NCBI RefSeq assembly: GCF_001194135.2
Contig: NC_068987.1
Location: 104,228,288-104,292,287, forward strand
Direction of reading: 5' to 3'
Source of the DNA: Octopus bimaculoides
Taxonomy: Eukaryota
DNA: 64,000 nt
The notes beneath the pieces are model-generated. The model saw nothing but the letters and a program-made list of their open reading frames with translations. It had not been told where the DNA came from and ran no database searches. This document shows, one piece after another, positions 1 to 64,000 of this stretch. Within the stretch, counting starts at the first letter, position 1; each line of letters starts with the position of its first letter. Position numbers and translations under genes: made by a program.

Positions 1-210
1 CGAGCGTGGCCGTTTTCGTGCGGGTGACACGTAAAAGCACCCACTACACTCTCTGAGTGGTTGGCGTTAGGAAGGGCATCCAGCTGTAGAAACTCTGCCA
101 AATCAGACTGGAGCCTGGTGTTGCCATCCGGTTTCACCAGTCCTCAGTCAAATCGTCCAACCCATGCTAGCATGGAAAGCGGACGTTAAACGATGATGAT
201 GATGATGATG
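1..210 (+). mobile_element. RTE LINE 3'UTR with (GAT)n tail
   Basis: Reverse complement of the 3' end of the RTE copies at 3885 and 41563; ends aaacgatgatgatg. Confidence 0.85.
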
Positions 211-711
211 AAGGTAATTTAAATAATTCTAATCAAGAAAAAAATTTCATGTAGAGCTTTTCATAATTTTTAGCATGTTTAATAACTTAATTACTATTAT
301 TTTACTAGTAATGAAAGAAGCTTTGTGTTATTTAAAGTACAACTATAGAAAAATACCAAGGCATACCTGTTGCATGAAAACTGAATAGTAGAGAGGTAGT
401 CAATGTACTTAACACATAAAGCACGATGGGCCATGATTGTGGCCATCAGGCACAGGTTGACAGACCACGATCGTGGCCCAGATAGATGCATTTAATTTAT
501 GGGTATTTATTGGGGTCTAATGTCACTCAAACGCTCCAATACACACCAGAATGCAAGAGGACTATTAGTTGAACTATTATATACTAAGAAGATATTTTAA
601 CTATTTTTTGTTTTTTTTATGTGTGTATGGTAGTCTCATTTTCATAAAATGTGCTCAGTAGTCCATGCTAATTTATATATATATAAATACTCGAAGCTGA
701 AGTCATCATCA

Positions 712-1352
712 GGTGTAGGTGTGGCTGTGTGGTAAGAAGCTTGTTTCCTAATAACATGGTGTGGGAAACAGTCTCACTGTGTGACACCTTGGGTGAGTGT
801 CTTCTACTATAGCCTTGGACCAACCAAAGCCTTGTGAGTGGATTTGATGGACAGAAACTGAAAGAAGCCCATTGTATATATCATCATCATCATCTAACAT
901 CCATTTTCTATGCTGGCGTGGATTGGATAGCTACACAGGAACTGGCATGGCCAGGGGCTGCACCAGGTTCTATAGTATGTTTTGGCTTGGTTTTTACAAC
1001 TGGATGCCCTTCCTAATACCAACCACTCCATAAAGTGTACTGGATGCTTTTTAAGTGGCACCAGCACCAGTGGTTTTTATGTGGCAAGCACACACACACA
1101 CACGCATACAGATATGTATGTGTGTGTGTGTGCGTGTGTGCGCATGTGTGAGTGTTTGTCCCTCACCACCACTTGACAACGAGTGTTGGTGTGTTTACAC
1201 TCCCAAAACTTAGCCTTTTGGTAAAAGAGAGCTGATAGAATGAGTACCAGGTTTAAAAAAAAAAGTACTGGGGCTGATTTCGTTCAACTAAAAGTTCTTC
1301 AAGACAATGCCCTAGCATGGCTACAATCTAATGACTGAGACAAGTAAAAGAC
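712..1352 (+). mobile_element. SINE family A split by an RTE 3' fragment (about 881-1088)
   Basis: The head ends ..gcccattgtatata, then a (CAT)n RTE tail, then the SINE tail. Confidence 0.7.
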
Positions 1353-2904
1353 AGATGATCATCAACATTCAATGTCCATACTGAAATGGGTTGGATGGTT
1401 TGCTAGGATCTGATGGGTCCAAGGAATGAACTGTGCTTCAGAGTCTGCTTTTAAATGAGGTGGAGGCAAGTGGCTTAGTGGTTAGGGTGTTGGACTCACG
1501 ATTGTAAGATTGTAGTTTCGTTTCCTGGACCAGGTGACGTGTTGTGTTCTTGAGCAGAACACTTCATTCCATGTTGCTCCAGACCACTCAGCTGGCAAAA
1601 ATGAGTAATCCTGCGATGGATCAGCGTTCTGTCTAGGTAGGGAAATTACGTGCCATGGAAACCAGGAAACCAGCCATTATGAGTCAATGTGACTCGAGAA
1701 GGTAACCTCTACCTTACCTTTTTGCACATGAGTTCTACAGCTGAATGCTCTTCCTAACACCAACCATTTTATTGTGCATACTGGGTGCTTTTCTGCCATG
1801 CGACTCACCAGATTACAGATCTTGAGGGGTGTGTGAGTTTATGCTAGGAGATGAGTGGGTTAAAGTATAAGAGAAGGTGCGGGGGTGAGAGGAGTAGGTT
1901 CTTGCAGTGAAGCTACGAAGAGATAAATAATGGTAATGCGGTATCCAGGAGGCCCCACAAGGTATGAAGTGAACAGAAGTGAGTGGAGACAGAATAACTA
2001 GAAGTGTAAATGGGTGGGTGAGTGGTGGTTTGCATGAGTATAAGGGGGAGAGGAAGGGAGGTAGGTAACACCTGTAAAGATTGGGTAGAGTTGAAGGGCG
2101 GATAAGAGGAGGATGACAGAAGGATGCAGAAGAGTAAAGAGCAGGGGGTGAGGTAGAACAGAAGCAGGATAGTAATTATGATACAGTTAATTAACAGGGG
2201 AGGATGACAGAAATGATATGTGGGTTGGGTAGACTGCAGGAATGGAGCGCGAGAGAAGCAGGTGTAGTGTGTGAGGAGAGGTAATATGGTAATTAGTGGG
2301 GTGGGTGAAGAGAAAAGTGTTAATGGATAAAGAAGTGTTAACAAGTGAAATGGTTCCAGGTAACAACAAAAACAAAATGGTATCGAGGGAGAGGTGCAGT
2401 GAAAAAAGACGATAGATGGAGTGGAGATAATGGGATACGAGGAGGAGATTGGACGAGGCTTATCCACAAACTGTCATTCAATACTGGATAGTGGCTGTCA
2501 GAGCATGCACAGTTTAGCATTTGTATGGTGCATAATGCTTTTAAATCACGTTCTTTGTTATAGTCAGGATGTACTGTTGTGGTTACATTTTTTTCTTCCT
2601 ATGAATAAAGTTTGTATTAGCTGAAAAGAAGGCTGTTCAAAATAAGCTGGTGCGTAGAACAGACACTATTCTTTTTGTTCACTTCTCCAAAACAAAACTA
2701 ATACAGTTGGAAGCTTTTCAAATCCTGTCTTGCTCAAACATTGCATTAAATTAATGATAAAAACAACGATAAATCTTTTGAGAATATTCTCTCAGCCAAT
2801 CGAAACACTCAGAGAAGCCGGTTGTTAAAATCAAAACAATTATTAACCACACAAATTGTTTGAAGGAAATCATGTAAAAAAAAAAAAAGTATATCAAATT
2901 TTAG

Positions 2905-3056
2905 GGCTCTGCTGTGTGGTAGGAAGTTTGCTTCTCAACCACATGGTTTTAAGTTCAATCCATGATCTCTTGGGCAAGTGTCTTCTACTATGGCCCTAGG
3001 CTGAACAGAGCCATGTGAGTGGATTTAGTAGATGGAAAATGAAAGAAGCTCATGAC

Positions 3057-3142
<86 letters not shown>

Positions 3143-3352
3143 CTTTGTGTTTGTCAACCCACCACTGCTTGAGGCTTGACAACTGGTATTTGTTTGTTTA
3201 CATCCCTGTAACTTAGTTGTTTGGCAAAAAGAGACTGGCAGAATAAGTATTAGGCTTAAGAATAAGTGCAGAAGTTGATCTGTTCAGTTAAACCCTTCAA
3301 GACTATACCCCAGCACAACTACAGTCCAATGACTGATACAAGGAAAAGATTT
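2905..3352 (+). mobile_element. SINE family A, old copy with (TG)n
   Basis: Same consensus; (TG)n at 3060-3139. Confidence 0.75.
3060..3139. repeat. (TG)n microsatellite
   Basis: Direct reading. Confidence 0.95.
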
Positions 3353-3426
3353 AAAAAAGAAAATGATAGGAGCTACTTAGAAATTTTCCAATGAAATGAA
3401 AAATACTCAAATGAAATTATCTTTAC

Positions 3427-3487
3427 CTTGTTGTTCCTTGGAAAATGTTTGGTGAGAGTAAGGACTGGAAATTACAGTCCTTCTTAT
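3427..3487 (-). CDS. BRCA2: Possible further BRCA2 exon (HKKDCNFQSLLSPNIFQGTT in phase 1)
   Basis: Acceptor attttagttcag, donor AAG|GTAAAG, open in the required phase. No recognisable homology, and a second frame is also open. Confidence 0.4.
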
Positions 3488-3711
3488 CTGAACTAAAATC
3501 ATGGAACTCTAAAATAAACAAGTGCAGAAAATGACAAAGCAAAATAAAAAAAAAATAATCTGAAAGTTAGTAACAGATCAAAATGTTTGAAAGAAAAGTA
3601 GAAAGTTATTGATAAAATGTAAGAGAAAGAGGCTGTTTGTAAAATACTATATACTGTACAAACCAGAAATATTGAATATAAAAACATGAAAAAAAAAAAG
3701 TATTTTAATTT

Positions 3712-4860
3712 TAGGCGCAGGAGTGGCTGTGTGGTAAGTAGCTTGCTTACCAACCACATGGTTCCGGGTTCAGTCCCACTGCGTGGCACCTTGGGCAAGT
3801 GTCTTCTACTATAGCCCCGGGCCGACCAAAGCCTTATGAGTGGATTTGGTAGAAGGAAACTGAAAGAAGCCTGTCGTATATATCATCATCATCATCATCG
3901 TTTAACGTCCACTTTCCATGCTAGCATGGGTTGGACGATTTGACTGAGGACTGGTGAAACCGGATGGCAACACCAGGCTCCAATCTAATTTGGCAGAGTT
4001 TCTACAGCTGGATGCCCTTCCTAACACCAACCACTCAGAGAGTGTANNNNNNNNNNNNNNNNNNNNNNNNNNNNNNNNNNNNNNNNNNNNNNNNNNNNNN
4101 NNNNNNNNNNNNNNNNNNNNNNNNNNNNNNNNNNNNNNNNNNNNNNNNNNNNNNNNNNNNNNNNNNNNNNNNNNNNNNNNNNNNNNNNNNNNNNNNNNNN
4201 NNNNNNNNNNNNNNNNNNNNNNNNNNNNNNNNNNNNNNNNNNNNNNNNNNNNNNNNNNNNNNNNNNNNNNNNNNNNNNNNNNNNNNNNNNNNNNNNNNNN
4301 NNNNNNNNNNNNNNNNNNNNNNNNNNNNNNNNNNNNNNNNNNNNNNNNNNNNNNNNNNNNNNNNNNNNNNNNNNNNNNNNNNNNNNNNNNNNNNNNNNNN
4401 NNNNNNNNNNNNNNNNNNNNNNNNNNNNNNNNNNNNNNNNNNNNNNNNNNNNNNNNNNNNNNNNNNNNNNNNNNNNNNNNNNNNNNNNNNNNNNNNNNNN
4501 NNNNNNNNNNNNNNNNNNNNNNNNNNNNNNNNNNNNNNNNNNNNGGTAGGTGTTTCCTGGTTGTTTACAGTCTTTATTGCACCTGAACATCTGCCACATA
4601 CAAAAACTAACTTCCTAGTTAACCTGCCTTTGATATATATAGGTATGTGTGTTTGTGTGTCTGTGTTTGTCCCCCCACCATCGCTTGACAACCGATGCTG
4701 GTGTGTTTATGTCCCCGTAACTTAGCAGTTCGGCAAAAAGAGACTGATAGAATAAGTACTAGGCTTACAAAGAATAAGTCCTAGGGTCGATTTGCTCGAC
4801 TAAAAGCGGTGCTCCAGCATGGCCACAGTCAAATGACTGAAACAAGTAAAAGAGTAAAAG
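3712..4860 (+). mobile_element. SINE family A split by the RTE insertion at 3885-4634
   Basis: Head at 3712-3884 and tail at 4635-4860 join into one consensus copy. Confidence 0.8.
3885..4634 (-). mobile_element. 5'-truncated RTE LINE nested in a SINE
   Basis: KGRLTRKLVFVCGRCSGAIKT at 4546-4634 is nearly identical to 42597-42686. The (GAT)n tail is at 3885-3900 and the middle is a gap. Confidence 0.85.
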
Positions 4861-6476
4861 TATTGTTTGACACCAATTAGCCTTCAACCAGTCCTGGTTG
4901 TATGATACAAACTCTCTGTTTTAAAGTGATTTTAATTAAAAACTTCCATCAGAATTTCATATTAATTTATATTAATTTAGAGTTCAATAATGACAAAGTT
5001 ATTTTAATAAATTCTTTATTATTTTCAAAATTAAATGAAACAAAGATTGAGTTTTAAGAGAAATATGGTAACAAAAGGATGAAGAACAACCACATTTTGA
5101 AACTTCAGTATATCAAATTATATTATATGTTCCAAATACACATAATATTGCTGTAGAATAAAAAATGTAGGATACACCCTAAATTCTTGGTAGCATGTTG
5201 TAGGTATCAACTTACTTCAGCCTCTGAATTTTATTAATTTCTATAACGCTTTCATTAACTTCGTTATACTGAATTTCTATAAATATTTATGATGTCTTCG
5301 GAGAATTACATTTAGAATGTTTAGAGTAAGTCAGTGATAAGGAACATAGCTACTGCATTCTGTGGTTGCCAAGCTTCAGAAAAATTTCAGTCACGGTTGG
5401 ACTTAAAGGATAGTTAATAAGCAAAAGAATGTCCAAATTACTGTTACTTATTTTTTGTAGGCTGGTTCATATTAAGTATCTCTATTCTGTGAACAGTAAG
5501 AAACATTAGCTACTTGAATTTGGAATAGTTTCTCAGCAGCTTGAAGATTTTCTTTTAAATCAAGTATTTCTTGTATATACAATCATTTCCAAGGATTGGG
5601 TTCTCTTTAAAAGGTTAGTGAAGTATGTTTACATTTTGTGCAATGTGCAAATGACTCGCTGCCACACACCATTTTGTGTTTTTGTGCGATAGAGTTTGCT
5701 TATGTACTCAACATACAAAAAAAAAAAAAAAAGAAGAAAAAAGTAAGAAAGAAAAACCCATCATCATTTAACATCCATTTTTCCATGCTTGCATGGGTCA
5801 GATGGAACTGGCTGAGATAGATTTTCTACAGTCGGATGCTCTTCCTTTTGCCAAACCTCACGTTTCCAAACACAGAAATGTTGTCCCATACCTAGACATG
5901 TTTTTTGACAGAAGAGTGGAAATGAACAACCTCACTTGTATGATGATGATGATGATGACGATGATGTTCATTTACAACCATCATGTGATGTCAAGACAAA
6001 CGTACACACACACGCAAACACACACACTATGAGCTATTTTCAGTTTCAATCAATAAAACTCATTTACAAGGCACTGATTGGCTTGGGGGCCATAGTAGAA
6101 AATACTTGCCCAAGGTGCTGTGGGACTGAACTCAGATCCCATGATTGGGAAACACAGCTATCCATATTAGTTCCAATATTTTTAAAATAATTTTTTAATC
6201 ATAATTCTTATTTTTATTATGAAATGAAGCCGTGCTTATGACCTTTATAGACATTCTCAAAAGGAAAAAGTTATGGTCAATGTTAGCTTAGAACCTCAAC
6301 AGGCTTGCTTGATCTACAAGGAATAGCAGCCAAATATTTTTCAAATCACACTCTGATGTTTCATGTAAGGACAGAATATCAGACAATGTAATCCTACATA
6401 CTGTTAAAGGCTGAGATAAACATAGCTGGAATGAGTTTTATCAATGAACTGTTCAATCAGAATTGATTTGGGGTTA

Positions 6477-6816
6477 TAGGAAAGTGGGTTATACATCATT
6501 AGATGTACACCTGACTTTCCTATATTAAATTAAGAATTTGAACGGAACGCTGAACTCCAAACTATCAACACAAACAACATTTATTCAAGGTGGAAAATAT
6601 ACATCTTTAATCTTGTTTGTTGAGACGTCTTCGGTGTGTGAGAACATGGTTGTTGGGACGTTGGTATATTGATGTGAGTTTGAAAAGGTGGAGAGACAGC
6701 TAGACACGTCCTTGCTCAATCGCTGGCCAGCAAGAAAGAGAGCGATCAAAGCGGGAAAGCTTGGTTGTTGAATTCCACGCATGCGTGAGACTACGCATGC
6801 GCACGGCGTTACTACA
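6477..6816 (-). mobile_element. Solo-LTR-like element, copy 1 (6-bp TSD gggtta)
   Basis: Homologous to 55851-56201 with identical ends (TGTAGTAACG.../...CCTA on minus); TSD at 6471-6476 and 6817-6822. Confidence 0.7.
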
Positions 6817-6926
6817 GGGTTAAATAACAAAAGTGACAACAATATGAGCAGGGAAGGAATTCCTGGAGAATATGGGAGTGAATAAGATGTTTGACATGGG
6901 TTTTGAGTTGTATGATATAATATTTG

Positions 6927-7304
6927 TTTGTACTCCGTTGCTTACGACGTCGAGGATTCCAGTCAATCAGATCAACGGAACAGCATGCTCGTGAAATTAA
7001 CGTGCAAGTGGCTGAGCACTCCACAGATACGTGTACCCTTAACGTAGTTCTCGGGGATATTCAGCATGACACAGTGTGACGAGGCTGACCCTTTGAATTA
7101 CAGGCACAACAGAAACAGGAAGAAAAAGTGAGAGAAAGTTGTGGTGGAAGAGTACAGCAGAGTTCGCCACCATCCCCTGCCGGAGCCTCGTGGAGCTTTA
7201 GGTGTTTTCGCACAATAAACACTCACAACGCCCTGTCTGGGAATCGAAACTGCGATCCTATGACCGCGAGTCCGCTGCCCTAACCACTGGGCCATTGCGC
7301 CTCC
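6927..7304 (-). mobile_element. SINE family C, TSD tgtatgatata
   Basis: Near-identical to 43845-44215; duplicated 11-mer on both flanks. Confidence 0.85.
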
Positions 7305-8374
7305 ACTGTATGATATAGTAGATAAAAGAGAAGTCGAGTGTATCAGGTGGGATTGTGAGAGATGGTGTACAGACTGACATTTCAGTGAAGCAGAAGCTGT
7401 AGTAATGGTACAAACAGTAAAGAGAGGAGGCAATTTGTCTGTGGGACAGTGGATTGTATAATGGTGCTGATTAGTCAAATGGCTTTTTCTTCAGATGCCA
7501 TCTGCAACGCCTGTGTATGTAGCATCTTCAGTCCCAGATACATCAGTAGAACTCAACTGTATGTTGCACTAAAGCAATGTAATGAGTAAGTAACTGATTA
7601 TGGATCAAGTACTTCATGATTCCCAGTACTTCGATTCCCGGACCGGGCGTTGTGTGTGTTTATTGAGTGAAAACACCTAAAGCTTCATGAGGCTCCGGCA
7701 GGGAGTGGTGGCGACCCCTGTTGTACTCTTTCACCACAACTTTCTCTCACTCTTTCTTCCTGTTTCTTGAGTAACGCAGCGATGGACTGGCGTCCCGTCC
7801 AGCTGGGGGGGAACACATATGCCATAGAAACCGGGAAACTGGGCGCATGAGCCTAGCTAGGCTTTAAAAGGGCGCATAAATAAATAACTTCATGATACTC
7901 AAGAGGAAGCTCAGACATCGTCAGATGTTGTGAAGGCTAGCATTTGTAGCTGATTTTTAAGGGTTTTAGCTTTACATAATACATACTTAGCCTGTAAAAC
8001 TGTTTCTTTGATATGTGTAGTGATGTGTCTTGCTACTGATGAACAAGGTTACGTCTGGGTTAAGTTCCCTTTGGAAGATGCTTTTCACATCTCAATTCAC
8101 TCAAGACACTGCATGCAGCATGAGAAGCAATATTTTACTTTCTAAGGCAGTGAGCTGGCAGAATTGTTACCACACCAGGCAAAATGCTTAGTGCCATTTC
8201 ACCTATCTTAATGTTCTGAGTTCAAATTCCACTGAGGTTGACTTTGCCTTTCATCCTTTTAGGGTTGCTAAAATAAGTTGAATACTGGGATTGATGTAAA
8301 TGACCTACTACATTCCCCAAAATGCTGGCCTTGTGACAAAATTTGAAATTAATATTTTACTTGCTAAATTTATA

Positions 8375-8762
8375 GGCGTAGGAGTGGCTCTGTGGTAAGT
8401 AGCTTGCTTACGAACCACATGGTTCTGGGTTCAGTCCCACTGCATGGCACCTGGGGCAAGTGTCTTCTACTATAGCCTTGGGCCGACCAAAGCCTTGTGA
8501 GTGGATTTGGTAGACGGAAACTGAAAGAAGCCCATCGTATATATATATATATATGTATGTGTGTATGTGTTTGTCCCCCCAACATCGCCTGACAACCGGT
8601 GCTGGTGTGTTTACGTCCCTGTAACTTAGCTGTTCGGCAAAAGAGATCGATAGAATAAGTACTAGGCTTACAAAGAATAAGTCCTGGGGTCGATTTGCTC
8701 AACTAAAAGACGGTGCTCCAGCATGGCCACACAGTCAAATGACTGAAAAGAGTAAAAGAGTA
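8375..8762 (+). mobile_element. tRNA-derived SINE family A (head gtaggagtggct.tgtggtaag, internal (TA)/(TG)n), full length
   Basis: A/B-box-like head, ggcacct.gggcaagtgtcttctactatagc body, gtaaaaga tail; many copies in the window. Confidence 0.85.
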
Positions 8763-9379
8763 ATGTACTTTCAGAGCCATGAGTGTACATCAGTTGGTTA
8801 CATACCCCCCCCCCATATGGCTATAATGCATTGCTTTGAAATTAGTGTGGTAATTGTTTATTGATAGATTATCTGTATTTATGTAAGTTGTTGTTGTTGT
8901 CATCATTGTCATCATCATTTGTCAGGATGGGTTGAATAGGTTGTCACAATTTGATTTAGTGACATTCAGAGATACTGCCCTCCTAGATGGGTCAAAGGAT
9001 ATTTTAGTCATCCTCTACAACTGGATGCCCTTCTTAATATCAATCACTTTACAAAACTGTGTGCATCTACAAATGCTAGAGATGTTGTCTTATTCCCTAA
9101 GAGATGAACAAGTCTCTTTATTTACATTTAATATTTTTCCCGGTGAATGTAGCTGGATATAAATTACAAGGGAAATGACGACCAATGGCATGAAAGAGGA
9201 GAGGGTATGAATATGAGTGTTACAGGGGAAACAGAGTGAAAGGATAATAGGGAGGGGAATTATGGATTAGAGGTACTGTTAGTTACACACTGGTAGTGGC
9301 AGGAGGCTGAATAGAAAAAAAACACAGCACGAGCAGTATGTTAGGGTAGCAATAAAGAGGTATCATGACAAAGAGAGTG

Positions 9380-9800
9380 TGATGGCTAGTATCAGAAATG
9401 GTTGACAGGAAGAGTGGTAGATGACAGATGTAAAAATTAACACTTCCTTCTCCAAGCCTAGATTCGAAATCAAATCTAAGAATTCTCGGTTGTCCAAACC
9501 ACCACGATCAACAGGCGTGAAAACAAGTTTCCTTTGTCCTGTCAAAAAGTGATCGATCATCGCCCTTTGACCTACGACCTCAACCATGTCAGGTGAAGTT
9601 CAACTGGACAGGAGCTGACCTATTTAGGTACAAACTCTGCTGCAGTATGTCTGTCCTTCTAGCTGCCACGTTTATTATAAATATGGTGGTCAACAGACAG
9701 ATGATGAGAAGAAAGGCCTAGCAGGCAAATGAGGACGGTCTACAACACAACAGGTTTTGGCAATAGCAGAGACCAGAGCAATGTTCAAAGTTCCACAGTA
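9380..9800 (-). mobile_element. Possible L1/Tx1-like LINE remnant
   Basis: RKLVFTPVDRGGLDNREF resembles the post-RT P..xGGLG motif of L1/Tx1; heavily degraded. Confidence 0.35.
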
Positions 9801-10339
9801 GACAACTGTATCAGATGAACTATGTACACACACGCACACACACAAACATTCATTTCTGACATATCATTTCCACAGATGTGCCTTGTTTCTATTTCTAGCA
9901 ACTCGTAGCAGTTGTCAACATTTTGCATGTAGTGAAGAATTATGTGTACCAACGACAAATTAAGTCCAGTGAATAAATTATTTTTAATTATGAATCGATT
10001 CACTCATTTATTTACTTCAGAGGCATACACATTACTTTTGCGTCTGTTTACCATGATCCACATTTAACCACTACAAAGATAAGAGTCACATAGGAAAGGG
10101 TGGATATGAATAGGTCATTACACAGGTATTGCAATGCATAAGAGGAAAGAAAAAGTAGAAGAATGGGAGTGAGAGAAAGGTAGGGTGGAAATGACAATGG
10201 GTAACAGTACAAGGATTTGTGAAGAGCACAGAGGATGGTAGGTCAGAAGGTAGTAAGTAGAACAAGAGATGAAGAGATAGGACTATACTGGGCAAGAGAC
10301 CTAGTAATATAGATATATATATCCAAACCTCCATCACCA

Positions 10340-10860
10340 TATTTTAGCTGTTTTGCCATGCTTGCACTTGAGAGCAAGTCTTTTCCAGCACAGTGTGTCA
10401 CAATCATGGTTCTTTGTCATCTTTTTACGGTTCAGCTTCTTGAGATCATACATAACTACTTTGTTCCATGTCTCCTACCACACTTGTTCCATTCATTTCA
10501 AGTATTCAACTGACATACTCCATATGCATCACACGAGCATACCAGCAGTCTTCTCTCTTGCACACAACATCTCATACATCTCATATCCAGTTTTACTTTC
10601 AGCTCACTTGTGCTTCATAATTCCTGCATACTAACATCTTCGCAATTTGTGGACCATGCTTGCTTCAGTTTCCTTCCAGCCGTACAAGTCTGTATTTAAG
10701 ACCTAACATCCTGTTCCTATCATCATTGCACTTTAGACACAAGCATCATACCAGCAACCCTTCATTGCTAACTTTCATTGTGTTGACAGCATTTCTGTAC
10801 GGGCTTATATGACCCTCATAAGCCATTTGTCTATCCCTAACTTCCTTAGTGATTACTAAA
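10340..10860 (-). mobile_element. Old RTE LINE fragment (RT C-terminal region)
   Basis: Frameshifted remnants of the ..LERNEASM..LREKLG..RRLRWYGHVMRM..CGRGRPRKTW..DL type, with many stops. Confidence 0.65.
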
Positions 10861-11272
10861 AGCATCTTATATATTTGATGATATAAGACGATCTTTTCTT
10901 CAAAAAATATGTCTCAAAAAATCACCTGGGGTACTAAATGTGAAATTGCTTTAAATATTGCATGCATTAATGCACTAACAAATTTTTTCTTGAATATGCA
11001 CATTGAGGTGCAACAAATATACTCACGCATCTTCAATGCCATCAAATATGGTAATTAGTCCACAATTACTGAAAAACATTGCTACATTTTTGAATAAAGA
11101 ATACTAAATGGCTGAACAAAGTATTTTAGGAGGTATTAATTTATCTGGCTGTCATTATATTCTGTTAACCTATGAATCTTACAGAAGCAATGTTCATTTT
11201 TTAACTTGCCTTCAACCATGTAAACACAATTGTAAATATTCACAACAACAATTAAAAAATGTATTTATTTAC

Positions 11273-11353
11273 GGATAGGATCTGTAACCACAGGAAGAAT
11301 TCTCTGCCGGTCTTCAGTTCCATGTGAAACGGAGGGTTTCCAGAGAGCAGAAT
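11273..11353 (-). CDS. BRCA2: BRCA2 exon (NSALWKPSVSHGTEDRQRILPVVTDPI)
   Basis: Acceptor aaatatttcag, donor C|GTAAAT, 81 nt, phase 1-1, open. GTEDRQR..DPI resembles human GTIKDRR..LEPI, which follows the BRC region. Confidence 0.75.
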
Positions 11354-11458
11354 CTGAAATATTTGCATTACATTACTAACTTGTATAATTTGATAAATAA
11401 AACCAACAAAAATCACAAAAATTTAAATAATTATTCAAAACATAGATGTACAATAATA

Positions 11459-11862
11459 TACTCATTTACTCTTTTACTTGTTTCAGTCTTTTGACTGCGG
11501 CCATGCTGGAGCACCGCCTTTAGTCGAAGAAATCGACCCCAGGACTTATTCTTTGGAAGCCTAGTACTTATTCTATCGTTCTCTTTTGCCGAACCACTAA
11601 GTTACGGGGACATAAACACACCAGCATCGGTTGTCAAGCGATGTTGGGGGGACAAACACAGACATACAAACACACACACACATACACATATATATACACA
11701 TATACGACGGGCTTCTTTCAGTTTCCGTCTACCAAATCCACTCACAAGGCATTGGTTGGCCCAAGGCTATAGTAGAAGGCACTTGCCCAAGATGCCACGC
11801 AGTGGGACTGAACCCGGGACCATGTGGTTGGTAAGCAAGCTACTTACCACACAGCCACTCCT
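11459..11862 (-). mobile_element. SINE family A, full length, inverted relative to 8375-8762
   Basis: Reverse complement of the same consensus. Confidence 0.85.
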
Positions 11863-12295
11863 ATTTATAATACATTAAAATTGGCCTAGTGACTGCTATT
11901 TTTAATTAAATCTCTGTGACTAATTGTTATTAGTATGATAATAAATTTTCAGCATATAAACTGCAATATTTGAGATAAGCCTGCTTCAGTGACCTTGTAG
12001 ATAAGAGCATTTAAACATGATTTTTTTCTTTTTATTTCTTAATCAGAAGGCAATGTCAGATCATGATATTCTGCTAAGTTTCTGAGATAACAGGGCAAAA
12101 GAAACAGTGACTCATGGGTTTTCCTCAGACTCATCATCTTATACAAATATTTGCAACAAAGTGGAATTCCCTAAACAAGGAACCTGAATACCAAGTAATG
12201 GTGTTAAACTTGGTAACAGATTAAGTGTGCTAGCATACATCCATGGATAAAACAGTTGATGATAGTTGGACTGAAAAGTAGGGCAGATGCAAAGA

Positions 12296-12329
<34 letters not shown>

Positions 12330-14730
12330 TGTTTGTGTGTATGTATACATACACACACACACACACACTATATAGGACCGAATATGAATATGTGGTACAA
12401 AGTTTACTTCCCAACCACATGGTTTTAGATTCAGCTCCACTGTGCTACACTTTGGGCAAGTATCTTCAACTATACCTGAGTGATCAAAGCTTTGAGAGGA
12501 TTTGGTAAATGAAAACTATTATGGCGGTGAGCTGGCAGAATCTTTAGCACGCTGATTCAAATGCTCAGCAGTCATTTCAACACAAGTGAACATCAAGAAT
12601 CTTGCAAAACCAAAATCGAAATATAATCTGGGCTGTAGAAAATGAAAGAAAAGGGAAACAAAGAAAGCTTCTAACAATGCGTAAAGTTTTACAAAATACC
12701 TTTGTATTTTGTTGTATGTGTATATATGTGTGTGTGTCTGTATGTCCCTAACAGCTGCTTGAAGACCAGTGCTGGCATGATTACGCCCCTTTAACAAGGT
12801 GGTGACCTGGCTGAAACGTTAGCATGCCTGTCTCCACGTTGAGTTCAAATTCCACTGAGGTCGACTTTGTCTTTCATCCTTTCGGGGTCGATAAATAAAG
12901 TACCAGTTGCGTACTGGAGTTGATCTAAACGACTGACCTCCTTCCCCAAAATTTCGGGCCTTGTACCTAGAGTAAAGATTACGTCCCTGTAACTCAGCAG
13001 TTCAACAAAAGAGACAGACAGGATAAGTACCAGGCTTAAAAAAAGGCACGAAGGTTGATTCATTCGACTGGAAAGTCTTCAAGGCAGTGCCCCAGCATGA
13101 CCTCAGTCTAACAACCAAATCAAGTAAAAAGTAAAAGATTTTGGATGCAAATGCCTCTACTTCTGCATAATAACGTTTCAAATGAACAACAACGCTCTCA
13201 TCATCTTGCTGTTTTTAATTTTAGTTTAAGTTTTTACTAAATAATGAAGACAGGAGAACCTCTCCGTTTACTTTATAATAACAAAAATCCTCATTAGACT
13301 AAACTATGCAGTTTACTGTTTGTGTTGTCAGGACATAAACATGTGTGAAGGAGTAAATCTTCTCCATTTCAATATTTGGGTGTAGGGAAGAAACAAACAT
13401 GCAACACTCTCTCTCTCATTCTTTTTATCTCTGCCTGTCTTCCTATGAAGAGTAAGCATCTTTCTTCTTACTTTTTTCTTTTCATAGTCTTTCACTATGG
13501 TTAACTCTTTAGTATTCAAATTACAGTTTAATGTATTGCTTATTTATTTACATTGTTTTGAATTAATCATGCCATTATCAGAGCTTTGAAATTTGATATG
13601 GTTGTTTATTTTTAAAGAAACATTATAAGATATCTGTGGGAGGCAGGATCTGATTAGCTTGAACATATTCTGCCCATTTGGAAGAATATTTGGGCTGGAT
13701 ATCGCCAGTTTAAATGCCGAAGGGTTAAAACTTTATAGCCTTTTATTTCTTTATTTTGACAACATAAATATTCCATTCTATATTAAATAGTCTGGAAATT
13801 TATTTTGTTCAATGGTTTCAATGTAAAAAATATTTTTATGCTTTACCTTTATTAAAAAAAAACAATAACAGCATTTAACAAAAACATCTTTACATGATTA
13901 TTCTGGAGTGGCCTTTGCCAGTACCGCCTGACTGGCCTTCGTGCCAGTGGGACGTAAAAGTAGATGATATTCACCATCTACTTCAATTTCTGCTTGGTGT
14001 TTTGTTTAAATTTTTTGTTGAATAAAATTTATTGAAAAAAAGCCACAATAATTATGCACCAATCTAATATAACATAGTCTCTAGTGCAAAGGGGAACAAC
14101 TTTTAATAAACAAAAAATAAATTTTCAAAAAAAACTGAAAGAACTTTTGTTCACTGAGAATTATGAACATTTTAAAAAGGATAAAGTTAGCACTCAGACC
14201 AAGACAAACTTATCATTTTATGTATCGCTGGCCCAGGTGCCTTATACGTGTCACTGGCACAGGCCACAACCATGATTTCACTAAGCTTGACGTGTCTTCT
14301 CAAGGACAGCAGATCACCAACAGTCTTGGTCACTTGTCATCCCTTCCATGAGACTCAACGTCCGTAGATGTTAAGTCTCACAGTACTTTAAAGCTTGTAA
14401 TTATTTTATCAGCCCCCTTTTGCTGAACTGCTAAGTTACAGGGTCTTGAATAAACCAATACTGGTTATCTCATGATGGGAGGACTAACACAATCACACAC
14501 ACACACACACATGATGAACTTCCATAGTTTCTGTCAAATTCACTCACAATTGACTAATTTTTTTTTTATCTATGGACCCCTTCAATTACCATTTTATTCT
14601 GGTGGAATAAGACTAATTTTATATATACTTTTTTCAAAATTCTAAAATTTTGCTTTTCACGCCTTGACTTGTATAGGTTGAACTATGTAAATCGCTAGAG
14701 AAAGAAACTGAGCTGATTCTTGCAAAAAAG

Positions 14731-15000
14731 CAAGGGTTCCCAACCTTATTTTGCTTGTGGACCACCTATCTTATCATCTGTGGACCCCGTATATACACAT
14801 GTAAATTTTTGAAATAAAATATTTGTTTGTATGTTATTAAAAACTAACAATGAAACAATTCCGTTATATTCATAACATAAATTCCAAATACAAATCTAGA
14901 AAATTTCAATAAATACAGCTACCTCCCCTAGTAAGCAAAACTTATTTATGGATCCACAAATTACAGTCTTTTACTTGTGGACCCCAGTTGGGAACCCCTG
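14731..15000. mobile_element. hAT-type MITE (second partial copy to 15170)
   Basis: Termini caagggttcccaac / gttgggaacccctg, with ggacccc subrepeats. The TSD is degraded. Confidence 0.7.
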
Positions 15001-15535
15001 ATCTAAAGCAACATTTTTTCATGCACACTTAATATACTATTTTGGATTCCCAATTTACTAATTTGTTTGCTTGGACCCCAAAAATACATGGACTCCAAAG
15101 TTGACCCTCACCCCAAATCTTATATGGACCTCAAGGGGTCATGTGGACCCCCAGTTGAGAACCACTGTGGTAATTGGAAACTGAAATAACCTTTTGTGTG
15201 TGTCTGTCTATCTACATACATATAAATGTGTGTGTGTGTGTGTGTGTNNNNNNNNNNNNNNNNNNNNNNNNNNNNNNNNNNNNNNNNNNNNNNNNNNNNN
15301 NNNNNNNNNNNNNNNNNNNNCCATAACTTAGCAGCTTGATAATAAGAGACTGAGAGAATAAGTACCAGGCTTTGAAAAAAAAAAATAAGCACTGGGACGA
15401 TTTGTTTGACGAAACCCTTCAAGGCAGTGCTGAGCATGGCTGTAGTCCAATGACTGAAACAAGTAAAAGATAAATATATAATTTTAAGGTAAATGTAGAA
15501 CAAAAATATAAACTGAAATGAAGATATACACTTAC

Positions 15536-18500
15536 TTGTTTTACTGTTTAACTTTAAAAGTTTTTGGTTTTCCTGTTGCAAATTTTCAAATATACTTGGA
15601 TATGGTGGGTCAATCTCATTTTTTTCACTAGCATCGGTAGAATTTCTCTCGATTCCAGACTGGTTTGGTTTTACTGATGATATATGACTCTGTAACATTT
15701 CATGCTCTAATACTTTACTTGCAGAATTCTCTTCATTATTGTTCTTCGAGAGAATCTGTTTTGCACATTTGATAGAATTCTCTGAAACAGTAACATTTTT
15801 ACCTAAAGCTGTTTGAAATGCTACAAAAGGCCCAGTTTTATTATTCTCTTCATTACAGTTCTTAGAGAAAATCTGTTTAGCACATTCGACAGACTTCTCT
15901 GAAACAGTAACATTTTTACCTAAAGCTGTTTGAAATGCTACAAAACATCCAGTTGTATTGTTGTGACAAGTGGAGATAGATTTCTCAGTTTCTTTTTGTT
16001 TAGAGATATGATCTTTTTCAAGAGCTCCTTGCCTTGTGTTATTTTTAATACAATAAAATTCCTTTTCCATCTTTTCAACTGCAGATGTCATAGCTTGTTC
16101 ATCTGAGATATCATCATTCATTTGGTTCTCAACAGGAATATCATCAACATGCTGTATTTGCTTATTGGTATTATGAAGTTTTATCTCATGTATAGGGGAT
16201 GAAGTATTAACTGCTGATCTTAAAGGTTGGTTTTCATATATTTCCATTGATTGTGCTAATATATCATCAGAAATTTCAGAATTTTTTGATATTATGTTCT
16301 CACAATCCTCTTCTTTTTCATTATGAATGGATACTGATTTCGAATTTTCAGAAGAGCACTTAGATCTTTTGCAAACTGAGGTAGAGTTTTCATCAGATAT
16401 TTCTGAAAAGTTTCTTTTTTTACTATCAGATGTTTCAATTGGATCAAAAGTAGTATCTTCTGAAAAAATTTTCTGAAGCTCATCTAACAATTGGTCACAT
16501 TGTTCTGGAATTTCTTCATTTGAGGAAATCATTGATTTCTCTTTCACTAAATCTGACAAAGTGTTACTGACAGATGTCATTGCAGCTATTCTAACTTCAG
16601 AAGAGTTTAAATCAGTAAACAAAAGATCATTTACTACATTTTTCTCAAGAGATTGTTTTATTTCAATCACTGACTTTTCATTTAATATATTTTCTGCTTT
16701 CAAATTAGAATGAGAGTTGACAAGTAATTGTGGCCCATCCTTATTACAAAGCTTTCTATCAGATGCTGAGGTAGAAGATACTGTCATGTTTGAAGATAAA
16801 AATTCATGAGTCTCAAGGCCTGTTGTACCTGGTCTAACAAATTCATTTTCACCTGCCAATAATGCTTGGGTTTTTGTGTCTTTTTCATCACCAATTATCT
16901 TAAAGCCATCAGATGGGGAATTTTGAATATTTTCTTCTAACTGTTCATTTCTTATTGTGGTAGACACTCTTAAATGACCATCACCTTCAGTTTTACCATC
17001 ATCTATAGCTTCAGCTACAGTTATATAATTTTTTATTTCTATAAGATTATCCCCCAACTTTCTTTCATTACTGATATTTTGTTCCTTTGTTTCATTATAT
17101 ATATTTTTCTCTGTTAAATTAATCAATGGAATAGTACTTTTCAATTCATATTTACCACTAGCTGCATTTTCAATTATGTCCTCTGAACTTTGGTTTTTAA
17201 GAAGAGAATCAGTACTAGGTTTCTTTTCATCACACAATACATGGCAGTCTTTATCATTGAGCTCAACATTCTTAATAGTATTGTTACTGAATTTATTTTG
17301 AAGTAGTACAGGTTTATTATTTATTCTTGGAGATTTAAATGGACAAAATCTTTTTGGCAATTGTTTGTCAGAATAAGATTTTATTGGAAGTTTTCTTTTA
17401 AGACTTCTACTTTCTTCAAATTTCTTTTTCTTCATATTCTGCATATCCCTAACCAATTCAATAGATTCTAAGTCACTGTTTTTTATAGAATTTAATGCTT
17501 CAGAAAATAAAGCAGATTTTAGATACTGTGTATTGTCAGTGATGTAGTGTTCAGCCTTCTTGAAGTTTTGTTCATTTATTTGAATTTTTTGCATTTTAGC
17601 TGTAGAAAATCCTTGAAATTCCTCAACAGTTCCATCACTCACATCCACTAAATCCTGTGCTTTTTGTAAGCTCTTTTCATTTATTTGAATCTTTTGCCCT
17701 TTAGCTGTAGAAAATCCTTGGAATTTCTCATCAATTCCATCATTCTCATTCTCTAAATTTTGTACTTTTTGTAAGGTCTTTTCGTTTACTTCAATCTTCT
17801 TCCCTTTAGCTGTAGAAAACCCTTGGAATTTCTCAACAGTTCCATCATTCTCATTCAATAAATTTTGTGCCTTTTGTAAGCTTTTTTGGTTTATCTGAAT
17901 CTTCTTCCCTTTAGCTGTAGAAAACCCTTGAAATTCCTCAATAGTTTCATCACAGTCACTCATTAAACTTTGTGGGTTTATCGGAATTTTTTGTCCTTTA
18001 GCTGTAGAAAAACCTTGGAATTTCTCAACAATTTCATCACTATCATTCAATAAATTTTGTGCTTTTTGTAAGCTTTTTTGGTTTATCTGAATCTTCTGCC
18101 CTCTTGCTGTAGAAAATCCTTGGAATTTCTCAACAGTTTCATCATTATCATACACTAAATTTTGTGCCTTCTCTAAACTTTTTTGGTTTAACTGAATCTT
18201 TTGCCCACTCCCTGTAGAAAACCCTTGGAATTTCTCAATAGTTTCGTCATTCTCTTTCACTAAATTCCATGCCTTTTGTAAGCTTTCTTTATTAATTTGA
18301 ATCTTCTGCACCTTGATATCTTGATCATTTCGTTCTACTGTTTCTAAGATCACTTCTCTCTGACCTGGTTGCTTATTGCTGTCAACTTGTATAATGTCTT
18401 TTGATAATTTAGTATTTGATTTATCATTATCACAGTGATAAGAAATTTCAGGTATATGCTGATATGGAATGGTAGTATCATTGAAACTCTCTGAGAAATC

Positions 18501-18884
18501 TTCTGATGATTGCCAATAGACGATTTGACTGGCTGTAAAGTGATCTTCAACAGAACTACTGAATCTATGAAAATCTTTGAACTGTTTAGAGTGGGAAGAA
18601 CCAAGACTAGTTGTTTCTGAAACATTTTCACATTGGTTTTCTTCACTAGATTTGTTTGTGGCAATGCCTGAAGAAAACCCAGCTTGCTTCTGGAGTAAGG
18701 AAGATTTATTTTTAGAAGATTGCAATGAATTATACCGAGATAATATGGGAACAGTCTTTTGGATTTTATCAGCTGTTATTTGCAGCATTGGTTTCTGTTT
18801 ATCACAAGTTACGGAAGCTATTTGTTGTTTGTTTTTAACATTATTAGAAGCAGGGAGATTGTCATCTAAATGAATTGGGATATT
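15536..18884 (-). CDS. BRCA2: BRCA2 BRC-repeat exon (exon-11 equivalent), 3349 nt, 9 BRC repeats
   Basis: Branch-point-like ctctaat plus acceptor cttttattctag (phase 0), 1116 open codons, donor CAA|GTAAGT (phase 1). Repeats FSTAKGKKIQINQKSLQKAQNLL and FQTALGKNVTVSEKSVECAKQIF fit the BRC consensus FxTASGKxVxVSxxSLxKAxxLF. An alternative phase-1 acceptor would start the exon at 18865. Confidence 0.93.
15735..15960 (-). repeat. Pair of BRC repeats, 117-nt period (FQTALGKNVTVSE...AKQIF/L)
   Basis: The 45-nt run gaaacagtaacatttttacctaaagctgtttgaaatgctacaaaa is identical at 15784 and 15901. Confidence 0.92.
17514..18335 (-). repeat. Tandem 105-nt (35-aa) BRC repeat array: 7 FxxA/G units plus one upstream half unit
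   Basis: FQGFST units start at 18230, 18125, 18020, 17933, 17828, 17723 and 17618. Spacing is 105 nt except one 87-nt unit. Confidence 0.95.
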
Positions 18885-20899
18885 CTAGAATAAAAGTGTA
18901 AAAATTGGAAATAGAGTTTAAATTAGAGCATCCAATATGAATTAAATTACAACAGATCATATAAATCTTTCAAGAAAATAGCTGAATAAAAGATGTTTGA
19001 ATATGGAATATGTTTGGCAAGACATTACTCTAATTCATTAAAAATATCAATAATCAGCATTAAACAAATAAAACCAATTTGGTTAGAACTCCTAATTATC
19101 ATCTTAGTTAAACAAAAATAGACTAAAGGTGAAAAGGAATCATTGAGAAAGAAAATTAATTATTGCTTACTTCTGAAAATAACTATCTTTAATGATTTTT
19201 AAAAATAGCCAGGTAACTAATTTGATAACAGTTATGTCTTTAATTGTGTTAATTTTGCAACTCATACACCTCAAGTGCACCATTTCACGATTTCTCCACA
19301 ATAGCTCACCATTGAGGAATACAACAAATTCAGGGAATATACGCAGATATAAAAGAAACAACAAAAAAGATCATTAAAAACCTCAGTATGTGTCCTTGTA
19401 TTTACTACTGAACTCCTCTTTAACTCTTTTGATACCAACCTGCCTGAAACTGCTCTTATTTCCATGATACAAACTTCCTATTTTAAAGTGATTTTAATCA
19501 AAACCTGCCATCAACATTTCATGTTAATTTATGTTTCAAACATCAGCCTAATAATAACAAAGTTAATTTACTAATTTCTTGTTTTCAGTATCACTTGAAA
19601 CAAAGGCATTTTATTTCAGCAGAAATATATTAACAAAATGGTTAAGCTTATTAATTACAAATCTGCTTGTTATTAATAACGTTAAGTCTGTTTGTACTGC
19701 CTTGTAGGAAAGCGATACTTTAACACTACAATAAAACCAGAGAACATGGTCTTAATATTTTCTTTTTTTTTTGCCTATGCCTTAATCGGGGGAGGAAGTT
19801 ATCATAATACAGGTGACCAGGTCTAAATATTTTAAAGATATTTATGGTCATGTGATGATGTTAAAGTCTACCGTCTAAGAACAGGAACAGGTTGTCCTTC
19901 AGACACAGTTTCCATCTTCTGAATTTCACCCACAAAGCTTTGATTGATCTGAAGCTATCACAGAAGATGCTTATCCAAGGTGCCATCCAGTGGAATCAAA
20001 CCTGAAACCAAGTAATTGCAAAGCAAACTTGTCAATCACATGGCCAAGCCTAATTCCACTGACATTAGCCGAATTACTTTTACACATATGTGTGTATGGG
20101 TGGGTGGGGTAAAAAAAATGGGAAAACAATGAAAGTTAATTAGATGTACACAGTGAATATATTAGATTGGCACTCAGTGGAAGTTTTTGGTGGAAAAATA
20201 AGGGTGGAAATGATGTCTTGAGCACAGCTCTTTGTCAGACAAAGAAAGAAGTCCAGAGAGGAAGAAAAGAAGGAAGGAGTAGGTAGCCTGGAGAAAAGCA
20301 TGTTCATTGTTGTACGGCCAAAAAATAATGGACCAGAAGTTGGAGAGAGATAGAAAATGTGGGTTTTGAAGGTAGGAGAGTGCAAAAGTGGCCATTGTGT
20401 ATGTGAGATCAGTGATTACCATCAATTTCAGAGTAGATCAGATGAAAATTTGATACTCTGAATAAACAGACATTGCTTGAAATGTATTTATTGGTGTTGT
20501 TCAAGCTGATGTCCTGCCTTTCAACGACCAATAAAGATCTAATAATATACAGATATTAAGATTTAAAAAAAAAACTTGTTATATTTAAGATTGTTTTAGC
20601 TGCACAAGGAAACTATTTCTAATCACCTCTTTGAAGAGTGTTTGATATGACTTGTTAAAGTACTTTATCTACAAACCTTTTGATGCATTATACTCATTCA
20701 ATATGAAGGTGTTTCATGACCTTTATACATCACATCAAAGCAAGAGAGAGCCTGATTATCTGTTCCGGTTTATTTACTACTGATTATATTTTTATCTTTA
20801 TCTTTGTACAAGAGTGTGTAAACAGCTGAGGTAAATCATAGCTGTTTACACTAATCATCATTGTCTAATGAGCCTAATCAAGACAAAACTCACAAAACT

Positions 20900-21305
20900 T
20901 CCCAGCTCAACCCAGCAAGGCTAGACTGAGGGGGTGGTAAAAGGCCTGATGGTATGACAATTTTCCTATTCTGTGGTGGTAGGCCCCTCATGTGGGATGC
21001 CACATACTCAGAATCCTTCTCCAGCAGCAATTTGGTATGTTCAGATAGCAGCCCAGGCTCTGCTGCTCATTAGGCCAAGAAGAGCAAGCTATCGAGCTAT
21101 CCATCACTCTCTGACAGGTTTATGGTTGAGTCTGTGGCAGTGGAGGCCTCTGGTGTTCTTAGCCCCATGGACCATATCCCTGGTCACCATTATTGGAGTG
21201 GAGATGGCTATCCGCATGTGTGAGTGCTGTGAGTCAGAGTGGTTTTTCCAGCACAACTCCCTCGCCATCCTCTGGGGCAATGCCTTTTCCATTTTGTCTG
21301 ATGGG
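20900..21305 (+). mobile_element. CRE-clade-like non-LTR retrotransposon fragment (restriction-like endonuclease domain)
   Basis: GKRPDGMTIF..GRPLMWDAT..AAH*AKKSKLSSY..VESVAVEASG..FFQHNSLAILWGNA fits the RPDG..WDAT..K..KY..VET.G..QRLS.A.QRGNA RLE motif. Confidence 0.75.
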
Positions 21306-22210
21306 ACACTGAGGCATTCTGACAAGACATTTTTGATATTTCTCTGTTGTGATGAAGTGGAGAGATATGTAATTTAAGCAGGGCCTTTCACATCACCTGT
21401 TATTTTACTTATTACACATCCTTCACTCACAGCTCCTTTTTAGAGTTCAGGAGCCTCCATTACCATGCCAATGTCACACATTTCATATCCCTAATCTGTA
21501 GCAATGACATCTAGGGTAGGAGATTATGTAACATTTCCTACCAACCAGCAAAGATCTCTAATAAATGAAAGATAATATGAATTCATTTCTTTGCCATTTA
21601 CTGTGTCTAGGAGAAGAGTCCTACAAAGTTCTCCCTGGAATGGTATAATTGATACCATTAACCCTTTAGTATTCAGATTACTCTGTGAAATGCAACACTT
21701 TAGTCATGTTGTTTTGAATTAATTATCTTGTAGCTTTGAGATTTCAATGAAGTGATTGTAAATTTTTAGGATGACATTCTAAGGTAGGTGTGAGAAGCCA
21801 AGTCTTGAGAACTTGAGCATAAAACAGGTAGAATATTTTGGCTGGATATAGCCGGTTTAAATGCTTAAACAGTTGATGTTCCTCTTGGATTTTCGTTAGT
21901 AGATACTAGCAGGAAAGACATGAGCAAAGAAGGAAATCCAGTGAACTAACGTCCTGGGAAGGAAAAACTAGGCATTGTGATTAGTGTAGTGTTTGGATGG
22001 GTTGGTCACAATAGAGGTGATGAGAGAAAGACAAATGAGTGGGACAGGAATACATGAGGGGAGGCAGCAGGAGTCCAGTCAGCACTGAGGAGAAACAGAA
22101 ATCATTATAGTATCAGTAGAAGAAGCAGAGAGAGGAGACAGTGCACCTGTGGGCCAGTGGCTGGAGTTGTATCTGTGAGTGAGTCACCCTTTTCTGGAAA
22201 TGGTGTAGGA

Positions 22211-22536
22211 CAGGTCTGGCCAACCTGAGGCCCATGGGCCACATGCGTCCCGCAGACTTTTATCTTGTGGACCACTTGATACTTTCTTGAAATGGGTTTA
22301 TTGAAACAAATAAAAGTTTTATCGAAAATTAAAGATTGCAATGAAAAGTAAAAAAGAAAGATTCTACTGTTTTTGCAATGATAATATTTCATGTTGAATC
22401 AATGATCATTCATTCATTATTGTAATAATAGCATGAAAAAGCAAAATGCTTTCAATTCTGTCAGTATACAAGTGGCCCCCGGAATACTTTCTGTGATTAA
22501 AGTGGCTCGCAATGTAATTTGAAGGGGCCAGACCTG
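22211..22536. mobile_element. hAT-Charlie-type MITE
   Basis: Termini caggtctggcc / ggccagacctg; near-TSD gtgtagga / gtctagga (NTCTAGAN-like). Confidence 0.8.
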
Positions 22537-22821
22537 GTCTAGGATGTCTTTCTGTGCAGCAGTAGCAGCACCATACATGTAAGCATTACAGTCCTTTCTG
22601 GGATTCACCTAAGCTTTGCAGAGTAGTAATAATTACTGGGCGGTGAAGAATGTTCTGGCCCTAAAGAGAAGGGTTGGAACTTGAACGCAATTCTAGCGAT
22701 GTTAAGGACGTACTTTTGCTATAAAAGATTCTCAGTGATGGTGGGAACCAACAAATGGAGCAATTGAGAGGGCCCTAAAGCACTGTTCAGCAAAAGACTA
22801 CTCTGTGAGATCAGTGGTGAG

Positions 22822-23125
22822 TGGAGGCGCAATGGCCCAGTGGTAAGGGCAGCGGACTCGCGGTCATAGGATCGCAGTTTCGATTCCCAGACCGGGCGTT
22901 GTGAGTGTTTATTGAGCGAAAACACCTAAAGCTCCATGAGGCTCTGGCAGGAGATGGTGGCGAACCCTGCTGTATTCTTTCACCTGTAATTCAAAGGGTC
23001 AACCTTGTCACACTGTGTCACGCTGAATATCCTCGAGAACTACATTAAGGGTACATGGGTCTGTGGAGTGCTCAGCCACTTGCACATTAATTTCATGAGC
23101 AGGCTGTTCCGTTGATCGGATCAAC
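22822..23125 (+). mobile_element. SINE family C, TSD tcagtggtga
   Basis: Same consensus with an internal deletion; duplicated 10-mer on both flanks. Confidence 0.82.
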
Positions 23126-24098
23126 TTCTCTCAGTGGTGAAACATCACAAATTTTCATTTTAAGTAATGGATGTGTTCTCCACAAAATATTTTGTACTGT
23201 ATCTTTTATTTATTCATTTCAGTCATTAGACTTCGGCCATGCTAGAGCATTGCCTTGAAGAACTTTTAGTCAAATTAATCAACCCCCAGTACTAATATTT
23301 CTTAAGCCTTTGTCTATCTATCGGTTACTTTTCCCAGACTGCTAAGTTATGGGAACATAAGGAGCACTCCGTCGGTTATGACGACGAGGGTCCCAGCTGA
23401 TACGATCAACTGAACAGCCTCCTCATGAAATTAACATGAATGTGGCTGAGTACTTCACAGACACATGCACCCATAGTATAGTTCTCAGGGAGATTCAGCG
23501 TGACATAGGGTATGACAAGGCTGGCCCTTTGAAATACAGGTACTACTCATTTTTGTCAGCTGAGTGGACTGGAGAAACGTGAAATAAAGTGTCTAGCTCA
23601 AGGAGACAACGCGTCGCCAGGAATTGAACTCATGACCTTACAATCATGAGTCGAATGCCCTAACCACTAAGCCACGCACCTTCACTTATGGGAACATAAA
23701 CATACCAACACTAATAGTCAAGTGGTGGTGTTGGGGGAACAAAGACACACACACATACATACAATGGGCTTCTTTCAGTTTCTGTCTACCAAATCTACCC
23801 AAAAGGCTTTGGTTGGCCTGAGGCTATAGTAGAAGACACTTGCCCAAGGTGCTGCACAGTGCGACTGAACTTGGAACCACGTGACTCGGGAGCAATCTTT
23901 TTATTACACAACCATGCTAGAAGATGACAACAATAACCATTAAATTTGATAAGTCTACAGGAAGTAGCCTGTATCTGGGAGCCACATATCATTTGGCAGA
24001 CAACTAAATAAATACATGAAAAAATAGAAAAAAATTCTAAAAAATTTTGATCACAATGTACAACAAAAATCAAATTAGTGATGAATTAATTTCAATAC

Positions 24099-24136
24099 CT
24101 TATTTTTGCATAGGTCAGGAAATGAAGAAAGTTCTT
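24099..24136 (-). CDS. BRCA2: Putative BRCA2 exon 3' end (ELSSFPDLCKNK); remainder would lie in N-gap 24137-24368
   Basis: Open frame ends at a phase-0 donor AAG|GTATTG. This is the phase needed to link a phase-1 end at 27563 to the phase-0 acceptor at 18884. The acceptor is not visible. Confidence 0.4.
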
Positions 24137-24451
24137 NNNNNNNNNNNNNNNNNNNNNNNNNNNNNNNNNNNNNNNNNNNNNNNNNNNNNNNNNNNNNNNN
24201 NNNNNNNNNNNNNNNNNNNNNNNNNNNNNNNNNNNNNNNNNNNNNNNNNNNNNNNNNNNNNNNNNNNNNNNNNNNNNNNNNNNNNNNNNNNNNNNNNNNN
24301 NNNNNNNNNNNNNNNNNNNNNNNNNNNNNNNNNNNNNNNNNNNNNNNNNNNNNNNNNNNNNNNNNNNNCACACCTCTTAACCCTTATACCTTTGCATGTA
24401 CACACACATATGCAGAGAGACAGACACACACACACATACACAAGGTACCCA

Positions 24452-25265
24452 AAAGTAACCAGAAATGTTCTCTGTGGTACAAACCCATTGTAGTTCAGGT
24501 TTCTGCTGCTGGAAGCCACTTGATGTGACCCTCAGGCATCAGTCTGCTGACTGACGGTGTCACATATAGTTGTACTGCTATGTGATGTATCTTTGTTTTG
24601 CAGGGCTTTTACCCTGTTGGTAGTTTTTGCGATGGCTGAAACAAAGGAACAGCATGCTTCCGTGAAATTCTGTTTTCTGCTGAGGAAAACGGCGTCCGAA
24701 ACAGTTGTCATGCTTCAAACAGCTTACGAGGACACTGCCATGAGCAAAACACAAGTTCATGAGAGGTTTCTATGCTTTAGGAGTGATCACTTGTCGTTTG
24801 AAGACCAATCTCATTCAGGGCGACCGTCGACCTCCCGAACGAATGAAAACATCATGAAAATTCAAGAACTGATCTTTAGAGGACCATCACTGAACAATTG
24901 ACAAACTTGTTGATATGACTGGTGTGTCCTGGAGTTCCTGCCAACGAATTTTGAATGAGAAAGTGTTGCAGCAAGATGTGTGCCTCATTTGCTCACAAAA
25001 AACCAAAAGCAGTCACGACTGAATGCATGTCGTGAACTGAAAGAAGAGTTGGATGTTGATGTGGACTTTTTTCGAAAGTCATCACTGGTGATGAAAGCTG
25101 GTGCTATGGGATTTGCAGATGTGGAAGAGGTGAAGAAATAACGAAGGTGGCTTTGAAAGGCATCATTTCACAAGAGTTCCAGCATCGCTTCGAATAGTGA
25201 AAACATGCCTGGACTGATACATTGCTCCAAATGGAGAATATTTTGAAGGCAATAAAAGCGTAAAC
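24452..25265 (+). mobile_element. Mariner transposon relic, internally deleted
   Basis: MAETKEQHASVKFCFLL.KTASETVVMLQTAY..SGRPSTSRTNENI, then KVITGDESWCYG and a C-terminal NGEYFEG-like end, with frameshifts and stops. Confidence 0.9.
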
Positions 25266-27444
25266 ATGTAAAACTAAGTGAGTAAAATAATACTTTGCCA
25301 GATTAGATTGAGCCTGGTGCAGCCTTCTGGCTCACCCGTCCTCAGTCAAACTGTTCAACCCATGGCATTCCTCACCCCCCCGCTTTGTATGTATGCAGTG
25401 TCACATGTATATGACAGCTGTAGTAACATTATCACCCCATTACCACCACTGTTCTCACATTCACTGATATAAGTCACCGTCTCTCTGTTACTATCTCCCT
25501 CAGACTAATATTTTTTGCAACCTTCTCATTTTATCATATAATTCACCCAACACCCCTGGGGGGAGGGCATATTATAGATTTCTATTGAAATCCAATTAGC
25601 CTATTATTGAACTGGATATTAGTGTAACATATATGCAAAATTTTGTGAATATTGGTTTGCTGGTTTAGGCACTAAGATGGTAACAGACAGACAGAAATTG
25701 CCATTTATATACATAGATAATGTTATTTGACATAAGATATCTTGTTAAAAATTAATTAAGTGGAAAGTTAAGTTAGTTTACAAGGAAGTGCGTGTTGTTA
25801 TGTAGATGGGGAGAGATGTTGTTCAATATTGTCTACACTATTTGTTTATTTATTTATAATTGATTCAATCAATTTTACAGATAACACAATTCCTTCATTT
25901 TGACAAGAAGCCAATACGCTGCTAACTTGAACGTAACCACCAGCCAATTACTAGTGCAGGAACACACTGATTGCCAGACTAACAGCAATATATAATAAGT
26001 AAATAAGAAAATGAATAAATAAATAAAGTTCACCTCACCACCCCACATATATATTCAAAAATTAAATGGTCAAAAGGTGCCATTTTCTAGCACATTTTCA
26101 ATTAACTTGAAACTTAGATTTCTTTGTAATGATAAAGAGATGTAAATATCAAAAACGTCAACCATAAAAAATAAAAATAATAGATAAAAAATAATAATAA
26201 TGAAATTTAAAAAAATCATGAATTACTTTCAGTTTCTTTCATATCAATAGATGGATAACACATTAAAAAACCCCACCTCATGAAATCTGTTGGCGTTGCA
26301 TGTGTTCTGTTGGCACTGGTTAGCAAATAGATTAGCTGAACTAAGACTGATAGGATAGTCTTGAAATACACAATGATATGCAAGAAGCACATCTGACTAT
26401 AGAAAACCAGCTTCAACAAACTCTGTCTGACCCATGCAAGCACAGAAAGTGGATGTTAAATGCTGATGAAGCAGACCTGGGTAAAGTTTTTGAAGAGGAC
26501 CAGCAGTGACTCCACCTGCAAGTCTCTACGTCCCATAACACTGATGATACCCAAGGGAGAATGGTAAGAGGGTCAACACAGCTTAGCACCAGTCTCATTG
26601 CAGGTATTGCCATCGAAATACATACAGTCTCAACTAAAACACAAGGGATCTAGTATAACATTTTCAGTTTCACTAATCCACTGCTCTGTGCAGGGAATAG
26701 AGTCAAGAGAAGTAATGTTCTGGAAAGACTGGCTTAGATATATTGATTTGAGTGAACCTGGGGACATAGTATGGGTGATGAGAGAAAATAATGAGCAAGT
26801 TGAGAGTATCTGAATAGATGTGGCATGAGAACAGCAAGCTATTAGGAGCAGAGGTCTGTATTGCATGTAGGAAAGGCAGAAAAAGGAGACAATATATTTG
26901 TAGATCAGAGGTTGAAATGTGTTGGTGAGTGACTATATGACAATTGGTCAAGTGCCCTTTCTTTGGATTATGTGTGCATGCATGTGTGCGTGTGTGTGTA
27001 ACAACAGTACTATTCCAGATATAGAAGTAGTACATCATTCTGTGTTTCACCTGGGCTTTTATGATGCAGTTTCTGCTATACTGAGGGTATACATTTGCCA
27101 AGAGACATTAGCAGTGATGAATGAGGCTTAGACAAACATAAACAATTCTGTCACAAAAACACAAAATTAGCTGCAACATCAATAGCTCCAAAACTCTATG
27201 CTGGTATAAATACCACCAACAATAAATGCAGCAGAAACAATTACAGCTGCATTCTGACTAAGTCTCTGTTACAGCTACCACTAGGATCTATAAGATTATA
27301 GATACAGATATGGCTAGAGAGAATACATGTCAATTCTTCAGTGTACCCATATAATTAACCACTGCATGTTGTAGTATGGTGTATTGTCCTCAGCTAAGCA
27401 GAGATGTGGAATAACTGGAACTATAGATATGTGGATACTTGACT

Positions 27445-28016
27445 GAATATAACTACACATCCTTCCACACAGATGTTAACTTAGATTACATATTCTTTCA
27501 CACTGTTATTAACCTAGATTACACAATCTTCCACACTCTAATATAAACTTGGATAATACTACCTTGCATAGTGTTGTTGGTTTGAGCAGCACAACTTTCC
27601 TCAGCATTGTTGGTTTGGACATCAGCACAACTTTCTACAGAGTTCTTGGTTTCAACAGCACAAGGTTCCAATGAGGTGCTAGTTTGAATGGCAGCACTAT
27701 CTTCCAAAAGATTGTTAGTTTCAACAGCAGCACAACCTTCCACAATGTTGTTGACTGAGACAGCAACGAAACCTACCATGGGATTGTAAGTTTGGTCAGC
27801 AGCACAGCCTTCTGCAGTGTTCTTAGTTTGGACAACACAATCTTCCACAAAAATGTTAGGCTGGACAGCACAATTTTCCATAGTATTCTTCAACTGGACA
27901 GTATTACTCCCAGCAGTGTTCTTGGTTTGAAAAGCGCAGCCTCCAATAGAATTGTCGGTGTTCATAATACAATCTTCTACAGTTTTATTACTTTGGACAG
28001 CACTGTATTCTTCCAT
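27445..28016 (-). repeat. Degenerate 33/36-nt minisatellite (11-12 aa units, e.g. VEDCVVQTKNT, VEGCAAVETNNL)
   Basis: About 14 units in the ORF, followed by frameshifted copies with TAG (27514) and TAA (27481) 33 nt apart. Confidence 0.85.
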
Positions 28017-29389
28017 GTTATTGCTTTGGACAATATCATTTTTTACAGTATTGTGGGTTGCACTGTCTTCAGCAATGTTTTCTTTATTAACAGGTTTGAC
28101 AAGATCAGATTCAATCTTAGTAAATGGTTGGTTGAAGTTAAGTAGTGTAGTATTATTTAGTTTTGTATTGGAATCGGAGTAGTGCTTTTCTGTGGCATTA
28201 CTTGTGGAGAAATCTTGCATTTTGAAGGAAAATTTTACAAGAGGTGATGACTGATGGATCTGACTTGCAGTAGGATATGAAAAACGTTTAGCTTTTCCCT
28301 TTAATTTACTTTTCCTGCTTAAAGAAAGACTGGCTGTTGACTTAGGTTTCACTGTTACATTTGAGTCACAAGATACTGATAAATCTTTATGCTGCTTGCT
28401 TTCTATATTGTTACACACTGAATGACAGTTAATATTTCTACTTTCAGAAGACGTTTCAGAAACATCATCTACCAATTTAAATTCTGACAAATTTTTAACA
28501 GAATCAAATTGTTCAACATGTTTTTCTTGACTATGTATATCATTCAAACAATCTTTGACAATTTCTAAATTATTTTGAATGGAAGAATCATGTTGTTTTG
28601 ACTGAGGTTTCTCTGCATGTAATTCAATGCTGTGAGGTACATGGTTTTTGTCAATATCCAGATTCACAACAGTCTCAGACGCTTCACAAATCTTCATTGG
28701 ATCCTCTAATGCTTTTAAAGAATTTTTCTCACAGGCTGCAGATTCAAATGAAGAATTAAAATCTGAACTTTTGCAACAATTGACAACTTCTTTGTTGATT
28801 TTAAATTTATTTTCATCAGAAACTAAACTCGTTACAGATGGACTATGACCTACATTAGCCACAAGGGAATTATGATCTGGAGTTCGTCCATCTGATACTT
28901 GATTAAAGGAATGCATATCAGTTGACTGGCATAACAATGGATTTACTGGAACCAAATCATTCTTTGACTGATTTTTCTGTGGAATTGAAGAAGGTATGTC
29001 TGAGAAATGAACGCTCTTGTGCATTGAAGTCGGATGTTTATTTTTAATTAAAATAGAATGCAGTAGAGAATTGTCTTTGTTAATACTATCAACTGGAGGA
29101 GTCAACATGCTTGCCTTTTCAGATACATCAAAATTAGTAGTTGAGTAATTTTTAGAATCATCTTTATTAATAGCTTCAAATAATATTGGAGATGAAACTT
29201 CCATGGAATATTCTGAGATGTCAGTTGTAGTAAAGGTTTTGTCATTTTCATTCAACTCGGTATGGATTGTTGAAGACAATATAGCAGAATCTTCCAATTC
29301 AGATATGTCTCCATTTGGAGAAAATAAAGCACGGGCAAAAAATTTTGATTGAGTAATTTGTCCTGTGCTTTCGTCATCTTTACACTCAT
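27563..29389 (-). CDS. BRCA2: BRCA2 large low-complexity exon (DECKDDES...ARALFSP...); 3' end uncertain (27563 phase 1 or 27777 phase 0)
   Basis: Acceptor atttttcag, phase 1 matches the previous exon. About 600 open codons (ORF 27519-29297 extended upstream), S/N/K/D-rich like the BRCA2 disordered region. Candidate donors CAAG|GTAGTA (27563) and ATG|GTAGGT (27777). Confidence 0.8.
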
Positions 29390-29842
29390 CTGAAAAATAT
29401 GGATAATAAATAAGGAGTTAAATAACGCCAATAAATTCACTATAAAGTTTGAATGTATGCAATGACAATGATGACATCCAAAACCATTGCTATTAAACTT
29501 GTGATTAATAATAAAAAAAGTTAAGGTAGGAAAGGTGGCAGAATCATTTGCACACCAGGCTACATGTTTAGTGGCATTTTATCTGCCTTTACATTCCAAG
29601 TTCAAATTCTGCTGAGGTCGACTTTGTTTTTCATCCTGTTAAGATCAATAAAATAAGTACCAGTTGAGCACTGCAGTTGATGTAATTGAGTAGCACCCAC
29701 CCACAAACTTGCAGGCTTTGCACCAAAATTTGAAACGGATAAGAAAAGTAAAGCCTAATGAGAAAAACACAGGAACTTAATTTAAATAATATATACAAGA
29801 AACAAATTTAAATGTCTAAACAACTATTTTAAATATTTGTAC

Positions 29843-29985
29843 CTTCAGAACTGGTCTTAATATAACCAGGTGGAGTTGCCAAAGAGCTGGTCCAAGAATA
29901 AGTGGTTTCATCCAAGCTAATACCCAAACTGTTTTTGTTATTTGTTGTAGAAGTTGAGAAAAATTCATCTTCAGGCTGGTTGAAG
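29843..29985 (-). CDS. BRCA2: BRCA2 exon (SFNQPEDEFFSTSTTNNKNSLGISLDETTYSWTSSLATPPGYIKTSSE)
   Basis: Acceptor aatttcag, donor AAG|GTACAA, 143 nt, phase 2-1. SLGISLDETTYSWTSSLATPP matches human [20 protein letters not shown]. Confidence 0.92.
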
Positions 29986-30966
29986 CTGAAATTATTTACA
30001 GAACATAATAGCAATATTTATAACAGAATGCGTCATTCTAATATTACAGAACAGAAGCATTTTACTTTTTAATCACATTGCACTTGGTTCATGACTATTT
30101 GATAAATGTGAAGAATGAAAATCAGAGAAACAGTATTCATCATGATTCATTTTAACATCCACTTTTCCAGGCTTGCATGCATAGGTCGGATGGAGTTTAT
30201 TGAGGCAGACTTTTTATGGCTGGATGCTGTCCCTGTCACTAATCCTTACCTGTTTCCAAGCAAGGTAATGTTTCCCCATGACTGGACATGTTTCCACATA
30301 ATATTGGAAATGAATGACACCCATTTACAACCAACACACAATATTAAGACGTGACACACACACACACACGAGTTTCTTTCAGTTTCTGTCTAACAAATCC
30401 ATTCACGAGGCTTTGATTGGTCTAGAACTGAAGTAGACACTAGTCCAGGGCCACATAGTAGGACTGAACCTGAAACCATGTGGTTAGGAAGCAGAGTTCT
30501 TAACCACACACCCACCAATGTATACATCTGATTTCATTGTTGGTATAGGTTGGGTGGTTTGAGTCAGTTCTAATTCGAAGGACCATGTCTTATAACAGTT
30601 TTATATTTGGCTTGTGTGTGTATTTGTGTGTCCTTTTCTCTCCTAGTAGTGACCATGCATAATAGTTGTAGATGAGTGTCACCATCATACAATTCTGTAG
30701 AAACATGTCCAGACACGGAGAAATATCATCTTGCTGGGAAGCAGGTGAGGACTGGTGACAGGAATGGTATTCAGGCATAGAAATTCTGACAGAATGAATT
30801 CTATTTCAGCCCCTTGCAAGCATAGGAAAGTGGACATTAAAATAATAAATGATGATAATAATGATGATTACAGAGAATTTGATACATGTAGGAACTGAAT
30901 CCCAATAGAATGCAATTGTAAATTAAATCTCAATAAAAAAATTGAAAATGTAAATTTGGAAAATAC

Positions 30967-31090
30967 CTTTTGGAATGTAGACTTAGTGATGTAGAGCAGT
31001 GACTAGAGTCATTCTCAGACAAAATGGAATGTTCTTCAAAAATGTTCTGTTTATGAGATTTCTTCTTATTACCACAATATGGAGTTGATG
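30967..31090 (-). CDS. BRCA2: BRCA2 exon (ASTPYCGNKKKSHKQNIFEEHSILSENDSSHCSTSLSLHSK)
   Basis: Acceptor ttttttctcccttag, donor AAG|GTATTT, 124 nt, phase 1-2. The junction creates ASTP, as in human LASTP (T77). Confidence 0.8.
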
Positions 31091-31299
31091 CTAAGGGAGA
31101 AAAAATGCATTTATTCATATAATCAGGTGATAGTGGAATTAACATGTTAATTAATTATGTTTATGTATAAAAAAAATTTAAAAAAACATCAATAATGAGT
31201 ACTGTATTTAATGATATATAAGGGACATTTCTTTCCCCTCAAATCTCTTGAAAACTCAGCCCAGGTCTCATATGTGAAATTGGGCCAAAATTACATGCT

Positions 31300-31606
31300 T
31301 TGATGCAATAAAGATGCCAGTACCATGTGGCTGATTCCAGTACCCCCTGATTGGTTCCTGTACCGGTGGCACGTAAAAAGCACTATCTGAACGTGATTGA
31401 TGCCAAGCCCACCTGACTGGCTCTTGTGCTGGTGGCACGTAAAAAGCACCCACTACATTCTCGCAGTGGTTGGCATTAGGAAGGGCATCCAGGTGTAGAA
31501 ACATTGCCAAATCAGATTGGAGCCTGGTGCAGCCGCTGACTCTCCAGACCTCGGTCAAACTGTCCAAACCATGCCAGCTTGGAAAACGGACATTAAACAA
31601 TGATGG
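31300..31606 (+). mobile_element. RTE 3'UTR-derived element
   Basis: ggtggcacgtaaaaagcac subrepeats, ggttggcattaggaagggcatcc body, aaacaatgatggtgat tail. Confidence 0.75.
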
Positions 31607-32099
31607 TGATGTACTGCTGAAATTGGGGCATATCCAATATGCCCCATGCATCTTTTATGCCATCAGATATGGTATGCAAAGTAACTGGAACACCGTTTAT
31701 TGGAGTGCTAAAAAACTACAGAAGATACCATGATAACTGCACTAAGTCGGAGTTATGTGAGCCTGTTACATTGCCATTTCTTTCTAAGACTAAGTAACTT
31801 AACAAGAGCTTTATGAATTGGATCACTATTTTACCATTTCACAGTATTAGTAAAATACTAAAGGAAAATACTAACAGGTGTACCAAAACATCTCCAGATT
31901 CTTGGCACTATTGATCATTAAGACAACCATCATCATTTAGCATCTGCTTTTCCATGCTTGCATGTGTCAGAGGAAATTTACTGAAACATTTTTTACAGCT
32001 GGATGCTCTTCCTGATGCTAATCCTCACCTGTTTCCAAGCAAGGTAACATTTCCTTCCTATGGCTTAGCTGACTGGCTTGGCTTCATGCTCTTGCTTGA

Positions 32100-32745
32100 T
32101 GTGGCTACGGTAATTCCAAGTTAGGGGTCCCAGAGGCATCATCATGTGTAGAGCTGACCAGGCCCACCAGTGCTCTCCATCGCTGGCCAGTCCCTCTGCA
32201 TCCTCCAAGGTGACATTGAGACTCTGGAGATCCTCCCCAATAACGTCCAGCCACCTGCTTCAATTGATCCCAGCTTAACCATCACTGCAGACATGGCCAC
32301 AACCAACGTCACCTGAAGACTTGATCCTGTCATCTCTTAAGTCAGTGTCACCCTGAAGAAACTCAACAACTGCAAAGTCCCTGGAATCTGCATTATCACC
32401 ACGGAGATGTTGAAGGTGGGCTGAGAAAACATGATGAGGAGGCTCACTTGCACCATCAACCATGTATCGGTGTCAGAGCAAATCCCAAATGACTGGACCT
32501 GGGACATCATCCTCCATATCTAGAAATGGAAGGGTAACAAACTTGTCTGCAGCAACCACAGGGGTGTTACCCTCCTTTTCATCCCGGACAAGCTCTTCAC
32601 CAGGATCCTTCTCAACCAGGCTCTTCACCAGGATCCTTCTCAACCAGGCTCTTCCTGTCATTAGAAGCAGACGCTGCCCACAACAAGCTGGATTCATGCT
32701 GCACTGATCTACCACCGACCATATTTTTGCCCTTCATCTCTTCAT
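32100..32745 (+). mobile_element. RTE-type LINE reverse-transcriptase N-terminal fragment, pseudogenised
   Basis: LKKLNNCKVPGICIITTEMLKVG..IPNDW..CSNHRGVTLLFIPDKLFTRILLN..PQQAGFM..STTDHIFAL, with stops and a 28-nt tandem duplication at 32592-32647. Confidence 0.85.
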
Positions 32746-33627
32746 TTCCTATGGCCAGACATGTTTTTCATGGACGACCAGAAATGAGGAACATTGCTTG
32801 TATGACAATGATGCTTGTTTACAGCCATCATGTGATCTCAATATAAGGATACACACAAACATGCACGCACGCCTGCCTGCCTGCCTGCATGCCAGGCCGC
32901 CCGCCCGCCTATCTATCTATCTATCAATGTATCTATCTTACACACACACACACACATGCATGCATGCATGCAATAGGCTTTTTTCAGTTTCCATCCACAA
33001 AATCCACTTATATGTTGTTGACCAGCCTGAAACTACAGTAGAAGACACTTGCCCAAAGTACTGCACAGTGGAACTGAACCCAAGACCACATGGTTGGGAA
33101 GCAAGCTGCTTAACCATACAGCCACACCTGCACTAATGTATAAAAAAAAATTTAAAAACTGTGATTAGGAAACCATTAAATTGAAATTTACTTCAGTCTA
33201 CAGCTTATATTTAATCTTTAAAGTTCTAAATAAACATTTTTGCCTCCTGAAAACATTAAGGATACAACTTAAGAAATAAGTATTACTGGTTATATATAAA
33301 ACATAGTCGTTTTAGGTGCCTTTTTGTTCTTGTAGCATGGACCAAATGAAAGTTTGTTGCAGCTGTTTATAGATCATCAAGCAAAACATACATGCATGCA
33401 TGTATGTACACACACACAAACATTTGATGGATTCTCTCACTTACCGTCTACCAAATTCAGCCACAAGACTTTGATTAGCCTGAGCTATAGTAGGAGATAC
33501 TTGTCCAAGATGCCACATGGTTGGACTGAACTCATAACTATATGCTTGGGAAACAAACTTCTTAACCACACAGTTGTCCCTGTGTCATACATATGTGCAG
33601 AGAGGTGACAGTTTCAAAGAAAATTGC

Positions 33628-33685
33628 CAGGCCGCTCAAAGCTAGAAGTCTGAGAACTCTCAGACTTCTAGTTTTGAGCGGCCTG
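33628..33685. repeat. 58-bp near-perfect palindrome (28-bp arms, 1 mismatch, 2-nt loop)
   Basis: caggccgctcaaagctagaagtctgaga-ac-tctcagacttctagttttgagcggcctg. Confidence 0.92.
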
Positions 33686-33977
33686 TGTATATATNNNNNN
33701 NNNNNNNNNNNNNNNNNNNNNNNNNNNNNNNNNNNNNNNNNNNNNNNNNNNNNNNNNNNNNNNNNNNNNNNNNNNNNNNNNNNNNNNNNNNNNNNNNNNN
33801 NNNNNNNNNNNNNNNNNNNNNNNNNNNNNNNNNNNNNNNNNNNNNNNNNNNNNNTATATATATATGAACAGGTTGAGGTCTCAAAGCGACAAAATTTTTT
33901 GACAAATTAAATTTAAATTGTTTTCGTTCCAGCACACGATCTCAGATCAGGTCACTTGCTATGCAAGTACATCTCCG

Positions 33978-34014
<37 letters not shown>

Positions 34015-34152
34015 GTAATAGATCAGGATTCAAGTGAATCAGGCACTTAAATGATAAAGCATTGGGCCAGATCGAAAATTAAAAGGTGTACACAACAAAA
34101 TTAGAGGAATACATAAGTGGGTACCGAAGTACAGACAGAAAGATATTCATGC

Positions 34153-34237
34153 ATTCACCTGATGAAAACGGTTTTTACTAACGATGTAATGTCTCCATTA
34201 ATCAATTAAAAATTTGTTGGAAACAGCTGTAGCGAAT
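34153..34237 (+). ncRNA. Degenerate minimal type I hammerhead ribozyme-like motif (Penelope-type)
   Basis: CTGATGA (34159-34165) ... GAAACAGCTGTA (34220-34231), palindromic stem III ACAGCTGT, GUA triplet. Stem I attcac/gcgaat pairs 5 of 6. Stem II is long and imperfect. Confidence 0.45.
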
Positions 34238-35207
34238 TGACACATTATCCATATGTTGTTATTTATTTATTTATCAATCATCATCATTGTTTTAATGTTC
34301 CTTTTTCTATACTCACTTTTGTTGGATGGAATTTGTTGAAGTGGATTTTCTATGCTCTGGTAATAGAAAGGGCATCTAGCTGTAGAAAATCTGCCTCAAT
34401 AAACTATGTTTGACCCAAAGAAGTATGGAAAAGTGGACGTTAAAATGATTTCTCCTTAAATTCGTTGTCTATGTTGTTTGAAACAGTAATTAACAAATTG
34501 GAGAGATTTAATGAAATAATTGATTTTTTCATTAATAAGCTAACGTTTGGAACATAACAAACAGTTTTTCAATGGAGATTTTCATTTAAATATGAACTCA
34601 GTAAAATGGATGGTTATTGTTTAAAAGAACTAGAATGAAACTCAGCAGGTTTGAATAAAAAGGGTTAAAATATGATTTTTGAAAGTCATGCACTTTTAAT
34701 TTCAGGACTAATATCTTGAGCCATAAATTCTATTTTACTATGAACACACACACAAAGATAAATGCTTATCAAATTATATTTACTGAAATAGAATAAAAAA
34801 AAAAAAAAAGGAAACAGTTTTAGAAAATAGATGTAATTAGTAAAAATGTTGTGTCTAATTCTCATTCATGATTAATCTTCTGCTGTTGTTTTACGTGAAT
34901 AACTGCTTTCGTAAACTAACACATCACAGAAAACAATCTATGTACAGTTATTTCCCTTGGCTTATTTTTCGAAACTTTACAACTGACCAAATGTCCTTGT
35001 TAACTGTTTTCCTATCTATAAAAGCTTAGGTTCAATAATCAAAGCAGGCTTAAGAAAACTGATTCACTGCTGAGTTTTATTAAGATCAAAAGATGTGTAA
35101 TTGCTGTTGACATATTTTGGTGTTATAAAACTCAATATAACATTGCCTGCCAACGACGGTCAAGTTTTCTCTCTAAGCATGAAAATACAATTTCCTGAGG
35201 AATATAT

Positions 35208-35765
35208 ACTCTTTTACTTGTTTCAGTCATTTGACTGCAGCCATGCTGGAGCACCGCCTTTAGTAGAGAAAATCGACCCCAGGACTTATTCTTTGTAAGC
35301 CTAGTACTTATTCTATCGGTCTCTTTTTGCCGAACCGCTAGGTTACAGGGACGTAAACACACCAGCATAGGTTGTCAAGCGATGGTGGGGGGACAAACAC
35401 AGACACACAAACATGTATATATACACATATATACGACGGGCTTCTTTCAGTTTCTATCGGTCTCTTTTTACCGAATCGCTAAGTTACAGGGACGTAAACA
35501 CACCAGCATAGGTTGTCAAGCGATGGTGGGGGGACAAACATACATATATACGACGGGCTTCTTTCAGTTTCCGTCTACCAAATCCACTCACAAGGCTTTG
35601 GTCGGCCCGAAGCNNNNNNNNNNTCCGTCTACCAAATCCACTCACAAGGCTTTGGTCGGCCCGAAGCTTTAGTAGAAGACACTTGCCCAAGGTGCCATGC
35701 AGTAGGACTGAACCTGGAACCATATGGTTGGTAAGTAAGCTACTTACCACACAGCCACTCCTGCA
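35208..35765 (-). mobile_element. SINE family A with duplicated internal blocks
   Basis: Same consensus; repeated blocks flank a 10-N gap. Confidence 0.75.
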
Positions 35766-37740
35766 CCTATATCTTTTATCTTTTACTTGGGCCATGGCCA
35801 CGCTGGGGAAATGCTTTGAATTGTTTAGTCAAACAAATCGACTCCAGTATGTGTTTTCTTTTAAGTCAGGTAATCATTCTATCGGTCTCTATTGTCGAAC
35901 TGTTAAGTTACAGGAATGTTAAATAAACCAATACCAGGTGGGGTGGAGCAAACACACACACACACACACACACATACGACAAATTCAATCACAAGGCATT
36001 GGTGAGTCTGAGGCTATAGTCAAAGACACTTGCCCAAGGTGCTGTGCAGCAGGATTGAACACGAAACCACATAGTTGCCAAACGAAATTCTTAACCACAC
36101 AACCATGATAGTCATTAATGGTTCCGCTAGGTTTAAGTTCCCTTTCTCTAGTTATGATACAAATATAAATTCATTAAGAATTTTTTGCCATATATCATTC
36201 AGTACTTTTACCACCTACCTGAATTATTTAAAGCAGCTATTTATCTACATTCCACATACTAAAAAAAAAAGGAAAAAAAAATTCACAATACAAATAATAT
36301 AGGAGTAGCACGTTTGATTGTCATTTCTTTTGTCCATATATTCAGCAGTTATGGTAGCTGTTAATCCTCATCAGCCAGAACACATTGCAGCCCTTTGGGA
36401 ATTTGCATTGTCATGTGAGATTATATAGCAGCTCTAAATAGGCAAACGATGTTTTAGTAATAAATACATATTTTGAAATGTGAAAAGAAACACAGAAAGA
36501 ATGTACAATCTCATTATCAGAAACAGAAATTAGTCCATTGCAACATATAGTATATTGGTGTGACCTATTTTCGAAAAGACTTGAAATTTGGGATTTAAAA
36601 ATACATTCACAGATTAATCTATTCAACTATATTGAAGAGAAAAGAATCTCTCTAATTAAGTTGACATCAGGTCAATAACCCACTGTTTAGTGTATTGTGA
36701 AAACATATGACATTGTGTCAGTTGAACATACATATGGAAATAACAATATGTTATTAACACAAGCAAAAAAGATACAGGTTTCAAATTCTCACACAAGGCC
36801 AGCAATTTAAGGGGGAGGGATAAGTTGATTACGTCGACCCCTGTGCGTAACTAGTACTTATTTTATGAACCCTGAAAGGATAAAAGGCAAAGTTGGTCGC
36901 AGCAGAATGTAAAGAGTTGGGAAAAATGCTGTTAAGAATTGTGTCCAACAAGTTAAAGATTCTATCAACTTGCCACCTTAGCCAAAAGAAATAATAAAAG
37001 AGAAAGTTTCTTTCTTATTCAACAAGATATCATGTTGTTGTATCATGTTTAGAGAAGCAAACAAAACAAAAAGTAGGAAGAATTTAAGAAACCAGAGTGA
37101 GGTAATGAAAATAAAAGAGATATTCAGTGTAAAGTTGTACCATTTCATATAACTGTTTGAAGTTTTGGTGCATGGCCAGAAGTTTTAGCGGGATGGGGAA
37201 AGTTGATTACATCAATCTCACTATTTTATCGCTGGTATTTTATTTTATCAACCTTGAAGAAAATGAAAGGCAAAGTTGACCCCAGTCAACAGAATGTAAC
37301 AGGTTAGAAGAAATACTACAAAGCATTTTGTCCCCCATTTTAATGATTTTGCAAGCTTGCTGCCTTATTATATCATAACTGCAACTGATATGTTGATTGC
37401 CCTTTAGGATTCCAACAAAGTAGGGAACCAAAATTAAAAATGAAATAAAGGCTGGTTTGTGTTTATATTCTTTGATGCAAGTTCAACAGTTGGTAACAAT
37501 GTCATTTATTTTTCAAATAATATATATCTAGAATTGCAATATTTAATACTTTTCTTTTTAAGATGATACATAAAAGTGCAATTTCATAGAAATTTTTATG
37601 GTAATTTTATATGGTCAAGTGACTACAGAGAGACTTTGCCATTGGTTAAATGCATTTTTTTTTAATTGATCAGCATGAATGAGAAAAATACAGCTCCCTG
37701 AGTACACTTAGATACAATTCATTTAATATCATACAATTAC

Positions 37741-37872
37741 CTTGAACAGGACTTCCAGTGAGGGTCAACAAGTCTGAGGTTTCATTGTTGAAAATAGTGG
37801 CATCGTTAGAAAGTACATTCTTCTCAAGTAATCTTTGCAGTGATAATTTTATAAACCAATTGGAAGCTGGTT
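37741..37872 (-). CDS. BRCA2: BRCA2 exon with PALB2-binding-like motif (EPASNWFIKLSLQRLLEKNVLSNDATIFNNETSDLLTLTGSPVQ)
   Basis: Acceptor ttttaatatttccag, donor AAG|GTAATT, 132 nt, phase 1-1, open. SNWFIKLS matches human LNWFEELS (W31/F32/L35). Confidence 0.85.
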
Positions 37873-40164
37873 CTGGAAATATTAAAAGAAATTAGTAGAT
37901 GTTAATAGAGCATTATACATGATATATTATCACCATCATCATCAAACATCCACTTTTCCAAGCTTGCATAGGTCAAACAGAGTTTATTTGAGGTAAATTT
38001 TCTTCTTGCCACTGACCATCACCTGTTTCTGGCCAAACATGTTCTTGTAGAATACTGGAAATGAATGACACTGCTTGAATGGCAAAGACACTCATTCCCT
38101 ATCATGTAATATCAGAACAAGCACGGACGGACGGATGGACACACGCATGACAAAACTTCTTCCAGTTTCTGTCTACCAAACCCACTTACAAGGCTTTGAT
38201 TGGCTTGGGGCTATAGTAGCAGAGACTAGCTGAAGGTGCTATGCAGGGCTGAACCAAGAACCAGGTGATTGGGAAGCAAACTTCTTACCACATAACCGTG
38301 CCTGCATATGTATATGAGTGTGCTGTTAAGTCAGACATGGCCAGGACCAATATACAAGATTGAGACACCAGTTATTACAGTATTTATCCAGAGACAACAT
38401 CTCTTATGGACTTGCTGTGACAAAAACACAATAAATATCAGAGAGACATGAAAATTCACAGCAGCAGCAGTGAGTGAGAATGCTAGATGCATTTCAGCCC
38501 TTTTCAACTTTTTGAATGGCAAGTATACTCACAGCTAGACAAGAAATAGAGAACAGCAGATAAAACATTCACTGATGTTGTGAATAACTACCTGGCTGGT
38601 TATAAGTTTGGTGTACACAATTGAGGCATTATTAAATTAAAATAGCCTTCTATGTATCATGCTTAATATATANNNNNNNNNNNNNNNNNNNNNNNNNNNN
38701 NNNNNNNNNNNNNNNNNNNNNNNNNNNNNNNNNNNNNNNNNNNNNNNNNNNNNNNNNNNNNNNNNNNNNNNNNNNNNNNNNNNNNNNNNNNNNNNNNNNN
38801 NNNNNNNNNNNNNNNNNNNNNNNNNNNNNNNNNNNNNNNNNNNNNNNNNNNNNNNNNNNNNNNNNNNNNNNNNNNNNNNNNNNNNNNNNNNNNNNNNNNN
38901 NNNNNNNNNNNNNNNNNNNNNNNNNNNNNNNNNNNNNNNNNNNNNNNNNNNNNNNNNNNNNNNNNNNNNNNNNNNNNNNNNNNNNNNNNNNNNNNNNNNN
39001 NNNNNNNNNNNNNNNNNNNNNNNNNNNNNNNNNNNNNNNNNNNNNNNNNNNNNNNNNNNNNNNNNNNNNNNNNNNNNNNNNNNNNNNNNNNNNNNNNNNN
39101 NNNNNNNNNNNNNNNNNNNNNNNNNNNNNNNNNNNNNNNNNNNNNNNNNNNNNNNNNNNNNNNNNNNNNNNNNNNNNNNNNNNNNNNNNNNNNNNNNNNN
39201 NNNNNNNNNNNNNNNNNNNNNNNNNNNNNNNNNNNNNNNNNNNNNNNNNNNNNNNNNNNNNNNNNNNNNNNNNNNNNNNNNNNNNNNNNNNNNNNNNNNN
39301 NNNNNNNNNNNNNNNNNNNNNNNNNNNNNNNNNNNNNNNNNNNNNNNNNNNNNNNNNNNNNNNNNNNNNNNNNNNNNNNNNNNNNNNNTGTGTATATGTT
39401 TGTATGTCTGTGTTTGTCCCCCACAACATCGCTTGACAACCGATGCTGGTGTGTTTACATCCCCGTAACTTAGCGGTTCGGCAAAAGAGACCGATAGAAT
39501 AAGTACTAGGCTTCCAAAGAATAAGTCCTGGGGTTAATTTGCTCGACTAAAGGCGGTGCTCCAGCATGGCCGCAGTCAAATGACTGAAACAAGTAAAAGA
39601 GTATGTAATGCACACAAGTTCATAAATGAAGTCTTCTTAGTTTAATTCCTTTTTCCTGATATGGCTTTACACATAGAGTAAAGCTATATGTGTATAGTGT
39701 TGCTGTAATCTGTAAATACATACACATTAGAGTTTTGTTGAATATTTCCTGTCTTTTTAACTATAAAAAAATATGACAACCTATTAGTAATTATACATCT
39801 TACTATATAAGAAAGAATGCTTTTTAAGATGCAAGCTTTTCTTTATCCCAAAGTGGTAATTACGAAGAGTAATGGTATCTGTCTGACATAAGTAATTTAT
39901 AAATAGCAGAATCTAAAGAAACTAGTTTAAGTCTGTGTCAGCTATCATATAGTGGATATAAACAGTTCAGAAGTGGAACACATTGGTTTGTTAGGAAGAT
40001 TAGGAAAAGTCTAATGTTTTGACAAGTACCAGTCATCAGAGAGTCATAAGTATTTTATATAGGTACAATATTGACTTTCTGTAGCTTTTGGTTACAAAGC
40101 CTTTCCAGAATACTGGTTTTTCCAAAGCAGGGGTGGTCACTTTGGTTGACACACTCTAAATTCT

Positions 40165-40393
40165 GCGAGCTGGCAGAAACGTTAGCACGCACGGGCGAAA
40201 TGCTTAGCGGTATTTCGTCTGCCGCTACGTTCCGAGTTCAAATTCCACCGAGGTCGACTTTGCCTTTCATCCTTTCGGGGTTGATTAAATAAGTACCAGT
40301 TACGCACTGGGATCGATATAATTGACTTAATCCGTTTGTCTGTCCTAGTTTGTCCCCTCTGTGTGTAGCCCCTTGTGGGTAGTAAAGAAATAA
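40165..40393 (+). mobile_element. tRNA-derived SINE family B with Deu/Nin-like central domain, young copy
   Basis: gagctggcagaaacgttagc (A box), gagttcaaattcc (B box), gtcgactttgcctttcatcctttcggggt..aagtaccag (Deu-like). Confidence 0.85.
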
Positions 40394-40882
40394 CACTCTA
40401 AATTGAATATTAAATTCATTTTAGATAATTAAATGATATACAAGTACCTCTACTTTAGTACAAATAATAAAGGCTTATTAATATTCTACTGTGTAGAGTA
40501 CCCATAAACTAGACAGGTGGCTGCGAGAATTTGAGGTTCCTGTTTGTAAATTAGGGTAGATGATATAAGAGGTTCTGGATCATCATTGTTTCTACTTGCA
40601 TTTGTCCTGAGACATAAGTGAATGTATACAGAAAGAAGAGGATAACAAGAAAAGAAGAGTTAGACAGACAGGGAGTCAGAAAAGAAGGGAGACATTTCAA
40701 TATTTCTTTGTGCACATATCAGTAAGACTAAGCAAACATATATTATTGCATCCAGACATGCACTAAAATAAATATTGCAAGTAATGGTGGTATATGTTAT
40801 TTAACCTACAGGTCAGCTATGATAATGCATTCCATCATCTTTTTCTCTTAAGTATACTTTATCTAGAACTACATTATCCTAT

Positions 40883-41480
40883 ATCATCATCATCATTTAA
40901 TGCCCACTTTCCATGCTAGCATGGGTTGGACGATTTGACTGGGGACTGGCGAACCCGATGGCTACACCAGACTCCAATCTGATCTGGCAGAGTTTCTACA
41001 GCTGGATGCCCTTCCTAACGCCAACCACTCCGAGAGTGTAGTGGGTGCTTTTTACGTGCCACTGGCACAAGGGCCAGTCCGGCAGTACTGGCAACAGCCA
41101 CACTCAGATGGTGTTTTTTATGTGCCGCCTCCACAGGAGTCAGTCCAATGTTTTTTTCTCATGCCACCGGCACAAGTGCCAGTAAGGTGAAGCTGGAAAC
41201 GATCGTGCTCAAATGGTGCTTTTTACGTGCCACTGCTCTGGCAGTGATCCCGCTCGGATGGTGCTGTTAGCGCTCCACTGGCATGGGNNNNNNNNNNGGC
41301 ACAAGTGCCAGTAAGGTGAAGCTGGAAACGATCGTGCTCAAATGGTGCTTTTTACGTGCCACTGCTCTGGCAGTGATCCCGCTCGGATGGTGCTGTTAGC
41401 GCTCCACTGGCATGGGTGCCAATCATCAGACCCAACAGGTCTTCGCAAGCTGAGTTTAGTGTCCAATGAAGGAAGATTGG
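40883..41480 (-). mobile_element. RTE 3'UTR-derived element with internal ttttacgtgccac subrepeats
   Basis: (CAT)n plus the same 3'UTR body. An internal block is duplicated across a 10-N gap. Confidence 0.75.
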
Positions 41481-41562
41481 CATGGGTGCCAGTCATCGAA
41501 TTTGGATCAATTTCGATTTTACTTATGTCTTTCCTTTTTAATATGGCATGACGTGATATATA

Positions 41563-42812
41563 TCATCATCATCATCATCATCGTTTAACGTCCGCTTTCC
41601 ATGCTAGCATGGGTTGGACGATTTGACTGAGGACTGGTGAAACCGGATGGCAACACCAGGCTCCAGTCTAATTTGGCAGAGTTTCTACAGCTGGATGCCC
41701 TTCCTAATGCCAACCACTCAGAGAGTGTAGTGGGTGCTTTTACGTGTCNNNNNNNNNNNNNNNNNNNNNNNNNNNNNNNNNNNNNNNNNNNNNNNNNNNN
41801 NNNNNNNNNNNNNNNNNNNNNNNNNNNNNNNNNNNNNNNNNNNNNNNNNNNNNNNNNNNNNNNNNNNNNNNNNNNNNNNNNNNNNNNNNNNNNNNNNNNN
41901 NNNNNNNNNNNNNNNNNNNNNNNNNNNNNNNNNNNNNNNNNNNNNNNNNNNNNNNNNNNNNNNNNNNNNNNNNNNNNNNNNNNNNNNNNNNNNNNNNNNN
42001 NNNNNNNNNNNNNNNNNNNNNNNNNNNNNNNNNNNNNNNNNNNNNNNNNNNNNNNNNNNNNNNNNNNNNNNNNNNNNNNNNNNNNNNNNNNNNNNNNNNN
42101 NNNNNNNNNNNNNNNNNNNNNNNNNNNNNNNNNNNNNNNNNNNNNNNNNNNNNNNNNNNNNNNNNNNNNNNNNNNNNNNNNNNNNNNNNNNNNNNNNNNN
42201 NNNNNNNNNNNNNNNNNNNNNNNNNNNNNNNNNNNNNNNNNNNNNNNNNNNNNNNNNNNNNNNNNNNNNNNNNNNNNNNNNNNNNNNNNNNNNNNNNNNN
42301 NNNNNNNNNNNNNNNNNNNNNNNNNNNNNNNNNNNNNNNNNNNNNNNNNNNNNNNNNNNNNNNNNNNNNNNNNNNNNNNNNNNNNNNNNNNNNNNNNNNN
42401 NNNNNNNNNNNNNNNNNNNNNNNNNNNNNNNNNNNNNNNNNNNNNNNNNNNNNNNNNNNNNNNNNNNNNNNNNNNNNNNNNNNNNNNNNNNNNNNNNNNN
42501 NNNNNNNNNNNNNNNNNNNNCCCACCCCCACTACTAACTTGGTCGCCCAGATAGCGGAAGCTATCGACTACCTCTAGTTTTTCACCCTGGAATGAGATAG
42601 AAGTTGTTTCCTGTTTGTTTAGTCTTTATTGCACCTGAACATCTGCCACAAACAAAAACTAACTTGCTAGTTAACCTGCCTTTGATGTTGCTGCACCTCT
42701 TATGTGTCCATAGCTTGCACCGGGTACATCTTATAGAGTTACTACCTACTCCTTTTCTACATACTGAGCAGGGCCATCTACCTAAAGGGGTTTGTGTTTT
42801 ATCTACCTTCCT
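41563..42812 (-). mobile_element. 5'-truncated RTE-clade LINE (PHD-finger/RT C-terminal part, gap, 3'UTR with (GAT)n tail)
   Basis: Translates to RWPCSVCRKGVGSNSIRCTRCKLWTHKRCSNIKGRL..FVCGRC, then after a frameshift EKLEVVDSFRYLGDQVSSGGG. The 3'UTR is shared with the copies at 1-210 and 3885-4045. Confidence 0.9.
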
Positions 42813-43844
42813 ACTTATTAGGATTTATATATATATATATACACACATGAGATTCAGGAGGTCAATCAACCATGTAGAGGAGCATTTCCCAATCTTCTCT
42901 CTACCAGGGACCTTTTTTTTGTTTGAATGAATTTTCCCATGGAAACAAGTTTTTGAAAAGTCTGTATACTTGACAAATTTTGAACTCAGTTCCCTAGAAC
43001 AATTTTTATGAACTCCATTTTGGGAATTGCTGACATAGAAGCTTCCTCTTTGTCTCATGTGTGTAATTTACACTAACACAGATCTTCAACCTGTGTACGA
43101 CACTTTGGGCAAGGGGCTTCTACTGTAGCCCAGGCCAAGTAAAGCCTTGTGAATGGATTTGGTGGGTGGAAACTGAAAGAAGCCTGTTGTATAAATGTGT
43201 ATGTATATGTGTTTGTGGGTACCTTTGTCTAGATGTCATGTGATGATTGTAAATGAGCATCGTATCATCATAAAAAGAAGGTTGTTTGTTGCCAGCCTTC
43301 CGTGGAAAACATATCTGGCTATGCAGAAATATTATCTTGCTTGAAAATAGGTGAGAGATGGCAACAGAAAGGGATCAAGTTGTAAAGAAAATCTGACTCA
43401 ACAAATTCTGTTTGACTTATGGAAGCATAAAAAAGTGGACATTAAATGATGATGATGATGATATTGCCATACATATACCTCTATCTCACTATCTCAGATT
43501 GTTTGTTGCCAGTACACTTGCCACAACCTCTCTCTCACTTCTGACCTAGAGACAGCAATGAAGAGACAGGAAAATAGTATTGATTTGCTACAACCTGGGA
43601 GGTTGGTGTTAAGAAGGGCATCCAGCTGTAAAAATCCTGTCAAAACAGTTACAGAAGTCTGGTGTAGCCTTCTGCCTGGCTGGCTCCTGTCAAACTGTCC
43701 CACCCATTCCAGCATGGAAGGTGGACGTAAAACGATGATGATGATTATAGATTATAGATTAATTAACCTGAGGTCATTATAAAAATGAAGCTTTTAAAAA
43801 AAAGTTTTTGAAACTGAATTTTATTGTTTACTAACCAGATATGT

Positions 43845-44215
43845 TGTTGTTGTTGGCACTCCGTCGCTTACAACGTCGAGGGTTCCAGTTGATCCGATCA
43901 ACGGAACAGCCTGCTCGTGAAATTAATGTGCAAGTGGCTGAGCACTCCACAGACACGTGTACTCTTAAAGTAGTTCTCGTGGATATTCAGCATGACACAG
44001 TGTGACAAGGCTGACCCTTTGAAATACAGCCACAGCAGAAACAGGAAGAAAGAGTGAAAGAAAGTTGTCGTGGAAGAGTACAGCAGGGTTCGCCACCATC
44101 CCCTGCCGGAGCCTCGTGGAGCTTTAGGTGTTTTCGCTCAATAAACACTCACAACGCCCGGTCTGGGAATCGAAACCGCGAGTCCGCTGCCCTAACCACT
44201 GGGCCATTGCGCCTC
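43845..44215 (-). mobile_element. tRNA-derived SINE family C (head gaggcgcaatggcccagtggttagg, (CAA)n tail), 12-bp TSD aaccagatatgt
   Basis: TSD at 43833-43844 and 44219-44230. Confidence 0.88.
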
Positions 44216-44984
44216 TACAACCAGATATGTATAAAAAATTTTTTATATTTTTTAACCAGATATGTATAAAAATATAAAAAACGCATATTAGGCATATTTG
44301 TATTCAGCATCACATATTCTGTCAAATGTGCAGAATGGATGTGGCTCACAAATTGGATTGCTGACTTCTGCTTTATATCAGAAAGACAGTTTTAACATTG
44401 AATGGTAGATTATAAACGGTTTTATTTCAATTTTTGAATGAAAGAATACATATGTTCTCTCTCTGTATACTTTATTTTGTTTTTATTTATAGATTTTAGT
44501 CATCAGGCTGTAACCAAGCTGGAACACTACAGCTGATGCTTTTCAGGCAATTGTATCACCCACAGTACTTAGGAATTACAGTTGATATGATTATGTTTAT
44601 TAGTCATGAAGGGAGGCAACTGAGGTACTTCGAAGTACCATAAAGGTACTTACATTTGATGAACTAATTTTGTCTTTGCCATTCAATAGTTACACAGTCA
44701 CTCTTATACATATACTAACATACATACACATATTCAACAATTTAGCATTCGAATTACTCAGTCAAATGCAATGCTTATTTATTCACATTGTTTTTAATTA
44801 ATCATGCATTATCTCAAAGCTTTGAGATTTTCAATATGATTGTTTATTTTTAGAATGATATTGTAGGGTAGGTGTGAGAGGCTAGATCTGGCTGGTTTGA
44901 ACATACAATAATATTTAGGATAGATATGGCCAGTTTGAATGCATTGTTTATGATTTTGTTGACTACACAGTATAGTAGGGTCAG

Positions 44985-45432
44985 TTGGGCACCGTCTGTG
45001 AAAAAAAAAAACAGCGCCATGGCAGAGTGAATTCCTGGCAATTCACTGTCAGAAATTTGGAAACAACATGCTGTACTGCTTGGCATTCGTGTCGGAAATT
45101 CCAATACGAACATTTCAGAAAGTTTGGGTGTCAATCTGAGGACAGTGCTGGGGATTCAGAAAGAGTTGGATGAGTCTAATGGTGATTACGAAGGTACGGC
45201 AGCTCGGAAAACTCATTCTAATAAAAGAACTCCTGAATTTGTTGATGAGATCCAGGCCATGATTGACAACGATCCCAAGTCAATTAGGTCCATTGCCAGG
45301 TTACATAGGAGTGTCTGAGTTTCTTATCAGGCAAGTAGTGCATGAAGAAATTCGGTATTTCTCATACAAGATGAGAAAGGGCCAATTTTTATCCCAAGCT
45401 ATCAAGGACAATAGGAAAGATCGCGCTACAAA
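44985..45432 (+). mobile_element. Tc1/mariner DD37D (maT-like) transposase 5' fragment
   Basis: HAVLLGIRVGNSN..LGVNLRTV..KRTPEFVDEIQAMIDNDP.KSIRSIAR..GVSEFLIRQVVHEEIRYFSYKMRKGQFLS..KLLNK. Confidence 0.75.
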
Positions 45433-45845
45433 GCTTTTGAATAAATGGCATTTGAGTAATTTATAGCTACACAGAGTGGAATATGTAGATAGATATGTAA
45501 CCAAGAAGTTTGCTTTGTAACTTTGTGGTTTTGGGTTCAGTCCCACAATGTAGGACACTTTGGCCAAGTGTCTGTCTGTAGCCCTCGGCTGACTGAAGCC
45601 TTGTGAGTGGATTTTGTAAGTGAAAACTAAAATAAGACTGTTATGTATGCATGCATACATACATATACATATATATATAGGTGTAGGAGTGGCTGTGTAG
45701 TAAGAAGCTTGCTTCCCAACCACATGGTTCCAGGTTCAGTCTTACTGTGTGGCACCTTGGGCAAGTGTCTTCTATTATAGCTTCGGGCCGGCCAAAGCCT
45801 TGCGAGTGGATTTAGTAGATGGAAACTGAGACAAACCCATCGTAT

Positions 45846-45890
<45 letters not shown>

Positions 45891-46062
45891 ATGGGGGTTT
45901 AGTTCACAGGTGATCTAAACAATTAGGTACGCTAGGTAAGTGGTGTAACGGATTACAGATTTCTGATTCAGCGGATATATAATTGTTAAACAATACAGCA
46001 AACATTAAGGCAAGGCAAACATCTCAAGTTGTATACAAGATTATTATTGGAAAAAATTCAAA

Positions 46063-46118
46063 ATCTTACAGCTGTTTCTGGGGTATCCCCAAGTACGGAA
46101 TATTCTGTCATCAGAGAC
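46063..46118 (-). ncRNA. Degenerate minimal type I hammerhead ribozyme-like motif (Penelope-type)
   Basis: The minus strand reads gtct-CTGATGA-cagaatattccgtact-tggggatacccca-GAAACAGCTGTA-agat. Stem I is 4 bp; a TGGGG/CCCCA hairpin abuts GAAA. Confidence 0.45.
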
Positions 46119-46189
46119 AAATAGGGAAAATGAGAATGGTATATATTAATATATATATGCCAGCATGGACAATGGACATTAAATGATGA

Positions 46190-46191
<2 letters not shown>

Positions 46192-46256
<65 letters not shown>
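46192..46256. repeat. (TA)n microsatellite
   Basis: Direct reading. Confidence 0.95.
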
Positions 46257-46265
<9 letters not shown>

Positions 46266-46655
46266 ATGTGTGTGTGTGTGTTACGGTCTCCTTGCCTTAA
46301 CATTGCATGATAGTCATAGACAAGTGTCACTGTCATGCAAGTGGTGTCCTTCATTTCCAATTTTTCATGAAAATATGTCAGTTTATAGGAAACTATTACC
46401 TTACATGGAAAAACAGGTAAGGGTTGGCAATGGGAAGGGCATCCCACTATAAAAGATCTGTCTGAAGAAAAGAAATTTCATCAGTCCCATGTGATCTTGG
46501 AAAATGGGATGTTAAAACAACGATGATGATGATTTTCTTTCCTCACATTTTTTTTTTTTCACTATAATCTGTTTTATGAGATTTTTTGACAGTATTGGAA
46601 AAAAAAAAAGCTATTCATCAGATTTCTTTGTTACTGAATAAACAAATGCTCTTAC

Positions 46656-46770
46656 CAGAAAGATTTTTTAGTTTATTAAGAACCTTCTGTCTCTTCAGCT
46701 GTATAGCATCAGGTTTTAGATTCTTAACTGCATATATTTGAGGTTCACAGATACAGCCACAAGAACTCAT
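46656..46770 (-). CDS. BRCA2: BRCA2 first coding exon (MSSCGCICEPQIYAVKNLKPDAIQLKRQKVLNKLKNLS+G); exon incl. 5'UTR spans 46656-46786
   Basis: Acceptor tatttttatttcag ends at 46787, 16 nt UTR, ATG at 46770, 38 open codons +1 nt, donor TG|GTAAGA. Phase 1 joins the next exon, like the short phase-1 first coding exon of human BRCA2. Sequence similarity itself is weak. Confidence 0.7.
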
Positions 46771-48599
46771 TGTGGGCTAAAGAACCCTGAAATAAAAATA
46801 TGGTTATTACACTCTAATTAAACATCAGAACAATGTAAGAAAAAGATTAATTTTTATTCAGGCAGCCTGAGTTCAATTCCAATAACTAACTTTCAGCTTT
46901 GAACCTGGTGTCTGGAACCCAAATTGACAAAAGCTTCTTTCGTAAACTTATGATAGAAGGTCTAAATTTAAATATGAACATTTTAAAATGGAAAGTTTTG
47001 TATCAAGGCTGAAAGGAAAGTGTCAAGTGGACTGATATTAAGTACCAAAAGATATTTCCACTTTTTCAACTGAGAGCACAGAGTAGTGGGGCAGATGAGC
47101 TTCAGTATGTGAGAGTTAAAACAAAATTAAACTAAAATTCACATAGGCTCACATAATTAGAATCATGAGGGCATTAGAAAAATTGTTTTGCAGCATCTGA
47201 TTCAATTTTTTACATTCTGAGTTTAAATCCTGTTGAGATCAACTATACTTTTCATCTTTTTGGGGTTAATAAAATAAAGTAACAGTCAAGTTACTGGGGT
47301 TAATATAATTGACTAACCCTTCCCTCTAAACTTGTTGAACTTCTACCAAAATTTGAAACCATTATATCATTCTTATTTTACAGACCCTCCAAAAAATGAG
47401 GTTGACTTTACCTTTCGTCATTTTGAATAAAATAAGTACCTGGCAAGCACTGGGGTTGATGTAATCAAATAGACCCCCTCCCTCCAAAATTTCAGGCCTT
47501 GTGCTTTTGTAGAAAAGATAATTATTATCATTAGTAGTAGTATTTTCATATACTACTCTGACTTAGTCACTGGCACACTATCCACACCCCACATCACCTG
47601 TGCTGCCATTGTTCACCTTCCTTTCACAATCCTGTTTTCTCCTGCAAACTCTCTTCGTGTTCACCATTTGGTTCTATCTCCATCCCTATCCATCAGCCAC
47701 TCTCTTTTTGTATTCCCACGAACTTACTTACCACTCCTCTTATATCCACTTTCCCTTAAACTGAGGGTACACTCTGATACATCTTCACTGTCTTCTCTCA
47801 TTTTCCAACTGGCATAGCCATGTTACACCTCTCCCGCAAGACACCAGGTTTGATCCCTCTAGCATATGATAACCTTTCATCACTTGGTATAAATCCATCT
47901 CCCTCGATACTAAACCCCACTCAGTTGAGGGGGTCTTCTCTTGAGAGTTCTTTTGTGACCTTACTAGTGTCAGTATCATGTAGAAAGCATCCAGTACACT
48001 CTGTAAAATGGTTGGTATTAGGAAGGGCATACAGTTATAAAAATGATATCAAGACAGATACTGGAGCTTGTTGCATTCCTCTGATTTGTTGGTTACCATC
48101 AAACCGTCCAGCCCAAGCCAGCATAGAAATCGGACGTTAAATGGTAATGATGATGATGATGAAATGTTGTTGACAATGGTCAAGAAAGTCCTGTTGCAGT
48201 TTCGAGAAGTGAGCTGGCATTTGACACTTATCTACTGCAGGCAATCACTTCAAATCTCTTTTGGAGCATTTGAATAGCCTGCAGTAGGTAAGCTGATGTT
48301 TGATACATAATATGGAAACTGTTAACATTGAAAAAAAAAAAAAAAAAAAAAATCAGCCAATGCTTTAATATATATATTTTTTTATAAATGGAAACACGAA
48401 AAAACGCCTGGAATTTTACGCAAGAACCCCCACCAAAAGGGAGGAGGTATAGCAAATGGATCCTATGAAATCAATTCTAAAGAAAATTATTTTTCTGGAT
48501 AATATTGTCCTTAAGATCTAGGATTTACAATATGTAATCTGGAGCGTCCCTATTTTAAGGTATAGATTAGAAATTAGATGGGTTTGGTTAGGAATATTT

Positions 48600-50500
48600 G
48601 ACAGCTGCATCAAGCTGAACCGTGAAAACACTTTTTCTTAATAATATAAAAAAAAGTTCGAGAAAACTGCAGCTGGACTTGGTGTTTATCACACGTTATC
48701 TCGCAGTAACTTACTCTTCATGCTGCTTTTTAAAAGAGCCAGTCTTAAAAATAAAGGGTGAAATACAGGGAAAAGTTTAAATTTCCAAAGAAGTGCAGTT
48801 GAGGAGAAGAAGACCGCATGCAGTTCTCTATGAGAAGAGATTACTGGTTCAACACAGGTGGTTTTATGTTTCGAAATAATTAACTTTTAATGAAGGGGAG
48901 TTAATTTGATTTGTTTCAGTGAAATGATTACATAAAGCTAGAGTTTATTCTACTTCGCTTTTGCATCTGGTTTTGCAAGATTCTTTATGTGAATTCGTGT
49001 TGAAACAAATTTTGCTGTGTCTAGGGAGAGACATATTGTCTTAATGCTTTATTATCTAACATACTCACCGGTTCGATTTCCACTCGTTTATTATTTATAT
49101 TTTTTCTTCTGTGCAACCTTGTCAATGGATGAGTCAACATCCATTGACAAGGCTGCAAAAGCAACGAAAATTTTGGAATTTGGAAGAAAGAATTTAATAA
49201 AAGAGTGGAAATCGAACCGGTAAGAGATAATAAGGCATTAAGACAGTATAACCTCCCCAGACATAACAAAATTACACAAGGAATAATGGAAAATAACAAG
49301 CAACAAGTTATAGATAGATCCGCGTAGATAGAAGCTAAAAATCTTCTTCGAATCTCAAGTTGTTAAAATACTGTGAGCTGATCTATTAAAATCATCCATT
49401 CTTTTTCAATGACGACTTTGTGGTCAACAGAAACCCGTCAAACAATAACGATACCGCGATTACATCGTTACAGTATTTCGGTAACGATTGAAGAATCATG
49501 ATGTAAACAGTTGAATAAGCAACGTGTCACGAATATAAATCTTGTTTAAATGAAATGATAGACTATACTAAAACGGTTCTTGTCATGACAAATATTATTA
49601 ATCAAATAATTAACTTAATTACTGTATATTAAAACTGTAAACAAGTGTTTATAACAAGATATTTTGGTAAAAAAACTCATCTAAAGAAATTTCAACAGTT
49701 TAAAAAGTGTGTTCGTATCGACAATCAGTAATTTATTTGTAGTTAAAATGAAAATACTTTTAAAACAAACAGTTGACACATTTTAATACAACGATATAAT
49801 ATAAATAATTAATCCATCTTACCTAAATAACATTTAACATTTAACACTCAAGCATTAAGTCGTAAATCAAAACTGGCGCGATAAGATTTTATAAAATTTG
49901 TAATGTATTCGCTGCTGAAACGAAATAGGAACATAAGCGAAGCGAAACAGATAACTCCTCTTTATTTAATTTTTGTTCAGAATTGATGATAATCAATGTC
50001 TTTTTTTATTTATTTATTATATAATCCGATGAGGAAGAGCATCTTTTTTAACCTTCTTTCTTTTCAAGAAGAATATCTTTCCAGGTAATATAACTCACAA
50101 TCATATTTTTGCATGAACCGGAGCCGATCAGAACAACTACCTCATGTGAACTTGGTGAACGTCAATATTTTGGGACGCCGTACGGTGGGTCACGTTTTAT
50201 GGTGCTTGTTCTATCACTTTCAAGGCCATATATTTTATCTAGTTATAACCCGGGTTACCGTCATCTGTGGGTTGGTGAAATATGTATATACTCATTAATT
50301 CCACAAACCAATGAGCGATTACAATTCTTTGATTTTCGACTTGTTTATTTGCCACTGCACACACTTGAAAAAAAAAAAAAAGGGGGGGGGGCGCTGACAA
50401 GCGGGGTGCGGTAGGGAGAGGGCTCGGAAAATTCACACGATCAACCCTACCATAACCCGAGCACTAAATCTCAACTGGTAGTATATTCTTTAAAAATACC
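48600..50500. promoter_or_regulatory. Probable BRCA2 promoter / 5' non-coding exon region, possibly bidirectional
   Basis: Unique, repeat-poor, visibly CpG-richer stretch upstream of the first coding exon. Minus-strand donor-like sites at 48715 (AGA|GTAAGT), 49069 (CCG|GTGAGT) and 49823 (TAG|GTAAGA). E2F-like TGGCGCGA at 49874-49881. The TSS cannot be read from sequence. Confidence 0.5.
49067..49221. repeat. Imperfect foldback palindrome: 19-bp perfect outer arms and 15-bp perfect inner arms with 6-nt loop
   Basis: accggttcgatttccactc (49067-49085) is the reverse complement of 49203-49221. ccttgtcaatggatg (49117-49131) is the reverse complement of 49138-49152. Confidence 0.95.
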
Positions 50501-50643
50501 GCTCTGGAAAAGATGAGACGATTATAGATAGTATATGAATTGATAATGCCTCTAAATCAGGAAACTTTATTTAATCACGATGGGAGATGTGTTGTTTCAG
50601 TTACATTCAATACATATACATTTGTCTGTATATTTGTATAGAG

Positions 50644-50949
50644 CAGGGGTCACCAAGCGTTTGCGACCTTCGATTCCTCCTTTAGCCACCTCTCCTTCCG
50701 CATGGACCACCCTCCTCATTTAAAATATCTTAATACCCCACTCTACCATACCATATCTTAAATGCGTTCCGGGTACTGATGCTGGCAGCAGGAGTGGCTG
50801 TGTGGTAAGTAGCTTGCTTACCAACCACATGGTCCTGGGTTCAGTCCCACTGCGTGGTACCTTGGGCAAGTGTCTTCTACTATAGCCTCGGGCCAACCAA
50901 AGCCTTGTGAATGGATTTGGTAGACGGAAACTGGAAGAAGCCCATCTTG

Positions 50950-51005
<56 letters not shown>

Positions 51006-51497
51006 GTGTTTGTGTGTCTGTTTGTCCTCCCAGCATTGCTTGACAACCGATGCTGGTGTGTTTACATCCCCATAACATAGCAGTTCGGCAAAAGAGTCCG
51101 ATAGAATAAGTACTAGGCTTACAAAGAATAAGCTCTGGGGTCGATTTGCTCGACTATAAAGGCGGTGCTCCAGCAAGGCCGCAGTCAAATGACTGAAACA
51201 AGTAAAAGAGTAGAAGAGTGTACGAATATACAGTATTAAACTTACAATTTTTATGAAATTGTTTTCACGGTTAGAAAATGTAAAAAAACGTGTCAAATTG
51301 CTGGAAGATCTTTTATTGAAATTGATAACATCATTGTGAGGGATGAGCATGGCGCTGACTAAGTAGTTCAAGTAGTTCATCTGGGTGAGCTGGTCTTGCG
51401 CACGCCGACCCTCATTCGACCCCTTGGCTATGATCGACCCCTTTTAATTTCTCACCGACCCCTAAGGGGTCCATCAGACCCCCTTTGGTGACCCCTG
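50644..51497. mobile_element. hAT-Charlie-type MITE containing a SINE
   Basis: Termini caggggtcaccaa / ttggtgacccctg; near-TSD gtatagag / gtatagtg; SINE inserted at about 50788-51215. Confidence 0.8.
50788..51215 (+). mobile_element. SINE family A, full length
   Basis: Same consensus, with (TA)n at about 50954-51002. Confidence 0.85.
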
Positions 51498-52157
51498 GTA
51501 TAGTGCAATAAACATTTTCAATACTTGAATCAAAACACTCATACTCACAGACGTGCGCGCACGAACCCACGCACAAGACTTACATGCATAAACACACACA
51601 CACACACACACACACAAAGACATGTGTGTGTGTGTGTGTGTGTGTGTGCGAGCGTGTGTTCGCTGTTTTGGCCGTCATGAAGGTCGTCACGTATTATGAA
51701 AATACAAAATTGATGTCACACGACATCTATCTATCCAAAAGTACTCTTTAGTCTTAATGTTTTAATAGGCTTTCTTGAATTTATATTTTGTGACATTATG
51801 TGATGACAAAAGAAACTTTATTCATAACCATATAATTAAGAGATGACACCAAATGATAAGGATGGTGTATAGACAGACACGTTTGAGGTGGGTCAATATC
51901 TTACGTGGTGTTTAGTTACAGCATTTTACATCGTTTTTATCTTTCATACTTCCAAGGTCGATAAAATAAATATCACCCGAATACTGGGGATGATTAAAAT
52001 CTGTGGTTCCGCCTTAACAAAAAAGAAAAAAATAATAATTTATAGCCAAATCGCACGCTGATCGATAACTTTGATTGTCGATAGGTCAAGCAAATGACCA
52101 TTTATCCTCACTAATGCGTACATAATTAAATAGCAGTTGTAAAATTAACTAATTTAT

Positions 52158-54305
52158 AAGGTGGCGAGTTGGCAGAGTCGTTAGCACGCCGGCGAAAATG
52201 CCTGCCGGCATTTTGTTCGTCTTTACGTTCTGAGTTCAAATTTCGCTGATATCGACTTCATTTTTCTTTCCTCTCGGTATCTATAAAATAAGTACCAGTT
52301 GAACNNNNNNNNNNNNNNNNNNNNNNNNNNNNNNNNNNNNNNNNNNNNNNNNNNNNNNNNNNNNNNNNNNNNNNNNNNNNNNNNNNNNNNNNNNNNNNNN
52401 NNNNNNNNNNNNNNNNNNNNNNNNNGTAATGGTAATACTTCTTTCTACTTTAGGAACAAGGCTTGAAATTTTGTAGGAGGGTGCTAATCGATTACATTGA
52501 CCCCAGAGTTCCACTGATACTTATTTATATTATCACTAACATAGCTGGGGTTGTGGTGGCGGTCCACTCCGGACGGTACTTTTAAAGGGGCGGCACTTTT
52601 CACCCTGTTGTAGGCTATAAGTCAGAATAGATTTTATTGAAACAATACAGTATGCGATAATTCCCGATATTATACCAAAAAAAGACAAAAAAAAAACTCA
52701 TTGAAATGCACGATGGCTTGGGTCTACTGTTGGCAATATGTGTTTTTGTGGGATACAGGGGCGGAAACGGAAGGGCCGCCCAGGGCGACACACACTCTAG
52801 CTATGCTAGTGTATCTACTCCGAAAGGATTAAAGGCAAAATCGACCTGGATGGAATTTGAACTCATAACAGAAAACTGGAAGAAATATCAATAATTATTT
52901 CGCCCGGAGCCTTAGCAATTTTACCAGCTAGCTGCCTTAAGAAGTAATAGCTATTTCTACTCTAGGCACAAGGCTTTGATAATTTTGGTGGTGGGAGAAG
53001 GAAGATAGTCGATTACATCGACCCCAGTGCGTAACTGGTACTTATTTCATCAACCGCGAAAGGATGAAAGCAAAGTTGACCTCGGCAAACGAAACACTGA
53101 ACGTAGCGGCAAACAACATACCGCGAAGCACTTCGCATGGCGTGCTGACGCTTCTACCAGCTCACCCCTTGCTTTAAGAAGTAAAAGTAATAACGATTTC
53201 AAATAGTTGAGGAGGGCTTTGTACCAAAATTTGAAACCAAAAACGATTTCAAATTTTAGTATAGGGCCAGCAGTTATAAGGATAGAGTTAAATCGATTAC
53301 ATCGACCTCAGTATTTGACTGGTACTTATTTCATCGATCCCGAAAGTTTGAAAGGTAGAGTTGACCTCAGCGAAATTAGAGCTCATAACGTAAAGCCGGA
53401 AAAAATGCCGCTAAGCATTTTGTCCGGTGTTCTAACAATACTACCAGCTCGTAGCCTTAAGACGTAATAGCAATAATAAATTTCTTAAATAAGCGCAAGA
53501 CCTCAGCTTTTGAGGACGGATATAATCAAATAAGATAGTCCAAAATTTTTTACTGGCACTTACGTTCTAGAACCAGAATCGACCTAAATCAATCAAATCC
53601 TCCTGCTTCCTCCAAATTAAGACAAATTTGCTGCTCTGAAGACAAACTATGGCTATTCCTCAGTTAGGTGTTTTAAGATGAATGGTTATTTGCCTAAGGT
53701 AAATACAAACAACTTATCTTTATGTTGGTGCACCCATTTTCTTTTACATTATAATATTCAAATCGGGATTTTCTAGTGACATCGTTACAAGATATAAAGA
53801 TAAATCTGATGACCAAAAATTAGAATTTGAGGATAAAGTGATTTTAGATAGCCTAAGTATTAGTTTAAAATTTTGGCACAGGGCCAGCAATTTCGGGGTG
53901 AGGTGGCGGATAAGTCGATTACAGCGACCCCAGTACTCAAGTGGTACTTATTTTATCGAACCCCGGTAGGACGAAAAGCAAAGTCGACGAATCTGAACAC
54001 AGAACATAAACACAGACGAAATGCTATTAAGCATTTTGTCCGGCGTGCTAACGATTCTGCTAGCTCACCGTCTTAAGATGGCTTAAATATTAATCTAATT
54101 ATACATTACCTTAAGGCGACGAGCTCGCAGACTCGTCTTCGCACCGAACAAAATGCTTAGTAGCATTTCTTTCGGTTTTATGTTCTGACTTCAAATTTTG
54201 CCGAGATAGACTTATTCTTTCGAGGTCGATAAAATAAGTACCAGGAGTCGATATAACTGACTAGACACCCTCGTCTAAAATTTCAGGCCTTGTGCCTATA
54301 GTAAA
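52158..54305. mobile_element. Cluster of six or more family B SINE copies/fragments in both orientations
   Basis: Copies at about 52158(+), 52440-52930(-), 52950-53170(-), 53250-53455(-), 53870-54072(-) and 54116-54305(+). Confidence 0.8.
52534..52811. mobile_element. CACTA/EnSpm-type MITE inserted in a Deu-domain SINE
   Basis: CACTA...TAGTG termini, imperfect ~20-bp TIR, 3-bp TSD tat. The interrupted SINE resumes on both sides. Confidence 0.7.
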
Positions 54306-54417
54306 ATTACAGGGGTCTACACAGTTTTTTCTGACACCTGAGATGTAGTACTGATAGGCACTAAGTGATAAACACACTTTCATAATATTCCTGATGTCAT
54401 TGCACCCTCTGAGCACA

Positions 54418-55830
54418 AGCGAGGTGGTATTAAAACATTCTCGGATTAGTTCTGTAGCGACCCAACAAATGGCTGCGCACGGTGCACGCGCAGTGAGGGT
54501 GAGCAGTGACCTTCATGAAGCAGTGTGCCAAGTGACATCGCTGTATTTACTTCGCAAGTTGTGAAACTTTTGTTTTGTGATCATGTGTATGCGGTAGTCT
54601 GTGATTTTGCTCCCGCCTACTGACCACTGAACAGAAAGAACGTCGCGTCGGAGTCTGTAAGATTTCCGTCGGCGTGCCTCTAATAACTCAGCCTTCATGT
54701 CGAAGATCATCACCAGTAACGAGAGTAAAGGGATCTTTTTTAAAACGGGGGCCACATTTTTCATTAATGTTTTACGTAGTGTTTTTGGTACCGAAAGACT
54801 TTCAAACTTCGTATACTTATCTATTTTGTGTTATAGAACAGAAAAATATTTTTGTATTCGAATTTATTTCATGTAAAAAATTGTCTTATTTCGATAATTT
54901 CAACCAATCACTGACAAGTATTNNNNNNNNNNNNNNNNNNNNNNNNNNNNNNNNNNNNNNNNNNNNNNNNNNNNNNNNNNNNNNNNNNNNNNNNNNNNNN
55001 NNNNNNNNNNNNNNNNNNNNNNNNNNNNNNNNNNNNNNNNNNNNNNNNNNNNNNNNNNNNNNNNNNNNNNNNNNNNNNNNNNNNNNNNNNNNNCACTGAT
55101 AAGTATTCAGTTGTTTATATTTACTCCTTTGGCTGATTAAGCCATAGCTTCGTTTTATTTGCTTTTTTCATTTTCTTTTTTTTTCTTCGTTTTATTTGCT
55201 TTTTTCTTTTTAAATTTGCTGTTTTACCCTAACCCTATAACCGATAGAATTGTTTCAGAATCGTTTGTTTATGTAGTCGGCACTTAATGTATATCGGCTG
55301 AATGGACGTCAGTGATTGGTTGAAATTACAGAAATACGACAACTTTAACATGGAATAACTTATGGATTTCTTTTTTTTTTAAGAAGACTAAGAGAAAAAG
55401 ATGTTTTATATGACACATTCTACCAGTGTTCCAAGTTTCAAAGTGTTTCGTTAATGAAAAATGTGGCCCCCGTTTTAAAAAAGATCCGAGTAAAGTTTAC
55501 GAGTACGACCCTGAAACGAGGCAGCAGTCGTCACAATGGAAGAGCCCTTCATCTCCACAACCAAAGAAGGCACGACAGAGCCGTAGCTCAATCAAGACCA
55601 TGCTTATCGTTTTTTCCGATATCTGCGGTATTGTGCATCGAGAATTCATCCCTCAGGGCCAGACCGTCAACTGAGAGTTCTACTGTGACGTTTTGAAGTG
55701 TTTTAGAGCGGAAGCAACTGGATCTGCGGAGCATGAAGAATTGGATTCTTCACGACGACAATGCACCCTATCACCAAACTCTCCTCACTCATGAGTTCTT
55801 TCGTCAAAAACAACATGGTGTCGCTTCTGC
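54418..55830 (+). mobile_element. Mariner transposon relic interrupted by a MITE
   Basis: LLTTEQKERRV..SKIITSNESK | VYEYDPETRQQSSQWKSPSSPQPKKARQSRSSIKTMLIVF.DI.GIVHREFIPQGQTVN..WILHDDNAPYH. The catalytic GD is mutated and the N-terminus is missing. Confidence 0.9.
54731..55487. mobile_element. Non-autonomous DNA transposon (MITE), perfect 37-bp TIR, 8-bp TSD gagtaaag (hAT/P-like)
   Basis: TIR ggatcttttttaaaacgggggccacatttttcattaa at 54731-54767 with its reverse complement at 55451-55487. TSD at 54723-54730 and 55488-55495. Confidence 0.92.
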
Positions 55831-55850
55831 GGGTGTTTCGGATAATTGTA

Positions 55851-56201
55851 TAGGGAAGTGGGTTATACATCATTAGATGTACACCTGCTTTCCTATATTA
55901 AATTAGAATGAACGGAACGCAGAACTCCAAACTATCAACACAACAATATTTATTTAATGTGGAAAATAGACAGCTTTACTCTTGGTTGTTGAGACGCCTT
56001 CTGTGTGTGAGAACATGGTTGTTGGGACGTTGGTATGTTGATGTGAGCTGTCTGGCGTGAGTTCGAAAGATGGAGAGAGACAGCTTGACACGTCCATGCT
56101 CCATGCCGGCCGGCCGCGAAAGAGACAGAATAAAGCGGGAAACGCTTGGATGTTGAATTCCACGCATGCGTGAGACTACGCATGCGCACGGCGTTACTAC
56201 A
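55851..56201 (-). mobile_element. Solo-LTR-like element, copy 2 (6-bp TSD attgta)
   Basis: TSD at 55845-55850 and 56202-56207. Minus-strand AATAAA followed by a GT-rich tract near the 3' end. Confidence 0.7.
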
Positions 56202-56885
56202 ATTGTATATAACTCAAATGATTTATGCTTTGGTGTGAATTAAATGTAAAGGCTTATTGACAATGGTGTATTACCCCGCCACGTTTCGAATAACCGTATG
56301 TAGTCCAAATAATTTATGTTCGGGAGTGTTTTTAACACACACCTTTGTTGGAGGAGGCGTTTGTTACTGTTGCACTATCTGTAAATCAGATATGATAATT
56401 CTTTCAGGGAAGACGCGGGTGGCTTTTGGAAGTAATGTAAAAAGATCATGTAAAACAGGTTTAGAAATTACGAATTTAGATGACAACGAACAGATAAACA
56501 AGCAGATAAGTTCGTTTTAAAGTGTGCGCATACAAGACATGCTTAAAAACAACAGCAAAGATATAGCAACCTCAATAACCTTCAGGATCATGTTTCAGTA
56601 TTTCTCTTTCTCTTTTTTCGTTTTCGTTTTAAATATGTTAAATAAAAACAACCGACTAAGAATACTAAATAGTTACGTTTAATGAAAACACATGAAATAG
56701 ATATCAACGTTTCAAAATAAAGTGACCTTGTCCTTTTTGTGCATAGACTTATTTTTCTTTTCTTTCATCACAGTTTCTCACAGGTTGAGATAAAAGTTTG
56801 TTATTAAAATTCAGAATCGTTTTCCAGCATTTGTGGAAGTAGACTGCTGGTCACCCACGATATGCAGTTAATTTATTTACATTGC

Positions 56886-57430
56886 GAGGTGGCGAGCTGG
56901 TAAAATGCTTAACTGCATTTCACCAGTCTTTACATTCCGGGTTCAAATGCCGCCGTGGTGGTCTTTACTTTTCAGCATTTCGGGGTCCATAAAATAAGTA
57001 TCAGTTGAAAACTGGGGTCGATTTAATCGACTTATCGCTTCCCCCGAAATTGCTGGCCTTGTGCCAATATTTGAAATTAATATATTTGGTACTTATTTTA
57101 TTGACCACGAAAAGATGAAAGGCAAAGTCAACCTCGAGAGAATTTGAACTCAGAAAGTAAAGTCGGAAAAAATGTCGCTAAGCATTTTGTTCAGCGCTGT
57201 AACGATTTTGTCAGTTGGTCACCTTACAGCTATCAAAATAATATTGATTTTTAATTTTGGCACAAGGTCAGCGATTACAGGGTTGGGGTGCAACTCGATT
57301 ACCTCGACCCCAGTCAGCAACTATTACTTATTTTATCGATCCCGAAAGGGTGAAAGGCAAAGTCAGTCTAAAGACAGACGAAATGCCGCTAAGCATTTTG
57401 CCCGGCGTACTAACGATTCAACAAGTTCAC
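56886..57430. mobile_element. Three adjacent family B SINEs (+,-,-)
   Basis: About 56886-57075(+), 57085-57215(-) and 57255-57430(-). Confidence 0.8.
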
Positions 57431-59124
57431 CACCTTACACCAATCAGGTTAATAATTATTCATATTCGAATGTTTACGTGACTTTAAAGGTGTCATACCT
57501 GGCGGTATTTTTCTTTAATGAGAATGGAGCAAAGGGTAAAGCTGTTGCAGACAAGATTTGTATTGAGAATTACGAGGGCTGAATTTATTTAATAGATTTT
57601 TATCTAACGCCCTGTTTAACATCATCACCTGGTCCATGGCTGCCTTTGGTGGGGCTTACTTTGTTGCAAGCACCTGATCCAAGTCTCCAGTCTGAGGAAA
57701 ATTCTACTCGTCTCCCACTTGTTTCGGAGGCCATGGTGTATGGTTGCTGTACTTCTTTTCCTTTCTCTTCCTTTATGCGCTCCAGCCCAAAGGTTGTGAC
57801 TCCGCTTGGCACCCCCATTATCAATGTTTCAAAGGTCATCCTCAAATGGTTGGATTTTGATGACTGAGCTATTTTAATATTATTGCTCTTATTTGATTTT
57901 CTTACCGTGATATAGACTCACTTGGGATCTTGGACAGCAGAAAGACAAGGTTCTTTTTGAATTTAAAAAAAAAAATCCATGCTTCATGTACAACCCCCAG
58001 GTTCTTTGGATCTCTGGATAATAATAAAAAAATTCTGTCTGGGTTTCTACCGTTTGCAGTGGTTTTCATAATTGGAAGTATTTATTTTTATCCTATTTCA
58101 GAAAGCAGTTACATTTTATTTAAAATGACTTTATGGTGTGAAGTTGTTGCAGTTGATGTTGCTATCAGCTTTTTGATCAGTCCCAGACAGTTCTGTGATC
58201 AAGTGAGAAGAATGTGATCAAAGATTTTCCAACCATATTTTTGTACATACAAGACTACCTTGTCCAATATGCTCTAGATAACTCCAGAAGGTCTAATGAT
58301 ATGTAGTGAGTCCCCCATTGGTTAGAACTGGGTGAAATTGATAAACTTAAAACTTTAGTCTAGAAATTTATAGAATTACTTTACGTTGAAGTCATATTAA
58401 AAATATTTTCTATGAATAATTTTCCACCGCCTTGTAACACTGCAATTCGCCTCATTCTAATGTAATTTCTTAACATTAAATAATTTTCAGTAAGAAAACT
58501 GAATATGATTTAGTTTTGTGAAAATGTACCCTCTATTCTAATTTCATTCACAACTAGGATACATTACAGGAATAGAATCAACTCAGTTCTACGAATACGC
58601 GCTACTATTCTTCTGTTATAATCCCATTCAGTCATAGAGTTTGTACACTGACTTCATCCTCACTCAAGTTATACTCTAGTGCTACTGTTTCATATTGGAT
58701 GTGGGCGTTATGTACTGTTAAAATAATAACACATCTGTAGTAGAACAGAATATTGGAAAGAATTTATTCACATACGAGCTATTATTTTATCTTTCGAGGT
58801 CTTTGCTACTTAAATTGAATAGACTACTCCAATGCAAAAATCTTTCCACAAATACAAAGAAATCTGACGTATATAAAACTGCACTGACAAGTCTTTTGAA
58901 ACTGCAACAATACTTAATTAATCGGAACAATAATTGTACACAGGCATGTGGGAACCAATTTTTGGTGTAATAATCGCATATATACATCACAAGACAATTG
59001 TTTCATCTCATATTAAAAGTTTTCTGTTATGCGTGGGAAATATCTTTCTCTTAAATTCTTAGACTAGATTATTCAGAAGCTGGAGAAGAAATCCATTAAT
59101 ACCAGCAAACAGAGATATTGGTTT

Positions 59125-59332
59125 CAAATTTTGGCATAAGCCTAGCAGCTTCTGGGCGGTGGGGCAGTCGATTACATTGACCCCAGTGCCTAACTGGTAC
59201 TTACGTAATCGACCTCGAAAGGATGAAAGGCAAAGCCGATCTCGGCGGTATTTGAACTGAAAATGTAAAAACAGACAAAATGTCGCTCAGCATTTCATCG
59301 GCATGCTAACGATTCTATTAGCTCGCCGCCCA
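59125..59332 (-). mobile_element. SINE family B
   Basis: Reverse complement of the family B consensus. Confidence 0.8.
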
Positions 59333-59644
59333 GCACCAAACAGATATATTATTCTCAAGTATCATAAACGTAATAGTTACTTATAAATTAGTTTTTTCTA
59401 TTGAAGAAATCATAAATATTATATACAGTATCAAGCAAATATTTTGTCTATATTTCACGGATTTCATGCTTACGTTTTACGCTTCTGGTAAGAGATGCAG
59501 TGCTCCGGGTGCCTTAGATTATCCAGCAAATAACGAAGCTGTCATATTCGGATTGTTTTTTGTTTGTGGAGTTGGGCATTTCCAGAAATTCTTTTAGTCT
59601 TACAAGAATCTATTTCACAAGACAGTGAGATAATCCAATTTTAA

Positions 59645-59850
59645 GGCGCCTCTTCCAAACCGGGAGAGACATACTACCACCGTGATGAAGTGGACTCTGA
59701 AATGAGGAAGGAAGACCAAGGAAGAGTACGTTTCAGACGAAATGATAGCGATGGCAGCCGGCCCGAGTGGAGGTAAGAGGAAAGCGAGCAATCAGAATGC
59801 TTGGAGAAGGCTCGTTTGTACGTTGTGATGACAGCACTGGAGGATCTAAG
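59645..59850 (+). mobile_element. LINE (RTE-like) ORF2 C-terminal remnant
   Basis: TTTVMKWTLK*GRKTKEE..NQNAWRRLVCTL* resembles the W..xGKRxRGRP..WRxLV tail of RTE ORF2. Confidence 0.5.
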
Positions 59851-60079
59851 AACTTTTAACAATCAAGCTCAGTCTTAAGGTTCCATTACTTCAGACACAT
59901 GGTGGCCCCCGAGCTGATGAGAGGGGCTGGATATTATACCTGGATACTTTTCCTCTTTTACGTGAGACCCAAAACCACATTGGACCCAACCATATTGGAC
60001 CCAAAATGAAATAATCGTGCTTTCTAGTTGTTATCGAGGCATAAGTTTGTTATAATTGACGGCAAGTTCATTATGTCTC

Positions 60080-60490
60080 AGACATGGCTGTGTGGTTTGG
60101 AAACTCGCCTTGCGATTACGCGGTTTCGGGTTCAATGTCACGACGCAACACTTTGGAAAAGAGTTTTCTACTATAGCCCCGGGTTGACTAATGCCTTATG
60201 AGTGAATTTGGTAGACTGAAACTGCGTGGAAGCCCGGCGTATGTGTGTGTGTGAGAGCGTGCGTGTGCGCACGTGCGCCTTTGTCTTTGCCCTCACTTCC
60301 ACCGCTTGACAACCGGTGTTGGTTTGTTTTCGATCTCGTAACATAGCGGTTCGGCAAAAGACACAGGTAAAATAAATACCAAAGTTAAAAATAAGTACTG
60401 AGGTCAATTTGTTCGACTAAACCCTTCAAGGTGGTGCTCCAGCATGGCCACAGACCAATGACTGAACCAAATAAAAGAAATAAAAGAAAA
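60080..60490 (+). mobile_element. SINE family A, diverged, CpG-retaining copy
   Basis: Same head, body and tail architecture. Confidence 0.75.
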
Positions 60491-62131
60491 GATGCACCTG
60501 CAACCAAGGTGTATACATGTACTCTGTAACAAACAGACGGAATTCAGCCCACATTGCGGCTGATGTCATCAGGTTTTTCCACTAGACAAAGAAGAATGCA
60601 TTTTATGAAGCAAACGACAAAATATTGTGAAAAACTGCGCTTGGGAGTATATACAGACCGAAGCCCTTGAAGTTGAAAACGCACCAGATAGACCTAATTT
60701 TTTTTTACCAAGTTTGAACATATTCTGTGTTATTTTGTAAAATATTTAAAAATTGTATTGTTAACAAATATCTAATTGGACAGCAATTATTTTGGTTGGT
60801 GTGTCTTTTGATGTTTTAGAATTCTAATTCATTGTGGTAGACAATCCTATGTTTATGTGTAGTATTGAAGTTAATTTATAAATGGATATAATTTAAACCA
60901 ATGTTTTATCCAGTACAAGAATTTTTCATTTACATTCATCTGTCTATGAAATACTATTTTCTTTTTTCCCCTTCATTCTAGAAGTGTACGAGCTTGTTGC
61001 TTTTTTTTTCTTCGTTTTCTAGCATTCGTCCACTATGTTCATAAAAAAATGTTTCATAACCGAAACTTTGCTTTCCAAATTAATTATATAAATTTTCTGT
61101 AGTGGTTGTATGGGTAAAAATCTCGTTGCGCAACCATGTGGTTTCAGGTTATTTTTTCATTTGGGGTTTCATTTTGCGCTTGTGTAGTTTATCGTGCCCG
61201 CGATAACACGATGGCCTATGTTTGTCCTAAGAGCGACACAGACTAGACCCAAATTATCTCTTGATATCAGCATTTGCTTCTTCTTTCGTACAAATTAGTG
61301 ATAATGAATTTTGGCGACACTTACTTTAATTCTTATACTAATATTTTACTCCATTTCTGTACACTTGCTCTAATTGTTTTATTTTGAATTTTCCCTAATT
61401 ATTTCATGATACATATTTACGGGACGAAAACGCTAAGCAGTGATGTGTATAAATCCATACTCATTACCAGTTCAAATATGCTTGAAGCATATTCGAACCC
61501 GTAAGTAAGCCATTCACAATATTTTATCATGGGGAAAATTTCTCGCTGGAGACAGATAAGAAAAAACACACCGAATCAGTCCGTCACGACGCTGACCAGA
61601 TTGGTGGATGCATATTTTATTCTTTGTTGGAAGTATACCAATGATAACCTATGAATTTTATTGCTTGGCACATTCATAAGTTTGACGAAATGTAGTGGTT
61701 TTAATCTATTCAGCTTTTATTCTTTTGAAAATAAATTTAATCAAATATCTTTTCCAATGTCTCCTAATTTTGTATCTCATAGCTGTTAGGATTTTGTATC
61801 TCTTTTTAATCTGAGTAAAAAGCGTCGCAGGAACATAAAACAAAACAAAGCTGATACCCAGACTTCTGTATGTTGTTCATAACTGGAAGGAGGATTTGAA
61901 GAAAGCGTTCATGATCCCAGACCGCATTGCAATAACATAGTTACGCCCTGACCTTATGGTATGATCTGATGTGAGGAGAAAATTCCTGAATGTCGTGTTG
62001 ACAGTGCTTTAGGAAAGCAATGATGGGTGGGCACATCAAAGGGATGGCCTAAAATATGAAGTATATAGATTCGAAGCTAGAGTGTGTACTGTCCAGGCAG
62101 TCCTTTAGTTTGTCTCTTTCCTGGACCTCAG

Positions 62132-62282
62132 CCTATACAGGCTTATACAGCAGACGCAAAAGTGTCGCCTCCGTAAAAGCGTCACCAGGAGTGGGCAGCT
62201 CCTCTACTCCCAGCTACATTACTGAGTACTCAGTGAGCCGTGTAATGCAGGAGGATGGCAGAGTACAGTTCTTCCAGTATAG
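62132..62282 (+). CDS. Putative internal exon of an unidentified plus-strand gene (AYTGLYSRRKSVASVKASPGVGSSSTPSYITEYSVSRVMQEDGRVQFFQY)
   Basis: Pyrimidine-rich acceptor gtctctttcctggacctcag, donor TAG|GTAAGA, open frame, GC higher than the flanks. Family not recognised. Confidence 0.5.
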
Positions 62283-63534
62283 GTAAGATGTCGAAAGTTT
62301 GTAACTATATTTATTCGGCTGGTTACGAAGGAAAACAGAGCAGTGATACATAAATTAGAGAGACAAGTAGAAAATGCTTCATCAGAGCTATGTAAAGGAA
62401 AGGCCGAAGCTGAGAACAAAGAACAAATTCCCAACGAGTAGTAAAATGAAAACAGTTGTTTCATTATCTTCTGTTGTTCATGTGTGGGTTAAATAAACCA
62501 ACACTTTTGGTGGCATCAATGTTGTTTAATACAAATGGAGGGAGCGATACTACCAGTAATTGTAGAAATCATTACTAGCTCCAATTGAGAGCTGCTGAAG
62601 GGAACACTCGGCAGTGTAAGCTGTGTGTAAAATAATGAGATATTTCTAAATTTTTATTACCTAATCCCAATTTTATTTAATGGAGACTTTTCTGCGTCTA
62701 GTCATTTCAATCTTTTAATTTTGTTTGGTTTAGCTAACCATTGTTCAACAGCGTCAGGGCTGCAACTTCGATTAATAAACGATATCATGTCCATCACATG
62801 AAATACTCGTATGTTAGCATTTCCTGCAGTATCATTGGTAGATTTGCCTCATTCAGCCTCATAGATACAATATAGTATACTCTCATTACTTCACATTTTT
62901 TTAGAGCTTCCACCGACCTCCGCTTCTGGACTGGCTGTCTTATTAGGTCAGTTACCTAGAACGGAAATGCTTGGTGTCATTATTTGTATTGAATTATTTT
63001 CGTTATTTCTTGCTAATGCCTTGATGCTTTTGTTTTCAAAATATTTCTCTTTATTTGTGTGTGTGTGTGTGTGTGTAAGTATGCGTGTCTGGTAATATAG
63101 AGCACGATGAGATTTATAAAATATGTATAATTATAAGTAATTAAATAGATGTAGGCTTCATAAAAAGCAACGGCTATTGTCATAAAAGAATAAGGCTACA
63201 TAAGCAGACTCGCATCCTCTTTTATCGTCTCCTCTTCTCTTTTATTTTCTATTCAATGTGTATTTTTCGTTTGCAGCACAAGACCCACTTTCATTTACCT
63301 TAAGTGCATGCAGTTGTGTTTTGTGTCACGTACTCAGTTTTTGGAAATAAATTATGATGAATCTTTTACCTAATAACTTACTCAATGGTATTACTTGTAA
63401 TGCACAACATATATTGCACCTGTAATCTTGCATGCCTTTACTTACTACTGGTGATAGATTATTAATCGATTCAATTAATTATATTTTTCCTATAAACGCC
63501 CCTTGCGGGCAGTAAAGAAATAGGTATTTTATCT

Positions 63535-64000
63535 GTCTTTACGTTCTGAGTTCAAATTCCGCCGAGGTCGACTTTGCTTTTCATCCTTTCAGGGTCGATG
63601 AAATAAGCACCAGTTATGCACTGGAGTCGATGTAATCGACTATTCACCTTCCCACCAAAAAATTATCAAAGCCTGGTGCCTAGAGTAGAAAAGAATATTT
63701 AAAGGCCGCGAGCTGGCAGAAACGTTAACACGCCGGGCGAAATTCTTAGCGGTATTTCGTCTCTCTTTAAGTTCTGAGTTCAAATTCCACTGAGGTCGAC
63801 TTTGCCTTTCGTCCTTTCGGGGTCGATAAATTAAGTACCGGTTGCGTACTGGGGTCGATCNNNNNNNNNNGTCTTTACGTTCTGAGTTCAAATTCCGCCG
63901 AGGTCGACTTTGCTTTTCATCCTTTCAGGGTCGATGAAATAAGCACCAGTTATGCACTGGAGTCGATGTAATCGACTATTCACCTTCCCACCAAAAAATT
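63535..64000 (+). mobile_element. Family B SINE copies (one block repeated across a 10-N gap)
   Basis: About 63535-63690, 63705-63860 and 63871-64000. Confidence 0.8.

Follow-up and report, generated by a model that had tools for sequence, protein, structure and literature searches.

Do the 105-nt repeats on the minus strand of this Octopus bimaculoides locus represent a young and homogenised expansion of BRC repeats in BRCA2, as proposed by the first-pass annotation, or an old feature of the gene in which single units come and go? The question matters as number and spacing of BRC repeats determine how many RAD51 molecules are carried per BRCA2, and the reason why species retain many repeats is still debated. 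Mice are reported to be viable with a single BRC repeat (PMC12803100), while RAD51 focus formation in Trypanosoma brucei scales with repeat number (PMC3553974). Our literature search found nothing on the BRC repeats of octopus BRCA2. All positions refer to the window, i.e., the whole stretch of 64,000 nt that was analysed, unless denoted otherwise.

The locus is a genuine BRCA2 gene of O. bimaculoides and is already annotated as BRCA2. An open minus-strand frame (15120..18884) encloses the large central exon, which is delimited by an acceptor AG at 18886-18885 and a donor GTAAGT at 15535-15530. In good accordance with these splice sites, the BRCA2 proteins of O. vulgaris and O. sinensis align by tblastn along 18884-15537 and then jump to the next exons. 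The exon matches the Pfam family PF00634 with E=5.8e-43 (cut-off 20.3 bits). The second large exon lies upstream in an open frame at 27519-29417, and exons encoding the helical and OB1 domains were identified downstream of the window (Table 1). The OB2 and OB3 families are also present in the BRCA2 proteins of O. sinensis and O. bimaculoides. Named matches comprise 'breast cancer type 2 susceptibility protein [Octopus bimaculoides]' and 'breast cancer type 2 susceptibility protein-like isoform X4 [Octopus sinensis]'; the O. vulgaris protein CAI9725761.1 bears the UniRef name 'Breast cancer type 2 susceptibility protein-like'. The original assignment of the repeats to the BRC family within BRCA2 is confirmed by the profile match, the downstream domains and the names of the orthologues. 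Orthologues were obtained by a representative search and a region-restricted homologue search; neither recovered an orthologue from squid, cuttlefish, Nautilus or any other named mollusc.

Table 1. Positions of BRCA2 exons and BRC units (window coordinates; entries starting with C7 lie outside the window)
Feature	Sequence	Position	Strand	Remarks
Large central BRCA2 exon		15536..18884	(-)	3349 nt; counterpart of human exon 11; houses every BRC repeat found in the gene
Unit 0 (half unit)	TVERNDQDIKVQKIQINKESLQKAWNLVKENDETI	18237..18341	(-)	helix half of a BRC repeat, without FxxA
Unit 1	EKFQGFSTGSGQKIQLNQKSLEKAQNLVYDNDETV	18132..18236	(-)	PF00634 28.3 bits; FSTG at the FxxA position
Unit 2	EKFQGFSTARGQKIQINQKSLQKAQNLLNDSDEIV	18027..18131	(-)	PF00634 34.6 bits; with O. 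vulgaris units 2-4 in the unit tree
Unit 3	EKFQGFSTAKGQKIPINPQSL/MSDCDETI	17940..18026	(-)	87 nt; FxxA intact; deletion removes one half of the helix together with the LFDE-type position
Unit 4	EEFQGFSTAKGKKIQINQKSLQKAQNLLNENDGTV	17835..17939	(-)	PF00634 36.9 bits; most canonical unit; 91% identity to O. vulgaris unit 6
Unit 5	EKFQGFSTAKGKKIEVNEKTLQKVQNLENENDGID	17730..17834	(-)	PF00634 22.1 bits; with O. vulgaris unit 8 in the tree
Unit 6	EKFQGFSTAKGQKIQINEKSLQKAQDLVDVSDGTV	17625..17729	(-)	PF00634 26.4 bits; 94% identity to O. vulgaris unit 11
Unit 7	EEFQGFSTAKMQKIQINEQNFKKAEHYITDNTQYL	17520..17624	(-)	degenerate terminal unit; FxxA intact, remainder diverged
Distal BRC pair (other sequence type)	FVAFQTALGKNVTVSEKSVECAKQIF	15726..15959	(-)	117-nt period; TRF 2.0 copies, 89% matches
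Upstream large BRCA2 exon		27558..29390	(-)	614 aa aligned; 90% identity to O. vulgaris BRCA2 residues 283-896 (tblastn)
Downstream small BRCA2 exon		3429..3512	(-)	tblastn with O. vulgaris, O. sinensis and O. bimaculoides proteins, 83-96% identity
Second small BRCA2 exon		11271-11357		tblastn
PF09169 (helical domain) exons		C7:104222546-743, 104215609-746, 104205203-271	(-)	beyond the window, downstream
PF09103 (OB1) exons		C7:104194212-319, 104191155-322, 104177757-840	(-)	beyond the window, downstream

Within the central exon, seven FQGFST(A/G) units follow each other head to tail and without spacers at a constant period of 35 aa. Their F codons are located at 18230, 18125, 18020, 17933, 17828, 17723, and 17618, which corresponds to spacings of 105, 105, 87, 105, 105, and 105 nt. 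Tandem Repeats Finder (TRF) detects arrays with a period of 105 nt (82-85% matches, scores 440-528), together with composite periods of 87, 192, and 297 nt. When units were scanned one by one, units 1, 2, 4, 5, and 6 exceeded the PF00634 gathering score (22-37 bits), and so did both units of the distal pair, which lies approximately 550 residues downstream of the array and yields the best scores of the exon (32.6 and 37.4 bits). Units 3 and 7 gave no PF00634 match when scanned singly. The half unit upstream of unit 1 (KVQKIQINKESLQKAWNLVKENDETI) reaches 14 bits and covers profile positions 12-29 only. A six-frame PF00634 search of the genome agrees with the unit-by-unit scan. A weak PF00634 match is located at C3:166661000 (20.6 bits, profile positions 3-17 only).

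The FxxA motif reads FSTA in units 2-7, FSTG in unit 1 and FQTA in the distal units. Unit 1 is 94% identical to unit 1 of O. vulgaris, and FSTG is common to O. vulgaris and O. sinensis; thus, the exchange of A for G is old. The LFDE-type patch is more variable: it reads LLNE in unit 4 and LVYD, LLND, LENE, or LVDV elsewhere, is deleted in unit 3 and is unrecognisable in unit 7. Unit 3 shares 97% identity with O. vulgaris unit 5, which is full length (KISINPQSLQKAQSLMSDCDETI) and contains an additional QKAQSL. Therefore, the deletion in unit 3 comprises exactly QKAQSL and lies between two QSL repeats. Within O. bimaculoides several positions of this 18-nt gap score 72-73 matches, and its placement was taken from the O. 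vulgaris orthologue. At the two ends of the array, unit 0 is 86% identical to the O. vulgaris half unit, and unit 7 is 89% identical to the last O. vulgaris unit and has a recognisable counterpart at the end of the Argonauta array. The layout described by the first-pass annotation is thereby reproduced throughout, including the spacer-less series of seven units, the 87-nt unit lacking part of the helix residues, the single A-to-G change in FxxA and the upstream half unit without this motif.

The degree of similarity among the units is a different matter. Units 1-6 reveal pairwise DNA identities of 75-90%, i.e., they differ at 10-25% of positions; identities between unit 7 and the remaining units amount to 61-68%. 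At the protein level the mean identity between units amounts to 69%, and octopus arrays in general average 69-71% in hand-made alignments. Between-unit dS ranges from 0.24 to 0.78 and dN/dS from 0.17 to 0.67, with a pooled pS of 0.30; the lowest pN (0.037) is found for the EKFQGFSTA module. The array units are only moderately similar and are not homogenised. The long identical DNA runs that had been emphasised before do exist, the longest exact runs common to two units measuring 14-34 nt, but a description of the units as near-identical or homogenised is overstated in view of their divergence.

The same contiguous, spacer-less 35-aa array recurs in O. vulgaris, O. sinensis, and a distantly related octopod, Argonauta hians, which also has four units of the distal type. 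As had been anticipated, the number of units differs: seven in the present assembly of O. bimaculoides, 11 in O. sinensis, 12 in O. vulgaris, and approximately 10 in Argonauta hians, where the counts of the other species are drawn from predicted proteins of single assemblies and units were compared between species at the protein level. Units 0, 1, 3, 4, 6, and 7 have collinear orthologues in O. vulgaris with 86-97% identity, compared to 49-80% for the best paralogue, and the flanking exon sequence is about 90% identical between the two species. In a tree of the units of three Octopus species, built from 35-residue sequences and without support values, units cluster by position and not by species, which lends no support to concerted evolution of the array. 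Since the array also occurs in O. sinensis and Argonauta hians, it is old and not a recent expansion, and its head-to-tail 35-aa arrangement appears to be an old octopod feature. O. bimaculoides has the smallest count and therefore looks contracted or under-assembled rather than expanded. Turnover of units is evident even at short distance. Despite 99% identity in the flank, O. vulgaris and O. sinensis differ at three unit positions. A few pairs look recent, namely O. vulgaris units 3/4 (94%), O. sinensis units 5/6 (94%), and Argonauta units 8/9 (83%).

We consider it very probable that the locus represents the BRC region of O. bimaculoides BRCA2, in which an old octopod array has evolved by birth and death of whole units, followed by independent divergence of the survivors. 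Whole 105-bp units would be born and lost by unequal crossover or replication slippage between units with common identical runs of 14-34 nt, and the remaining units would then diverge independently under purifying selection. Such birth and death would result in different sets of units per species and in internally damaged units, e.g., the 87-nt unit 3. Unequal crossover, as suggested before, or slippage is a natural explanation for the differences in count, while homogenisation finds no support in the divergence of the units. By analogy to human BRC4, a 35-residue unit would consist of an FxxA plug (FSTA), a short hairpin (KGQKI), and a helix with an LFDE-like patch at its end (SLQKAQNLLNE), and should grip one RAD51 monomer, or possibly DMC1. 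With one RAD51 per unit, several recombinase molecules should be bound along the array, ready to be loaded onto ssDNA. Not all seven units need be active, since units 3 and 7 fall below the Pfam threshold and unit 1 carries FxxG. An AlphaFold2 model of the array alone had a mean pLDDT of 38.8 and showed no more than a periodic alternation of hairpin and helix; no conclusion was based on it.

The number of seven requires a closer look. It is conceivable, albeit on balance doubtful, that the array or its copy number stems from a collapsed or mis-joined repeat in a gap-rich assembly. The window holds 11 N runs, and an unplaced contig of 213 bp (C49664) with an open frame contains three consecutive pieces of array-type sequence: a unit tail ending in NLLINSDETV, a copy 97% DNA-identical to unit 5, and the start of a unit-6-like copy. 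The chromosomal unit preceding unit 5 matches its counterpart on this contig with an identity of just 82.5%; therefore, the unit junction of C49664 is absent from the chromosome. The missing unit type is known from O. vulgaris, O. sinensis, and a pseudogene fragment of the O. bimaculoides genome itself. Nevertheless, the array is free of gaps, with the closest N runs at 15248-15320 and 24137-24368, its units differ sufficiently from each other to be distinguishable, and the same architecture is seen in three independent assemblies of other species. Furthermore, a whole-genome DNA search gave C49664 as the sole extra piece besides the pseudogene. Taken together, gap-free sequence, distinct units and the three other assemblies indicate that the array is real and that only the number seven is doubtful. 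The count is uncertain because C49664 carries a junction missing from the gap-rich chromosome assembly, and seven may be a minimum or may represent just one of two haplotypes; in this one O. bimaculoides genome, the junction is compatible with a second haplotype as well as with a collapsed repeat.

A more far-reaching interpretation, which we regard as rather unlikely, holds that octopod BRCA2 contains two separately evolving BRC arrays, a spacer-less GFSTA type with fast turnover (7-12 units, differing even between sister species) and a small FQTA type (2-4 units). If true, the load of RAD51 or DMC1 per BRCA2 molecule would be tuned through the copy number of the first array, on which selection could act, and length alleles would segregate within species. 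The two arrays would split labour in the manner of human BRC1-4 and BRC5-8, which are said to divide labour. Tight arrays would moreover be the usual condition in metazoans, from which the spaced vertebrate layout departs.

Very little speaks for the recent, lineage-specific expansion originally proposed, in which gene conversion or unequal crossover would have kept the units near-identical as in T. brucei. The exact 105-nt phase, the identical runs of up to 34 nt and the few recent-looking pairs in O. vulgaris, O. sinensis and Argonauta would be consistent with such a history. The divergence of the units (75-90% DNA identity, pooled pS of 0.30) is however far from the less than one change per 132-bp repeat reported for T. 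brucei (PMC2408642), orthologous units are kept across Octopus species, Argonauta has the array as well, and O. bimaculoides has the fewest units. These findings largely refute a recent expansion. Least credible of all is a decaying or functionless low-complexity insert that leaves the RAD51 work to the distal pair. Such a view could draw on the top Pfam scores of the distal units, on the damage to units 3 and 7, and on reports that one repeat is enough for mouse viability (PMC12803100) and covers part of T. brucei BRCA2 function (PMC2408642). Against it, no unit interrupts the frame in any of the four species, dN/dS values stay below 1, the FxxA module being most constrained, and orthologous units reach 86-97% identity in species with exon flanks at about 90%.

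An old array with turnover of whole units thus remains the preferred reading. With naturally occurring arrays of 7, 11, and 12 units whose orthology can be traced, together with FxxG, helix-deletion and degenerate-end variants, the octopus array offers a convenient comparative system. Our findings leave the current understanding of BRCA2 unchanged, since the gene is already annotated and this mode of evolution is already known from Drosophila.

Comparison to known systems starts with human BRCA2. Unit 4 and human BRC4 (PDB 1n0w chain B) share the pattern GF-TA-GKK--I---SL-K--NL--E, with FSTA opposite FHTA and LLNE opposite LFDE, both in register. As in human BRCA2, a single large central exon accommodates the octopus repeats, and the helical and OB domains follow downstream. 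Human BRCA2 has eight repeats, with spacers between them that range from tens to hundreds of residues. In contrast, at least seven octopus repeats abut at 35 aa, and a separate distal pair of a second type is added.

The array of T. brucei BRCA2 is likewise arranged head to tail, ends in a degenerate unit and varies in repeat number between related genomes. It has a period of 44 aa, 14 of 15 units are identical, with less than one base change per repeat (PMC2408642; PMC3553974), and its absence from close relatives indicates a recent expansion (PMC2408642). The octopus array differs in its 35-aa period, its DNA identity of 75-90%, the conservation of unit orthologues and its occurrence across octopods. 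A closer parallel is provided by dmbrca2 of Drosophila, which varies from 3 to 11 repeats between close species and has 7, 9, or 11 repeats within D. pseudoobscura; contractions as well as expansions were explained by unequal crossing over (PMC2882388). The same mode of evolution would apply to the octopus array, given that number and composition of units differ in close relatives. Drosophila belongs to another phylum, however, and its BRCA2 is devoid of the canonical DNA-binding domain. Polymorphism within a species is observed directly in Drosophila, whereas the octopus hint consists of one unplaced contig.

T. brucei as the one tandem array named by the first-pass annotation is too narrow a reference. 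Surveying the longest tight run per database-predicted BRCA2 protein, we found 32 units of 33 aa in Owenia fusiformis, 22 of 33 aa in Macrosteles quadrilineatus, 17 of 33 aa in Carpediemonas membranifera, 16 of 41 aa in Hydra vulgaris, 15 of 37 aa in Dryococelus australis, 13 of about 36 aa in Trichomonas vaginalis, 13 of 38 aa in the sea urchin Lytechinus pictus, and 8 of 47 aa in Aphis gossypii. Tight arrays hence appear to be common among predicted BRCA2 proteins of invertebrates and protists. Truly homogenised arrays are predicted for Owenia, Hydra, Carpediemonas, and Aphis, with a mean identity of 87-92% (30-aa core) versus 69-71% in octopus. The occurrence of tight arrays across many phyla suggests that the statement of 2008, made in a study of T. 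brucei, that repeats elsewhere are dispersed and degenerate (PMC2408642) is out of date. With similar arrays in many other invertebrates, the octopus array adds a rather typical example to a known pattern.

The gene in the window is O. bimaculoides BRCA2, because a homologue search restricted to the region returned the 'breast cancer type 2 susceptibility protein [Octopus bimaculoides]', which carries the identical seven tandem BRC units; the gene is one already annotated as BRCA2. The first-pass annotation had recognized BRC repeats of BRCA2 here, and correctly so. The Pfam BRCA2 repeat profile PF00634 matches the translated central exon with E=5.8e-43, and a whole-genome search located exons that match the BRCA2 helical domain and OB1 downstream on the same strand and chromosome, 5 to 50 kb past the window edge. 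When scanned unit by unit, five of the seven tandem units (1, 2, 4, 5, and 6, numbered in gene direction) as well as both units of a distal pair exceed the curated cut-off singly; unit 3 (87 nt) and unit 7, the last of the array, fall below it. Aligned to human BRC4 (RAD51 complex 1n0w), unit 4 places FSTA opposite FHTA and LLNE opposite LFDE.

All seven units lie inside the central exon and open with EKFQGFST or EEFQGFST. The spacing that had been read from the sequence, 105 nt with one unit of 87 nt, is borne out by the F codons, which follow each other at 105, 105, 87, 105, 105, and 105 nt, and by Tandem Repeats Finder, which reports 105-nt arrays with 82-85% matches. Likewise present is the half unit upstream of unit 1, which retains the helix part, lacks FxxA, and aligns to the second half of the PF00634 profile only. 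Individual units deviate from the pattern: in unit 1 a G takes the place of the FxxA alanine, the second module is missing from unit 3, and the sequence of unit 7 is degenerate. Since the O. vulgaris counterpart of unit 3 is full length (…INPQSLQKAQSLMSDCDETI), the short unit has lost six codons between two QSL repeats. About 550 residues downstream of the tandem array lies a smaller one, a pair of BRC repeats of another type, FVAFQTALGKNVTVSE...KQIF; these outscore the tandem units against Pfam.

Features of the BRCA2 locus in the window
Feature	Position	Strand	Evidence or remark
Upstream exons	27558-29390, 29844-30002, 30963-31100, 37676-37873, 46636-46776	minus	64-91% identity to O. vulgaris
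Degenerate 36-nt (12-aa) repeat	27585-27752	minus	~5 copies, 70% matches
Open frame	18884 down to 15120	minus	frame scan of the window
Central BRC exon	18884 to 15536	minus	acceptor AG 18886-18885, donor GTAAGT 15535-15530
F codon starts, units 1-7	18230, 18125, 18020, 17933, 17828, 17723, 17618	minus	
Distal BRC pair	15726-15959	minus	117-nt period, 89% matches (Tandem Repeats Finder)
Small exon	11357-11271	minus	alignment of relatives' proteins
Small exon	3512-3429	minus	alignment of relatives' proteins

BRCA2 proteins of relatives align over 18884-15537, and their next matches are the two small exons. The stop-to-stop frame continues 416 nt beyond the donor into the intron (15120-15535), crossing a 73-base N run (15248-15320); a '1254-aa ORF' is therefore larger than the real exon. 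The database protein (2179 aa) begins at an internal Met within the BRC exon, near 18788, and the public O. bimaculoides BRCA2 model appears to lack about 900 N-terminal residues, although the upstream exons are present. The 12-aa repeat of the upstream large exon encodes motifs like N-T-x-E-x-C-A-V-Q-T-K-N and recurs in the proteins of O. vulgaris and O. sinensis.

Relatives were collected by an exhaustive profile-free search (O. vulgaris, 87% identity; Argonauta hians, 47%) and by a further search (O. sinensis). O. vulgaris has 12 units and the same half unit, with a 35-aa period throughout, O. sinensis has 11 units in a set unlike that of O. vulgaris, and A. hians has about 10, mostly of 35 aa with a few longer gaps, together with four repeats of the distal type. 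The array of O. bimaculoides, seven units and the half unit in this assembly, is the shortest, with nothing that corresponds to O. vulgaris units 3/4, 7, 9, and 10. A recent, lineage-specific expansion, as proposed at first, is not supported by this distribution: copy number does vary among octopods, but O. bimaculoides stands at its low end.

Nor are the units homogenised to the degree claimed. DNA identity amounts to 75-90% among units 1-6, 61-68% between unit 7 and the others, and 51-64% for the half unit, with a mean pairwise protein identity of 69%. Shared exact runs do exist, but the longest common to two units span only 14-34 nt. Full-unit pairs reveal a synonymous divergence of 0.24-0.78 and dN/dS of 0.17-0.67, the strongest constraint resting on the EKFQGFSTA module (pN 0.037 vs pS 0.30). 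For six of the eight units of O. bimaculoides (half unit counted), O. vulgaris has a collinear partner that is 86-97% identical; the best paralogue within the species reaches only 49-80%. When all units of the three Octopus species are placed in one tree, they group by position and not by species, the opposite of the outcome expected from homogenisation. Whole-unit gain and loss, in turn, is ongoing, since O. vulgaris and O. sinensis share 99% identity in the adjoining unique sequence and nonetheless have unlike arrays: O. sinensis has only one counterpart of the O. vulgaris units 3 and 4, has none of unit 5, and carries unit 7 in duplicate. We conclude that the array is an old octopod feature with turnover of units by birth and death, and that O. 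bimaculoides lies at the low end of its copy-number range.

To see whether seven is the true count, the DNA of the array was compared with the whole assembly. Eleven N runs lie in the window, and the assembly is therefore gap-rich; the array itself sits in gap-free sequence with distinct units, which rules it out as an assembly artefact. The search returned two further pieces. Contig C49664 (unplaced, 213 bp, open in frame) reads …KGQKIQINEKSLQKAQNLLINSDETV, EEFQGFSTAKGKKIKVNEKTLQKVQNLVNENDGID, EKFQGFSTA. It begins with the end of a '...NLLINSDETV' unit, continues with a copy of unit 5 (97% identical), and closes with 28 nt that equal the start of unit 6. The unit at its beginning shares only 82.5% identity with unit 4, the chromosomal neighbour before unit 5. 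The other piece, C7:13,298,294-13,298,624, lies on the BRCA2 chromosome 91 Mb away and comprises about three frameshifted BRC units, 81% identical to the array, within unrelated, repeat-like DNA; it is a dispersed pseudogene fragment. In O. vulgaris/O. sinensis numbering, the units belong to types 7, 7', and 8, and the fragment has the LINSDETV-EEFQGFST junction in common with C49664. The unit junction of C49664 is absent from the chromosome array. A unit type that the relatives also have is thus present in this animal's reads and missing from the chromosome sequence. This suggests either that one or more units distinguish the two haplotypes or that the array is collapsed to a slight extent.

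The function of the octopus units is deduced from the established interaction between human BRC4 and RAD51. By analogy, each intact unit would bind one RAD51 via the FxxA plug and the helix with its LFDE-like patch, and the array would concentrate RAD51, perhaps also DMC1, on BRCA2. The predicted fold of the array alone is uninformative (pLDDT 38.8). With their shared identical runs, the 105-bp units would readily lend themselves to unequal crossover or slippage, which fits both the differences in whole units from species to species and the deletion in unit 3, flanked as it is by short direct repeats. Units 1, 3, and 7 offer natural test cases, and the between-species series of 7, 11, and 12 units is a useful by-product, as is the hint that one unit is heterozygous or was not assembled.

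Start-to-start BRC spacing was measured in 168 proteins with a profile built from the hits. Tight runs are frequent in this set, which consists of database predictions and is biased by the query to repeat-rich proteins. Examples, each given with its longest tight run, are Owenia fusiformis (32 units, period 33 aa), Macrosteles quadrilineatus (22, 33 aa), Carpediemonas membranifera (17, 33 aa), Hydra vulgaris (16, 41 aa), Dryococelus australis (15, 37 aa), Lytechinus pictus (13, 38 aa), Trichomonas vaginalis (13, about 36 aa), and Aphis gossypii (8, 47 aa). Some of these predicted arrays are truly homogenised, at 87-92% identity. In the literature library searched, no paper treats as tandem arrays the very long and nearly identical tight runs predicted for BRCA2 of O. 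fusiformis, H. vulgaris, C. membranifera, Macrosteles, Dryococelus, and A. gossypii. As far as predicted proteins can tell, back-to-back BRC repeats are special neither to octopus nor to trypanosomes, and this breadth across phyla is itself of use. In an invertebrate BRCA2-like protein (ENA predictions P0001 and P0002), GF-TA-type repeats are dispersed and the FQTASGKNV type is expanded into a long array, the reverse of octopus, whose GF-TA type forms the tandem array. Different repeat types may have expanded in different lineages.

Among described systems, the repeat number of Drosophila ranges from 3 to 11 across species and is also polymorphic within species, a variation attributed to unequal crossing over (PMC2882388). 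In T. brucei, unit number varies from strain to strain (PMC2408642) and RAD51 focus formation scales with repeat number (PMC3553974). The array of T. brucei repeats every 44 aa and includes 14 identical units (PMC2408642), whereas that of octopus has a 35-aa period and units 1-6 that differ from one another.
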